Shown one piece after another: positions 1 through 64,000 of a stretch of DNA of 64,000 bases (its first letter is position 1; each line of letters begins with the position of its first letter). A program made the translations under genes and the position numbers. The notes beneath the pieces were generated by a model, which did no database searches, was not told where the DNA came from, and was given only the letters and a program-made list of their open reading frames with translations. Source of the DNA: Pelagomonas calceolata (lineage: Eukaryota); the NCBI GenBank assembly GCA_918797485.1, contig CAKKNE010000003.1, positions 4,712,001 through 4,776,000 on the forward strand, read 5' to 3'.

Positions 1-44
1 ACTGCGCCTCCCAGCAACCTCTGTCGAACCCCGAGCGGCCGCAC

Positions 45-1775
45 ATGCAGCAGCTCTTCACGACGAGCGTGACGGAGGCCCAGCTCCGCGCGCACGTGGT
101 GGACGCGCGCGGCGCGTACCTCGCGGCGCCGACGAGCTCGGCGCGGCGCGACACGCCCGGCAACCGCTGGACGGCCGGCCGGGCGAAGCTGGTAGGGGAG
201 GAGATCGACGCGCGACTGGCGTCGCCGCTCCACGACAAGCGCCCGCCGGCGGCCGCGCTCGCGACCCTGAGGTACGCCTGGTCGCACCTGCGCTGCGGCG
301 TCTACGTCCTGATCCGGGACGGTCGCGTTAAAATTTTCGCGCCGTTCTGCAACCAGGACTACGCGAACGGCTGGGGCGCCTCCCTCAGGTTGGGGGGCGA
401 CCTGGGCGTCGACGCCTACTACAGGCGGAAGCGGGAGAGGTGCGGCGGCCGCGAGGAGTTCGTGCTCAAGGACAAGTCGGCGTGGTGGGCGAACGGCAAC
501 GTCGTCTGCAACGAGCACTCGCAGGAGGGGCTGCCCGCCCATCTGTCGCAGCTCTGGGGCGACCGGTTCCTGGCGCCCTTGAGGCACATGCTCGACGAGG
601 TCTGCGCGACGCGGCGCGTCGGCGACTGCGAGTTTTTCGTAAACAAGCGGGACTACCCGCAGCTCAAGGCGAACGCGTCGGAGCCCTACGGGTTCATGAT
701 CGACAGCGACGACCGCGACCCGGCGCAGGACGCCACGCTGCCGCGACTCAGGCGGGGGACGAAGCTCGCCCCGGTGCTGTCCTTTTATACTTCCTCCGTC
801 TTCGCCGACCTCGCGCTGCCGCCGTCCGAGGACTGGGAGGCGGCCGTCGGCGAGGTCTTCCCGCCGTCGTTCGAGCACAAGGACGGAGCTCCTCAGGTCA
901 AGCCGCGCGACCTGTTCACGGAGGCCAAGTTCCGAAAGTTCGAGAGGAGCTGGGCGGACAAGAGGGAGACGGCGTTCTTCCGCGGCACGGCCACCGGCGG
1001 CGGCACCTCTACGGAGACGAACCAGCGCCTCGCGCTCGCGGCCCTCGATTGTCGGACCGAGGGCGGCCTGATCGACTGCAAGCTGACGGGCTGGAACCGC
1101 CGGGACAAGAAGGTGTTCGACGGGCCCGTGACCCACGTCGACCCGGCCGACTTTCGCTTCGCCGCGGGGCGCCAGAACTTCGTGCCGATCTTCGAGCAGT
1201 CCGCTTATAAATATCTGATCTACGTCGAGGGCCACTGCGCCGCCTGCCGCTACGGGTTCATGATGCGGTTGGGGAGCGTGATCCTCAAGGTCGAGTCGCG
1301 GTGCGTCGCCGATCGCACGTGGTACATGCCGCTCCTGCGGCCGTGGGTCGACCACGTGCCGGTGCGCGCCGACTTGTCCGATCTGCTGGATAAAGTGCGG
1401 TGGTGCCGGGCGCACGACGAGGCTTGCAAAAAGATCGCGCGAGAAGCGCGCCGGCTCTGGGACGCGTATTTGGATCGCGACGGCGTCCTGGACTACCTCG
1501 CCTTGACGCTGAACAAGGTCTCCGAGAGCGCCGTGCGACCGCCGGCGTGGCTCGGCGACGCGGACGCGCGGTCGCGGGCGCCGCCCGCGCTCGGCGCGCC
1601 TCGCGCTGACTGCGTCGACGGCGCCCCGTGCGCGCGGTGCGCTTCCGACGCGAGCGCGGCGCGCGCGGCCGCGGCGCCTTTGCAAAAGAGCGCGCCCACC
1701 GCGGCGCAGCCCCGGACGGGGGCCGGCGACGCGGCGCTCCGCGCGCGGCGGCTCAAGCGGCGGCGGGGCGATTAA
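45..1775 (+). CDS. Glycosyltransferase family 90 (CAP10/POGLUT/KDELC-like) protein
   Basis: Motifs FFVNKRDYP, AFFRGTATG and YKYLIYVEGHCAACRYGFMMRLGSVILK...LRPWVDHVPVRADLSDL...IA are typical of GT90. Confidence 0.85.
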   Translation: MQQLFTTSVTEAQLRAHVVDARGAYLAAPTSSARRDTPGNRWTAGRAKLVGEEIDARLASPLHDKRPPAAALATLRYAWSHLRCGVYVLIRDGRVKIFAPFCNQDYANGWGASLRLGGDLGVDAYYRRKRERCGGREEFVLKDKSAWWANGNVVCNEHSQEGLPAHLSQLWGDRFLAPLRHMLDEVCATRRVGDCEFFVNKRDYPQLKANASEPYGFMIDSDDRDPAQDATLPRLRRGTKLAPVLSFYTSSVFADLALPPSEDWEAAVGEVFPPSFEHKDGAPQVKPRDLFTEAKFRKFERSWADKRETAFFRGTATGGGTSTETNQRLALAALDCRTEGGLIDCKLTGWNRRDKKVFDGPVTHVDPADFRFAAGRQNFVPIFEQSAYKYLIYVEGHCAACRYGFMMRLGSVILKVESRCVADRTWYMPLLRPWVDHVPVRADLSDLLDKVRWCRAHDEACKKIAREARRLWDAYLDRDGVLDYLALTLNKVSESAVRPPAWLGDADARSRAPPALGAPRADCVDGAPCARCASDASAARAAAAPLQKSAPTAAQPRTGAGDAALRARRLKRRRGD

Positions 1776-2097
1776 CCTCTGGAGTTTGTCGATAGTCACA
1801 AGGCTACCATCGTTTCCGCGGAGCCGGTCGGGTGCGATCAAGGACGGGCACGCGTTGCGCGCGACGGAATGGACTAGTCAACTTGAATTCGGGTTTTGGG
1901 GCACGCCTAGGGAGGGGTCTCGGGGGGGCTATCCCCCGCGGGCGTGTACGTAAGCTTGCTGCCAGAAGCGTGCGATAATTGCAATTGATTTTGACTTAAG
2001 GCGCAATGTTATATGTATCTATAGGTTTCTATATCTTTTTTAACAACGGAGGTGGCCCGGTCGCCCGGTCGCCCCCGGCCGACAGCAGATAGACAGG

Positions 2098-3184
2098 ATG
2101 CCGGCGACCATCGACAAGAACGACCTTAGGGTCAGGCAGCGACAGGTGCACTTCGCCGAGACGGGCAGCTGCTTCGACAGCACGAACTTCGAGGCGATCA
2201 CGGTGCGCGCCGGCGGCCACGAGAGCTTGCCGAGAAGGCGCGTGAACGCCGAGGCCTTCGGGAATTCCCGGCGGACGCGGCGCGAGCTTCCAAGTGATTT
2301 CCTGAAAAAGGGCACGGGCACCGGCGGCACGGACGCGCGGCCGGCGCCGGCCGAGGAAGTAAAGAAGAGGCAGGCCCCAAAATCAAAACTGATGGACTTC
2401 CAGGCCTTCGCCGAGCGGCCGAACCCGCCGAACACGGAGTTTCGTAGGTTCTACGAGCGGGGGGACCTGCCGGTGCAGGTCGACCATGGCGGCGTGTCGA
2501 ATAGGGTCGCGTGGAAGGTCGACGTGCAGAAGCTGGACTTCCACCACTACCTGCCCATCTTCTTTGATGGTTTGCGGGAGGTCGAGCAGCCCTACGCTTT
2601 TTTGGCGGAGCAGGGCGTCTACGACATGATGTCCAGCGGCTGGCAAAAGGTGTTGCCCTGCGAGGTAATCAAAAGGCCAAGGCGCCCTCTTCAATCCGGG
2701 TCGTTGTCGCGTGCGAGGCCCCGTCTCCTTGCTATCAATCGTTCGAATGCGTCCAACCTGGCCACACACGGTTTTTTCTCGGGATGACCGAACTCACTCG
2801 TCGCCTTATCCGCAGGTGTTGCCGGTCGTGCCGCAATTAATCATTCCCATCAAGACGGCGCTCAACACTCGATCCAAGCCGGTGATCGTGAAGGTGCTGA
2901 AGGTCCTCCAGGCCCTCGTGGCGTGCGACTGCGTGCCCGAGGGCCAGCATCTCATCGGGCAGGCCCTCGTGCCGTACTACCGCCAGATCCTCCCGGTGCT
3001 CAACATCTTCGTGCGGTCGAACGACAACCTGGGCGACGGCATCGACTACGGCCAGCAGCGCCGCGAGAACCTGGGCGAGCTCATCGCCGAGACGCTCGAG
3101 CACTTCGAGGTGCACGGCGGGGAGGACGCGTTCATCAACATCAAGTACCTCGTTCCCGTCTACCAGTCCGTCGTCGTCGCGTGA
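2098..3184 (+). CDS. PACRG: Parkin co-regulated gene protein (axonemal); exons 2098-2649 and 2816-3184
   Basis: [71 protein letters not shown]; removing 2650-2815 (GT..AG) joins the two ORFs in frame. Confidence 0.95.
2650..2815 (+). mobile_element. Introner-type intron (GT-AG) in PACRG
   Basis: Perfect 8 bp direct repeat GTGTTGCC at 2650-2657 and 2816-2823; imperfect inverted ends CTGCGAGGTAA...TTATCCGCAG. Confidence 0.85.
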
Positions 3185-3607
3185 GGCGGGAGGTGGACCC
3201 CCTTGTCCTCCCGGCGAGTAGACCGGCGGGGACACAATAAAACTTTACCTCGACTCAGCCGAGCTACTCGCGGCGGGTGGTCGTCGTCGTCGTCGTAGTT
3301 TAGACTTGTAGCTATCGCGGGGCGGCCCCCGGAGCCCGGCCCGGGATTGGCCCAGGCCACCGCCGCAAAGTCCGCCGCACCGCGACCGGGACTCGAAGGA
3401 GGAAGCTTACCGTGACGCCCGCTAACTGGTGCCGACTACTTTCTCGTAGATAGACGGAGGACGCAGAGGCCACATCTCGCCGCCAGGCGGTCTTCGCCCC
3501 CGCCCGGCCAGGCCGCCGCCGCGCCGCGCCCTCAGGCACCTCTCAGGCACCCCAAGGGCGACAATTCCACAGCGTCTTCGGCCGAACGTCACCACAACAG
3601 AGATTAA

Positions 3608-5007
3608 TTACGACGGCTTCTTGACGGACCGTCCGAGCCTCGGCGGGTAGAACGGCCGCATCATGAAGATGAGCGAGCCGCGCAGCGGGCGGAACACGTC
3701 CGGCGCCGCGGCGGCCGCGCGCGCGTCCGTCAGGTACGCCTGGTACGGGAGGAAGGAGTAGCCGAGCAGCGCGAACTTTGTCGCGCACCAGCCGCGCGCC
3801 GCCGCCGCCGCCGCGAGGCCCGCCTCCGCGGCCCGCCGCAGGGGCCGCCGCCGCCGCCGCGCGACCACCGCCGACGCGTTGCGCTTCGCCATCGACGACC
3901 GCGCGAGCCACTGGTCGGCGGCCGACGCGTTCGCGGCCGACGCGTTCGCCGCGGCCAACGCAGGCCCGCGCGCCAACGCGCGCGCCGCGCGCGCCAGCGC
4001 GCGTTCGGCGACGCGCTCGGCGAAGTCGTACGCGTAGCCGAGGCCCGGCGCGTACATGAACCACGGCCGCAGCCGCACCGGGCTCCTGAACTCCCCGGGC
4101 ACGTCGACGGCGCGCACCGCCACGGTTCTCGAAAAAGAGACGCCGACGCGCCGCACGCCGCCCCGGGGGCCCGTCGGCCACGACGTCCGCGGTACCGCGG
4201 TGGCGTTCGTCGCGTTTTGGGGACGACCCGCGGCGCGGACCGCGCGGCAGCCGCGCGCGAGCACGTCGACGGGGTAGCTCACCGAGAGCACGAACGCGAC
4301 GGCGCAGAGGTCGCTTCGCCGGGGCGGATAGATGATGGCCAGCGCCGTGGCCATGGGCAGGTAGTGCGACCGGCGCTCCCAGAACCCAAAGTTCGGCGTC
4401 AGCGGCAGCTGCACCACGAGGCCCATCTGCCCGCCCGCGTCGACCGTGTGCGCGCAGCCGAGGCCGAAGCCGCGAAACGCGAAGTCTCGCCGCAGCGCCC
4501 GGAGCGGCGCCGCCGGGGCGCGCGAACGGACGGCCTTTGGCTCCGCGCGGGGTTCCGCCGCGGGCGCCGTCCCCCGGTCGGCGCCCCGGCGCCGCATGAC
4601 GCGCAGCCAGCGCCGCCGCCGGAACGGCCCGCCCTCGGCATCGTACGGGCCCGCGCGCGCCGCGGCGTACTCCCAGCCGTCGACGCCGCGGCTCCCGTCG
4701 GAGATCCAGTCGCTCGCCCAGCGCCAGCCCCGGGGCGCCGTCGCGCGGCGCTCGGCGTCGACGTCGTCGCCGCGCGCGGTCGCGTAGCCCACCAGCTCGT
4801 AGGCGCCTGTGTGCAGACCAGCCGCGCGATCAGGCGCCGCGGCTTATCTTAATTGTTTGCGCACTGGTGGGCGCGCGTGCCCTCCGTCCGCCGTTCGACC
4901 TCGAAGACCTCGACGAGTTGCTGCTGCGCCGCCGCCGCCGCTGCCTCGGGCGCCGCCGCCGCCCCGAGGAAGACGCACCAAAGCAGGCATAATATCCGCG
5001 GTGGCAT
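3608..5007 (-). CDS. Signal-peptide protein with a DysF/peroxin (Pex24p)-like domain; exons 5007-4875 and 4806-3608 (443 aa)
   Basis: Spliced N-terminus MPPRILCLLWCVFLGAAAA...VEVFEVERR; PRGWRWASDW...DGWEYA...RRRRWLR matches the DysF pattern. Confidence 0.65.
4807..4874 (-). mobile_element. Introner-type intron (GC-AG)
   Basis: TSD GCGCCCAC/GCGCCTAC (7/8); ends CAGTGCGCAAACAA...TGGTCTGCACACAG; removal restores the frame. Confidence 0.75.
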
Positions 5008-5150
5008 CCGGTCAAAACCACGACGCACAGGCTGAGTCTTGCCACACTGGCTGATTGTTAGTAATAATTCCCCAGCTCCGTCAAGCGCGCGAGCCAGGGG
5101 GACCGGTACTGATCTCTGAGCTGCGGTATATTGTACTTAGTACCACGGTA

Positions 5151-7067
5151 GGGCTTATAGCAATATAGAGTGTCCTTAGACCTCTTTATTCAATATAGAG
5201 AGGGCTTAGAGAATTAATGTCAATATGGAGATTGTGTAAGAGTGCTTACATAAGCAAGGTAGTTAAGCGCGCGCTCACTCCATATTGAAAGATATGGTGT
5301 AAGCCCCCTCCATACTGATTTATGCGGAACCTGGATTATACGGCCGTATTATAACTTCTTCGCGGTGAGCGCGTGGTCTGACTATGCTACGACGTCGTGC
5401 CCGTCGTTCTTGGGTATTACACCAGCGGTTTGAGGTTCACTAGTGCGGCGCCGGAAACGCCGCTAGTGCAGCGCGACGCTGCTGGGCCAGCTGGGCCCTC
5501 GGTTAATATTGGATGGGTGTGGATCCGGTGTGTGCTACTTGACGGCACGTCCGCAATAATAGGGGATCCACTGGCTGTTTTGTGCGGTCGCTAGCTGCAG
5601 TTGCCAGCGCCGCGGACTGGCCAGGCGACTGCCAAACTTTTCTCATCAGTATCTGATCGTTGTTGTCGCACCCCAAGGATGTCAAGGGACTGCCTCTTGC
5701 TTGTACTGGATTTGCGCTGGGTTCCAGTACAATGTGCGTGCTGGTATTGCGACGCTGGGGCAGCTTCACTGCTTTCGATGATCCATATTAGTCGTCTCTC
5801 CTCGAAGTCACATACCCAGTGGGTCATCGGGCGCCCTGTTTGCAGTCGTTCGGCTGTGTGCGTTTTTTGCTGGAGCTGGATCTACTTTCAGATGCATCTC
5901 GGAAGGGCTGCACTGGGGCTGCGTTCGCCCCCCCCCCGGACCACTAGCATCGGAGGCTTCGCCCTCGCTAGCGAGTCTAATATGCCAAATGTTTTACCAA
6001 TTTATTCCACGTTCCCGCGCCCCCACACGCGCCGGCATGGGGGAGGTGTCTTCAAGGAAAGGTGTATAAATAAATGATCCCCAAAATTCAGAATTCACCA
6101 TAGTTGGTCGCCGAGACCTACTGTTTAAACGTAGCGGCCGAAGGACATATCCGCGCGGCTCCCGGAATGCACTGTACAGAGGGGCAACTTATAACGCTGG
6201 GCAAATAAATTATCCAAAAGAGTATCGGCGACCCCATTATGATGGTGGACCGTGACACCGTTGTTCTATTTACAATCGACCGACTTGCCGAATCTCCACA
6301 ATAGGCAGTCCGTAGGCATTCTCGATGTTTGTACGTTTCCCCTGCTTTCAGCCGCGGCCCATTTGCATCAGCAAGTTGCCTTGGCATAAATGCGGGGTGG
6401 TCTGGCTCTGATCATCATCGTCACGTAAATTTAAGTATCCGCCGCCGCCGGGGCGCGGCTTGCGGAAACCTGTAACAATTTTTTGCAACTGCCAGGCGGT
6501 AATATAAGGAAGCCATGTCCTATAACTATTCCCATCAACTTTCTCAAGAACGCAAAACGCGTACTGCAGTTTCTCCGTAAATGGCAAAACGCGACTGCCA
6601 CCCCTACAAATTAGAGGGGTGTGGGGGGCTGCTTCCTCTGTAGGAGTGATTATTACGTTGTTCACACCCAATCTCTTAAGGTGCGCTTCAAGCTGCTGCT
6701 TGGGGAAAATATAGTTATTGTGTTGTCCATCTTGGTTTATGAACCAATGGGAAACTGATCCATCATTATTAATTCGTTCAAACGCATACCAGCCACTTTG
6801 TCCGATAAGCTCGCAGACCGTGTAGAAGCCACCTTGCCCGACGCGAATGCCGGTGTTGCGTGGGGGAGGACATTGATACTGGAATGACATGTTGCGCGCG
6901 CCCTATACAGCTAAGCCTAAAGGATTGCGAAATGGGGGGGGTTCCCACGAAGCGCCCTCCATATTGACATATTTTTCCGTAAGGCACCTCCATATTACAG
7001 TTCTTAGTGTACCGTCCCTCTATATTGGTGTATAGTGTCTAAGCCCCCTCTATCTTACTAGCGTCCC
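5151..7067. mobile_element. Non-autonomous Mutator-like (MULE) element with low-GC cargo
   Basis: Perfect 9 bp TSD ACCACGGTA (5142-5150, 7068-7076); GGG...CCC termini; about 90 bp ungapped imperfect TIRs built of CAATATRGAG units at about 30 bp spacing. Confidence 0.8.
6348..6890 (-). pseudogene. Low-GC cargo ORF (180 aa) of unknown function, probably degenerate
   Basis: ATG-initiated ORF in AT-richer DNA inside the MULE-like element; codon usage differs from host genes. Confidence 0.4.
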
Positions 7068-7251
7068 ACCACGGTACCATGGTACCCCCCCCTAGCCAAG
7101 GGGTACCTACGGTACATGTATTGTACTTAGTACCACTTGCGCGCGCGAGCATAGTCGCTTTGCTGGTATAGGCGCGATTGCGCGGCAGGCTGGGGTCCCC
7201 CCGTGCCTAGTTGCGCTCCGCACAGTGCCGCGAGGCGCCGCGCCGCCACAC

Positions 7252-8931
7252 ATGAAGGCCAAGAAGGCCGCCCAGGTGCTGGGCGTAAATGAGGGCGACG
7301 ACGAGGCGACGATCACGGCGGCCTTCCGCACGCGCGCCGCGCAGTGGCACCCCGACCGGAACGAAGGAAACCGAGACGAGGCGACGCGCCGCTTCGAGGA
7401 GATCAACCGCGCGTTTCGCGCGCTGAACCAGAACGGGAACACAGCGGGGGAGGCGATGGACCTGAGCGAGATGCTCCTGTTCTTCCAGTTCATGATGGGC
7501 GGCGCGTCGCAGCCGACCGAGGACGCGGCGGCGCTGAGCGTGTCCGAACTAAAGAAGCGCCTCGAGGAGCGGGGCGTGGACTACGCGGGCTGCGTGGAGA
7601 AGTCCGACCTGGTGGAATTGTTGGAGCGGGAGACGGCCGAGGACCAGCGGCGCGTCGCGAAGGCCCGGCGCGCGGCGCGGAAGAAGGCCCAGCAGCGCCG
7701 GAAGAAGGCCCGGGAGAAGGCCGAGCGGAACTCGAGCGAGGAGCAGGACGCGGCGCTCGTGCGGGTCGCGGACGCGGTGTCGAGCGGCGACGCGGCGCTG
7801 GCCCGGAGCGCGCTGGACGAGGCCGAACGTGCTCACCTGGCGCCGGGCGACAAGTACGCGCGGCTCTTCGAGCACGCGCGCGAGCTCGTGCGCCGCGCCG
7901 ACGAGGACGAGGCGAGGGCGCGGGAGGCGGCCGCGAGCGAGAAGGCGTCCCGCGAGAAGCTCGAGGCGAAGAAGGAGCGGCGCGAGGCCCGCCGCAGGGC
8001 CGAGGAGCGGGCCGAGGCCGAGGCGCGGCGGAAGAAGGAGCTCCGGGAGGCCGCGCGCAAGGAGAAGAAGCAGAAGCGGCGCGAGGCGCGCGCCGCGGCG
8101 GCGCCGCCGGCGCCGGCGCCGGCGCCGCGCCCGGCCGGCGGCGCGCCGCCGCGCGCCGACGCCGCGCCGCCGCCCCGCGCGGAGCAGGCGCCGCCGCGGC
8201 CCGTCGACCTGGAGGAGCTCGAGGCGGAGCAGCTGCGGCGCGCCCTGGAGGCGTCCGCCGCCGAGGCCGAGGCCGAGGCCGAGCGCGCGAAGCAGGCGAA
8301 GCGCGAGGCCGAGCGCCGCGAGCACGAGGAGCGGCGCGCGCGCGAGCGCGCGCTGCAGCGCGAGTGGAACGCGACGCAGCGCCAGGCGCACGCGCGGCAG
8401 GAGGTCGAGCGCGCGGACACGGCGCGGCGCGAGCGCGAGCTCCAGCGCGCGTCGGCGACGGCCGCGGCCGTCGCGCTGAGCGGCCTGGACCTGGGTTTCG
8501 GGCCGCCCGGCTCCGACTTCGACGACGCCGAGCCGCGGCGGCCGCCGCCGCGGGGGGGCGACTTCCCGGGACTGGGCGAGCGGCCGGCGCCGCCGCCGCC
8601 GGCCTTCGCGCCGCCGCCGCGCCAGAACTTCTACGGCGCGGCCGGCTCGCTGGCGCCGCCGCCGCACGCGGCGCCCGCGTACGGATTTCAGGAGCCGCCG
8701 GCCGCGCCCGCGCGGCAGTGGAACGACTCGTCGCTGCGGGCGGCCCAGGGCCTCGAGACGCGCGCGCCGGAGTTCGTGCCCGGCGCCTACGGCGGCGGCT
8801 TCGCCGCCGGCGGCTACGGGGGCTTCGGCCTCGCCAACGGGGCGCCCGCGGACGAAGACGCGTACCCCGAGGGCGGCATGGGCGGCATCATCGAGGCGTC
8901 GCTCGACAGTCTGGTCGGCGGCGACGCGTAG
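7252..8931 (+). CDS. DnaJ (J-domain) protein with SAP/ARMET_C-like motif, coiled coil, UIM-like and PAM2-like motifs
   Basis: QVLGV...AAQWHPDRN...FEEINRAF (HPD); LSVSELKKRLEERGVDYAGCVEKSDLV; EELEAEQLRRALEAS; LETRAPEFVPG. Confidence 0.85.
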   Translation: MKAKKAAQVLGVNEGDDEATITAAFRTRAAQWHPDRNEGNRDEATRRFEEINRAFRALNQNGNTAGEAMDLSEMLLFFQFMMGGASQPTEDAAALSVSELKKRLEERGVDYAGCVEKSDLVELLERETAEDQRRVAKARRAARKKAQQRRKKAREKAERNSSEEQDAALVRVADAVSSGDAALARSALDEAERAHLAPGDKYARLFEHARELVRRADEDEARAREAAASEKASREKLEAKKERREARRRAEERAEAEARRKKELREAARKEKKQKRREARAAAAPPAPAPAPRPAGGAPPRADAAPPPRAEQAPPRPVDLEELEAEQLRRALEASAAEAEAEAERAKQAKREAERREHEERRARERALQREWNATQRQAHARQEVERADTARRERELQRASATAAAVALSGLDLGFGPPGSDFDDAEPRRPPPRGGDFPGLGERPAPPPPAFAPPPRQNFYGAAGSLAPPPHAAPAYGFQEPPAAPARQWNDSSLRAAQGLETRAPEFVPGAYGGGFAAGGYGGFGLANGAPADEDAYPEGGMGGIIEASLDSLVGGDA

Positions 8932-9303
8932 TAGGTGGCCGCGCCGCGCCGGGCCGTAACACACTTTTCCTCTCACCGAGCGATCAGCTACGTCCGTTGG
9001 TTGGAGCGCCGCCCTTCAAGTTCTTGGGTGGACTCGGTGCCGTGTTGCTAGGTTGGCATTTACCTGAGGGGTTATTACCCCTGGCGCCGCCCGGGGTTAA
9101 TAACCCGGGTAATTACCGGTTAGTGCGGGTTATTTACCTCAGGGTCTTATAGAGGGGTAGGGGAAGGGGCCTCACGGGCCACTGGCGCGGCCCGGGGCCT
9201 AAGTGGGGGGCAGGTGAATCGTAGTGGGAGTCTTCAAGTTATATGCGTGGGGAGGGTCGGTCGAGCTTCTTTCGGCCGCGGGGAGGGGGGGGGGGGCGTG
9301 TTC

Positions 9304-12300
9304 TCAGCAAGCCTGCGCGGTCCGGGCGCGCTTGAGGTCGTAGCGCAGCTCGCGCGCGAGCATGGGGTCGTTCGCGAGCACCGCGTCGACGGCCGCGCCG
9401 TGCGCGCGGAGCGCCTCGGCGAGCGTCGCCTCGACGTCGGCCGCCACGCCGAGGCGGAGCGCGCGGAGGCGGTGCCGGAGCGCGAGGAGCGTCGGCAGGA
9501 CCTGCTCGAGCAGGTGCTTCTTGGACGCGCGACCCAGCAGGCGGCCCCGGGCCTTGTCCAGCGCGGCGGCCGCCGGGTCGTCGGCGTCGTCGTCGGCCCG
9601 GTCCTTCGCGCGCGCCCCCTTGCGCAGGCGCAAGTCCGCGCGCAGGATCCGGAGCGCGTCGGCCAGGCGGCCGTCCATCTTCGCCAGCGCCGCGTCCGGC
9701 GCGTCGGCCGCGGGGCCCAGGACGTCCTTGGCGAGCCGCGCGGTCGCCTCGCCGCGCCGCTCCGGAGACAGCGCGGCGAGCGCCGCCGCGTAGACGGGGC
9801 CGCGGCGCTCGGCGTCGCCGTAGCGCGCGGCGAGCGCGGCGTCGCCGCCGTTCAGCGCCACCACCAGCCCGACGACGTGGCGCGCGACGCGCCCCTGGTT
9901 GTCGTCGACGACCTCCTTCAGCGCGTGCGCCGCCGCCGCCGCGACGGCGCCGTCGGCGTCGGCGGCGCAGCACGCGAGCCGGTGGCACAGCTCCGGCCGG
10001 AGCTTGAGGTAGTCGCGGCCCACGAGCCGCGCGAGCGCGACGACGGCGGCCCGCCGGACGGCCGCGGCCGGGTCGAGCAGCGCGCCGGCGAGCGCCCCCG
10101 CCTTCGCGTCGACGAGCGCCGTCCGCACGGTGGCCAGGTCCGCCAGGGCCGCGAGCGCCGTCGCGCGGACGGCCGCGTCTCCGTCGCGCTCGAGCGCGGC
10201 CGCGAGGCGCGGCACGGCCGCGGTCCGCGCGACGGGCTCGGACGCGCGGGCCGCGCCGCCCAGCGCCGCCGCCGCCGCGCGCCGCGCCGCGCGGGGGGCG
10301 CCGTCGTCGTCGAGCGTCTCCGCCGCGGCGGCCGCGAGCCGCTCCGCCGCGGCCGTCGCGTCGGCGCCGAAGAGGCCCGCCGCGGCGGCGGCGGCGGCGG
10401 CGGCGAGCGGCGCGGCCGCGCGCGGCGGTGCCGCCGCGTAGGCGCGCGCCCACGCGCCCGCGCCGCGGGCCGCGCCCAGCACGGCGACGGCGGCCGCCGC
10501 CGTCGCCGCGTCGGGCGCGGTCGCCGCGATGGCGTCGACGCGCGCCAGGACGCCCGCGTCGCCGCCGCCGCCCGCGGCCGCCGCCGCGGCCGCCCTGAGC
10601 GCCGCCGTCCGCGCGGCGCCGTCGGCGGCGCTCTCGGCCAGGCCCACGCACGCGGCGACGGCGGTCGACGCGCCCGCCCCGCCGCCCAGCGCGTCCGGCG
10701 CCACGGCGAGCAGCGCCTCGAGGACGCGCGCGCTCGACGCGTCGCCCCGCGCGGCCCCCTCGGCCGCGCGGACCGCCGCCGCCGCGCACGTGCCCGCGAA
10801 GGCGCCGCCGCCGCGCCGCCGCGCGAGCTCGAGCGCCGCGCGCAGCGCTGCGCGCGCGCCGGCGGTCGCCACGCACGCGCGGCGCGCGGCGCGCGCGTAG
10901 TCGTCGCCGCCGCCGGCCGCCAGCAGGGGCTCCAGGACCAGCTCCGCCAGGCGGTCGGCGACGGCCGCGGCCGCGGCCGCTCCGTCGTTCGCCCGGAGCG
11001 CGAGCGGCAGCGCGGCGGCGGGCCACGCCTCCGGCGGCGCCGCCCGCGCAGCAGCGAGGCCGCCCAGCGTCTTTGCGGCTTCGGCCCGGACCTGGGGGCT
11101 CGCGTCGCCGCACGCGCGCGCCGCGGCCGCGGCCTCGCCGGCGCCCTCGGTCGCCAGCGCCGTCTTCCCCGCCGCGCGGACCGCCTTGGCGCGGCACGCC
11201 GCCGACGCGTCGCGCGTCGCCCGCCGCACGAGCGCGTCCAGAGCGCGCGCGTCGCGGAGCGTCGCGACGGCGTCGAGCGCGCGCGCGCGCGCCGCGGCGC
11301 TCGCGTCGGTCACGCGCGCCGCGAGTAGGTCCCCGAGCGCGGCGGCGTCGCCTTCGCTGAGGTCGCCGCCGGCGAGGACCGCCGCGGCGACGTCGCAGAA
11401 CGCGCCGCGCCGCGCCGGCGCCGCCCCCGCCGCCGCCCGGCGGAGGCACTCCACGAAAGCCGCGCGCTCGCCCGCGCCGGCGGCCCGGGCCGCCGCCGCG
11501 CACGCGTGGGCCACGCGCGCGCGCGCCTTCGCGTCGAGGCCTTTGCCGGAGGCGAGCCCGCTCAGGAGCCGCTCCGCGAGGCCCCGGAGGTCGCGCGGCG
11601 CGAGACTAGCCGAGAGCGCGTCGAGCGCCGCGGTCGTCGCGGCGGCGTCGCCCTTGGTGGCCCCGGGGGCGAGGAGCCGCGGGAGCGCCGCGGCCGCGGC
11701 CGCGGCGCCGCGCGGCGCGCGCGCGAGCCCGGCGAGCGTGTCCGCGGACGCGGGCAGCCGCGCGACGGCGCACGCGCCGAGCCGCTGGATCACGTCGTCC
11801 TCGAGCGCGTCCTGCGTGCTCGCCCAGCGCGGCGCGGCGACGCAGGCCGCGACCGCGGGCCACAGCGCCTCGGCCCTTTGGGTCTCGAGCGCGCGGCACG
11901 CGCAGCGCCACGGCGCGCCCGCGGCCAGCTGCGCAACGGGCGCGCCGTCGAGCGCGAGGAGCGCGCAGTAGGTCTGCAGGCCGCGCGTCGCGTCCGCCCC
12001 GCCGGGCGCCGGCGCGCCGCGCGCGAGCCACGCCTGCGCGGCGCTCGCCGCGCCGGCGACGACGGGCCGCCAGGCCGCGCCGGGCACGCGCGCCCAGAGC
12101 GGCGCGGTCGATGCCTGGGCGCGCCACGCCGCGACGCGGGTCGCGACGCGCTCCAGGAGGCGCGGGTCCGGCGGCGCGACGCCGTCGACGCGATCGAGGT
12201 CCAGCACGGCGCGGAGGTCCTCGACGGCCGTGACCGCGTCGACGGCCGCCACGGCGGCCGCGGTCGCGTCCGCGAGGTCGTCCGCGGTCGTGGCGTGGCC

Positions 12301-12309
12301 GTCGCGCAT
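9304..12309 (-). CDS. NCAPD3: Condensin II HEAT subunit CAP-D3-like (Cnd1 domain)
   Basis: HEAT repeats; DPAAAVRRAAVVALARLVGRDYLKLR and C-terminal KKHLLEQVLPTLLALRHRL...ARELRYDL resemble CAP-D3. Confidence 0.75.
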   Translation of the reverse strand: MRDGHATTADDLADATAAAVAAVDAVTAVEDLRAVLDLDRVDGVAPPDPRLLERVATRVAAWRAQASTAPLWARVPGAAWRPVVAGAASAAQAWLARGAPAPGGADATRGLQTYCALLALDGAPVAQLAAGAPWRCACRALETQRAEALWPAVAACVAAPRWASTQDALEDDVIQRLGACAVARLPASADTLAGLARAPRGAAAAAAALPRLLAPGATKGDAAATTAALDALSASLAPRDLRGLAERLLSGLASGKGLDAKARARVAHACAAAARAAGAGERAAFVECLRRAAAGAAPARRGAFCDVAAAVLAGGDLSEGDAAALGDLLAARVTDASAAARARALDAVATLRDARALDALVRRATRDASAACRAKAVRAAGKTALATEGAGEAAAAARACGDASPQVRAEAAKTLGGLAAARAAPPEAWPAAALPLALRANDGAAAAAAVADRLAELVLEPLLAAGGGDDYARAARRACVATAGARAALRAALELARRRGGGAFAGTCAAAAVRAAEGAARGDASSARVLEALLAVAPDALGGGAGASTAVAACVGLAESAADGAARTAALRAAAAAAAGGGGDAGVLARVDAIAATAPDAATAAAAVAVLGAARGAGAWARAYAAAPPRAAAPLAAAAAAAAAGLFGADATAAAERLAAAAAETLDDDGAPRAARRAAAAALGGAARASEPVARTAAVPRLAAALERDGDAAVRATALAALADLATVRTALVDAKAGALAGALLDPAAAVRRAAVVALARLVGRDYLKLRPELCHRLACCAADADGAVAAAAAHALKEVVDDNQGRVARHVVGLVVALNGGDAALAARYGDAERRGPVYAAALAALSPERRGEATARLAKDVLGPAADAPDAALAKMDGRLADALRILRADLRLRKGARAKDRADDDADDPAAAALDKARGRLLGRASKKHLLEQVLPTLLALRHRLRALRLGVAADVEATLAEALRAHGAAVDAVLANDPMLARELRYDLKRARTAQAC

Positions 12310-12717
12310 GGGCGCTTTGCCGTTGCTTGCCGTTGCGTGCCGTTGGAACGCGAGGCGCGCGTTCTAAAGACCTCACCTTGTCGCTGGGGAGGTCTTGGGG
12401 GCGTCGCCTGTGCTTGACTTGCCACTGGTGCGCGGGAGGCGGCAACTATGCAGCCAAAAAGGCCGGCACCGCCGCACCGGCGCTTGCTAGTGTCTTTAGG
12501 CCGCTAGTTAGCGCGCCCCCGGCGCCCGGGACGGCGGGATAAAATCACTTGCGATTGAGCAACGAGGCTAGTGAGCTCGCGGGTTTCTACGTCGACAGCG
12601 TTTGCCGCGAAGCTCGTAAATTGCCGCAACAGCGCGGTCGATTCTTCGACAGGCCCGCGAGAGAGAGGGCCCGCATTCCTGACCTTGCGCCACAGCGCGT
12701 ATCCCCCATCTGCCGCC

Positions 12718-13083
12718 ATGTCGCTGCCTGAGGGCTACTCCGCGAAAAAAACCAAGATCAACGAGGACAAGCTCGCCGACTGGCTCCGCGAGCAGGTCAC
12801 CGGCGACCTCGAGCAGGTGCCCGGCATCGGTCCGGCGAACGTGAAGTTGCTGGCGGCGACGGACCGCGTGCCCGACAAGGTCGAGACGACGTACCAGCTC
12901 ATCGGCAAGTTTCTCTCGCTAAAGGCGGCGGGCACGACGTGCGTCGAGCACTGCGACATGTTCTACTACTGGCTCCAGGCCAAGGGCGTCAACGCCGGCC
13001 GGAACAACATCGTATTGGCCATCGCGGAGAAGTGCGAGGTGTTCCTGCCTGGCTGCTACGACGCGGCCGCGTACGAGGACTAG
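12718..13083 (+). CDS. Barrier-to-autointegration factor (BAF)-like small HhH DNA-binding protein
   Basis: VPGIGPANVKLL...YQLIGKFLSLK...FYYWLQAKGVNA...IAEKCEVFL parallels BAF LAGIGEVLGKKL...YVVLGQFLVLK...FREWLKDTCGANA...LREWCDAFL. Confidence 0.65.
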   Translation: MSLPEGYSAKKTKINEDKLADWLREQVTGDLEQVPGIGPANVKLLAATDRVPDKVETTYQLIGKFLSLKAAGTTCVEHCDMFYYWLQAKGVNAGRNNIVLAIAEKCEVFLPGCYDAAAYED

Positions 13084-13549
13084 AAGTAGTAGGCGCGCAC
13101 CACAAAAGGGTTGTGTGTCGTCGATGCCTTCGGGTAATTGTGTCTAGTCCGAGGCATCATGACATGATCAGAGCGGAATTTAAAAACGCTCTTTCACTGG
13201 CACTATTCATTCGGGGTCAGCCGGAGAGGTCACTTTACAGGTCACCCGCCGCCGAGAAGGCTTTTATATAATTATATTAAAACGTTTTTTACCAGGGGGG
13301 GCGCGAAAAAAACCGCTCCGGAATTCATAGTAACGCGCGTTGGTGGATTAAGATGCCGGGTTAATTACCGGGTCATTTACCTAAGCCTGGAATCACATTA
13401 ATAGCGGGCTATCACGATTAACGGGCGGCATTGAGGGAAATTCCACCGTAAGGAAATCCTTAGCAAGCCGGGGGGCGCGGGACGATGCAACAAACCCGTT
13501 GCGTCCTCCCGGGCCGTACGTCCTTGATGTGTGTACTTTAGTTTGTTGT

Positions 13550-14557
13550 TTAGTCCGGCGCGCGGCGCTTCGTGCCCATGACGCCGCTCCGGCCCTTCAT
13601 GTGCGCCACGTACTCGAAGAGGTTGAAGGGGCTCACGGCCTCCTCGTGGTCGTCGCGGTGGCAGAAATTGTCGCCGTGCGCGCCGCGCTGCTCGTACTGC
13701 AGCGCAGCCGCCGCCCACGGCCGGTCGGCGTCGCGGCTCGCGCAGCCCGCGGCGAACCAGCCCACCCGCAGGCGCGGGTCGCGCCACTCGCCGTCTCCGA
13801 CCAATAGCTGCTTGAACACGGCGACGTCGTTCAGGCTCAGGTGCCTGCGGCAGCGCGCCTTGGGTCCCCGCAACAGGCAGCGCCGCCCCAGGTCGGCCAT
13901 GCCCCACTCGTAGAGGGCCACGGCGCGCCGCGTGAAGACACGCGCGGCCGCGCCGCCCGTGAGCGCGACGACGCCCGTCTCGGGCCGCTCGCGCCGCACG
14001 GGCACGCGCGCGATCGTCGCGACGTCGACCGTTTTTAGAAAACCCAGGAAGGTCCCATCGGGCTTCTTCACCAGGACGCAGTCGACGTCGAGCCACACTA
14101 CACTTCTGCCGTCGGGCGTCCGCGCGACCGCGTGGTCGAGGGCCGCCACCTTCCGCGCGAGGAACGCGGCGGCCGACGCCTCGCCGAGCCCGCGCGGCAG
14201 CCACTGCGTCAGATTCGCGCGGCGCTCACTCGCGGGGTCGCGGAGCGACTCCGCAAACTTCAGCACCCACGGCGCGGCCGCGAACAAGTCGACGGCGCAC
14301 GCGGCGAACGACGCGACCTCCGCGGGCAACTCGCCGCGGGGCCACGCGGCGCCTTCCTCGTGGTAGAAGGCGACCGGCATGGCGTCTCGGTCGCTTCGCG
14401 CGTCGCGCAGCGTGCGCTCCTCGCGCCGCCGCACAAAGTCGAGCGGCGCCGACGTGAGGCCGAAGAGGGCCGGGCGCTGTGTCGTGATCTCCGGGCAGAC
14501 GTAGGCCGTGGCCACGGCGGCCACGAGCAGCCTCTCGATCCCAGCGACGGGCAGCAT
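13550..14557 (-). CDS. Putative GT-A fold glycosyltransferase
   Basis: Hydrophobic N-terminus; RKVAALDHA...VVWLDVDC (DxD); ETGVV; NDVAVF; YVAHMKG. Confidence 0.6.
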   Translation of the reverse strand: MLPVAGIERLLVAAVATAYVCPEITTQRPALFGLTSAPLDFVRRREERTLRDARSDRDAMPVAFYHEEGAAWPRGELPAEVASFAACAVDLFAAAPWVLKFAESLRDPASERRANLTQWLPRGLGEASAAAFLARKVAALDHAVARTPDGRSVVWLDVDCVLVKKPDGTFLGFLKTVDVATIARVPVRRERPETGVVALTGGAAARVFTRRAVALYEWGMADLGRRCLLRGPKARCRRHLSLNDVAVFKQLLVGDGEWRDPRLRVGWFAAGCASRDADRPWAAAALQYEQRGAHGDNFCHRDDHEEAVSPFNLFEYVAHMKGRSGVMGTKRRAPD

Positions 14558-14885
14558 AGAATTCCGCCGCGCGGGCAGCTTGAGATGTAGGAACCTGTAA
14601 TATTAAAATTATCGTTGTTTCCGCGCCAGGTAAAACCGTATTCTAGCCGGGCCCCGCGTCGCGATCGTAGCCCCAGGGACCCGGGCGCCGGGCGCGCCGG
14701 CGCGGCGCAGCTCAGAAGCGAACGGTACGGGTTTTTGCTCTCCTCTACTAGCGGTTGCCAACGAAGACACTTGCCGCCCCTCACGGCCTCAGGAGGGCGC
14801 CATCGGGAAGCTTGCGGAGAGCCCGCAAACCCGGCGCGCCGGCGCTGTGTGAGAGCCAGACGCGAGACCCGGGCAGCCTCGCACG

Positions 14886-17800
14886 ATGGCGGACGAAGTC
14901 ATGACGGTGCGCGTCGCCTGCGCCGGGCGCGCGACGGCGCACGTCCGAATCCCGGAGCATGCGGACCACGCGGCGCTGAAGGCGGCCGCGGGCGCCGCGC
15001 TGGGCGATCCCTACGACCTGCGCCTCGCCGCGCCGCGAGCCCTCCGGCCCGGCGACGACCCCTGGGCGCCGCTCTGGGAGCGCGAGGACTGGGGCGCCGT
15101 GCCGCTGGTACGGCAGCTCGAGGACGACGACGGGTGGCGGGCGGCGCGGACGAGTTTTGCGCGCTTCGCGGACGAGCGGTACGCGCGCGATGCGCGCGCC
15201 GTCCTCGCCACCATCGAAGCCGGGGTGACGGGCAAGGACGCATGCGCCGCCGCGGACGCGCTCGACCGGTGCTGGGAGTTCGCGCACTGCGCGCGGAACT
15301 TCGGGGTCATCAAGGCGTCGGCGGCGCTCGCGGAGGCCGTGGCGGCGCGTCTCGCGCAGTTCTGGCGGCGGCGCTGGGAGCACGGCGAGGACCGGGCGCT
15401 CGAGCGGTGCTGCGTGGCCGCGTGGAAGTTGGCGGAGGCCGGCGCGGACGCGGCGCTCGTCGACGCCGGCATACTAGAACCGCTCGGGGAGATGCTGGCG
15501 CACTTCGGCGAAACTCTGGAAGTGACAGACGCGCCGCCGCCGGACGAGGGCCTCTGCCAGGCGTGCCTCGGGTGCCTGCGGGACCTCGCGGGCGTCTCGG
15601 TGCTCGCGCGGGCGCTGCTCGGGCGCAACGCGTCTGCGCTGGACGGCCTCGCCGCGCGCTTCGCCGCGCGCGAGGCGCCATCCGCGGCGCAGCTCCGACT
15701 CGCCCAGACGAGCGTCGCCTGCCTCTGGGCGGGCGTCGGCGCGGCGTACGGCGGGGCGGCGGACGACCGCCGCTACTACGCGGAACGCGGCGCGTGCGCG
15801 TCGCTCGCTCGGCTCGTCGCCGCGACGACGACGGGGGCGCCGTTCGTCGCCGTCTACGGCGTCGCGTGCGTGTGTAAACTCGCGAGCGAGCGCGACGCGC
15901 CCGTCGGTGCGGAAATCAACCGGTGCGTCGGTGTTTAAGCTCCACGCTATCGCGCAGAGGCGCGGGGCTACAGCGGAGACGTGGGATTTCTACGCACAGG
16001 CGCACGCGCCCCTCCTCGAGGGCGTCGACGCCGCGCTGGACGCCGCGTCCGCGTTCGGCGCCGCCGTGCTCGTCGCGAGCCCGATGCTGACCGCGCGGGA
16101 GCGCGAGCGGGCGGTGACCTTCGCGGCGCGCGGAGTGCTCGCGCTCGCGACGCTCCACCCGCTCGCGGACCGGCGCGTCGCGCGCGCCGCGGCGGCATTG
16201 TCCTCCGGCGGCGGCGCCGCCGGCGCCAGTGTCGTCGACGCCGCCGGGGCCGTCGAGGCGTGGCTCCACGCGATCACGCGCGGCGCCGCCGAGGGCCTCC
16301 GGGCCGAAGTCGTCGCGGACGCGGCGTGCTGCTGCTTCGAGGCGTTGGGCGCGCTGCTCGCGCGGGGCGGCGCCGGCCGGCACGCCGCGCGCGTCCTCGG
16401 CGACGCGCTGGCCGTGCTGCGCGACCGCGAGGCGGAGCGGCGGCCGCACGGCCTCCAGGTGGTGGTGGCGTGCGCCGAGCTTGTCCGCGCGTGCTGCGCC
16501 GCGGAGGCGACGGTCGCCGTGGCCATGGCCACCGACCTCTTCCGGGAGATCTGCGCGCTGGCCGCCGACGAGACGCCCCGCGGGGCGCCGCGGCCGGCGC
16601 GCGCGCGGCTGGCCGCCGCGCTGATGGCGCTGGCCGGGGCAGCGCCCGTCCGGGAGGAGTCCGCGGCGAGGGCGGCGCTGCGGCGGTTCCGCCAAAAGCG
16701 CGCCGCGGCGCGCGCGTTCGCCGGCGACGTGCACATTCGCGCCCTGCTGGACGAGCTGGCCGGCGGCGCCGACGAGCAGGCGCGCGAGAAGCGGCAGCGC
16801 GTCCAGGCGGCGCGGGCCGGGCTGCACCGCGCGCTCGCCGAGGACGCGGGGCGCGCCGCTTCCGACGACGCGGACGACGCGGAGCTGGACGAGGCGGCGC
16901 GGCGCGACGGCGCGGCCGGCTGGGACCCGCCGCGGGCGCGCCTGCTGGCCCACGCGCTGTGCGCCGCCCTCGCGGCGGACCCCGCCGGCGCCGGCCCCGA
17001 GGCGGCCGTCGCGTCGCGGCTGCTCGTGGCCCTGGCCCGGCTCGCGCGGCGCGTCGACGACGCGGCGGCGCGGGCGCCGAAGGCGGCCGAGCGAGTCGTC
17101 GCGGCCCTCGTGGACGGCGTGGACACGCTCGACGCGCTGTGTCGCGCGGTCGTCGCGTCCTGTGTGGAAATCAAAATTTTACGGCGCGTTCGTGCTGAAT
17201 CGAGCACCCGACGCACTGGTTGATTTCCACACAGGTCGCGTCGAGCCGAGCCTTGGCCAAGGGCGACGCGCATCACGCGGAACCGCTGGTGTGCGAGGCG
17301 AGCGCCGCCACGCTCGAAGTACTGGCGCGCCACGCGCCGCTGCGGGTCCTGGCGTGCGGGGCCGCGACGCAGGCGTTCGTGTCGCTCGCGGAGCGGTGCG
17401 CCCACCCCGGCTTGCGGGCCGCGCGGCGGAGTTTGCTGGATCTGCTCTGGTTCGGCGTCGCGTGCGCGCCGTCGGTCGCCGAGAAGCACGCGTTGGTCGA
17501 CGTCCTGCCGCCGACCGGCGCGGCCATGGCCGCGCTGGAGCGGCTCGCGCTCGGCGACGAGGAGGCGGAGGCCGACGACGCGCTGAAGACGCAGGCCGCA
17601 AATCTCTTGTACTGGCTCGCGTACACGTCCCGTAGACATCTCGCGGCCTGCCCCGGCGTCGGAGGGAAGCGCTCGCGCGCCCCGTCCGGCCTGGTCGAGC
17701 TCTGCGCGCGGGCCCTGGTCGCGGGCCGGGACGCCGCGGCTCCCGTCGCGCTGCACGTGCTCGCGAAGGCGACGGCCGCGGACCCGCGGGGCGCGCGCTT

Positions 17801-20683
17801 GGTCGCGGACCGGCGCGCGGCCTGCGCGGAACGATGCGGGCCGTTACTGGCCGCGATGCTGCTGGGGCGGCGGGGCGAACACTTGCGGGGCCCCGCCGCG
17901 GACGTGCTCCTCAACGTCTCGGCCGAACGGCGCGCGTGCCGCCGCGTCGCGCATTGCGCGCTGGACCCGCTCCTGGCGCTGGCCGAGGATCCGGAGGTCG
18001 ACCCCGAGTGCGCGAGTCATACGGACGTGCTGCTGGCAAACCTCGGCCGGGACGCGGAGACGCGCAACCTGATCCACGTGCGGCGCTTGCAGCTCGACAA
18101 CGCGCGCGCGGACCGCGTCGGCCGGCGTCCCTCGGCGTCGGCTCCGAAGGCAGTCAAGGCGGGGACCGTGTCGGCGTCCCTCGCGTCGGTGCCGTTCGCG
18201 AAGCGCGTCGCCTCCGATCCGACGTCACTCGTCGGGAGCGCGCCGCTCCTCGTCGGGCCGGATGCGGACGCGCCGCGCGACCACGCTGCGCGCGACGCAC
18301 CGAGGACGCTGCGCGGGCGCCTCCGCGACGAATGCGTCGGTCGGCATCTCGCCGCGGCGCGGTCGCCGGACGCGGCGCTCGCCAGACCGCCCGACGACGC
18401 GCGCGCCGTGCCGGCGCTCGCCGCGGGGACGGACGCGTCGAGCGCGGCGCGGCACGCGCCGCGGCGCGCGGGCTTCGCGGAGGGCCGCGCGGACCCCACG
18501 ACGTGGTCGCCCCGGACGGAGCGCCTCGGCCGCGGGACGGTCGGCGAGAAGAGCGTCGTCCTCGCGCCCACGTGCGGCGCGCAGCTCTCGTTCTCGTTCC
18601 CGAGCGCGGCGCGCGCGCCGGCGCACCACAAGCCGGCGTCGCGCCTCTTCGCGTTCAAGTCCGTGCGGGGCGCGAAGATGCGCGACATGTTCCCGACCTT
18701 CGAATTCCCCTCGTCGCGCGGCCGCGGCGGCGGCGACGATGAATACGACGACGCCGCGTCGGACTGGCACCTGTGCCACGAGGACCGCTACCGACCTCCG
18801 ATCGTCGACCCGGGACCCTGGCCCGCGGTCACCAAGGCGCCGCGCTGGGCGCCGGACAGGAGCCCCGAGTCGCTTTTGGGCACGCTCGGCGCGCCCGAGC
18901 CGCCGACCCTCGACTGGGACGCCCGGCTGACGGACTGCGTGGCGGCGCCGACGTGCCAACAACACTACCTGCCGTCGTTTACCTCCAGGGAGGTGGACTA
19001 CGACCGGGCCCGGAGGAGCTGGGGCGAGCTCGACGACTTTGCGCTCCTGATCCGCGCGACGCTCGTGGCGAAGCCCAAGCCGAAGGCCGCGTCGCCGGTG
19101 GCGAAGGTCGCCAAGTCGGCGTGGAAGCTGGAGACGTCAATCTTCGCCCCCCGGAGGCGGGAGGCCGACTGCCGCGGCTTCTGGCACTCGAACAAGTTCA
19201 TGAAGCGGCTGCTGAGCGGGGACTGGACGCGCCTGTCCGCGCTGCCGCGGTTCGAAAACCTGATGAAGCGTTTCGGCGGCGGCGCCGCGGAACGAGCCCT
19301 ACTGGGGGGCCTCGAGAAGATGTACCGGAAGCTGCTGAGCGCGTTCGACTACTACTGCATTGTCACCGAGCTCGACCCGATGGACATGGCCATGGGGTCC
19401 TGGCTCGAGTTCTGCACGGACCTTAATCTGCGGGGCGAGGCGCCGGGCCAGGTGTCGGACCAGACGCTCCAGGGCATCTTCGTCCAGGTCAACGTGGAAG
19501 TGGGCCAGGCCCGGGAGCTCGCGCAGGCGAACGACAACAACTCCCTGATGCGCCTCGCGGCGCGGAGATCAATTGCGCGGCCGCCTTCCATGGAGCACCT
19601 TCGGATGGCGTCGACGGTCTCCGCTGCCGTAATTTAGCCAACGCGACCGCGTCGTCGTCGCCGAGAAATGAGTTTGTGAAGAATTCGCGGGGGCGCCCGC
19701 CCGACTCACTGGTCGATGTGCGCAGGCGCTTCGAGTTCATCGAGGCGATCGTGCGGCTGCTGGGCGCCGCCTACGGCCTGGAGAAGAAGGACCGCCCGGC
19801 CGGAGACGACGGCGCGGCGGCCGCCGAACGCGCGGCGGAGGACTTTTCCACGCGGCTGGCCGCGCTGCCGGCGGACGCGCGCGACGACCCCGACGACTAT
19901 CGGCGGGAGCGCCTGTACACGGAGGCGTGCTGCGACGCGTTCTCGAGGCACAAGCGGTTCTGGCAGGAGATCCACCGCATCATGAGCGCGATCGCCATGG
20001 ACGCCGGGCGGCCGGCGTTCAACATGGATCGGTGGCTGGAGCTCACGGAACTGACCGGTATGCGCACCTCCGAGACGACGCTGACGGAGGCCGTCAAGGC
20101 GTACGTCGTGTCGCGGACGCGCTTTCTCGACGACACGGTGTTCAAGTTCGAGCTGCTCGACTTTGTCTCGTTTCTGGAGGCGATCGCGCGGTTGGTCGAG
20201 ATGACGCCCGTGCCGTCGAAGGCCGCGCTGACCGAGCTCGGCGTCGACCAGGTCTCGGAGTTCTACGAGCGCGTCGCCGCGCTCAAGGAGGCGGTCGACG
20301 GCGACGAGGACCGGCGGCGACTCTCGCGGCTGCTCGCCGAGGACGCGGACCAGGCCCTCTCGGAGAAGCTCGAGCTCATGCTGCCTTACATGCTGCAGAA
20401 CCTGACCATATCTACGAACGGCGCGTATCGGACGAAAAACACGCACGCCGGCTGCGCGGAAATCAAATCTGAGTTCGAGTGCGCCCCCACGCCATCGACG
20501 CGGACCACTGGTTGATTTCCACACAGCTCACTACCGGTCAACTTTCTCTCCGTCGACCAGCGGGCGCGGTGGACGCAGCAAACCCTCATCGCGCGGCCGG
20601 CCTTCGCGGCGCCGGCCCTGAAGACCGTCGCCTCGGCCCTCGGGCGCCTCGGCACGCCGAAGGAGGGGGCGCGGCCCGGGTAG
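14886..20683 (+). CDS. Large ARM/helical-repeat protein with a C-terminal EF-hand-like region; 5 exons (14886-15896, 16000-17151, 17235-19549, 19726-20442, 20527-20683), about 1783 aa
   Basis: Consecutive ORFs join in frame across four introner introns; the splice reconstitutes NNSLMRFEFIEAIVRL; also LDFVSFLEAIARL; last exon frame chosen on codon usage. Confidence 0.65.
15897..15999 (+). mobile_element. Introner-type intron (GC-AG), element in reverse orientation
   Basis: TSD GCGCCCGT/GCGCACGC (6/8); ends CGGTGCGGAAATCAACCGGTG...GGATTTCTACGCACAG. Confidence 0.75.
17152..17234 (+). mobile_element. Introner-type intron (GT-AG), pristine copy
   Basis: Perfect TSD GTCGCGTC (17152-17159, 17235-17242) and perfect 15 bp TIR CTGTGTGGAAATCAA...TTGATTTCCACACAG; 75 bp element. 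Confidence 0.95.
19550..19725 (+). mobile_element. Introner-type intron (GC-AG)
   Basis: TSD GCGCCTCG/GCGCTTCG (7/8); ends CGGCGCGGAGATCAA...CACTGGTCGATGTGCGCAG. Confidence 0.8.
20443..20526 (+). mobile_element. Introner-type intron (probable GC-AG)
   Basis: TIR CTGCGCGGAAATCAA (20452)...TTGATTTCCACACAG (20526), 75 bp; TSD is degenerate, so the donor position is uncertain. Confidence 0.75.
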
Positions 20684-21081
20684 TGGTAATGTGATTGATT
20701 GGGAGTTGGAGTTAGTTCCGCTATGCCGCCTAGTAGTCTAGCCTAGTAGGGGTCTAGTTTTAGTCCGTTTAGATGCTCGTACTACCGTCGTAGTGCCAGA
20801 TGCGCCGTGATCACCGTGACCAAAAACACCGTGATCACCGTGACCAGTGGTGATGTGGGGTCCAAAGAGACCAATATGTCGATTACTAGTACTGGCCCTA
20901 CTGGGGGGCCTCGAACTGCGCTACTTGAGTCATCTTCCAACGCGCACTAGCGACGCCCCGGGCCTCTAGAGCTCCGAGACGCTGGTTTCCAGCTTACTGC
21001 CTGAGTCTGCCTCAGAACGCGAGGCTCCAGGAGTCGCGCGGGAGGGAGATTCCAGGTTGGCCTTTTCTTTTTCACAGGAAA

Positions 21082-21513
21082 CTACGCAAGCTTACGCTGC
21101 ACGGGCAGCAGCTCCTTCGGGAAGTATCCTCCCCAGCCTCTCCCGGAAGGGGTCGAGACGGGATCAAGCAGGTTCTCCATCGCGTCGGAGACGTGCTGCT
21201 GGATCGCGACGAGCGCGGACGGGTCCAGGTCGGCCGTCGTCGACCTGGGCGACGACATGCCGGGCACGGACACGGTGTCGCCGCGCCACGCGGACGCGTT
21301 GTTTTCGTCGACGCGGTGGAGGCCCCAGCGCGCCTGCACCTGGGCGCGGCCGTCAAAGACACATAAGTGCGCGTGGCCCATGAGCCGCGCGAGGTAGTAG
21401 TAGTCGTACTGGTGCGTCTCCGGCGCCGGGAAGATCTCGACGACCCAGCGCCGCGGATGCATCCAGAGCTGGTGCGTGAGGCCGTTGCCGTGGACGCCGA
21501 CGAGCACGTCCGT
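21082..21513 (-). pseudogene. C-terminal fragment of a GT61-family glycosyltransferase, 5'-truncated
   Basis: DVLVGVHGNGLTHQLWMHPRRWVVEIFP is the GT61 signature; GC-rich coding sequence stops abruptly at AT-rich repeat DNA at about 21514; no start codon or upstream exon seen. Confidence 0.7.
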
Positions 21514-21596
21514 TTAAGTTAACCGAAGTCTATCAGACAGTTCATTTGAAGGAGTTTACGGACTTTCCGAAAAAGGACGAGAAGGATCCAACGAAG

Positions 21597-21942
21597 GTAT
21601 TTACGGATATTCATTTCAAGAAGAAATCTGTTGCACATGAAGCCTATCACTTGTCACATGGATTTTGCCAGTGAATAGTAGACTGAGTTGATACATTCTC
21701 TAGTAGAAAGGCATCTAATGGACGCTCGCGCCCAGGGGGAGTAGAGAGAGAAACCTACTAGCCCTTCCTACCTTAGATATGTATCTCCCACTCTCTAATA
21801 TTTGAGTCTATACATCGAGTGTCAAAAGCACTACGGCGTAACAACAGTTCACTATAAAACACTCTCGTAGTCAGGTTGGCCCAGCCCTCGGCTGGTGAGC
21901 TAGGACCCTGCTACTTTACATAACGCTGCGACATACTCTTGC
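21597..21942. mobile_element. One arm of the long-TIR MITE/DNA transposon family (copy A)
   Basis: Near-identical in reverse complement to 29048-29388; shares the terminus ...TAACGCTGCGACATACTCTTGC with 46940-47155. Confidence 0.85.
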
Positions 21943-22065
21943 TAGCTGGTCCATATTATTATCATAATAAGCAGATTACTGGTATTAATACCGCCGTATA
22001 CCTACGGTACCTCTAGCTTGGCAGCAGGAAGGACACTACCGCAGTACGAGCGCGTAGTACATGAG

Positions 22066-23436
22066 ATGTGGTGCGTGACAGTGACAATATGGGTGTGGCT
22101 GGTACGCCCGGCCGCGCCGCTGCTGTGTAAACGCACGCTGCGCCGCGCCGCGCCAAAAGCGGCACCGACCGACCACGCGTTCGCGTCGCGCAAGAGCTGG
22201 GAGGACCTCGGGGCGCCGCGCGAAGCGGTCCGAGCCGTCGCCCGCCGCGGCTTTCCGGCACCGACGCGCTGCCAAGCGCTGGCGTACGGCGCTATTGCCG
22301 GAGGCCGCGACGCGCTCGTCGCCGACCAGACCGGTTCCGGAAAAACGCTCGCGTACCTCCTGCCACTGGTGAGTCGCCTCCGCGCGGCCGAGGAGCGGTC
22401 GCCCGAGCGCCCTTCGCCCGCGCCGAGGCCGCGCGGCGCCTGCGCGCCGCGCGCCGTGGTCGTTGCGCCGACGGCGGAGCTCGCGGCGCAGATCGGCGGC
22501 GTCGCGCGTGAGCTGAGTGACGGGGGGCTCCGGTGCCGCGTCCGCGTCGCGACGGCGGCCCGGGCCGCGGCGCGCGACGCCGCGACGTTGAGGGGGGCGT
22601 GCGACGTGCTCGTCATTACGCCCGGGCGGCTGGAGCGATTACTAGGCGACGGGACCGTCTCCCTTCGCGCCGCGACGGACGTCGTGCTAGACGAGGTCGA
22701 CGGGCTCGCCCTCGCGGACGGCGGGGCCGCGCTCGCGCCCCTGCGAGACTTGGAGGCGCGCTTCGTTTTTGTCACCGCCACTCTGCCGCGGACGCTGGAG
22801 AAGACGCTCCGCGCCGAATTTCCGGGACTGGAGGTCCTCAAGGGCCCGGGCCTCCACCGCGCGCCGCCGGGCCTCGACGTCCGACTGGTAGACTGCACGC
22901 CCGACGCTTCCGGTGAATCGCCGGACCCGACGTTTTCCCGCAAGGCGCGCGCGCTCCTGACGGCCCTCGGCGCGGGCGCCCCGGCGCGCGCCCTGGTCTT
23001 CTGCAACACGATAGAGGGCTGCCGCCGCGCCGAGAACGCGCTCCGGCGGGCCGACCGCCGCGGCCGCGCGCGGCGCGTCCTCGCGTTCCACTCGGCGCTG
23101 GCGCCCGACAAGCGGCGGGCCGCCGAGGACCTCTTTCGGGGCGCGTCGCGGGACGCGCCCGTCGTGTTGGTGTGCACGGACCGCGCGGCGCGCGGCGCGG
23201 ACTTTGGGGGCGAAGCCGTGGACGTCGTCGTCCTCTTCGACTGGCCGCGCGACCCGAACGAGTTCCTGCGGCGCGTCGGCCGCGCGGCGCGCGGCGGCCG
23301 CGCGGGCGCCGCCGTCGTCCTGGCCGCCGGCGCGACCTTGCCGCTCGCGCGGCGCGTCGTCGCCGACGCGCGGCGCGGCGCCGACGTCGCCTTCGCGGGC
23401 GACGACGATTTCTGGGAGAGCGCCGACGACGGGTAA
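22066..23436 (+). CDS. DEAD-box RNA helicase (RH50/RH39-like, possibly organellar)
   Basis: ADQTGSGKTLAYLLP, APTAELAAQ, TPGRL, DEVD, TAT, FCNT, TDRAARGADF, RRVGRAAR; hydrophobic N-terminus. Confidence 0.9.
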   Translation: MWCVTVTIWVWLVRPAAPLLCKRTLRRAAPKAAPTDHAFASRKSWEDLGAPREAVRAVARRGFPAPTRCQALAYGAIAGGRDALVADQTGSGKTLAYLLPLVSRLRAAEERSPERPSPAPRPRGACAPRAVVVAPTAELAAQIGGVARELSDGGLRCRVRVATAARAAARDAATLRGACDVLVITPGRLERLLGDGTVSLRAATDVVLDEVDGLALADGGAALAPLRDLEARFVFVTATLPRTLEKTLRAEFPGLEVLKGPGLHRAPPGLDVRLVDCTPDASGESPDPTFSRKARALLTALGAGAPARALVFCNTIEGCRRAENALRRADRRGRARRVLAFHSALAPDKRRAAEDLFRGASRDAPVVLVCTDRAARGADFGGEAVDVVVLFDWPRDPNEFLRRVGRAARGGRAGAAVVLAAGATLPLARRVVADARRGADVAFAGDDDFWESADDG

Positions 23437-23577
23437 CTCGCGTCCCCGCCGGGGTTTGTTCGCGTGTCAAGAAAACAAACAAATCGGACGACCGGGCGGG
23501 GCGGTCCGCCGTCTGGCGCTGCCGAGGAATCCTGGCAGGCTCCATGCCGGAGTGTGTCGGGTTTTTTATCTTAGTCG

Positions 23578-24030
23578 GCTTATCTGAAGCGGAGATGCCC
23601 ATTAGGAAATTTACGTGAGGGACGTCGGCTCAAAACGAAACTCCGTCTGGGTTGCCACCCGCTTCGATCCTCGGCCGCTCGAATGTCGATCACGCGCAAT
23701 GCTACATGTCCTTGTTGTGGTCACGGCTCCGAGACGATTATGCATTCAATTTTTGAGTGTCCGAAATTGGACGACATCAGAGGAGTTTTTCTCCAGAAAT
23801 TAGAAACGATCTTACCCGAGACGCGCAACATGACGAACGCGGATTGCTTGGCTTTGTTGATGGGAGATGACCCGCCTCAGGAGATTGAGAATTTGCTCTA
23901 CCGTTTTTTGTCGTCTCTTTTTAGGCGCCGGCTGGGTATCCTAGCCGCGCAGGGAGAAGGCCTCTAGAGGCTTGGTGTATGTCCTTTTCTTTAGGATATG
24001 CCTTCCTTCCTTGATTAATAATAATTATTA
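23578..24030 (+). mobile_element. 5'-truncated non-LTR retrotransposon (LINE) 3' end, copy 1
   Basis: Frame reads LREGRRLKTKLRLGCHPLRSS...CPCCGHGSETIMHSIFECP (RT C-terminal zinc knuckle), stop at 23967, AT-rich tail; homologous to 27080-27590 and 31829-32135. Confidence 0.8.
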
Positions 24031-24179
24031 GTACATACTAAGTACATGTATATGGAGGTAAGTACCGTAGGTACCTACCTACGGTACGGTACCGTAGGTA
24101 CCTACGGTACCGTACTGCGGTAGGTAGTGCGGCACCTGCTGCGGTAAGCACCCACCAGCCGCCAACGAGCGAGTGCGGG

Positions 24180-25859
24180 ATGCGTCGCGCGTGCCTGCCG
24201 CTGCTCCTCCTCTCTTTTGGCACGTGTGCACCGGAGCAGGACCGCGAAGCGTACGTCCGCGCGCGCAAGGACGGCGGCTGGGATGCGCACTGCGACGCCG
24301 CGTACGCCCGGCTGACGGGCGCGGCGTTCAGCGGCCTGGACGCCGGCGTCGCGCGACGCGGCCGCGGCGTCGTCTTCTCCGCGGCGGGCGGCGCCGAGTT
24401 CGCGCGGCGCGAGGTCGCGCCCGCCGCGGCGGCGGTCGCGAAGCTACGGGAGAGCGCCGCGTGGCCCGGTGACGCGCGGGTGGCGCTCTTCGCGGAACCA
24501 GCGGTGCTCCGGGCGCTCGCCGCGGAGGCCCGGGGCGCGTTCGATGTCGTCCAAAGGCACGACGCCGCGGCCGTTGGTTTGGAGCTGCGCGGCCGGAGTC
24601 CCGCGTTCCGCGCCAAGGCGCTGAAGATCCTGGCGATGGCGCGCGCGCCGTTCGAGGAGACGGTATACTTGGACTTCGACTCCAAGCCCTGCGCGCCGAA
24701 TTTCGTCGAGACAATCCTCGCGTTTTTGCGAGACGGGGTGGACGTCGCGCTAGCGGACAACTACGCCGGACAGGGCGCGCTGGCCCCGAGAGACCACTAC
24801 CAGCGGGAGCACGCGTCCGGCTGCGTCGCGCTGCGGTCGGCGTCGGAGCGGACGCGCTCCCTGCTCGCCGCGTACCTCGAGGCCTTCCTCCTGCTCGAAA
24901 AGACGCCGCGCGGCCGGCGCGACCAGCCCGCGCTCATGGTCGCGCTCCGGCGGTCTGTCGAGAACGGACTCCGCGACGCGCCGATCCCCCCCTCCGTCTT
25001 CTGCCGCAAGAACACGTCGCGCACGGTGAGCTGCGACGCGTGCGTCGTGGCGCACAAGACGGCCAAGTACGACCTCTCGTTCAAAATCTTTGGCATCGGC
25101 TTCAAGAAGACGGGCACGACGTCGCTGGCCGCCGCGCTGCAGCGCCTGAAGATCGGCCCCGAGCCCAGCCATCGGCAGTCGGTCGCCGCGACCGTGGCGC
25201 TGCTCCGCCCGGGCGAGGACGCGTCGCTGGCGCTGGACGCGGCCCGGGGCGCCCGCTCTTTTTCCGACGCGCCCTGGTGCATGGCGGCGACGCGGGGGCG
25301 TCTGCTCGAACGGCTCTTCGACACGTACCCGCGCGCGAAATTCGTCCTGACGACGCGGCCCTCCCGGGAGTGGTGGCGGAGCGTGCGGAACTGGCTCTTT
25401 TGCTTGAAACCGTGGAACGCGGAGCGCTACGCGCGCATGCTGAACGCCGCGTCGGCGTCGGAAGCGGATCTCGTCGCGGCGTACGAGCGCGCGAACGCCA
25501 AGGTCCGCGCGTTCTTCGCCGAGCGCGGGGCCGGGGACCGGCTGCTGGAGCTGGAGCTGTCGTCCGCGACCGGCCGGGCGTTCCCCTGGGCCCGGCTCTG
25601 CGCGTTCGTCGAGGCCTGGGGCCGCTGCCCGGCGGGCGACGAGGTCGGAAGGACGTACGCGAAGAACGCCTACGAGACGAACGAGTTCGGCGCGAAGCAC
25701 CCGTCCGAGGCGCTTGGCGCCGAAGACCTGCGGCGGTGCGCCGCGCTCCAGGGGAGTCCGGACGGCGCCGCCCTGCGGCGGCGCGCGGAGCGGCTCGCGG
25801 AGGCGAGTCCGCTCGCCGCGCGGCGGCGGGAGCGCGACGCCGCGTCGCTGCCGGAGTAG
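24180..25859 (+). CDS. Secretory-pathway glycosyltransferase-like / sulfotransferase fusion
   Basis: Signal peptide; APFEETVYLDFD and RDQPAL (GT-A); KIFGIGFKKTGTTSLAAAL, YPRAKFVLTTR...WWRS, WARLCAF (sulfotransferase). Confidence 0.75.
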   Translation: MRRACLPLLLLSFGTCAPEQDREAYVRARKDGGWDAHCDAAYARLTGAAFSGLDAGVARRGRGVVFSAAGGAEFARREVAPAAAAVAKLRESAAWPGDARVALFAEPAVLRALAAEARGAFDVVQRHDAAAVGLELRGRSPAFRAKALKILAMARAPFEETVYLDFDSKPCAPNFVETILAFLRDGVDVALADNYAGQGALAPRDHYQREHASGCVALRSASERTRSLLAAYLEAFLLLEKTPRGRRDQPALMVALRRSVENGLRDAPIPPSVFCRKNTSRTVSCDACVVAHKTAKYDLSFKIFGIGFKKTGTTSLAAALQRLKIGPEPSHRQSVAATVALLRPGEDASLALDAARGARSFSDAPWCMAATRGRLLERLFDTYPRAKFVLTTRPSREWWRSVRNWLFCLKPWNAERYARMLNAASASEADLVAAYERANAKVRAFFAERGAGDRLLELELSSATGRAFPWARLCAFVEAWGRCPAGDEVGRTYAKNAYETNEFGAKHPSEALGAEDLRRCAALQGSPDGAALRRRAERLAEASPLAARRRERDAASLPE

Positions 25860-26443
25860 GTTTGCGTCTGCTTAGCGCGACTACTTGGTCCCCCCTCCCA
25901 CGGGGGCCGACGCCATCTCGCAGTTCGAGCAAAACGGGTGGTTCGCCTCGGTTCGACCCCGCGCGCGTCTGCCGCGAACCACATGCACTCTTCGAGAGAC
26001 GAGGGCGGGTCTTCTAGTCTCTATTCTAGTCGATTTAATGGCAGCCAAAACGGGTTTTCCGAAGGGTGCTGGCCGTCCTGGGCTAGCTGATGGTCCTTCC
26101 TTACCGTCACGGTGACTGACACTAGTGATGCAAGTGGCAACCTTTTACAACCCCCCCCCCCCCATTTCGACCCACCCCCCGCCGGACGGTCATGACCCGA
26201 TGCCGGGCCCGAACTCCTAGAGGTCTGGTCCTAGTGCATACCCATCCCCAAGGCCCCCAAACCCCCTCAAGCTCTTACCCTTACTGTACTGGTACAAGCT
26301 CGTACCGCAGTAGCCCTCTCCTATGCGCCGTATATGTTTAGTTGCAGCTTGAGTTGCTTCATAAGCTGCCAGGGTACTTGTCGAGCCTTGACCTCGGCTT
26401 TTTGTGTCTTTTGCTTTTTTTGGTAGGCGCATCTCGAGTAAAA

Positions 26444-27082
26444 ATGGCCGCCTGGGCCACACCCAAGAAGGCACCAAAGCCGCAGATGCGGGCCATCATC
26501 GCGGAGGAGCGCGAGGTCGCGGGCGACGACGAGCTACGCGAGGCGCTGGCTGCCTCTCGACGCGAAGCGGACCAACTAGCAGCGCGCATCGTCGACGCGG
26601 AGACGGCCGAACCGGCGGGCGGCCCCGCGGCCGACGCGTCGCTCGCGCTCGCGCTCGCGCTCCAGGACGAGGAGGAGCGCGGCGCGGCCGCGCGAGAGAG
26701 CGCGCGAATCGCGGCCGCCATAAGGGCTGCGCGGCGCCACGAAAAGGTCCGCGTCGGCCGCGTGCCCGAGGGGCTGGACGCGCCGTGGTCGACGTCGCCG
26801 CCGGAGGACACCGACGTCGACGACGTCGCAGCGGCGCTCGCCGCCGAGGGCGTCTCCACGCGCGGCGTGCTGGGCGGCGACATCGTCGGCCGGCGGGCGG
26901 ACGGCTCGCTCGTCAGCAAGCATGATATTTTGCTGGACGGCCGTCTTAAGGCATCGCTCCTGTCGGCGAGGGTCGCTGGCGCCGGGGACCTGTCTGACCA
27001 GCGCGTTCCGGCGCGTGCGTACCACGACCTCGTCGCCTTTCAGCACCGGCAGGAGTCGAGGGGTGATCGGGGGGGATCCTAA
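26444..27082 (+). CDS. Protein resembling the RIOK3 N-terminal region, with no kinase domain
   Basis: AW...MRAIIAEE, DASLALALALQDEE, LVSKHDILLDGRLKA...GDLSDQRVPARAYHDL resemble the RIO3 pre-kinase segment; UIM-like DDELREALAAS. Confidence 0.55.
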   Translation: MAAWATPKKAPKPQMRAIIAEEREVAGDDELREALAASRREADQLAARIVDAETAEPAGGPAADASLALALALQDEEERGAAARESARIAAAIRAARRHEKVRVGRVPEGLDAPWSTSPPEDTDVDDVAAALAAEGVSTRGVLGGDIVGRRADGSLVSKHDILLDGRLKASLLSARVAGAGDLSDQRVPARAYHDLVAFQHRQESRGDRGGS

Positions 27083-27590
27083 ATAAATAAATAAATAAAT
27101 AAATAAATTAAGGAAGACCTAAAAAAAAAGGAACAAGCTCCTAGGAGCCTTCTCCCTGCTCGGTCAGGATGCCCAACCGGAGCCTCGAAATAGCAATAAG
27201 GTATCTATACAACGGAATTTCAATCTCCCGGGGTAACTCGTCCCCCATGACCAAGCGACATCGGCCCTCATCGGTCAATCGCCGTGCCGGGGGGCAAACC
27301 GAGTATAATCTCGCAAGAAATGCCTGCCGTTCTTCCTCAAAGGCCTCGCATTCAAACAACGTGTGTTGGATTGTTTCCGACTCGCGAGATTCACAACAAG
27401 GGCATTGCGCGTTACGAACAAGCTGCGTTCGGCTGCTCGAACTCCGGAGGTCGTGACAACCCAATCGGAACTTCGTCTTCAATCTCCGCCCTTCCCGAAG
27501 AGACCCGGGGCACGCTCTGGGGCGATTTCGCTGCGGATTTCCGCTGTATGGCCGCCGCTGTGGGGCAGCTTGGGTTTTGACGGGGCTGCG
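27080..27590 (-). mobile_element. 5'-truncated LINE 3' end with (TTTA)n tail, copy 2
   Basis: ORF 27141-27482 KTKFRLGCHDLRSS...CPCCESRESETIQHTLFEC; (TAAA)n run at about 27080-27108. Confidence 0.85.
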
Positions 27591-27707
27591 GGCAGCCCGG
27601 GTGCGTTTGGCGACGCGAAACGGTCGCTAGTGATAGATTGTTGTAATCATTGAACTTTAATTTATAATGCATTTTGTCGTGCTTTTCGTGGACGCAGACC
27701 AAGCACG

Positions 27708-28964
27708 TTAGATCGCGGTGCCCCGCTCGAGGTCCTGGCGGATCTCGACCGTGTACTTGTCGAAGGCGCGCTTGAGCTTCTTGTTGAAGTGCGCGTTGCG
27801 GTCGTTGATCGCGTCGACGTCGGCGCCGGGGACCTCGGGGCGCCGCCGCGAGAACTTGGAGCGCTGCTGCGCGCGGCCCTCGAGCTCTTTGGCCATGCGC
27901 CGCACCGCGCGCGGGTCGTCGACGCGCGCGCCGCCGTACGCGAGGGGGTCCTCCGCCTCCCGCGCGTCGTCGTCGGCGCCGCCCGCGGGCAGGCTCGCGA
28001 CGCGCTTCTCGTAGGCCTTGTGCTTCGAGTCATCGTTGAAGACGTCCCAGCCGAACGCGGCGCGGCGGCGCTCCTTCTTCTTCTTCGCGTCGTCGCGGCG
28101 GCCCGCCGTCTCGGCCGAGTCGAGCACGTAGGCGCGTTCCGCGGGCACGCCGCGCTTCGCGAGCTCCGCCTTGCGCGCCTCGTCGCGCGCGTCGCGCTCC
28201 CGCCGGCGCGCCTTCGCGCCGTCGCCGTCCTCGCGGAGGCGGCGGCGCTCGACGGTCGCGGCCTGCGCGTTGTCGCGTCGGCCCGCGCGCATCTTCCTCC
28301 GCAGCGCCTTGAGCCGCTTGGCGGCGTCCGACGCGTCGGCGTCAGGCTCGTCGGACTCGTCGGACTCGTCGCGCGGGTCCGTCGCGGCCTCGGGCTCGGG
28401 CTCGGGCTCGGCGGCGGCCTCGGCGGCGGGCCCGGGCTCGGCGGCGGCGGCCCCGGCGGCCGCCGCGCCGCACGCGACGATTCGGACGGCCGCGACCGGC
28501 GCGTCGCTCGCGTCGACGGCGACGCGCGCGATGGCGTCGACGACGTCGCCGCCGGCCGCGACGCGGCCGAAGACGACGTGCTTCCCGTCCAGGTGGGGCG
28601 TCGCCCGCAGCGTCACGAAGAACTGCGAGCCGTTGGTGTCGGGCCCCGCGTTCGCCATCGACAGCACGTGCGCAGCGTCGTGCTTGTGGGGGAAGCCCTC
28701 GTCGGCGAATTTCTCGCCGTAGACGGACTCGCCGCCCGTGCCGTCGCCCCTCGTGAAGTCGCCGCCCTGGATCATGAAGTTCCGGATGACGCGGTGGAAG
28801 GTCGAGCCCGCGTACGTCAGGCGCGCGCCGCGGTCCCCCGCGCAGAGCGCGCGGAAATTCTCGCAGGTGCGCGGCAACACGTCCGAGTACAACTCGAAGG
28901 TGATGCGCTGCGCGGGACGCCCGCCGATGGCCACGTCGAGCCAGGCCCGGGCGCGCTGCGACAT
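27708..28964 (-). CDS. Cyclophilin-type PPIase fused to a SYF2 splicing-factor domain
   Basis: [41 protein letters not shown]-terminal [32 protein letters not shown] matches SYF2. Confidence 0.92.
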
Positions 28965-29047
28965 CGTGCACCCCGCGGCTCACCTACCATACCTACCTTA
29001 GTCTAAGTACGGTACTGCGGTAGGCCTACAACCTGGTACCAGTACTT

Positions 29048-29550
29048 GCAAGAGTATGTCGCAGCGTTATGTAAGTAGCAGGGTCCTAGCTAACCAGCTT
29101 AGAGCTGATAGGCCTGACTGCGAGAGTGTTTTATAGTGAACTGTTGTTACACCGTAGTGCTTTTGACACTCGATGTATAGACTCAAATATTAGAGAGTAG
29201 GAGATACATATCTAGGGTAGGAAGGGCTAGTAGGTTTCTCTCTCTACTCCCCCTGGGCGCGAGCGTCCACTAGATGCGCTTCCACTATAGGATGTATCAA
29301 CTCAGTCTATTCACAGGCAAAGTCCATGTGACAAGTGATAGGCTTCATAAGCAACAGACTTCTTCTCGAAATGAATATCCGTAAATACTGTTGTTAACCA
29401 GCTTAGAGCTGATAGGCCTGACTGCGAGAGTGTTTTATAGTGAACTGTTGTTACACCGTAGTGCTTTTGACACTCGATGTATAGACTCAAATATTAGAGA
29501 GTAGGAGATACATATCTAGGGTAGGAAGGGCTAGTAGGTTTCTCTCTCTA
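29048..29550. mobile_element. Arm of the long-TIR MITE family (copy B) with an internal duplication
   Basis: Begins GCAAGAGTATGTCGCAGCGTTATGT; about 29091-29246 is repeated at about 29395-29550. Confidence 0.85.
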
Positions 29551-29677
29551 AGTACCACGGTACCGTAGGTACCAGGTACCGCGGTACCGCAGTACTGGTA
29601 GGAGGTCGTACAAAAGAGGAGACGCTGGCCCTGCGTAGGGAGCTGGCTTGGATCACCGACCACCTGCATCCGCGTCT

Positions 29678-31363
29678 ATGCCCGACGCCGAGCTCGACGC
29701 CGCGCCGCGAGACCCGACGCAGATGCTGGACGCCTTCCTCGTGGCCGCCGTCAGGCCGCCGCTGCGGCGCCTCGGTCCGCCGGCCGGGCGCGTGGTGGGC
29801 CTCTTCGTCGGCCTCGTGGCCGCCACGACGTCGCTCGCCTACGTCGGCGCGCACGCCGCGGACGCGCACACGCCGGCGCAGCTCGCCGTCGGCGTCTTGG
29901 GCGTCGTCGTCGTCGCGGCGTGGGCCGCGCTCGAGTGCGCGGCGCTCGCCGCGCCGTACGCGCCCGTGGCGACGGCGGACGCCGAGAGCGGCGCCAAGGC
30001 CGAGCCGGCGCCGGCGCCCGGCGACGCGCTCGCGCCGTGGCGCGCGGGCGCCGAGTTCGCCGTCTGGATGCTGTTCATCTACGCGTGCGATCGGACGGAC
30101 CTCGTGGCGAGGGGCGAGAAGCACACGTCTCAGAAGTCGTTCTGGTGCCTGTGGGGCCTGATCTGCCTGGCGGCCGCGTGCACCGTGCGGAGCTGTCGCG
30201 CGCCGCGCGTGCTCGCGCGCGAGCAGACGGAGGAGTGGAAGGGCTGGATGCAGCTCATGTTCCTGCTGTACCACTACTTCGCCCAGGCCCAGCTCTACAA
30301 CGCCATCCGCGTGTACATCGCGGCGTACGTGTGGATGACCGGCTACGGCAATTTTCTCTACTACCAGAAGACGGGCAACTTCGGGGCCGTGCGCGTGTGC
30401 CAGACGCTGTTCCGGCTCAACTTCTTCGTCGTCGTCGTGTGCGTCGCCCTGCGCAACGAATACATGCTGTACTACATCGCGCCCATGCACACGCTCTTCA
30501 CGCTCTTCGTCTGGCTCGCGCTCCGGATCGGCAGGGCCCGCAACGACGACGCGCGGGTCCTCGTCGTGAAGGTCGTCTCGACCCTATTGCTCACGGCGCT
30601 GCTCTACGACGTCGAGGCGGTCTTTAGGTTCGCGTTCGGCTGGCAGCCGATGCGCGCCCTGGTCGCGTTCCACGACCCGCTCCACCCGGAGTTCACGGAC
30701 GAGCTGCACGAGTGGCGGTTCCGCTCGGGGCTCGACCGGTACGTGTGGGTTTTCGGCATGGCCTGCGCCGCGCTCTTTCCGGTCCTCTCGAAAGCCCTGG
30801 CGCGCGTCGACGCCGCCGAGGCGGCCGCGCGCCGCGCGATCCGCGGCGCCGTCGTCGCGGCGCTGCTCGGCGCGATCTACGTCTACCACGACGCGGTCTT
30901 CTCGCTGGACAAGTACGCGTACAACGGCTACCACCCCTACACCTCGTGGCTGCCCATACTCGTTTACATCCTCCTGCGGAACCTCACGCCCGCGCTCCGC
31001 GCCAGGTACGTCCACCTCTTCACCTTTTTAGGGCAAGTGACGCTCGAGACGTACATCCTCCAGTTCCACGTCTGGATGAAGACCACGGGACTCAACGGGT
31101 CGCCCAAGTTTCTGCTCGTCCTGATCGAGGGCCACTTCTGGCTCAACTTCGCCGTCGTGTCGGCGGCGTACTTCCTCGTCTCGGTCCGCGTCTTCCGCCT
31201 CACGTGCGCGCTCCGGGACGCCCTGGTGCCGGACGACGCGCGGGACCTGCCCCGGGCGCTCGCGGTGCTCGGCGGCGTCGTCGCGGCGCTCGCCGCCGCC
31301 GGCCACGGGCTGCGAGCGGCGCTGCCCGCGCCGCTCGCCGCGGCGGCGGCGGTGGGGGAGTGA
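29678..31363 (+). CDS. Cas1p/CASD1/RWA-family multi-pass O-acetyltransferase
   Basis: REQTEEWKGWMQLMFLLYHYF, YNAIRVYIAAYVWMTGYGNF, YMLYYIAPMHT, EWRFRSGLDRY, LGQVTLETYILQFH. Confidence 0.95.
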   Translation: MPDAELDAAPRDPTQMLDAFLVAAVRPPLRRLGPPAGRVVGLFVGLVAATTSLAYVGAHAADAHTPAQLAVGVLGVVVVAAWAALECAALAAPYAPVATADAESGAKAEPAPAPGDALAPWRAGAEFAVWMLFIYACDRTDLVARGEKHTSQKSFWCLWGLICLAAACTVRSCRAPRVLAREQTEEWKGWMQLMFLLYHYFAQAQLYNAIRVYIAAYVWMTGYGNFLYYQKTGNFGAVRVCQTLFRLNFFVVVVCVALRNEYMLYYIAPMHTLFTLFVWLALRIGRARNDDARVLVVKVVSTLLLTALLYDVEAVFRFAFGWQPMRALVAFHDPLHPEFTDELHEWRFRSGLDRYVWVFGMACAALFPVLSKALARVDAAEAAARRAIRGAVVAALLGAIYVYHDAVFSLDKYAYNGYHPYTSWLPILVYILLRNLTPALRARYVHLFTFLGQVTLETYILQFHVWMKTTGLNGSPKFLLVLIEGHFWLNFAVVSAAYFLVSVRVFRLTCALRDALVPDDARDLPRALAVLGGVVAALAAAGHGLRAALPAPLAAAAAVGE

Positions 31364-31828
31364 AATTATGCGCCGACTCCGATGGGGGGGTCCATGGATC
31401 CAATATAGTATAATAAGAATAATAATGGCACGAGCTCGGAATCATGTCTCAGAAGGTGCGCGCCGAGGCGCGGCCTTGAAGTTCAGACATAACATCCTGT
31501 CGTTGGATCCCCAGGACTTTCTCGTGCGACCGTGACGAGTGTAAGCGGAATTGCCCGTTAGGAAGTTTACGTGACAGGCTAGTAGTACTTCAGGAGTCGC
31601 ACTTCTAGTCACGGTATCAGAAATCGAGGACAGAGGAGGCAGTGAAGTGAACTTACTTTAGTCCAGGTGCCTGTGTCGATGACAAAGGATGCCACCATCG
31701 ACAAAAAACAAGTGGTCCCTCCCATGGATAGTTCTGGGATCAGATAGGACAGTTTGGCAAAATTTGTCTGTTTTCTGGGCCTCACTGGCAGTGGCATGAT
31801 ACTAGTAAGGAAGACCAAAAAATAACTC

Positions 31829-32135
31829 GGAACAAGCTCCTAAGGGCCTTCTCCCTCCTCAGTCAGGATAACCCAACGAGACTAATCTAAAAAACTAATA
31901 GTACTAGAACCACCTTGCGTCCGGACTCACCTTGCGTCCGCACTCGGATCGTTCATTTCCTTCCGAGTCAGGCTGGCGTACTTTTGGCACTATTTGCCAG
32001 ATACTTGCTTTGCGAGCCCGAGAGGGCGGACCGAGTGCAATCTCGAAGAAATACGTCGCGTTCTTTCGCGGGGCAGTCTACGATTCGCGGGAGTCACAAC
32101 GAGGGCATTGCGCATTGCGGACACGTTCCATGCGA
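31829..32135 (-). mobile_element. Degenerate LINE 3' end, copy 3
   Basis: Minus frame VRNAQCPRCDSRES*; 3' end GAACAAGCTCCTA..CCTTCTCCCT shared with copy 2; internal deletions. Confidence 0.7.
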
Positions 32136-32200
32136 CACTAACTTGTGTCAATGCTATTAGAGGTTCCTTGTGCGTCGCCGCGAGCACCGGCCACGCGCCG

Positions 32201-32924
32201 CTACTGGATGTACTTCGCGAGGAAGCGCTTGTGGAAGTCGTTGCGGATCGTGTCGTTGACGAAGGTCCTGCCCTTCTTCTCCGCCGCGCCGCGCGCCTGG
32301 TGGCGGAAGACGACGTCGTCGTTCCAGCGCCTCTTGACAGCGCCGGACGGCGCCTGCGTGCGAATCAACAGTAAGTCCAAAGGCGCCGTGAAATCGCTCG
32401 CCGGGCGGCGCCGGGTCGAGGAGCGGGTTCGTCGCGGCGGCGGCCTTGGCCGCCGCGGCCTCGTCCTCCTCGCGCCGCCGCTCCGCGTCCCGCTCGGCGC
32501 GGATCTTCTCCAGCTCGGCCCGCAGCGCCGCGCCGTCGTCGTCGTCGTCCGAGTCCGAGTCCGAGTCGGACCCCTCGCCGTCGCTCGCGTCGCGGTCGTC
32601 GTAGGCGTCCAGCGCGCCCGGCGCGACGGCGACGTCGCGGAGCTGGTCCGGCGCCCTGGCGACGCGCGCGTCGGCGGCGAGCAGGAGCTGGCCCTGCGGA
32701 GCCCCGCTCGACCGCTCGGCGGCGTCGAGGCGCGCGGCATAGTCCTCCGGCGTCGCGTCGGCGATGCCCTCGAGCTGGTGCCCCGTCCGGTACTTCATCT
32801 TCAGCTGGTTGGGCACGTCGCGGGCGTGCGCCATCGCCGAGCGCACGCCGCCGCTCGAGTAGACGCCGAACTCGTTGCCATGCTCGCGCGCGGCCGTCCA
32901 GGTCGGTCGGTGGGCCGTCGTCAT
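32201..32924 (-). CDS. CWC15: Spliceosomal protein Cwc15; exons 32924-32412 and 32353-32201
   Basis: [39 protein letters not shown]; exon 2 [12 protein letters not shown]...[19 protein letters not shown]. Confidence 0.95.
32354..32411 (-). mobile_element. Introner-type intron (GC-AG), 5' TIR eroded
   Basis: TSD GCGCCGCC/GCGCCGTC (7/8); 3' end TTGATTCGCACGCAG. Confidence 0.75.
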
Positions 32925-33209
32925 CTTTTTTCTGGTGTTTTACGAGGCCGGCGCCCAAGGGAGTTATGTAGAGACATAGAGCCTCTAGCACAATACCGCG
33001 CGGCAAAAATCATTACTAGTCGAAGAAAAGCCAGAGACTACGTCGTGCACGCCTCGGACGAGGGGGAGTACGGCCCAAATGCGGCGGGCTCTGATTGGCG
33101 ACCCTGCCTCTTGCAAAAGTGGCACTTCAGCGCAGACACAGAGACACGTGCACTTTGCGTCTCTCGCGTTTGCCTTTGGCGGTGCGGACGCCGGGTTCGT
33201 TTGTGCACC

Positions 33210-34847
33210 ATGCGCAGGGCTGTCTTGGCTCTCGCGGCGTGCACGTCGACGGCGCTGATGCCTCCCGTCGGGCCCAGGAGGGCGGACGTCGCGCTCCGGG
33301 CCGAGCGCGTCAACTACTACAACTCGTTGACGCAAGCCGAGAAGCTCGACCAGCTGGGCCGCTGCCGCTTCATGGAGCGGTCCGAGTTCGCGGACGGCTG
33401 CGCCTGCCTCGAGGGCAAGAAGGTCGTGATCGTGGGCTGCGGCGCGCAGGGCCTGAACCAGGGCCTGAACATGCGCGACTCCGGCTGCGACGTCAGTTAC
33501 GCGCTGCGGCAGGTCGCCATCGACCAGAAGCGGGCGTCGTTCGTGAACGCGCAGTCGAACGGGTTCGCGGTCGGGACCTACGACGACCTGATCCCGACGG
33601 CGGACCTCGTGTTGAATTTGACGCCGGACAAGCAGCACACGTCCGTCGTCAACGACGTGATGCCGAAGATGAAGAAGGGCGCCACTCTGGCGTACTCGCA
33701 CGGCTTCAACATCGTCGAGGAGGGCATGAACGTCCGCGACGACCTGACGGTGATCATGGTCGCGCCGAAGTGCCCCGGCACCGAGGTACGGGAGGAGTAC
33801 AAGCGCGGCTTCGGCGTGCCGACGCTCATCGCCGTGCACCCGCCGAACGACCCCGAGGGCAAGGGCTTCGCGCAGGCCAAGGCGTACGCGAGCGCGACGG
33901 GCGGCGACCGCGCCGGCGTCTTAGACTCGTCGTTCGTGGCCGAGGTGAAGTCGGACCTGATGGGCGAGCAGACGATTCTCTGCGGCATGCTGCAGACCGG
34001 CTCCGTTCTGTGCTTCGACAAGATGATCCAGCAGGGGATCGACGCGGGCTACGCCTCGAAGCTGGTCCAGTACGGCTGGGAGACGATCACCGAAGCGTTA
34101 AAGTTCGGCGGCGTCACCGGCATGATGGACCGCCTCGACAACCCGTCGAAGATCAAGGCGTTCGAGCTCAGCGAAGAGCTCAAGGGCATCATGAGCCCGT
34201 TGTACGCGAAGCACCAGGACGACATCATCAGCGGCGCGTTCTCGCGGGGGATGATGGCGGACTGGGACAACGACGACGCCAATTTGCTCAAATGGCGCGC
34301 CGCGACCGCCGAGACGGGCTTCGAGAAGACGCCGGCCGGTTCGCAGGACATCTCGGAGCAGGAGTATTTCGATAATGGGGTGTTGATGGTGGCCATGGTC
34401 AAGGCCGGCGTCGAGCTCGCCTTCGAGAAGATGACCGCCGTCGGCATCAAGGCCGAGTCGGCGTACTACGAGTCGCTGCACGAGACGCCGCTCATCGCGA
34501 ACACGATCGCGCGCAAGAAGCTCTTCGAGATGAACAACGTCATCTCCGACACGGCCGAGTACGGCTGCTACCTCTACGACCAGGCCTGCGCGCCTTTGCT
34601 GGGCGACTTCATGTCCAAAGTGGACCCCACGACGATCGGTGCCAAGTTCAACAACGGAGACAACGGCGTCGACAACGCGAAACTCGTGAACGTCAACGCC
34701 GCGATCCGGGCGCACCCCGTCGAGGTCGTGGGCCGCGAGCTTCGGGGCTACATGTCGGACATGGAGTCGATCTCGGTCGGCGACGCGGCCGCCGTCGCCG
34801 CGCGCGCGGCGGGGCTCGAGTGGGCCGCGACGTCGAACCAGGCCTAG
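33210..34847 (+). CDS. ilvC: Ketol-acid reductoisomerase, long bacterial (class II, E. coli-type) form with probable plastid-targeting presequence
   Basis: [77 protein letters not shown]-terminal [18 protein letters not shown]. Confidence 0.97.
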
Positions 34848-36726
34848 GTAGAAGCGCCGGCGGCGCGCGCACTTTAAGAAGAGAAAGATACGGGGCGCCC
34901 CTCCTCGAGCCAGTCGACTCGAGAGGCCCCTCCATGCGCTAGCTGGACTCCGTGTGTCGCCTCGGGGATCCTCCGGGGCTAGTGGATGCGCGGGGCAAGA
35001 AGTGGGGCAAGCGGGGCGAAGACCGCGCCGCGGCGCGTGGACCTTGGCGTCCTCCGTCCTCCTCGATTCGTGATGAATTTGACACGTGTATTAAAGAATT
35101 TCGAACGAAGGGCGCCGTGCCGCGGTGAGGGACAGGTGCTCACCGAAGTAATTTGTGCCATGATCCCCCAAAGTTTTCGATCCAGAGCTCTCTGGGGAGC
35201 ACCAAGCACCGCCGCATGCGGTCTAGGGGACCACCCGACCCCAGATCTATCCCGGAGCGAGTCCAGGAGCCGATCTACATCCGAAAAAAGTAAGTAATTT
35301 GGCCCCGATGGAGCCCCGTTCCCGTCGAAAACGTCAATTACCCGAGGGCCCCCAGTAGTCGCCGAAGCGGTCTCGTTGGACCCTATACTACCCCACCGAT
35401 AGTCGATTACAAGTATATGACATTTACACTACGAGAAGGGTACTTTGGGCTGCCCACGCTCGGGACGTGAACATCTTTATCTGGACCTCGCTGAAGTCGG
35501 TCGGTCATGAAAAAAATGATCGCTTCAAGGTCCATGGTGATGTTACACGGGCTGATGGTCGCTGGTCCAAGTAATTTGCCCTTTATGAGCGGGATCGGGG
35601 GGTCGCAAGTCGGACGAGGCGCGGGAGCATTTGGCAATAGGAAATCAAATGTAGTACACGCTCAGGCCGGTTAGCTGGCCCATCCCGTAACTAAAGCGCA
35701 GGAAACATAAATTTATTGTACAAACCACCGGTCTGGGGCCTTTCCGTGGCTCCGTCAACGTACGGTCGCCCGCGGAGAACGGGCAAGTCGGTCGATTGTG
35801 AATAGAACAACGGGATTAGGGTCCATCTGGGTAGTGGCGTCGTTGATAGTCGCGGGTTTGGGTTCTGGCCTCGTCTACACGGAAACGTGGGGGCACGGAT
35901 TCGTCGTTTCGCGCGGCTCTAACGGAGCATCGAACATACCTCGACCTGTGTCCATCCGGCCTAGATGGACTCTACCACTAACAAACGGAAGGAAACGAAC
36001 ATAAACTCGGGAGTTGTCGAGTAGAATTCTTTTCCCGCCCTCCGAGCGCGCGCCGTCGGCTCCGGTTCCGTCGATTGTGAATGAAAACTGGGCTGGAGTT
36101 GATATGATGTACCATTTGGACGGGAGATGGCGGCGCCAAGCGCTGGTGTATTTTGGCAAGTCTTAAGACTCATCCGCGAATGTCGCCGCGGGGCGGTGCG
36201 TTTCAGGAGCCGCGAGGTCTCGCCGAGCGACCACGATGAATCCTGAATTTGGGAAAATATTTATTTGCCCCGCTCACGGGCCTGGTGCTCCGTCTACGTG
36301 GCGTCGTCCGCGTAGAACGACGGCGCGAAGCTTCACAGTGATAGTGGCGTCGCGGATACTCTTCGGTTACGCGTAGGACCCGTTTTAGCGAAGCTGCAGG
36401 GGCTGCTAGGAAACGTGCTAGCGCTCTGTAAGACACTAGGGATGCCCAGGGTAAAAGTTTCATGAGCAGGTAAAATAAATAGTACAGCTTGGAGACAGCG
36501 TGTTTTTTTTTTTAATTGTTTGTACGGTCCGGCGTTTTGAAACGACGCGCGGCAAGGACGCCTGCGCAGCTTTCACTACACGCAAAGCGCTCTCGCGACG
36601 CCCGTGCTGCCGCGGGACACGCGCCGCAGCGCCCGCCGCGGGACGCGCCGCCTGCGACGCCTGCGACGAAACCGAGGTCCGACGCACCGGCCGCCCGCAG
36701 GTCCCTCATCGACGGAGATAAAGGAA

Positions 36727-38303
36727 ATGCGCGTCCTGGCCGCGCTCTGTGTCGTCGCGCTAGACGCAGCGCGCGGCGCCCCCGACGCGGCCCAGGTCGC
36801 CAGGGTCCAGCAGCAAATCGCCGACACGCGACGGGAGATCCTCGAGCTCTACGGGGCGGACCTCGACGGGCTGAGCGAAGGCGTCGTGTTTCCGGGCGGC
36901 CCGCAGGGCCGGCAGCAGCTCGTCGAGCGGTTTCTGCGGGCCTTTGCGCTGGGGGATTCGTTCGTGATCGCGGTCGGCGGCATGAGCGACGTCGCCGGCC
37001 ACGGCAACTACTTCGAGGAGGCGTACCCGAACGTGTGCGGCGACGCGCTGCGGCCGGTCTTCGAGGCCGCGGGCGTGCGCTTCCAGGTGCGGAACATGGC
37101 CATGGGCGGCGTGCCGTCGTTTCCGAACTCGGTGTGCATGGCGGACAACTTCGGGGGCGACGCCGACGTGGTGGTGTGGGACTTCCGGATGGTCGAGCGC
37201 GACGTGCACAAGGGCGAGCTGTTCATCCGGCAGGCGTTGCTCATGCCGCGGGCGCCGTTCGTCATGTACAAGCGCTACCAGTCCTACCTGCGGAAGGACC
37301 TCAAGTACGCGTGGGAGCCGGCGGGGCTGCACGTCGTCGACGAGATGGCGGCCTACAACAAGCTGAAGAAGCGGTCGCCCGCCCTGCAGAACGACCGGTT
37401 CTGCGCCAAGGACCCGTGCCCATGCCCCGGTCAGGTCCGCTGGCACGCCGGCTTCAAGCTGCAGCGGTTCCGCGGGCCCCGGCGTGCAAGTCACGTTTCG
37501 GTGCGCCTTCAAACTGGACGCACCTCCACGATGGCCTAGAGGACGACGCCAGTACTCTCTCGGTCGATAACACTGGTTGATTTGCACGCAGGCGGGCACC
37601 ACATGGCGCTCGCCTACTTGGACCTCTTCGCGGACGCCGTGGCGACGTACGGCGCGCTTCTGGCGGACGGCGGTGCGCCGGGTCCCGACGACGCGCGCTG
37701 GACCATCCGGAGGCGACCCACCTTGCCGGAACCGTTCTCGAAGCCGCTGCAGGCGGCGTTCGGGTCGACGGCGTACCGCTGCGCGATGACGTGGCAGCCG
37801 CGCGTCGGGCGGGGCTTGCTGGACCTGGTGGACCCCCAGCTCGGCATCAACGGCTGGGAGCTCCGCCATCCCTCGGAGCGCACCAAGAAGGTCACCGAGC
37901 AGGGCCAGGGCCAGTGCATAAATCAAATTGTCGCCACCCGATTCCACGTGTTGATTTGTGCACAGGCCAGGGCGCGTGCCACTACCGCGACGAGAAGCGG
38001 AGCCTGGTCGGGAACGCCAAGTCGCACTGGGTCTTTTTCAACGTGCCCGGTGTGCGGGACGGCGGGTCGATCGCCTTCTGCGGCGACTTCGCCTCGCGGA
38101 AGTTCCAGGACTACGCGCTCATCGTCGTGAACCAGGAGGAAGTCATGGGCGAGCTCGAGCCGTGGCTCGAGTCGAAGACGCTGGGCGTCGCGTCGGCGTG
38201 CTTCTCCACGTCGCACAACGTCGTCGAGGGCGACAACGTCGTCGGCTTCCGCGTCGTGTCGGGCGACCTGTCCTTGGCGCTCACGCACCTCGTCTGGACC
38301 TAG
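36727..38303 (+). CDS. Secreted SGNH/GDSL-hydrolase-like protein; exons 36727-37471, 37592-37903, 37966-38303
   Basis: Signal peptide; GGMSDVAGHGN, RNMAMGG, DVVVWDF, WHAG..RGHHMA; frames join across two introners. Confidence 0.65.
37472..37591 (+). mobile_element. Introner-type intron (GC-AG)
   Basis: TSD GCGGGCCC/GCGGGCAC (7/8); ends CGGCGTGCAAGTCA...CACTGGTTGATTTGCACGCAG. Confidence 0.85.
37904..37965 (+). mobile_element. Introner-type intron (GC-AG)
   Basis: Perfect TSD GCCAGGGC; TIR CAGTGCATAAATCAA...TTGATTTGTGCACAG (13/15). Confidence 0.9.
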
Positions 38304-39064
38304 GAGGGCGCGTGTAGGGTCTAGTTTGTGATCTATAGCAAGTTCCATCTCCAGCTCAGCTGATCATCTGTCGGGTCCGAGTCGTCGATGAGCCAGTTTG
38401 AGGGCTACTAGTATATGTCTGGACTGGTTCCTGTAGACAGTCCCACGGGGGGGGGGCTTTAGCACTACTACATGCGCGGCGACCTTGGAATATGATTGAG
38501 CGTCTAAGCCCGCCAGTAAATTACCGTAATTTGTAATTAATGCGGCATTTTACTTTAAGTACAGGGGGCGAAATCTGCGATTTGCGTTTGACACTGGGGC
38601 ACTAGAGCAATATGCAAGAAACTTGAACTTACCGAGGGGAGCCCCTTGGTCCAGACGTATACTATCATACGTATCAGGGCGGGAGCGCCGCGCCCCCGCC
38701 ACGCACCCTAGGGTAGTTGCCCGGCTTGTGGGCGCGTCACCGTGCGCCGGTAATACACAGCTCCACACTACTCTGTAGTTTGCTCTGTAATTGTTTATTA
38801 TGTATTTTACTTGCAATTTTAGACGTTGCGTTTCCAGGCGCTACATACGGGCTTGCTTGCTAGAACTTATCTGCCAAATAAGTAAAAATGCCTGTATAAA
38901 ACGGGTCTTCGACGCCAACCCTCAGAGCTCGAGCTGTCCTGCCTTGGAAAAACCCGTTTTAGCTCTAAATAATTCTTTGGGGCTTAGTGCTATAGCACTA
39001 ATGTCTCGAGAGCCGATTCGACTAATAACGACACGAGCCATCCTCTGAAACACGAACGCCACAT

Positions 39065-40123
39065 ATGCACGCAACGGAGTACACGCTGCCGCGGCGCCCG
39101 GCTCCTCCCCAGGCGCTCGGCACGCCGGTGACCAGCCTGCCCGGCGCGACGCGCGTCGACGAGGTCCCGACGCCCGCGCCGCCCGCCGACGCCGACGCGC
39201 CGCCCGCCCGCGCGTCCGACAAATCGCCGCCGCCGCCGCCGCCGCGCGCGCGGCCCAAGGCGGCGCGGCGGCGCGGCGGCCTCCTCGACGGCGTCGCGGC
39301 GACGGCGGCGTTCGCGACGCGGCACGCGGTCGTGCGGCCGCTGCTCGCGGCCGCGCCCCTGGCGTACCACCTCCTCCCGGAGCACGTGGCGGCGGAGCTC
39401 GTCGCGGACGTGGTGGCGTGCGTCGCGGCGCTGGCGAGCGTCTTCCTCCAGTCGGCCGAGGGCGCGGCGTTCGAGGCGGCGTGCCGCGACGCCTTCGAGG
39501 ACGCGTTCCGCGCGGCGAGCTCGCCCGAGGGCCGCAAGCTGGCCGTCGGCGGGACGACGCTCGCGATCCGGGCGTTCGAGGCGTTCGCCTCGGAGGAGAG
39601 CCGGGCGCTCATGGACGCGGGCGAAGCGGTCGCGCTCGACGCGCTGGACCTGCTCGCCACGCCGGAGGCGCGCGACGCCGTCCGGGGCGCCCGGAGCGCC
39701 CTCGGCGCGCTCGCCGTCGTCCTCGACACGCCGCGGTGCAAGCAGGCCGTGGCGGGCGCCGTCGAGGACATCTGCGAAAATCTGCGCGCGCACCGCGACG
39801 GCGACGACGACCGCCGGCCTCCGCGACGGCCCGCGCGCGTCCCGTCGGACACGTTCGCCGAGGCGCCGTCGTCCTCCGACGAGTCCGACCGCGGGACCCC
39901 GGCCGCGAGCCCCGCGACGGACGCACTCCGCGGCCTGCTCGCGCGGCACCGGCGGCGGGCCGTCGCCGCGCGGCCGCGCTCGCTGTGCCGCCTCGTCGCC
40001 GCGGGCTGCTTCCTCGTCGCCGTGCTCGCCCTCTCGGGCGTCGGCGCCGCGTTCCTCTCGTATCATGTCCTCGGACCACGCGTCGTCCGCGCCTACAACA
40101 TCATCGTCCACGACGAGCTTTGA
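39065..40123 (+). CDS. Hypothetical protein with a C-terminal transmembrane segment
   Basis: 352 aa ORF with host-like codon usage; hydrophobic stretch LVAAGCFLVAVLALSGVGAAFLSY. Confidence 0.6.
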   Translation: MHATEYTLPRRPAPPQALGTPVTSLPGATRVDEVPTPAPPADADAPPARASDKSPPPPPPRARPKAARRRGGLLDGVAATAAFATRHAVVRPLLAAAPLAYHLLPEHVAAELVADVVACVAALASVFLQSAEGAAFEAACRDAFEDAFRAASSPEGRKLAVGGTTLAIRAFEAFASEESRALMDAGEAVALDALDLLATPEARDAVRGARSALGALAVVLDTPRCKQAVAGAVEDICENLRAHRDGDDDRRPPRRPARVPSDTFAEAPSSSDESDRGTPAASPATDALRGLLARHRRRAVAARPRSLCRLVAAGCFLVAVLALSGVGAAFLSYHVLGPRVVRAYNIIVHDEL

Positions 40124-40173
40124 TGAGAGTAAGTAGTCATATTCCTAGTTCCGTGGTGGTACTGCAGAAAAAT

Positions 40174-41639
40174 CTACTTATGGAACGCCGGCGCGGTGAC
40201 GCGTCGCCTCGTCCCGAGGAGCGGCGACGCGGGCCGCGGCGGCTTCGTCGTTCCGCCGCCGCCGCCGGGGACCTGCCGCGTCGACATCGCCGCCCTAGGT
40301 CCGGGCCGAGCGTAGCCGTGACGGTGGGTGATGACGACGGCTCCGTAGTCGGCCGTCGCGGCGTTGGCGCCCTCGTCCTCTCCCGGCACGCGCCGCGGGC
40401 CTTCGCTCCGCGGGCGGGGGCGGTGCTGGCGTTTGTGCTCCTTGGCCTTGTGGGCGCCCTGGGGGCACCACGGCCCGTCCGCGACCGTCTTGACGACGAC
40501 GTCCCGGACCAGCGACGCGTCCGCGGCGTCGGCCCAACCCTCGACGACGTCCACGTACAGGAGACCGCGCCGCTCGTCGTCGACGTCTTCGAGCGCCCCG
40601 TCGACGACGTCGACGGCCGCCTCCCGCACGTCGAGCGCGACCTCGGGCGCCGCGCCGGGCGGCGGGCATGCCACGAACGCGTAGATGGAGCTCTCGAGGA
40701 ACCCCCGTAGCGCGACGTCGCCGCCGAACGCGCGCCCCGCCGCAAGCTGCGCTTGGGCGAGCGCGAGGGCCGCTTGCGAGTCGGCGCACAGGAACGGATC
40801 CCGCGCAGACGCGTCCTCGAGCGACGGCCCGAGCGCCGCGGCGCACGCGCCGCGCCGCGCGACCAGACCCGACGACGCGGCGCTCAGGACGCGCTTTGCG
40901 CGGTCGCCCGGCTCGTCGAGCGCGCGCACCGCGGCGACGCGCGCCCCCCCGCGCCGGGCGAAGACGTCCTCGTCCAGGTCCAGCAGTCGCTCCACGTTTT
41001 CTAGGCTCCCGAGGCACAGGACCACCGCCTCGGTGTCGTCCACACGCGAATCGAGCGCGTCGCGCAGCCGCACGATCGGGTCGTACGCCGGGTAGCCGCC
41101 CCGGGCAAGTTGCTGCCGGTCGTCGAATTTCTTCGCCCAGTCCCGCAGCAGGGGGTTCGGGCCACACCTCGGGTGGTACTGAGAGCAGGGCCGCAGCACC
41201 CCATCATCGCCAGCCTCCAGCCACGGCTCTGAAGGGCCGGTTGGCCCCGCCCCGACCTGTGTGCAAATCAACCGATGCGTCCGACGGACGCTTCGGCGGG
41301 CGCGCTGGCTGAAATCGTGTGGACGGTCTGCGAAGGCGGCCTCATTTTTGATTCCGCGCAGGCCCCGACCTCAACATCCGCCCGGCCGCAATGCGCCAGA
41401 AACTTGCTGATAACTCGTAGCTTGGCTCTCGTGTCGCCGCCCGTGGCTAGCACGTAGCGTAGGTCCACGTTGGGTGCGCTCAGCAGATAGGCGATGGCCC
41501 AGAGGTCGCCGAGGCAATTCGCGAGCTCGCAATCAACGACGACACACGTCCGGCCCGACGACGTGGGCGCCGCCCGATGCTTTTGCACCGTTTCTGTGGT
41601 GGACACCGTGCAAAGGTCTTCCTCGATCAGGTAGCCCAT
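40174..41639 (-). CDS. Divergent inosine/uridine-preferring nucleoside hydrolase-like protein; exons 41639-41370 and 41256-40174
   Basis: VVVDCELANCLGDLWAIAYLLSAPNVDL...GDTRAK...GRADVEVGAG and LCLGSLENV follow the IUNH fold pattern with altered Asp motif. Confidence 0.6.
41257..41369 (-). mobile_element. Introner-type intron (GT-AG)
   Basis: Perfect TSD GTCGGGGC; ends CTGCGCGGAATCAA...GGTTGATTTGCACACAG. Confidence 0.9.
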
Positions 41640-41694
41640 GGTCCCCACAGCGTTGTTACAGCGTCGGCTGCCCGATATGGCGGCGCAGCGTTAC

Positions 41695-41772
41695 GTAAAG
41701 TACCGTACCTACGGTACCTACGGTACCTACCGTAGGTACGGTACCGTAGGTACGGTACCTACGGTACCTACG
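41695..41772. repeat. GGTAC/CCTAC mosaic tract (representative of about 8 in the window)
   Basis: Mixed-orientation TACGGTACC and CGTAGGTAC units; similar tracts at about 7070, 21995, 24030, 28985, 29552, 46350 and 47103. Confidence 0.85.
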
Positions 41773-42146
41773 GAAGCACTGGCAAGGGTCCTAAGCTGCC
41801 ACGCGAGAGGCTGCCCTTGTACCCGGCGAGAGTACTCGAGTGTTGGGATAAAAAGTTGGCAATAGAACAACTGTGTGTGGACTCAGGCTCAAATTAGAGA
41901 GCCTGAGTGGGAGAATACATATCTAAGAGGGGTTTCAAGGAATATTTTCCTTATGTACATACGTATTGTTTGGTTCTCCTAGTAGGTCTACTTCCTACCT
42001 GCGTCTTTCCCCTAGTTGGGGAGCACACCAGTGCTCGTCCGAGGGATTGTGTGCTCCGGGCGCTGAACACGCGTCATCCGCGTGCGTAGACCGCAGAGCT
42101 CTGACTTTCATTCGAAACTCGACACCACAATTGGCTTCTCTGGGCC

Positions 42147-42929
42147 ATGACGACGCCCGTGCCGAGCGGACCAACGTCCGACGGCGAAATCCTCGTCGCC
42201 GGGGCGGGTGACGCGCGGGCGAATGGCGTCTATGCTCGCTGCGGCACACAAAACGACGCCCCGCGGTGGCGGCACGTCGACCGCAGTTGGCTCTGCATCC
42301 TGCGCGACGGCAGCAGCTGGTGGATCGGCGACGAGAGGGCGGCGCGCGAGGACCTGTACTGGATGGACGCGGCCGCGCCGGGCGCCTGGAACGTGTGCCC
42401 GTGCGACGACCGGACGCACCGTCATTTCAAAGGGTCGGCGCCTGCGCCCGCGCTGTCGTGGCACGATCCTCGCGCGCCGACGCCGACGCCGGCCTGCGGC
42501 CGACCTGTTTTCGCGACCGAGGAGTGCCCCGTCTGCCTGGCGCCGCCCGTCGCAGCCGCGCGCGCGCCCTGCGGCCACGTGGCGTGCGCGCTGTGCCTCG
42601 CGCGCGCGCGCGCGCACGCGTCGACCGGCGGGGTCGACGGCTGCATCCGGTGCCCGCTCTGTCGCGCGCCGTTCGCACTCGAGGGGGCGACGCACCTTGC
42701 GTCGAACCGGCCGCTCCTCGAGGCGCTCCCGGCTGTCGCGCGCGACGGCGAGCGGCCGCTCGTCGGCGCGGCGCGCCCACGCGCGCTTTCGAACCCGCTC
42801 TCGCCCTCCACCCGGGCCGCGGCCGCGCGTGGCCCGGCTCCGCCGCAGCCGGCGCCACCGACGCGCCAGCGGCCGTCCGTGGGCCGCCGACTCCGTGCGC
42901 GCCTGGCCGCGCTCGTCCTGGGCCGCTGA
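42147..42929 (+). CDS. RING-HC zinc finger protein
   Basis: CPVC...PCGHVACALC...CPLCR. Confidence 0.8.
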   Translation: MTTPVPSGPTSDGEILVAGAGDARANGVYARCGTQNDAPRWRHVDRSWLCILRDGSSWWIGDERAAREDLYWMDAAAPGAWNVCPCDDRTHRHFKGSAPAPALSWHDPRAPTPTPACGRPVFATEECPVCLAPPVAAARAPCGHVACALCLARARAHASTGGVDGCIRCPLCRAPFALEGATHLASNRPLLEALPAVARDGERPLVGAARPRALSNPLSPSTRAAAARGPAPPQPAPPTRQRPSVGRRLRARLAALVLGR

Positions 42930-43096
42930 CTCGGAGACATCCCGCCCGCCGCCGCGCTTGCCGCGACGGTCACATTTGAAACGCATGCGGTCCATTACTC
43001 GGGACCGGTAAAGTTAAGCCGGAGAGGCCCGGGCGGCCCGGGGCGGGGGGACAGAAAGTTGTCTGCCAGGACACAAATATACACAACAGCCTGTTT

Positions 43097-44473
43097 CTAT
43101 ATCTCGCAGGGCCGCGCTTCGGCCGCCGCGCGCGCGGCGCCCGCGTGGTCGCCGTCGAGCGCGCTGGTGACGGCGCTCGCCAGCGCGCCGACGTTCGCGC
43201 CGAGGCGCTCGGACCTGAACCAGCCGCGCCGCGTCGAGCGCTTCGCCGTCAGGTCGACGTCCGGGTCGTCGACGCATAGGCAGAACGACACGAAGCCGTA
43301 CGCGTACGCCGCAGCGAACGGCAGGAACGTGTGGCCGAGCGTGCCGGCGTCGGGCGCGCGCGGCGCCGAGCGGCCGCACGCGGTCAGTTCGACCGTCGTG
43401 GCGGTGTCGCGCGTGAAAATTAAGTTGCCTCCGACCGCGGCGCCGAAGACGCCGACGACGGCGCGCGCGCGGTACACAGCGCGCACCTGCCCGCAGAACG
43501 ATAATGCGCCGAGCTCCGCGACGTCGAGGCGCAGGCCCTTGTTCTGCGCGACGCCGTCGAGGGCGGCAATGACGGCTTCGTGATTTCCCAGACGTCGCGA
43601 CCCCTCTCGCGACGCACCGTGGACGACGTAGAGGACCGTCGTCGCCGGCGCTTCGAGCTCGACGCCGCAGCGTCGCAGCGCCGCGGCTCTCGCGTGCCTC
43701 GCCGTATGCGCGTCGCCGACGTGTTGCGCGGCCTTCTGCACTAGTCCTCGCACGCACACCACCTCGCCCGGTCGCGGCGAAAAACCGCGCGTGCCCGTCG
43801 ACGCGGCGACCGCCTCGGAAAGCTCCCGAACCCAAGGTAGAGGCGGTTGGGGATTTCGAGGCGCCAGATACAGCGAGTAGAGGACCTCCTGTTCGCCGCC
43901 GCACGCCCACGCGCCGGCGAACGCCCGAAGAAAGAGCACGTCGCGGACGGCGTGGCCGACGTTCGCGAGCCGGTCGGAGAGGAGGACGACGATCGCGTCG
44001 ACCCATCGAGCCTCCGCGACCCGCGCCGGCGCCGCCTCCTCGAGATCGACGTGCTCGTGGTCGTGCGGCCTGCCGCGCCTATTCAAGGCGCCGCAGCGCT
44101 TGTAAAGGCGCCACCTCTGCGCCGCGCGTCGCGTCTTGGCGGCGTAGGGCGCGACGGCCGAAAATCTTCGCGAAATCGCGGCTCCGCGCGTGCCGTTGCG
44201 CCGCTCGACGCGGCGCGGCGCGCACCACGCCCGGCGCAGATCGCGCGCCCCGTCGTCGCCGGCCGCGAACCACGTCGAACGCCGGCCGTCGCGCGATTGC
44301 GAGACACACGCGCCGCGGCTGGCGACGACCTGGTCCGCGGCGAAGACGGCCGTCGCAGGTCCTGGTGAGTCGAAAAAGGCCCGCAGGGCCTTGGAGGCCG
44401 GCTCGCAGTCCCCAGCAGCCGCCCGGGACAGCGCGAGGCAGCAAGAAAGGAGGCTCGCCTGGCGCGGGGTCAT
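43097..44473 (-). CDS. GT61-like glycosyltransferase
   Basis: Signal peptide; NVGHAVRD; RRLGNHEAV...LSFCGQVRAVYRARAVVGVFGAAVGGNLIF...TVEL. Confidence 0.7.
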   Translation of the reverse strand: MTPRQASLLSCCLALSRAAAGDCEPASKALRAFFDSPGPATAVFAADQVVASRGACVSQSRDGRRSTWFAAGDDGARDLRRAWCAPRRVERRNGTRGAAISRRFSAVAPYAAKTRRAAQRWRLYKRCGALNRRGRPHDHEHVDLEEAAPARVAEARWVDAIVVLLSDRLANVGHAVRDVLFLRAFAGAWACGGEQEVLYSLYLAPRNPQPPLPWVRELSEAVAASTGTRGFSPRPGEVVCVRGLVQKAAQHVGDAHTARHARAAALRRCGVELEAPATTVLYVVHGASREGSRRLGNHEAVIAALDGVAQNKGLRLDVAELGALSFCGQVRAVYRARAVVGVFGAAVGGNLIFTRDTATTVELTACGRSAPRAPDAGTLGHTFLPFAAAYAYGFVSFCLCVDDPDVDLTAKRSTRRGWFRSERLGANVGALASAVTSALDGDHAGAARAAAEARPCEI

Positions 44474-45243
44474 GGCCGGGAGGTGCCTACATGGTCGCGC
44501 TCCTTTTCGTTGGCTGATGGCTGCCTCCCATGCGCCGTGCAGCTGCAAATACCTAGCTAGGTTCGTGCCCGTAAGGAGGGGGGTCTGGGGAGAATTAGAT
44601 TGGGAAATACATTCCGAGGCTTCAAAAGACCCTTGAGGCTCCCGCCAGCAGGCTTGGCCGGCGGGTGACCGCATCGCGGTCATCGAGGGGGCTGAAGGTG
44701 CCTTTTTTGGAGCGCTAATTAATGATTTTAATTCCATTCGTCTCGACAGCCGCTACAGGACGGCCCGCCGCTGGGTCCATTGAAGCAGCCATGCGCCGTC
44801 CGCGCCGAGGATGTTGGGGGTCCGAGTCACCGTGACGGTCGTAGCGGACCGTAGTAGCGGCAATATCGTCACACCTAGTGGCTCGCTACAAGATACTTTC
44901 TGCCCCGTACCGTTAACGGTACGGGGCACACAGGCCCTAGTGCACTATAGTGAGTTTTGCGCCACTAGCATTTAAGCTGTTTTGCGCCGCTCGTCAGAAC
45001 GCTGTTCTTACGAAAACGACGCGCAAGGCCGCTACGATGCGATTCGTAGTATCCCCGTGTGTTCTAGGTTGTATTAAGGGGAGTTACGCGGGTTTATTTC
45101 GGGAATTCAACTTCAACCACGTCATTTTTGAACTTGAAGTCAAAGTTGCACTTGAGTTTTACTAATGTACCGCTAGCGGTACATTAGTTGGGATGCTGGC
45201 AGTACCATGCTGCCGGCTTCAAGTTAACGTTTTCCACACTTAT

Positions 45244-46218
45244 TCATCTATTTAGCAGGGCGAGGACCTCGAGCCCCTCCCGCAGCGCCCTCCGGTCGGC
45301 GTACGCCCAAACAGCCCGGTCGAGCTCGTTCAGATCCGCGAGCAGCGCCAACTCCGCGGTGCTTAGGATGTCCGTCGGGGCCTTCTCCCCAGCGTGGTGC
45401 TCGTTAATGGCTGCATTCGAGAAGTTCGTCCAGCCCAGAACGGAGTGCCTAAAGAGGCGGCGGGCGTCCGCCGTGTGGTCATTGATGTAGTCGAGGGATG
45501 TGACGAATTTGAAGGTCTCGAGGCGCGCCAGCGCCGTGTCGAGGTCAGAGGTGCACGTGGCCCCGAAGGCGCCCTCGTACACGGACGTGTTGGCGGCGAG
45601 CGCGCGCGTGTAAAAGTTGTCTAGCTGGGCGACCTGGGCCGCTTCCTCGGCGTCGCGCAGGCGACTGAGGATGCTGTCCCGCCGCCCAACGTCGGCCGGC
45701 GCGACCGCGCCCGCGGCGCCCGGGGGCCCCACCAGCGGCAGGAGCTCCCGCAGCGCGTCGAGGATCTTCTTGTTCGTGCCCCAGATGACCCGCCGCGAGA
45801 GGTGGCGCGAGACGGGCTCCCGGACGATGACCACATAATCATAAAGGTCCGGGCACCACTCGCCGCTGAGGATGCCGCGCTCGAGGCCGACGAACGAAGG
45901 TTTGCTGACCGTGATCTCATGCCGCCTCTCGGCGCAGTCGCGTACGATGATGTGGTGCGGCGACGTGCCGCCGTCGCCGTAGTGGTTGCAGGCAGAGCCC
46001 CAGACGCGCTCACAGTTCACCTTGGCCAGGTGGCAAAAGTACGTGCCCGCGCCGTGCTGGAAGTGCAAGTTGAGCAGCACCTTTTTGCGCCGGTGCGTCT
46101 GCGCCTCTGGCACCGTCCCGTTGGCGGTCGCTTTGCACAGCTTGTCGTAGTCCGCGTATTGAGTGCGCAGCCCCACCGCGGCCGTCGCGGCCACCGCGGC
46201 CAGGACCACGACGCGCAT
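45244..46218 (-). CDS. Secretory sulfotransferase-like protein
   Basis: Signal peptide; LHFQHGAGT (5'-PSB-like), VIVREPVSRHLS (3'-PB-like), DLNELDRAVWAYA. Confidence 0.65.
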   Translation of the reverse strand: MRVVVLAAVAATAAVGLRTQYADYDKLCKATANGTVPEAQTHRRKKVLLNLHFQHGAGTYFCHLAKVNCERVWGSACNHYGDGGTSPHHIIVRDCAERRHEITVSKPSFVGLERGILSGEWCPDLYDYVVIVREPVSRHLSRRVIWGTNKKILDALRELLPLVGPPGAAGAVAPADVGRRDSILSRLRDAEEAAQVAQLDNFYTRALAANTSVYEGAFGATCTSDLDTALARLETFKFVTSLDYINDHTADARRLFRHSVLGWTNFSNAAINEHHAGEKAPTDILSTAELALLADLNELDRAVWAYADRRALREGLEVLALLNR

Positions 46219-46392
46219 GAGCGCTGATTCTTATTTACGGGCGCACGGCACCGCGCAAGCGCCACACTATTTCTGACGGGGAGGCTGCCCCCCGCGGACT
46301 CCGGGTCGAGAGTCATCGGCCCCGTAGGTTTCGCTTGTACCGGTGCAAGCTGGTACCCGGGCCGTACCGTAGGTACTGGTAGGTTGGTCATA

Positions 46393-47155
46393 GCACGAGT
46401 ATGCCGCAGCGTTATGTAGAGTGATAGGGTTCTAGCTCACCAGCCAGAGGCTGGGCCAAACCAACTACGAGAGTGTTTTATAGTAAATTGCCAGTGATTT
46501 ACACCGTTGCGATAAATAGGGCGAAATAACTGCCAGCACTGGCACTTAGACCCCCCCCTTACCTAACGTGCCTACGAGAAAAGGCCGAATATACGAGATA
46601 TTCCCGCACGATGCGAATATAGCAGCGCAATTGAGCCGTATCGTATACTGGAAGCAGGTGCATCACTTGGGCTGCCCGAGCGCCCGGAAATGCGGGGTAC
46701 TCTGCTTTTCAGCATAAAAAAAGACGCACGTAGCGCCAAGATCCAGCTACAGTCGAATCCCCACCTTCGTACGCACAAAATCTCGCCGGGCGTGCGCAGA
46801 AGCTGCCCTCGGAAGCTGCCAGTGCGCCTTGACAAGTGAGCAGCAAAAAATTACCGCCATCGGTCGGCGTGTGGCTGTACGCTCCATTGTGCCAACGTCG
46901 ACTCGGACCGTGCCAGTGACTAGTATTGCGCTCGACCCCCCTAGATATGTATCTCCCACTCTCTAAATTTGAGTCTATACATCGAGTGTACAATCACTAC
47001 GGTGCAAACACAATTTGCTATAAAACACTCTCGTAGTTAGGTTGGCCCAGCCTTCGGCTGGTGAGCTAGGACCCTGCTACTTTACATAACGCCGCGACAT
47101 ACCTACGGTACCTACCGTAGGTACCGCGTACCGCAGTACGGTACAGTACTCTTGC
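46393..47155. mobile_element. Two-ended long-TIR MITE (copy C), flanked by TA
   Basis: About 95 bp inverted arms 46393-46490 and 47012-47155 (GCAMGAGTATGYCGCRGCGTTATGTA...GAGAGTGTTTTATAG); TA on both sides; 47 bp GGTAC-rich insert in the right arm. Confidence 0.85.
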
Positions 47156-47302
47156 TAAGGTATAATACTGCAACGATAAAGACGCGCATTGATGCTTGCT
47201 AGTCTTACAGGCCAATCAAACGGTAGTTTGCGTGTGTCGTATTGTGGGGCGACGGCTTGATCGCAGTAAACCACCATCGGTACTGCGGTAACATCTACGG
47301 CG

Positions 47303-49423
47303 ATGGACCAGCCCCCGCGCCGATCGCGGTACTTTGAGGTCGAGGCGCCCGCGCGTCCTCTGCGGAAGCGGCCGCGCCCGGGCGAGACGGCCCGCCTCGA
47401 GGCCCTGCGGTCCTACCTCGCGGCGCGCGGCGTGGCGCGCGCCGAAGACGTGCTTCGCTGGACCGTCGAGGTCAAGCGCCGGGCGGGCGGCCGGAGCGCG
47501 GGGACGCTCGACGCGTACTTCGTCGACGGTGCCGCCCGCTACCGGAGCCGCGCCGACGTCGCGAGGCGGGCCTTCGGCGTCGAGACCGGCGCCGCGGAAC
47601 CTCCACCGCCCGTCGCACGCGTCGAACAGGTCGAAAGCACCCCCCGCGCCCCGGAGCCGGCCGCGGCGGCACTAGGGCGATTCGAGGCGGCCGCCGCCGT
47701 CCGCGGCAACGACGCGCTCGGCGCGCAGGCCGCCGCGGCCGAGGCCGTGCTTGCCGCCGTCGAGGCCGGGTCGGAGGACGCCGGCGCGCGGGGCGCAGCG
47801 CTTCGCGCCCTCGACGGCGGCCTGTACCGGCTCCACGTGAACTTTAGTTGCCGCGTGCGGCAGCGGAGCGACGCCGTCCGGCGTGGGAGAGACGTCCTCA
47901 CGGATCTCCGGCGCCGCTGCAAAGCGCTTGAGAAAAAAGTAGACCCAGAGGGGCGGAGGCGCGCGACGGAGGCGAAGGCGCGGCGACGGGCGAGACGGGA
48001 GAAAGCCACGGAGAGGGAACGGGAAACTGGCAGACCGCGCCCGCCAGGGTGGAGAAGCGACGACGACGCGTCGTCCCTGTCGTCGGCTTCGGAGGAGGAT
48101 CGCAACGACGGCCCCGGGGTGAACCTCGACGCCGTGAGGGAGGGCGACGATGCCCCGGCGACCCTCGACGCCATGAGGCGGAGATGCAAGACATTCACGA
48201 GGACCGGCGACGTGCAACACCTCTGCCCTCACTTGTGCTATTATCGCGAACACGAGCCGGCGCGGCAGCTCTTCGAGTTGAGGAGGCGAGTCGCGCGCGC
48301 CGGCGGCGACGCGAGCCGGCTGGACGCCTGGCGCGCGCGCGTCGTCCTCGCGCCGGAGGCGGCCTATGGCTTCAGAGTGGGGTTCTTTGAGGGAGAGGAG
48401 GCGCGAACAGCGGCCGACGCTCTCGCGCGCGGCGGCGTTCCAGATGTTCCGCGGCCCTCCTTTCCTCAAGCGTCGCACGGAGGAAGGGGTATTCGACTCA
48501 CCAAGCCGCAGCTCGATGCGCTGGACCTGCGCGCAGAGCGCGATTCGTTGCGCGCGGCGCTCTGGCCTCCGAGCGACGACCAGCGTGGAAATCAACCAGT
48601 GAGTCAGTCATGTCTCCACCGCGCCGCGGCGGCGGGCGTCGATGGGACGTCTAGAAGCGTAGCCTGCTGCACCTGTGCTGCAAGTTGGGGCGGAATGCGC
48701 TCCTTGCTTTTCGCCGTACGCCGCCAACGTCGCGTCGAGGGGGAGGCGCCTTGACATTTGATTTGATTCTACGCAGGCGACGACGCCACGCACGCGCCGC
48801 GCGGCCGCGCGTCGCCGCACTTCCTCGCCGCGGATTCGGGCGACTTCGACGGCGGCGTCGACCGCGCGACGCGGCTCTCGCGCGCCGAAAGCTTCCCCTG
48901 CTCGCCGTTCGGCCTGCTGGAGGAGATCCTCTGGCACAACGAGTGGAAACTGCTTGCGGCCTGCGTTTTGCTGAACGTCACGACGCGGCGACAGGTCGAC
49001 GCGGTCCTCTGGCGTCTTTTCGCGTCGTTCCCCGGTCCAGCGGCTACCGCGGCCGCGGCGGAGGACCCCATGAAAATGGAGCGGCTCGAGGCTATATTGA
49101 GGCCGCTTGGTCTCCACCGCAAGCGCGCGCGGCGTCTCGCGCGCATGTCTCGGGAGTATTTGGAAGCGCACGCGCGTGCCGCTGCGTCCCGCGACGATGC
49201 CGCCGCGGGGGCGACGCCCCTCGACACGCACACGGTCTCGGCGCTCCACGGCGTCGGCGACTACGCGTCCGACGCGCACGCGCTCTTCGTCCTCCGGCGT
49301 GTCCGCGCGTCGTCACCGCCGCGGGACCACGCTCTCAGATGGTGGCACGCCTGGGCGTTAGACCGCGGGCTCGCGACCCTCCACACGCCAAACTGCTCGC
49401 CCACGAAGGCCGCGCGGGAGTGA
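47303..49423 (+). CDS. MBD4: MBD4-like protein: N-terminal methyl-CpG-binding domain plus C-terminal HhH-GPD DNA glycosylase; exons 47303-48572 and 48777-49423
   Basis: WTVEVKRRAGGRSAGTLDAYF..RYRSRADV (MBD); SPFGLLEEILWHNEWKLLAACVLLNVT, PLGLHRKRA, LHGVGDYASDAHALF, PRDHAL. Confidence 0.88.
48573..48776 (+). mobile_element. Introner-type intron (GC-AG), element in reverse orientation
   Basis: Perfect TSD GCGACGAC; ends CAGCGTGGAAATCAACCAGTGAGTC...TTTGATTCTACGCAG. Confidence 0.9.
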
Positions 49424-49704
49424 ACGGGGTGGTGTGCCCCTAGTACTTGTAGTATTACTAGTAATGTAGCTTGCAAGCCAGTGGCCCCGGGCCGGGCTCG
49501 GAAACCGCCAAGTTCCTTTTAGGCCGTCATGCGGCCACATTTCTCAGGCTAACTAAGTCACGGTAACTTCAGGGGCGACGGCGTACGGGGGCGGGGGCGG
49601 GGCGGTCACCCCGCGGCGGTCGTGGTGGCTAGGCGGCCTACGAGGCGGCCTAGCTCTAAGCAAAGCAACTTCAAGTTGAGCATTGGCAGATCATTCATGA
49701 TTCT

Positions 49705-52700
49705 TTACACAGGAGGAATAGAACCCATTGCGGGCGCCGCCGAATGCGGGTCGTACGGCGCGAGCGACGCCCACGACGGGCCGGCCCGGAGTCGGACCTC
49801 CGCGGGCACGCCCTCCAGCGCCGTCGCGGCCTCGAGCGCGGACGACACGTCGAGCGCGCAGGTGGCGAGGTCCTGCGTCGGGACCTCGAAGACCAGCTCG
49901 TCGTGGAGCTGGAGCACGAGCCGCGGCCGCCGGCGCGCGTCGTACTTGGCCCCAAAGCTCGCGACCATCGAGGCCATCGCGCGCTTGACGAGGTCGGCGG
50001 CGGAGCCCTGGACGACCGCGTTGAGGGCCTGGCGCTCGGCCTTGCGCCGCCGCTTGGGATCGGTCGAGTGGATGTCCGGGAGCCGGCGCCGCCGGCCCAG
50101 CACCGTCTCCACGAACCCGTGCTCGCGGCACGCCGCGGTCACCGTGGCCCGATACGCGTCTAGGGCGGGGAAGAGCGCCCGGACCCGCTGGACGGCGTCG
50201 ACGGCGGCGCGCGCGTCGACGTCCAGCGCTCGCGCGGCCTTGCGCGTGCTCTGGCCGAACAGCACCGCGTAGACGAGCTGCTTCGCCGCCGCGCGGTCTT
50301 TCACAACCGCGCACCTCTCCACGAGTTCCACGAACGGATCGTCCCCCCGCTCCTCGAAGCACCGTCGCAGCCGCGCGTCGCCCGACAGGTGCGCCGCGAC
50401 GCGGAGCTCGCACTGCTTGAGGTCCGCACTCAGGAACACCGCGCCGCGCCGCGCGATAATCAGCCGGCGCGGCTCGACGCAAATCGCGTGGTCGAACGGC
50501 GAGTAGCGCGCGGCGCGCTCCGTCTCGCGGACGCGGCCGTCTTCGGGCCAGGCGAAGCCCGGCGGGCGGAGGCGCGGCCCGCGGTCCAGCCGGTAGACGC
50601 GGTCCGCGGGGTACGTCAGCTCGCGCCGACGGATCCGCACGACGGCCGCGCGCACGGTCGCCGCGCGCCGCGCGGAGTACGCCCACGTCGCGCCCCGGCG
50701 CGCCGCGTCGCGCCAGTAGTCGGCGATCGAAGCGCCGTCGGCGAGGCGGCGCGCGTCGATCGCCGCGCCGCTCAGTTCGACGAGCGCGCCGCGCCGGAGC
50801 CGCGGCGGGTCGCCCGGCCGCACCGTCGCGTCGACGCAGAGCACCTCAATCCCGGGAAGCGCGTCCTCGGGGTCCTCGTGCAGGCTCGGCCGCGCGAACC
50901 GCGTGATCGCCACGCCCGCCGCGTCGAAGTTCTGGAAGTTGGGGGCCGAGCACACGAGGCGCCCGGTCGCGGTCGGCTCCCGGCCGCGCTTCGTCTCGCG
51001 CGAGAGCGAAAAGCACGCGCGCGCGCAGGTCGTCGACGCCTCGAGCGTGGGGTGCGGCGCGAGCGCGCGCTGCAGGCCCGACAGGCGGGCGAGCAGCGCG
51101 CGGGCGCGGCGGTGCGCGAGCACGACCGTCGCGCGCTCGCCGGCGCGGCCGCCCCGCTGCGCCTGGGCCGCGAGCCCGCGCGCGGCGGCCGTCGAGGCTG
51201 CCTTCGCGGGCACGTCGCACAGCGCGTTCACCTTCCCGTGCGCCCCCAGGTTTTCGATGCCGTGCGCCTCCGCGGCGACGCGGCGGCAGTCGTCGACGAA
51301 CTGCCGCAGGTCGTCGACCCACGCGCGCAGCCGCGGCGCGTCGACGTCCACGCCCGAGTGGTTCATCTCGGCGATCGCCGGAACGCACGCGACGTCCGTC
51401 GCGAGGAGCGCGGCCAGCGCGCGGCCGCACGCGGGCGCCGCGAGCGCGTCGCGGCACGTCCGCGCGTCCCGGGCCAGCGCCGCCGCGCGCGCCACGGCGC
51501 GGTCGCGCCGCCGCGGCGCGTCCTCGCCGTCGCGAGCGGCGTCGGCAGCGTCGGCGGCGTCGTCGGCGGCGGCGGCCGCGCCGCCGCCCGCCCGCGCGGC
51601 GACCGCCTTCGCGGCGGGCACGTCGAAGAGCGGCCTGCCAGCCGGCGTGCCGTTCGAGCGGAGCGCCGTCGCGACGGCGACGGCGTCGCCGCACGCGAGG
51701 GCGTACGCGCCCCCCCGGTCGGGCGCGGCGGCGACGGTCGCCGCCAAAGCGACGCGGCCGCCCGCGAGGCGCTCGCACGCCCGGAGCGCGCGCCGGCCGC
51801 GCGCGTGCCAGGCCCGGCACGCGAGCCGCGCCGCCGCGCCGGCCGCGCGGCCGTCGCGCGCCGCGCCGAGGCGCGGCGCGTACTGGCGGAAGCCCAGCCA
51901 GCCGACGACGCGGCAGACGGCCGCCTCGGGGAGCCGCGCCCAGCCTTGCGCGGTCCCGTCGTTCCTGCGGCGCAGCTCGCGCTCGAACGGCCAGGGCGGC
52001 GGGACCGGTGGCGAAGAATAATACCTCGCCTCGCCGGGCCCGCGCGCGAGGCCGTAGCCGACCAAGACCCTCGAAGTGCGGGGGTCCAGGAACTTGGCCC
52101 ACGCGCGCCGGCGGGTGCCCGACGCCCCCGGCGGCGGCGGCGCCGTATCCAGGGCAACGCCGACGAACGGCGCGTCCGTCGAAGCGAGCGCGGCGCTCTC
52201 CCGCGCGTCGAGCGCGCGCGTCCGCCGCCGCGCGTCCGAGGCCAGCACGCGCGGCGACGCGTCCCTGACTTGTACGCCCGACGACGCCTCGGACCGCCGC
52301 GACCGCGGCGACACGTCTCGCGACGACGCGTACGTCTCGAGCCCGGCCGTGTGCCCGCTCCCGCGCCGCCGCTTGCGCGCGCGCCCGTCGGCGGCGGCGT
52401 CCGCGGCGCCGTCGGAGTCCGCGGCGTCCGCGGTGTCGTCGTCCGAGTCCGAGTCCGAGTCCGACGAGGACGCGTCGAAACTCGGCGCCGCGGAGCCGTC
52501 CGAGTCGTCGGACTCGGCGGCCTCGGCCCGGCGCCGCGGCGCCGCGCGCGCCGGACCGGTCCGCGCCGCGGCGGCGGCGGCCACGACGCCGGCGGCGACG
52601 GCTCCGCGCCGCGCGGCGGCGGCGGCGGCGGCCTCGGCGCCCGTCGTCCTCGTGGCGGACAGCAACGAGACCAGGAACGGCGTCTGCGACCAGGACGCGT

Positions 52701-55173
52701 CGTGGCGGCGGCGCGCAGGTCCGTCGACGGCGTCGACGCCGGCGAGGCGCCACGGCGCCGCGTCCGCGAGCACGCGCTCGACCGCGTCGACGCCGGCGTC
52801 GGCGACGTCCGCGGCCGCGCGGTAGTTCGTGTCCCGCAGCGCGCGCGCGAGCTGGGCGTCGCCGCCGCACGCCTTGCGCAGGCCGCGGAGCCCGGCGCGC
52901 CACGACGCCGGCTTCTTATCGAACGCGCGGAGCGCGCGCCGCAGCGCGCCCGCCCGCTCGTCGAGGCCGTCGGCGACGCAGGTCCAGTTCAGGCGCCGGC
53001 AGAAGCGCGCGACGGCGCCGGCGAAAATGGGCGCCCGCCGCGCGAGCTTTTCCAGCGCCGGCTCGGGAATCTTCGTGCGCCGCGACAGCTCCTCCAGCGA
53101 GACGGGCGCCGCCGTCGCGACCGCCCCGGGCGCCGCCGGCGACAGGAGCGCATCCACTAGCACGCCGAGCCAGAGCCGCCGCGCGACGAAGAGGCGCGTC
53201 GCGCGGCGCGTGGCCCCCCAGCGGCCCCGCCGCACGTCGCGCAATATTTCGACCGCGGTCGGCAGCGGGGCGGCGCGCGCCGCCGCGTGCGCGTCGCGCT
53301 CGAGCTGTTCCAGGTCGAGGCCGAGGTGCGCCGCGGCGGTCTCCGCGTCGCGGCCGCCGTCGTCCACCAGAGCCGCCACAAAGTCCCAGAAGACCTTCGT
53401 GTTGAAGAGGGCCGCGTCGAGGTGGTAGTCGAGGCCGGGCAGCGGCGCGCAGACCGCCGCGCGGACGAGCGCGGCCGCGGCGCTCGACGCCGGCGCGCAC
53501 CGCGCGCGCGTCAGCGCCTCCTCGAGCAGCACCGCCTCCAACGGCCTCACGTCTCCGGCGGCGAGCACCGCGCGGCCCAGCGCCGTCGTGCGCGCGGCCC
53601 CGGCCGCGTCGACGTCGACGCAGCGCGCCGCTTCCAGCGAAGCGAGCGCGTCTCCGCACGCCGCGTCGGCGGCGCGCGGGTCGTCGGCGAGCGCCCGAAA
53701 CAGCGTCGCGCGCGCGACGGCGCGGGGGCCCTCGGCGGCGTCGAACGCGGCGCCGTCGGCCTCGGTCGCGCACACGGCCTCGAGCAGCAGCCGCGCGAGC
53801 GCCTCGGCGGCGTCGGCGGCGCGCGCCAGGCCGGACCGGACGGGCGGCAGCGTCGACCGCGCCGTCGCCTGCGCCAGCAGCCCGCGCGCCCACGCCGCGC
53901 GCCGCCGCGGCGCCACGACGACGGCCTCGCCTCGCCGCGCGCCCGCGGCGCCGCCGCGGCCCGCGCGCCCGAGCATCTGCGCGAGCTGCACGGCGTCCGT
54001 GGGGAACTTGTCCGCGCCGCAGAGCACCACGACCTTGGCCGCGGGCAGGTTCACGCCGGCCGCGAGCGTCTGCGTGCAGCAGACGACGCGCGCGCCGCCG
54101 CCCGCCGCCGCCGCCTCGACGGCGGCCCGCTCCTCGGGCGCGAGCGCGGCGGAGTGGAAGAGCGCGTCGCCGTCCTCGCGCTCGAGCAGCCGCCGGAGCC
54201 GCGCGTCGCCGCGGCGCGGCAGCGCGCGCCGCGCGGCGCGGCGCGCGGCGCGGTCGTGCTCCGCGTTCCTGCGCGGTGCGGCGCAGATCTGCTCGGCGAG
54301 CCGCCCGGTGTCATCGCGGCGCCAGCAGAAGAGGAGGCAGCTCTCGCGCGCCGCCCGCGCCTCCGCGACCGCGCGCCGCGTCGCGTCCGTCGCCGTCGCT
54401 TCGGTGACGAACCGCGGCCGCAGCGCGACGGGCCGGCAGCGCGCGACCGTCGCCCGGCACCCGAGCCACGCCGCGACGGCCTCGACGTTCGAGAGCGTCG
54501 CCGAGAGGCCGACCAGCTGCGTCGCGCCCCCCCGGAGCCGCAGGCGCGTCAGGAGCTTCTCGTACGCGGCGCCGCGGTCCGCGTCGCCGACCAGGTGGAG
54601 CTCGTCGACCGCGACGGCCCGCAGGCGGCCCGTCGACCCGCCCGCGTCGTCCGCCGCGCCGCCGCGCCGCCGCCGCCGCGCGCGCGCGTCCGCCGCCGCG
54701 AGGGCCTGGCGGTCCAGCAGGCCCAGCGCGGCCTCGGGCGTGCAGCATACGATCGCCCTCGCCATCGCGAGCGACGCGCGCGGCGCGTCCGGCCCCTCGC
54801 CGCAGTCGACGACCGCGCAGCGGTCGGCGCGCGCGCACCGCTCGTCGTGGTCGCGCAGCGCCCGGCGCAGCGTCCGGGCCTTCTCGGCGACGAGCGCGAG
54901 GAACGGCAGCACGTACAGCGCCACCCCGCCCTCGCCCCGGAAGGCGCCCCGGAGGAGCGCGACTTCGGCCACGCACGACTTGCCGCCGGCCGTGTCGACG
55001 GTGACGACGGCGTTCGCGCCGGCCGCGACGCCGTCGGGGCCCTCGAGGACGTCGCGTTGCCAGGCTCGGAGCCGGACGATGCCGGTCGCGTCCGAGTAGC
55101 CTCGCGCCACGGCCGGCGGCACCTGGGCCGCGCGCAGGGCGTAGGCGACGGTCCCCGGTTTGGCTGCATCCAT
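49705..55173 (-). CDS. POLQ: DNA polymerase theta-like (SF2 helicase plus family A polymerase), single exon
   Basis: TAGGKS, VDELHLVGD, VGLSATL, TLAAGVNLPA, QMLGRAGR; TATGRL..PNFQN, SADLKQCELRVAAHLSGD, RAAAKQLVYAVLFG, VQGSAADL, LQLHDELVFE. Confidence 0.92.
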   Translation of the reverse strand: MDAAKPGTVAYALRAAQVPPAVARGYSDATGIVRLRAWQRDVLEGPDGVAAGANAVVTVDTAGGKSCVAEVALLRGAFRGEGGVALYVLPFLALVAEKARTLRRALRDHDERCARADRCAVVDCGEGPDAPRASLAMARAIVCCTPEAALGLLDRQALAAADARARRRRRGGAADDAGGSTGRLRAVAVDELHLVGDADRGAAYEKLLTRLRLRGGATQLVGLSATLSNVEAVAAWLGCRATVARCRPVALRPRFVTEATATDATRRAVAEARAARESCLLFCWRRDDTGRLAEQICAAPRRNAEHDRAARRAARRALPRRGDARLRRLLEREDGDALFHSAALAPEERAAVEAAAAGGGARVVCCTQTLAAGVNLPAAKVVVLCGADKFPTDAVQLAQMLGRAGRGGAAGARRGEAVVVAPRRRAAWARGLLAQATARSTLPPVRSGLARAADAAEALARLLLEAVCATEADGAAFDAAEGPRAVARATLFRALADDPRAADAACGDALASLEAARCVDVDAAGAARTTALGRAVLAAGDVRPLEAVLLEEALTRARCAPASSAAAALVRAAVCAPLPGLDYHLDAALFNTKVFWDFVAALVDDGGRDAETAAAHLGLDLEQLERDAHAAARAAPLPTAVEILRDVRRGRWGATRRATRLFVARRLWLGVLVDALLSPAAPGAVATAAPVSLEELSRRTKIPEPALEKLARRAPIFAGAVARFCRRLNWTCVADGLDERAGALRRALRAFDKKPASWRAGLRGLRKACGGDAQLARALRDTNYRAAADVADAGVDAVERVLADAAPWRLAGVDAVDGPARRRHDASWSQTPFLVSLLSATRTTGAEAAAAAAARRGAVAAGVVAAAAAARTGPARAAPRRRAEAAESDDSDGSAAPSFDASSSDSDSDSDDDTADAADSDGAADAAADGRARKRRRGSGHTAGLETYASSRDVSPRSRRSEASSGVQVRDASPRVLASDARRRTRALDARESAALASTDAPFVGVALDTAPPPPGASGTRRRAWAKFLDPRTSRVLVGYGLARGPGEARYYSSPPVPPPWPFERELRRRNDGTAQGWARLPEAAVCRVVGWLGFRQYAPRLGAARDGRAAGAAARLACRAWHARGRRALRACERLAGGRVALAATVAAAPDRGGAYALACGDAVAVATALRSNGTPAGRPLFDVPAAKAVAARAGGGAAAAADDAADAADAARDGEDAPRRRDRAVARAAALARDARTCRDALAAPACGRALAALLATDVACVPAIAEMNHSGVDVDAPRLRAWVDDLRQFVDDCRRVAAEAHGIENLGAHGKVNALCDVPAKAASTAAARGLAAQAQRGGRAGERATVVLAHRRARALLARLSGLQRALAPHPTLEASTTCARACFSLSRETKRGREPTATGRLVCSAPNFQNFDAAGVAITRFARPSLHEDPEDALPGIEVLCVDATVRPGDPPRLRRGALVELSGAAIDARRLADGASIADYWRDAARRGATWAYSARRAATVRAAVVRIRRRELTYPADRVYRLDRGPRLRPPGFAWPEDGRVRETERAARYSPFDHAICVEPRRLIIARRGAVFLSADLKQCELRVAAHLSGDARLRRCFEERGDDPFVELVERCAVVKDRAAAKQLVYAVLFGQSTRKAARALDVDARAAVDAVQRVRALFPALDAYRATVTAACREHGFVETVLGRRRRLPDIHSTDPKRRRKAERQALNAVVQGSAADLVKRAMASMVASFGAKYDARRRPRLVLQLHDELVFEVPTQDLATCALDVSSALEAATALEGVPAEVRLRAGPSWASLAPYDPHSAAPAMGSIPPV

Positions 55174-55357
55174 GTCGGAACTGCGCCGCTTCTCTCGGGC
55201 CCTGACGACGTGTGTCAAACGGATAAAGCTGATGCCTTGGGCCGCCCCGGAGGGTTCACTACGGCCGACTAGTGGGATTTGACAAAGTTGACTTTTTGTT
55301 TGGTTGACTTTATTAGATGTAGAGACTGGTCGTTTGCTGGTATCAGTTAACTGGACG

Positions 55358-56998
55358 ATGGCCGCAAATACGCTGCCCCCGGGCAGGCTGAAGTACCTGG
55401 AGGGCCTCGCGCCGGACCAGGCCACCTTCCAGAAGTACGTCGAGGATGAGGCGCGCTCGCGCGGCTGGGTAAAGCCCACCGAGCTGCTGCCCCGCGCCGC
55501 GCGGTCGCGCCGCGCGCCGCCGCCGTCCCCGGACCCCGCCCCCAAGAAACAGGGGCTGAAGAGGCGCCGCGAGACGTGGGAAAAGCTGCCCTCGTCGTCC
55601 CAGAAGCGCTCGCGCGGCGACGGCGCGGCGCGGCCGCGGGTCCTTCAGACCATAACAAACCGCGCCCCGCAGTCCCTGGACAGCGTCGTCGTCGCCTGCG
55701 ACGACGAGCGCGTCGAGGGCACCGCCATTGCCGTCGTCGGCGACACTGTGCAGGTCCAGCCGTTCGCGCAGGGCTCGGAACCGCTCGTCGTGAAGAAGGA
55801 GGAGACCGCCGTCACGGTGGGCGCGCGCTCGAGGCGCTCGAGGGGCGTCCCTCGCCGCGCGACGGACGCCGTTCTTCGCCCCGAAGGTCGGACCCATCTT
55901 TCGGGCGACTCGCTGTTGCTCAAGGACGGCAGCATGGTCGTCTTCCTGCAGCCCCGTCGTCCTCAAGGATCGAGGTCTTGGGCTCGCAAGATCGACGCGT
56001 TGCCCAAACACATCAACAGGTCGACTGCGTCCACCTGCGATGTCGTCCTCTCGTCGACTTCTAGAGAGGTCTCGGTGACCTCCGTCGTGGGGCCTGTGTG
56101 GGTCGTGTCGCAGGACAAGGCCAGAAGTGGTGCCTACGACGGCCTCGCGCGAGTCTACACCCTCGACCAGTGGTTTGATGGTACGTCGCCGGCGCTGCGA
56201 CCGCTTCCAGAGCGCTGCGTCGCGTCGCTGATCGACGACAGGCCGTCGACGATGAGCGGCTTGTGGGACTTGTTAAACGTGCGCGTCGCCGTTGCTGATG
56301 CCGTCGGCGAGCTCCTCCGCGGGAAAAAGAAGAGCGGTACCGTTACGACGTGTGTTTCGAAGTTGTACTGGGCCTACCTCTCGAAGCTGTCGGGCATGTG
56401 GATCGAGAAGTTCACGGCGAAGCGCGTCGTGGCGCGCGGGCGGCCAGGCGGCGCCGACGTGACGCGCCTCCAGTTCTACCGTTTCGAGCGGTTCTCGCTT
56501 AGCGGCGATGACGTGGTGCGCCTGGAGAGCGAGTTCCGGATCTTGGCGCGGCGACGCGGTCTACGAGTACCCCTAAAAGGCGGCTTCAAGGAGACGAGGG
56601 TGCCGACGACGCTGGACGAGTTCAACAAGCTCGTGCGGGTGACGTGCACTTACAACGTCGACACCGGCGAATTGAAGCTCAACGCCCGCTTCGAGGTCAA
56701 GTCGCCCGCCGAGGCCGGTGCCACGAACGTGACGAATCTGACGGCGCCGTCGCCGTTGCCACCGCCGGAGACGGCCGTCGAGCCCGTCGCGCCCGTCGAA
56801 GACACGCTGTCCGCGACGGTCGTCGCGGAGTTGCAGATGAAACAGTTCGAGCTCGACGGCGTCGTTTACACTATCACGGCGGCGACGGCGGCGTCGTGCG
56901 AGTTTAGGGAGGCCTACCCGGTCGCCGGCGCGGACGTGCCGACGCTCACGCGTCCAACGTCTGAAGTCCATGCACTCGTCGCAGCCTACGAAGAGTAA
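55358..56998 (+). CDS. Transposon-borne partner protein (546 aa) with a BAH-like domain
   Basis: Uninterrupted ORF inside the TIRs; GDSLLL...DVVLSSTSREVSVTSVVGPVWVVS...VYTLDQWFDGTSPALRPL resembles the BAH consensus; basic NLS-like N-terminus. Confidence 0.6.
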   Translation: MAANTLPPGRLKYLEGLAPDQATFQKYVEDEARSRGWVKPTELLPRAARSRRAPPPSPDPAPKKQGLKRRRETWEKLPSSSQKRSRGDGAARPRVLQTITNRAPQSLDSVVVACDDERVEGTAIAVVGDTVQVQPFAQGSEPLVVKKEETAVTVGARSRRSRGVPRRATDAVLRPEGRTHLSGDSLLLKDGSMVVFLQPRRPQGSRSWARKIDALPKHINRSTASTCDVVLSSTSREVSVTSVVGPVWVVSQDKARSGAYDGLARVYTLDQWFDGTSPALRPLPERCVASLIDDRPSTMSGLWDLLNVRVAVADAVGELLRGKKKSGTVTTCVSKLYWAYLSKLSGMWIEKFTAKRVVARGRPGGADVTRLQFYRFERFSLSGDDVVRLESEFRILARRRGLRVPLKGGFKETRVPTTLDEFNKLVRVTCTYNVDTGELKLNARFEVKSPAEAGATNVTNLTAPSPLPPPETAVEPVAPVEDTLSATVVAELQMKQFELDGVVYTITAATAASCEFREAYPVAGADVPTLTRPTSEVHALVAAYEE

Positions 56999-57006
56999 GT
57001 CACAAT

Positions 57007-60000
57007 TTACCAGTCTATCACGCGCTTCTGCTTCCAGCCGATGACCTTGAGCTCGCCGGGCTTGACCAGGCCTGTGAGCCACATCATCCGCCGCTGCATC
57101 CACTTGCCCAGCGCGGCGACGCGCGTCGCCCGCGTCGCCTCGTGGCCGCAGTGGCCGCCGCGCTGCGTCCGCGTGAGGAAGAAGCGCTTGATCAAGTGGT
57201 TCACGCTCTCGAAGCCCTGGTTCGAGTAGCGGTACAAGTTCCGGTACTTTCGCAAATAAGCAGTAATGTGGCCCGAGCCGATCATGAAGTAGTTGAAGTT
57301 CGCAGGGCCTTCGCCGTGGTCGTCAGTAGCCGATGGTAGGTCTCCTGGGCGAGGTCGTCGGCTTTGGCAATCTCGACGTCCGTGAGATCTTCTCGTTTTC
57401 GATATAGCACCATCAATTCCTCGTAGCCGCGGACGAGGTCGAGGACGACCCGCCGCTTGGCGTCGTCCGGGAAGCACGCCTCGATGAGCTCCGTGCCGAC
57501 GTTAGCAAAGATCTTCCGGGCGCGGCCGCAATTCAACGAGATCTTCTCGACGGAATCTTCGTCCTTGGAGAGCGGCGCCGTCCACTTGCCCTCGCGGCCG
57601 TTCGGGCAGCCGAAGCCTTTCGTTCTAATCAATTTCTCCAGCGGCCGCAGCTTCGCCAGGGCCACGCTCTTCTCGTAGATCACAAATAAATTGTTGAGGA
57701 TGAGCCGCAACAGCTTCTCGCGCGTCCGGTTTTCTAAATGCAAGACGCACGGGACCATATGCTCGACCAGGGAGATGAGCGCATCAGAATTTGGCGTGGC
57801 GTGTTCTAATTGCGCTTGAAGTTCGTAATATTGGTCAACCAATTTCAGGCGCGCGTCAGCTTCTCGACGCGCGAACCGAGGTTGCCCGTCACCGCCAGGC
57901 CGAAATCAACAAGACAATCGTTCACGACCAGCGAAAATTGCGTTTTTTGTGCTGGGGTCGCAGTTCGACAGTCGAACTTTGCGTAAAACCCGTTTTGGTT
58001 GGGGTTTTCCAATTCCAAGCAATGCTGACCGCAATAAGCAGCGAAGCGCGCGTGCAAGTGGGCCGAGGTGCCGCCCGCATCGAGCCCAGCCTCCGCGGCG
58101 AGCTCGCGCAGCTGCGCCGCACTTAAAGTCTTGGCCTCGCGCATGTAGCGGTAGGCTGGGGGCAGCTCCCCTCTGAGCTCCGTGAGCGCAGCGGCAGCCG
58201 TAGCGCGCCACTCGTCTACGGCAGCCGGCGTCGACATCTCCGCGTGGTAGCACACTAACCGACCCGCTGCTCTGCAGACGTCGCAAAGGTCGTCAACTAC
58301 CTTGGGCGTCGTCATCTGCCTGTTGGTCTGCGCGCAACAATAACACGGCCGCGCGTTCTCCGACGTCCCAGTCGCGAAGCCCTTCTTCGACACCGTCTGG
58401 AGGTTGGCCATGTCGCCCGAGCAGACGTAATCAACGTGAACGGCGCGGCCCTCTGCCTCTGACTGGTAGACACCATCGGTTTGCGCCGTCGCCGCTGTAC
58501 TGAAGTGATCCGTCACGTCGTCTAAAGCTTCGTACAGGGCATGGCTCTCGTGGCCAACGGCTAACGTAGTAATATGAACCCGATCAGGCGACTGGAAGTC
58601 GGTGATAGGCTTGCCAGTGATCGGGTCGACCGCGCGGCTGTCGTTGACGTGGATCCCTTGCATCGTAAAGTCGTCGCTTTTCGTGATGTTGCTGCCGTCT
58701 TGCGTGCCTCTGATCCTCCGCGGATCCGCGGGACTGCGTCCAGTCTCAAGGAGCCCATACTGCTTTCCGATGACGTCGAGGACCGCGCCCGTCGCAATGC
58801 CGACCGCCTCGTAAGTGCCGTCGCCCGCGGACGTTTCCGTAACCGAAACCTTGTGGCCATCAGCAACTCTCTCGACCAGCTTGGCTGTTTCCTGGAGCGC
58901 GAACTTCGTGGGGAATAACAGCATCACGTGCTTGCCCAACGTCTCCCCGAGCGCAACGAGAGCCGCCCGCTCTCTGGCCCGCATGGCCTCGCTCGCAGCG
59001 TAGTTCCCCGTCATCTCCACGTCCATGGTCTTCAGTAGTTCGGCTGGAGAGAAAATCTCCTGGAGGCGCCGGTACTCCGCGCACGCAAAGTGAGCTCGCA
59101 CGAGGCCAATCTCCCCCCGCCCGCGAGAGTGTTGACACCACGCGTAGTCGGCTAGGAGACGCAGACACTTCTGTTGCTTTCTTTTGAGCGTACCACCACA
59201 AATTCTACTGAGAAAGTCGCCGACGGCGTGGACCACGGGCCACAACGACTCGCCTTCGAAGTCCGAATCCGGCGGCGGCTCCTCCGGTAAATACGCAACA
59301 CGAGAACCCAGCCAGGCGCCTCGAAGCCGTCGAAGGCCATAAAGCTCGAGGTTGAGCTGGCTTTGTTTCTTTTTCAAATCGGCGACTTCAGTTCTCTGCG
59401 CGTCGAGTTGCCGCTGCAACTCGCGCGTGTTTGTCCGGAACCCCTCCTCCAATCGCCGCCGCTCCTCGTCTAGCCGCCGCCGCCGCGTCGCTCACAGTCT
59501 ATTTTCCATAGTTCTTTCTCTTGTGAAAATTTGGCTCTAAGGCGATCAACGTCGCGCCGTCGTGCCGCTCTCTCCGCGGAGAGCGCGTTCGCCTCGCGGT
59601 CCAGAGAGAGAAGCATAAGTCTTGCCGAGTCGGTGGCGCTCCTCGCGAAGACTGCGTCCTGTCTGTCGCGTAGCTCCGCGTGGGCCGCGACGGCCGCGGC
59701 GCGCGCGGCTTCCGCGCGGTCGCACGCCGCGAGCGCGTCTTCGGCGCGCTGCTCTAGGGCCATTAAATCTCGTCGTGTCACGGGCCGTGGTACTGGCGCG
59801 ACTTCGTCGAGGTCGACCACGTCTTCGTCCGGCACGAGCAGCTCAGCATCATCAACCGGATCCACGCGCGTGACCTTCTCGCCGGGCGTCGTGTACATCC
59901 TAGGCCGCGCGGACGTCGGGCGCTTCTCGCCGGACCGCGCCGTCGTCTTCGACGGCTTGCGCGGCGCTCGGGGCGGCTGCTTCCTCTTGCACTGGAACTT

Positions 60001-60324
60001 CTCCTCTGGTCGCGGGAACGGCGGCTCGACGCCATCGGGGTACTCCTCGAGCGCGCGCGCGCGGTTCTGCACGGCTGGCAAGAAGTAGATGCACCGCGGC
60101 TCCTTATCAATTTCGTACGACTTCCGCCAGTACCGACCCTCGGCATCAAAGGTCACCCTTGTCCTCGCGGTGGGACCGAGCGCCGCGTTGAGCGCGGCGC
60201 GCGTCGCCACGCCGTCCATCTCCATGAGGAGCTCGTCGTCGCTGAGGAAGACGTCCCCCTCCGGCATTGGCAGGGCGTCGAAGATGTGCTGATCGTCCGC
60301 CGCGGGCTTCCACACCCGCGGCAT
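57007..60324 (-). pseudogene. RAG1/Transib-like DDE transposase with three frameshifts (about 59485, 57850, 57320)
   Basis: RIRGTQDGS (D1, 58697-58699), CSGDMANLQ (D2, 58412-58414), PCYCC, PCVLHLE, LNCGRARKIF, NYF-MIGSGHI, YSNQGFESVNHLIKRFF (E, 57208-57210), collinear with RAG1 core motifs. Confidence 0.8.
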
Positions 60325-61345
60325 CGTGGCAGCACCAACGTTCTCGGGCTGTGAACAAGTTATTAAAACTTGATTAGAGTATGCTGCGCAGCAGCTGCGT
60401 GTGGGCTGCCTCCCCCAATCAAGTTTTAATGCGATGCAGCTGGACCGAGATCGCAGCGCTTTTAGCAGCGCCGCTGGGCGCTCAGCTACCCCCTGGTTTT
60501 CCTACAAGTTACTGCAATACATAATGTAACTAGGGGGGCTTGGTATCCTACCAGTAGGCCGTAGTGTCACGAGGGCTAGAAGGTGCGGGTAAGATAAGGG
60601 GGGGGGGTACAATGAAAGAGCGGTACAGTCGTAATCTCCCGACTGATAGATATCTCTCAATCTCGCGCCGTCCGGGCCCCGGGCGGTACACTTCCAGGCA
60701 TCCGTCGTCCATCTGGGGTTGGGTTTTTTTGCCACCTGGGGGGGCTGTGGGGGGGGGTTAGCAGGGGGGTGGGGGGGGTTCACCCTTCATTACTCGCCGG
60801 CTCGAGGGTGGGGGGTGGGGGGGGTCGACGGCTGCCGGAGGTGACTACCGTCGCGCGCGCCGGGCGCGGATTCCGCGAGGAACTCCTAGACGCGACATGA
60901 AGTTGTTTGAGTATCGTTCCGTTGGCTGATGGGCCAGAGAGATCAATGGGACACTTACTGGGGGGCGAAAAAAATAATTTTTTTAATTCGCGATATTGAC
61001 GGTCCCACCAGTGCTTGTCGGCGGCCGTCACGCGGTTCGCCGGCCGCCGATTGCCCTAGTGCCCACATGACGCCGTCGAGGCAAAAGATCACTGGCAGAC
61101 TAGCGTCGTATAGAGTAGTCTAGCGTGGTAGAGTTGAGGTTTGGGCTAGCGGCATGTAAGACACTAGCGAGCACAAGCAGCGCAATCATATCAGGGCTTT
61201 TGAGCTAAAAGAGCTTCAGGCCGGAAATCTAATCACGTGGTAGTTGATCAACAATTGCTGCCGCTCCGCCGGCTAAGGCGTGATGCTCGTGTCGCGGTGA
61301 TTTGTACAACGCCATAGTCAAGCCCAAAGCGAACGCATCATCGCC

Positions 61346-62164
61346 ATGGGCGATGCGGAGCAAGCGTTGCTGAAGATGAGCCCCGTGGAGAACGCGGCGG
61401 TGGGCGTCGGCGCGGGCACCATCGAGGTGATCGCGCTGCAGCCGATCCTCTACTGGAAGAACGCGACGCAGCAGGGCCTGCCGCTGTCGCTGAACCCGAG
61501 GATGTTGTATCGCGGCCTGAGTACGTCCGTGGTAAACATGGCGACGCTCACGGGGCTCCAGTTCCCGCTGACGGGCGCCGTCGCGAAGGCGATCACGGGC
61601 GGCGAGGAGCGCCCGCTCGGCGACGGCGAGAAGGTCGGCGCCGCGTTCTGCGGCGGATTCATCAGCGGCCTCGCCTGCGGGCCCTTTGAGCTGACGATGA
61701 TCCAGCAGCAGCGGTTCGGCGGGAGCATCGTCGGCACGCCCGCGCGGTTGATATCGACCTTCGGACTGGGGGGCATGTCGCGCGGGCTCCTGATGTCGTG
61801 CGGGCGCGAGGGCATCTACACCGCCGGCGTGCTGGGGACGTGCCCCGTCTTCATCGACAAGTTCAAGGCGCGGGGCTTCTCGACCAACCAGGCAAAGATG
61901 GGCGGCGCGATCTGCGCGGGCGTCATGTCGGCCTCCCTCTCGCACCCGATGGACACGGTGAAGTCCTGCCTGCAGGGGGACATCGAACAGAAGACGTACA
62001 CGTCGAACGCGGGGACCTTCAGGACGCTGTGGGCGGAGGGCGGCGCATCGCGCTTCTTTTCCGGCTACCTCTTCCGCACGGGGCGCATGATCCTGGCGGT
62101 AGGCATCATGAACGAGTGCAAGCTCCGCCTCTCGCCGCTCCTCTTTCCGCACCACTTCGCGTAG
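61346..62164 (+). CDS. Mitochondrial carrier family (SLC25) protein
   Basis: Three repeats with QPILYWKNATQ, GPFELTMIQQQ and HPMDTVKSCLQ; LYRGL, RFFSG. Confidence 0.92.
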   Translation: MGDAEQALLKMSPVENAAVGVGAGTIEVIALQPILYWKNATQQGLPLSLNPRMLYRGLSTSVVNMATLTGLQFPLTGAVAKAITGGEERPLGDGEKVGAAFCGGFISGLACGPFELTMIQQQRFGGSIVGTPARLISTFGLGGMSRGLLMSCGREGIYTAGVLGTCPVFIDKFKARGFSTNQAKMGGAICAGVMSASLSHPMDTVKSCLQGDIEQKTYTSNAGTFRTLWAEGGASRFFSGYLFRTGRMILAVGIMNECKLRLSPLLFPHHFA

Positions 62165-63243
62165 AGCGCCACTACCGGGCGCGGTCGGATGCCCGCGGTA
62201 TTAAAGATTAGGAAGCTTCGATTAAGGGGAGCCAGGCGCACTGGGGCTGAGCCTGAGGCCCTCTCGCCAGCCAACACGGTCCCGACACGGCCGGGGAGGG
62301 ATGCTGGTTGCCCTAGCTGGGGTGTCGCCCTTGGGAAGCCTGGTGAAGACCCTACTTAAGGAGCGCATCAGTTGCGGACATTGCTCGTGCCCGGGTCTTC
62401 AAGTTCTTTCCGTGGTGTAAAAACTAGCACGTGCTCCGTCGCGGGGGGCCGGCTCGGCGAGGGGGGTACCCCGCGCGCGCGGTAGTTTCGGAGGACTCGG
62501 AATCAGTACCAATTGTTCACTGTTAGTACACCGTGACCTTTTGAATAATACTATGGAATTAGAAGCTATAATCTTATTGACAGAGAGACACTAGTTACTC
62601 GGTTTTGGGGACGCTAGCCTAGTCCCGGGGGGATGGACGCCTAGAGCCAGGCCTCTAAAGGTCCGAATCCAGCGTCACGTCTTCACCGTCGGGTCTGGGA
62701 GCAGGGCCTGCCTGGGGGGGCACTGGAGGATTGTAATCGTCTGCCACATGCCCAGGCCGAGTCGTGTCACCGCCACCTGTATGAGTAAAGAGAGGACTAT
62801 GAGCTTATTGACACAAGCGTAGGAAACCCGCAGAGGCACATTCCAGGGCGCAACACGCTATTGAACACGGCATTTTGCTTACGCCGCAGCGCTGGCGCCC
62901 CCCGTGCCAACCGCAGACAGCTGTCGGCGCCAACCAGCCAGTTTTACGGCGCGCCACGTGGCGTTTTATAGAATTGTTTATAGACCGTCTAGAGGATTAG
63001 CTATAGTCAATTCGGGTTGCGGGGGCGCGCGCCTAGAAGGCTGACGGGGGAGCTATCTCCCGCGAGCGTGTACGTAAGCTATAGACCGTCTAGCTAGCTG
63101 CAGCTAGCCGACCGATTGCGACGACGACGGTTTTTTAGCCCCCCACCCCGCACGAAACGGGGATTGCAAAAAAATACGGGTTTTGCTTTGCAAAAAACCC
63201 GGGCTAGCTGGACCAAACGCGCAGTCAGCTGCAAGCAGGAGAC

Positions 63244-64000
63244 ATGGGCAACGCCGCGCCGCGCGCGGCGGCCGCGACGACGCCGGACGCGCCGGAGCGC
63301 CGGCTGGCCGAGGACCTGCGCCATGCCGTCGTCGTCGCGCGGCTCGGGCGCGGCCGCGTCCTCACGTCCCTGCGGTGCCGCGCGGGGGGCGCGGCGCTCG
63401 TTTTAAAGGTCCACCTCCCGCGCGCGCGCACGAAGGCGCTCGACGCCGCGAGGGACGAGGTCGCAAGGGTCCGGCGGCGGCTCGCGGACCACCCGGCGCT
63501 CGCGCCGGCCGTCGCGTTCTTCGGCAAGGTCGCGCCGCCGCGCGTCACAGGTGCCTTCGACCCGGAACGATCGCGAGCCGTCGTCGGCACGCCATCGCCG
63601 GGGCTCACACTCGCCACGCGCAGGCCGCGCCGAAGGCGGCGGCGGCGGCGTACCTCGCGAGACGGCACTTCTCGGCGTCGCTCGCCGACCGGCTCCAGCG
63701 AAGGCCGTTCCTCGTCGGGGTCGAGCGGCTCTGGCTGATATATCAGCTCCTCGACGCGCTCGCGCACGCCCACGCGCGGGGCGTGGTCCACGGCGACGTG
63801 AGAAGTGAAAACATCATGGTCGCCGAGTGGTGCTTCTGCGTTTTGGTCGACTTCGCCGCCCACAAACCCGCGACGCTGCGCGACGACGGCCCCGCGGTTT
63901 TGGAGCACTTCGCGGCGGGCGACGGCGCGCAGCGCGCGGCGCGCTGCTACGTGGCGCCCGAGCGCCTCGTGCGGGACCTCTCCCCCGAAACCGGCGGGTT
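63244..64000 (+). CDS. VPS15: VPS15/PIK3R4 kinase, 5' part (exons 63244-63528 and 63624->64000)
   Basis: MGN myristoylation start; spliced frame AYLARRHFSASLADRLQRRPFL..ERLWLIYQLL..HGDVRSENIMV..DFAAHKPATL..RCYVAPERL. Confidence 0.88.
63529..63623 (+). mobile_element. Introner-like intron (GT-AG)
   Basis: Direct repeat GTCGCGCCG/GCCGCGCCG; ends CCGCGCGT...ACGCGCAG; restores the VPS15 frame. Confidence 0.65.

Follow-up and report, generated by a model that had tools for sequence, protein, structure and literature searches.

A long-standing puzzle about the origin of V(D)J recombination is how an enzyme of the Transib type, encoded by one gene, acquired RAG2 and grew dependent on it. In RAGL transposons, two genes converge between CAC-type ends (PMC7204232), while Transib encodes no RAG2-like second protein (PMC10629977). 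A two-gene RAG1-like transposon, AanRAGL, is found in the pelagophyte Aureococcus anophagefferens (Tao et al. 2022, PMC9435367): it has CACACCCAAACCT bipartite asymmetric TIRs, a RAG2L gene that lies upstream in the same direction, target-site duplications (TSDs) of 5 bp and a C-terminal CxxC..GH..C tail. Transib belongs to the CMCT clade together with EnSpm/CACTA, Mirage, Chapaev, Plavaka, ESTA and Lanisha; CMCT lineages are described with 2–5 bp TSDs and with C(2)C and H(3-4)H in the interval from the second D to the E (Kojima 2025, PMC12730594).

We analysed a 64,000-nucleotide window of the Pelagomonas calceolata genome (contig CAKKNE010000003.1, positions 4,712,001 to 4,776,000, forward strand). 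Positions 55257–60566 of this window are a 5.3-kb multi-copy DNA transposon with 22-bp TIRs and two convergent genes. Its features are:

55257..55278, + strand: left TIR (CACTACGGCC...) and element boundary (19/22 match to the right TIR; contig starts)
55358..56998, + strand: P0003-like partner gene whose family consensus is 547 aa long (ORF, homologues P0001–P0016, partner profile, RNA)
57007..60327, − strand: transposase of predicted RAG1/Transib fold, DDE type, about 1106 aa (ORF pieces, family HMM, fold of the relative P0028)
58029..58990, + strand: antisense polyA RNA over the transposase catalytic region (raw reads, one sample; X21, X24)
59680..60516, + strand: another polyA RNA antisense to the transposase, covering its 5' part (depths of up to 661 and 401)
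60362..60430, no strand: imperfect 29-bp inverted repeat with an 11-nt loop, immediately upstream of the transposase ATG
60545..60566, − strand: right TIR and element boundary (TIR match; high-depth contigs end exactly at 60566)

The element shares with RAGL/ProtoRAG (BbeRAGL, protostome RAGL; PDB 6B40) and with vertebrate RAG1-RAG2 the order TIR, transposase, convergent second gene, TIR, as well as CAC-type termini, a predicted RAG1-type core fold (Z 18.7–20.0) and a DDE enzyme with a CxxC/His zinc site. However, its second gene lacks kelch/PHD features, the family has neither the 5-bp TSD nor the CTT1 motif, identity is ∼12%, the His pair is spaced H-x5-H, and most relatives end in CAATAC rather than CAC. 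Like AanRAGL, it is a two-gene element in a pelagophyte, but none of AanRAGL's TIR, gene-order, TSD or tail features was seen; the first-pass annotation was thus right to set it apart from the Aureococcus RAGL, with its other TIRs, tandem genes and 5-bp TSDs. Transib (HzTransib, PDB 6PQX) has the same predicted fold (Z 19.4), yet it is a single gene and makes 5-bp TSDs, whereas this family has a conserved second gene and no 5-bp TSD.

A two-gene element in many copies

The TIRs are identical at 19 of 22 positions, including all of the initial 10, and the termini set by the depth boundaries are CAC...GTG (5'-CA..TG-3' type). High-depth short-read contigs started exactly at 55257 in runs X2, X5 and X1, and a single 5316-nt contig recovered in two short-read runs covered exactly 55257 to 60566; the window's own right junction was absent among the contigs listed. 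The element contig had a depth of 208 in run X2 (flanks, 13–17) and 43.7 in run X1 (flanks, 5–6.4). Because the depth is several times that of the flanks and the contig ends are exact, the TIR boundaries are not due to chance. The partner stop (56998, + strand) and the transposase stop (57007, − strand) are 8 bp apart; the arrangement first annotated, imperfect 22-bp TIRs around two convergent genes, holds. P. calceolata carries many near-identical copies of the element. The named homologues of its proteins are all P. calceolata proteins, and the NCBI gene models CAH0372394 for the partner and CAH0372395 for the transposase follow each other directly and mark a further copy with both genes.

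The transposase gene runs from an ATG at 60327 to the stop at 57007 in four reading-frame pieces (1106 aa with X at the breaks). The breaks, near 59480, 57852 and 57290–57320, are absent from short reads and contigs, and the short reads give TNYFH (loose-end consensus) where the window has NFNYF. Thus, the family consensus is probably intact. All eight motifs quoted in the first-pass annotation occur in order across the four pieces; its stitched protein of ∼1100 aa corresponds to the 1106-aa read-through. The window partner ORF has compensated frameshifts at 55820–55986, which put ∼55 codons out of frame; the real protein is P0003-like.

A second gene conserved across divergent relatives

A search with the transposase returned 187 relatives from aquatic metagenomes. 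We kept 80 loci, picked on transposase motifs alone, with scan patterns that did not fit the Pelagomonas motif variants. A convergent partner stood behind the transposase at 63 of the 80 loci, at 55/58 loci with at least 600 bp downstream and at 52/52 with at least 1000 bp, counts that overstate the number of independent elements because the 80 loci include 11 near-identical pairs. The first 51 partner ORFs found form one BLASTP-connected family, and the partners (371–492 aa in 41 of them) diverge faster than the transposases (median identity 18% versus 26%). Partner and transposase distances co-vary, with a Spearman coefficient of 0.69 (26 loci; 0/2000 permutations) and of 0.59 for pairs below 50% transposase identity. 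The relatives' ends read CA[AC]TAC, mostly CAATAC; by eye, their TIRs are simple, 11–22 bp long, and the left and right subterminal motifs differ. No relatives were found among viral contigs or GTDB genomes, and no plasmid matched.

Pairing with one partner family is thus fixed across divergent elements. A two-component family with a conserved, convergent second gene other than RAG2 had been proposed at first, with a search for further copies as a check: the element is multi-copy by depth, its relatives carry TIR-type ends and the partner, and the proposal stands. The element seems to be intact, is transcribed, exists in many copies and has a host that can be cultured, and dozens of its divergent relatives are intact as well. 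It can thus be set beside RAG as a case in which enzyme fold and gene layout are shared but the partner is unrelated. Both the partner's role and the recruitment of partners as a recurring trait of this enzyme clade can now be tested.

The window transposase belongs to this family: its read-through scored 384.9 bits against the family HMM and had BLASTP matches to 42/42 members. The window partner scored 6.5 bits against the family partner HMM, a value reached by 0/1000 shuffles (best 2.4); under an earlier HMM, a single shuffle out of 300 scored to within 0.3 bits of the partner. Hhalign aligned its residues 136–547 end to end to the family profile (E 8e-5), at a probability of 7% in local and 33% in global mode, and BLASTP matched it to none of the family partners. 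This weak but colinear match suggests that the window partner belongs to the metagenomic partner family.

On sequence criteria, the partner is not RAG2. None of 41 partners had a RAG2, kelch or PHD match in Pfam or a PHD pattern, a PDB profile search gave no RAG2 match, and one beta-propeller Pfam model appeared at E 0.09 in 1/41. The family consensus comprises a low-complexity basic N-terminus, a BAH-like region (∼170–290), a helical/beta middle and a small C-terminal beta domain. The BAH-likeness is suggestive and below significance (profile E 0.15–0.6): the partner profile aligned weakly, over nearly whole domains, to SHL 10–130 (E 0.15, PDB 5ZNP) and Rsc1 441–554 (E 0.59, PDB 23CP), and an unrelated carbonic anhydrase (E 0.028) outscored SHL in the same search. 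The aligned stretch is the first ∼140 partner positions, and the other ∼270 residues gave no match. Pfam BAH matched 0/41 family partners and 0/3 Pelagomonas partners, and no other Pfam match to the partners was meaningful. Y41, W63 and Y65, the aromatic cage of SHL (PMC6013494), fall on a gap, L and L in this weak alignment; the methyl-lysine cage thus appears not to be kept, which leaves 'chromatin reader' conjectural. The BAH identity first proposed therefore stays tentative. Modelled from its sequence alone, the Pelagomonas partner came out at pLDDT 37, too low for use; the ESM Atlas gave no usable match for either of two partners, that of the window and that of the intact L009 pair; and when the L009 transposase core and partner were co-folded, without alignments and with an uncertain partner fold, the score of 0.00 spoke neither for nor against binding.

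Transcription and the role of the partner

Both genes are transcribed. Partner polyA RNA reached a depth of 1736, with 3' ends at 57010–57013, and in one sample it stood ∼20-fold or more above transposase sense RNA. The antisense RNA at 58029..58990 reached depths of 1700 and 957 from a sharp 5' edge at 58029–58037; its longest ATG ORF is 114 aa, it is probably non-coding, and its strand was deduced from two + strand genes. The molecule at 59680..60516 ends at 60516 and has a longest ATG ORF of 67 aa.

On balance, we favour a two-gene transposon with a transposase of predicted CMCT-clade fold, whose convergent second gene is likely a BAH-like helper that works with the transposase on chromatin. 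If it works as RAG and Transib do, the transposase would act as a dimer that engages the CA[AC]TAC ends, cleaves through a nick and a hairpin and inserts the element at a new site. The partner may attach to the transposase, alone or complexed with DNA, and anchor it on nucleosomes via a BAH-like surface other than a methyl-lysine cage, a role that would be analogous, not homologous, to that of RAG2. The antisense RNAs likely keep the transposase low.

A tentative alternative is that the partner is an anti-silencing factor or transcriptional regulator that acts on element DNA or chromatin and never enters the transposase complex. VANC of Mutator-like elements and TnpA of CACTA elements are models for such a partner. 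The excess of partner RNA would suit a regulator no less than a subunit, and both the strong antisense RNAs over the transposase and the faster divergence of the partners are in its favour; in one survey, transposons with anti-silencing genes, TET/JBP and SET, are on record (PMC12730594). The fixed convergent layout, similar partner length and co-divergence tell against a regulator, while still being compatible with one, and they are unlike the frequent between-lineage transfer of TET/JBP cargo described there (PMC12730594).

The helper reading has a broader form, in which a widespread protist RAG1-fold lineage fixed a BAH-derived cofactor tail-to-tail, independently of RAG2, with a stagger of 0–1 bp versus RAG's 5. 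We consider this doubtful as a whole; if true, it would be a second solution to a two-subunit, chromatin-guided RAG-type enzyme.

Fold, ends and class of the transposase

In the numbering of the X read-through, the window transposase has D543 (TQDGS), D638 (SGDMA), CxxC at 661, PCVLH at 859, H-x5-H and E1040 (SNQGFE). In 42/42 family members D441, D537, E919, one CxxC and three His are invariant, as is the His pair with its H-x5-H spacing. The last His lies 20 residues from the catalytic Glu, as in RAG1. Sequence searches with the window transposase piece found no full-length (960–2740 aa) relatives, and PDB sequence searches with this piece and two profiles gave no transposase match. Pfam had no transposase family at E ≤ 0.05 in the 42 members or the window pieces, CACTA/Plavaka domains included, and no RAG1 match in the 42; invisible to Pfam, the family is probably unannotated in algal genomes. 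A FastTree phylogeny of family members only, with no outgroup and with composition warnings, grouped the window transposase and P0019, on a long branch.

We modelled a full-length relative, P0028 (mean pLDDT 61), which shares 24% identity with the window transposase across 786 aa. Foldseek gave 46 matches at E ≤ 0.001, all ahead of the first non-RAG match, and every one listed was RAG1, HzTransib or BbRAGL. Re-alignment of Foldseek's top 1000 chains gave VIA Z scores of 20.0 for RAG1 (rmsd 4.5, 467 aligned), 19.4 for HzTransib (rmsd 4.1, 405 aligned) and 18.7 for BbRAGL (rmsd 4.9, 461 aligned), versus 11.1 for the P element and 7.5 for Hermes. The model predicts an RNase H-type fold of the RAG1/Transib (CMCT-clade) type, the outcome of a Foldseek comparison that had been suggested from the start. 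RAG1 and Transib are, to our knowledge, the only CMCT transposases with solved structures; the match thus puts the family into the CMCT clade without narrowing its position further, and the initial caveat of a CMC affinity stands.

The window copy has no TSD of 2–12 bp, only one shared T. A 5-bp TSD, which had been expected for Transib/RAG, was found in 0/7 elements with both ends, as was any TSD of 2–5 bp or an ESTA-type TA duplication; six of the seven come from metagenome contigs, in which the two ends may stem from different copies, and the assembly of the window is prone to errors. In run X1 (depth 43.7) the end depths were 35 for a T before, 24 for TT before and 29 for a T after, compatible with 0, 1 or 2 bp. 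The base adjoining the TIR was A/T in 22/26 of the relatives' ends (p 0.003 versus 57% A+T), not GC-rich as in the 5-bp TSDs of Transib. Among the joints listed in eight short-read runs, none was an empty site. We discarded a candidate 4-bp TCAC duplication that overlaps the left TIR, since contigs start at 55257 and it would strip the left end of its CAC. On the evidence of the flanks, the element may insert between A/T bases and duplicate few bases or none (0–2 bp, not 5 bp). If the missing duplication is true, a RAG1-type fold can change its integration geometry.

The CTT1 motif (CxxC..GH..C) was found in 0/42 transposase tails. With no 5-bp TSD in 7/7 elements and no CTT1 in 42/42 members, specific membership in Transib/ProtoRAG is not supported: what endures of the RAG1/Transib likeness first noted is the fold and the DDE triad. 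With no RAG2 features either, the element appears to be neither RAGL nor canonical Transib. It is probably an undescribed two-gene CMCT lineage; none of the papers searched describes such a family, and the searched parts of Kojima 2025 (PMC12730594) make no mention of a convergent BAH-like accessory gene.

An existing catalogue entry for the family, such as Lanisha or a Repbase element of EnSpm/Transib type from a diatom or another protist, is improbable. The family's CA...TG ends, CxxC, paired His and DDE triad are CMCT hallmarks, and for Lanisha the CMCT survey cites Repbase Reports 2020 (PMC12730594). However, H-x5-H and the missing 2–5 bp TSD (7/7) depart from the H(3-4)H and 2–5 bp TSDs given there, no Pfam transposase family was seen in the 42 members, and the papers searched held no description. 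Very unlikely is a true RAGL descendant whose RAG2L was replaced by another gene. The convergent layout and CAC-type ends are those of RAGL (PMC7204232), RAG1 is the top fold match and a pelagophyte RAGL exists (PMC9435367), but RAG1, HzTransib and BbRAGL are tied within ∼1 Z at 11–13% identity to the P0028 model; Pfam RAG1, CTT1 and the 5-bp TSD are missing; and the motif order (DG, GD, LH..LR, LTG, H..H, QQG.E) is by eye as close to the basal CthTransib_0091 (Tao et al. 2022, supplement) as to RAG1. The window partner's weak link to the other partners might make it a captured host gene, a passive rider in this copy, but we give this almost no weight: its close named homologues are all near-identical copies, the high-depth element contig includes it, its alignment to the family partner stays colinear through the final residue, and none of the 20 matches in a partner-profile search of low sensitivity is named as a host gene.

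A weak Pfam SAP match (E 0.015) lies inside the transposase. The other CACTACGG sites of the window lie within coding sequence or in a repeat that is unrelated.

A multi-copy element with two convergent genes

The element encloses two convergent genes between terminal inverted repeats (TIRs), and it inserted 83 bp upstream of the ATG of a gene for a helicase/polymerase like DNA polymerase theta.

Features of the element and its neighbor
55257-55278 and 60545-60566: inverted repeats (TIRs), 19/22 bases identical
ATG 55358, stop 56998, + strand: partner ORF (ORF reading)
ATG 60327, stop 57007, - strand: transposase gene, four frame pieces in the window
49705-55173, - strand: DNA polymerase theta-like gene; domains: DEAD helicase, POLQ helical and Pol A

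The first-pass annotation had described this architecture: the repeats, the ORFs and the 8-bp spacing of the stop codons are present as claimed, and the transposase motifs that it quoted were all found, in the order stated. A mitochondrial carrier gene follows the element at about 780 bp. The 64-kb window holds no copy beyond 55257-60566.

Twenty public sequencing runs match the stretch wholly or partly, and we compared eight of them. In both X2 and X1, one contig of 5316 nt corresponds to exactly 55257-60566. Its depth is 208 in X2 (versus 13-17 for flanking contigs) and 43.7 in X1 (versus 5-6.4 in the flanks), and X5 and X11 show a comparable excess. This is a real multi-copy element, with roughly ten or more near-identical copies as judged by contig depth, which is not copy number. 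Relative to the window, the contig shows 9 substitutions and 18 gaps. Raw RNA reads support the change at 57852 (44/47 and 34/35), and the break near 59480 is missing from the X11 and X9 contigs; from such differences, among the gaps listed, we infer that the consensus transposase ORF is intact. The window's partner ORF contains compensated frameshifts at 55820-55986, and its consistent form is seen in P0001 and P0003 from the databases. For both genes, the named homologues belong to Pelagomonas calceolata and are encoded on two chromosome-size contigs; CAH0372394 and CAH0372395 form a consecutive pair, one for each gene. The homologue P0017 terminates at the window's own break and may be the window copy itself.

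Transposase fold, ends and affiliation

A phmmer search of 1.84 billion representatives with the transposase returned 21 matches, aligned across the entire core. For P0028, a relative of full length, we built a structural model from 18 sequences (mean pLDDT 61; 80-90 across much of the core). Foldseek gave 46 matches at E<=0.001, those listed being RAG1, HzTransib or BbRAGL, with Hermes next at 0.008. The model aligned to RAG1 with a VIA Z of 20.0 (rmsd 4.5, 467 aligned), followed by HzTransib (19.4), BbRAGL (18.7), P element (11.1), ISCth4 (8.1) and Hermes (7.5), in support of the proposed RAG1/Transib-like fold. D, D, E, one CxxC and three His are invariant across 42 family members. The window transposase, in X-read-through form, scores 385 bits on the 42-member profile and matches 42/42 members by BLASTP (identity about 22-31% among the matches listed); no member matches Pfam transposase or RAG1 models. 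To our knowledge, the only solved structures in the CMCT clade (which includes EnSpm/CACTA, Mirage, Chapaev, Transib, Plavaka and ESTA as well as Lanisha) are those of RAG1, RAG1L and Transib, so the fold match does not single out RAG/Transib. A second Cys/His cluster is conserved across the family, around residues 576-589 in L009 numbering (C576 and C587 invariant, H589 in 40/42), and is possibly a second zinc site beside the CMCT CxxC. A weak SAP-domain match (E 0.015) covers residues 454-479 of the piece 57848-59491 (-); this stretch lies within an insertion in the zinc-binding region of Pelagomonas-type transposases (window, P0019, P0021).

The relatives' termini read CAATACCAGCC, CACTACCAGCC or CACTACGGGCC, and six relatives with both ends measure 4891-5199 bp. 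Neither these six nor the window element shows a duplication of 2-12 bp; L009 and the window element have one base common to both flanks. The TIR-adjacent base is A or T in 22/26 relatives' ends (p 0.003, one of ten tests), and the other nine flanking positions tested showed no significant bias. Most copies in X1 carry a T on either side of the element (depth 35 before and 29 after, of 43.7), with TT before it at 24. RAG/Transib elements make a 5-bp GC-rich duplication (PMC10629977, PMC7204232), against which the flanks of all seven two-ended elements argue. Lengths of 0, 1 or 2 bp are all compatible with these flanks, because a contig may be a chimera and the joints listed for the eight runs compared include no empty site. 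The ctenophore PbaTransib_0868 scaffold printed in the PMC9435367 supplement carries CAATACCAGCCTAG at about base 7552, the same words as the L014 TIR, either by chance or as the end of a related element.

In layout and enzyme type the element resembles RAGL. However, it shows no RAG2L, no CTT1 (absent from 42/42 members) and no 5-bp target-site duplication, and therefore falls outside RAGL; having a second gene and no such duplication, it falls outside Transib as well. Membership specifically in Transib/ProtoRAG is thus not supported. The element is, as anticipated, distinct from the Aureococcus RAG-like transposon: comparison with the description of AanRAGL (PMC9435367) ruled out that identity, and we found no Pelagomonas or diatom entry in the portion of that supplement searched. 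The literature searched describes no RAG1-fold transposase with this partner. The pairing is probably undescribed, unless named in Repbase Reports, for example as Lanisha.

The partner as a family trait

We scanned metagenomes with transposase motifs only; 274 pattern matches yielded 187 relatives, and the best 80 of the 187 were analyzed (11 locus pairs among them near-identical). Of the 70 loci in which a catalytic-Glu ORF was recognizable, 51 have a convergent ORF behind the transposase stop. BLASTP connects these 51 ORFs into a single set, with a median identity of 18% among the 45 that are of full length. A partner profile built from 41 detected the partner in 63/80 loci: 52/52 with at least 1000 bp of downstream room, 55/58 with 600 bp and 60/66 with 300 bp. 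Partner and transposase identities co-vary (Spearman 0.69, 0/2000 permutations, 26 loci). The proposal of a two-component family thus held.

The Pelagomonas partner has no BLASTP link to the 51-ORF family. It scored 6.5 bits on the family HMM (0/1000 shuffles as high) and 5.6 bits on an earlier HMM, on which a single shuffle out of 300 reached 5.3. A global profile alignment was colinear from residue 136 through to the C-terminal end (E 8e-5, at a probability of 33%). By these sequence comparisons it is likely an outlying homologue of the family partner.

The relatives' contigs come from aquatic metagenomes (37-50% GC), and two cluster members are labeled 'MAG bacterium'. Eukaryotic hosts are the better guess because scans of GTDB genomes, viral contigs and plasmids turned up no relative and two flanks carry what we take to be copia-type motifs. 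L066 alone has a 406-codon tandem-repeat ORF between transposase and partner (3397-4614); L012 has two minus-strand ORFs upstream of the transposase (1-2692; 502 and 418 codons), which neither profile matches.

The partner had been called BAH-like. The whole-partner profile matched one PDB sequence, Rsc1 441-552 (E 0.6), which we take to be the BAH domain of Rsc1. The N-terminal profile matched six at E<=10: SHL 10-130 (E 0.15) and Rsc1 (E 0.59), each over nearly the entire domain; the other four are unrelated proteins that align in short stretches, one of them at E 0.028. Pfam BAH matched 0/41 partners, and the cage residues Y41, W63 and Y65 of the N-terminal SHL BAH domain (PMC6013494) fall on a gap, L and L in a weak alignment. 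A BAH-like partner remains fairly probable from these profiles; a canonical methyl-lysine reader appears unlikely. That it is not RAG2 stood: PDB profile searches and Pfam and pattern scans of 41 partners gave no kelch, RAG2 or PHD signal.

A cut-and-paste element is the most likely reading, in which the RAG1-type transposase would cut at CA[AC]TAC ends via nick and hairpin, as in RAG/Transib. For the partner we slightly favor retention as a dedicated helper, which would tether the transposase complex to chromatin. The main rival, a partner that acts as a regulator or anti-silencing factor without binding the transposase, seems rather doubtful.

Transcription and surrounding sequences

RNA strands were assigned by reference to the partner and carrier genes in one sample (runs X21 and X24). 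Partner RNA, whose 3' ends lie at 57010-57013, reaches depths of 1736 and 935, and transposase sense RNA at most 95 and 30. Two RNAs run antisense to the transposase, one from 58029-58037 and the other up to 60516 (depths 1700 and 661); neither has an ATG ORF over 114 aa. Plus-strand RNA at ~55060-55290 crosses the left junction near the theta-like gene start. In the partner's N-terminal region, 5 and 14 RNA reads skip 136 nt (55492-55629) with non-GT-AG ends.

A variant cluster at 60147-60199 occurs in 2-19% of RNA reads and is absent from the main DNA contigs, and contig depth in X5 is raised at 60200-60566, which suggests a divergent subfamily or a deletion derivative with the same right end. 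To the right of the element, a repeat at 60837-61298 has contig depths of 820-930 (X2) and 320-440 (X5), far above the element's own. A dispersed AT-richer repeat family (21597-21950, 29038-29550, 46391-46513 and 46939-47102; mutual identity 84-97%) contains CACTACGG, a 156-bp exact duplicate (29091-29246/29395-29550) and an inverted pair (46399-46490/47011-47102).
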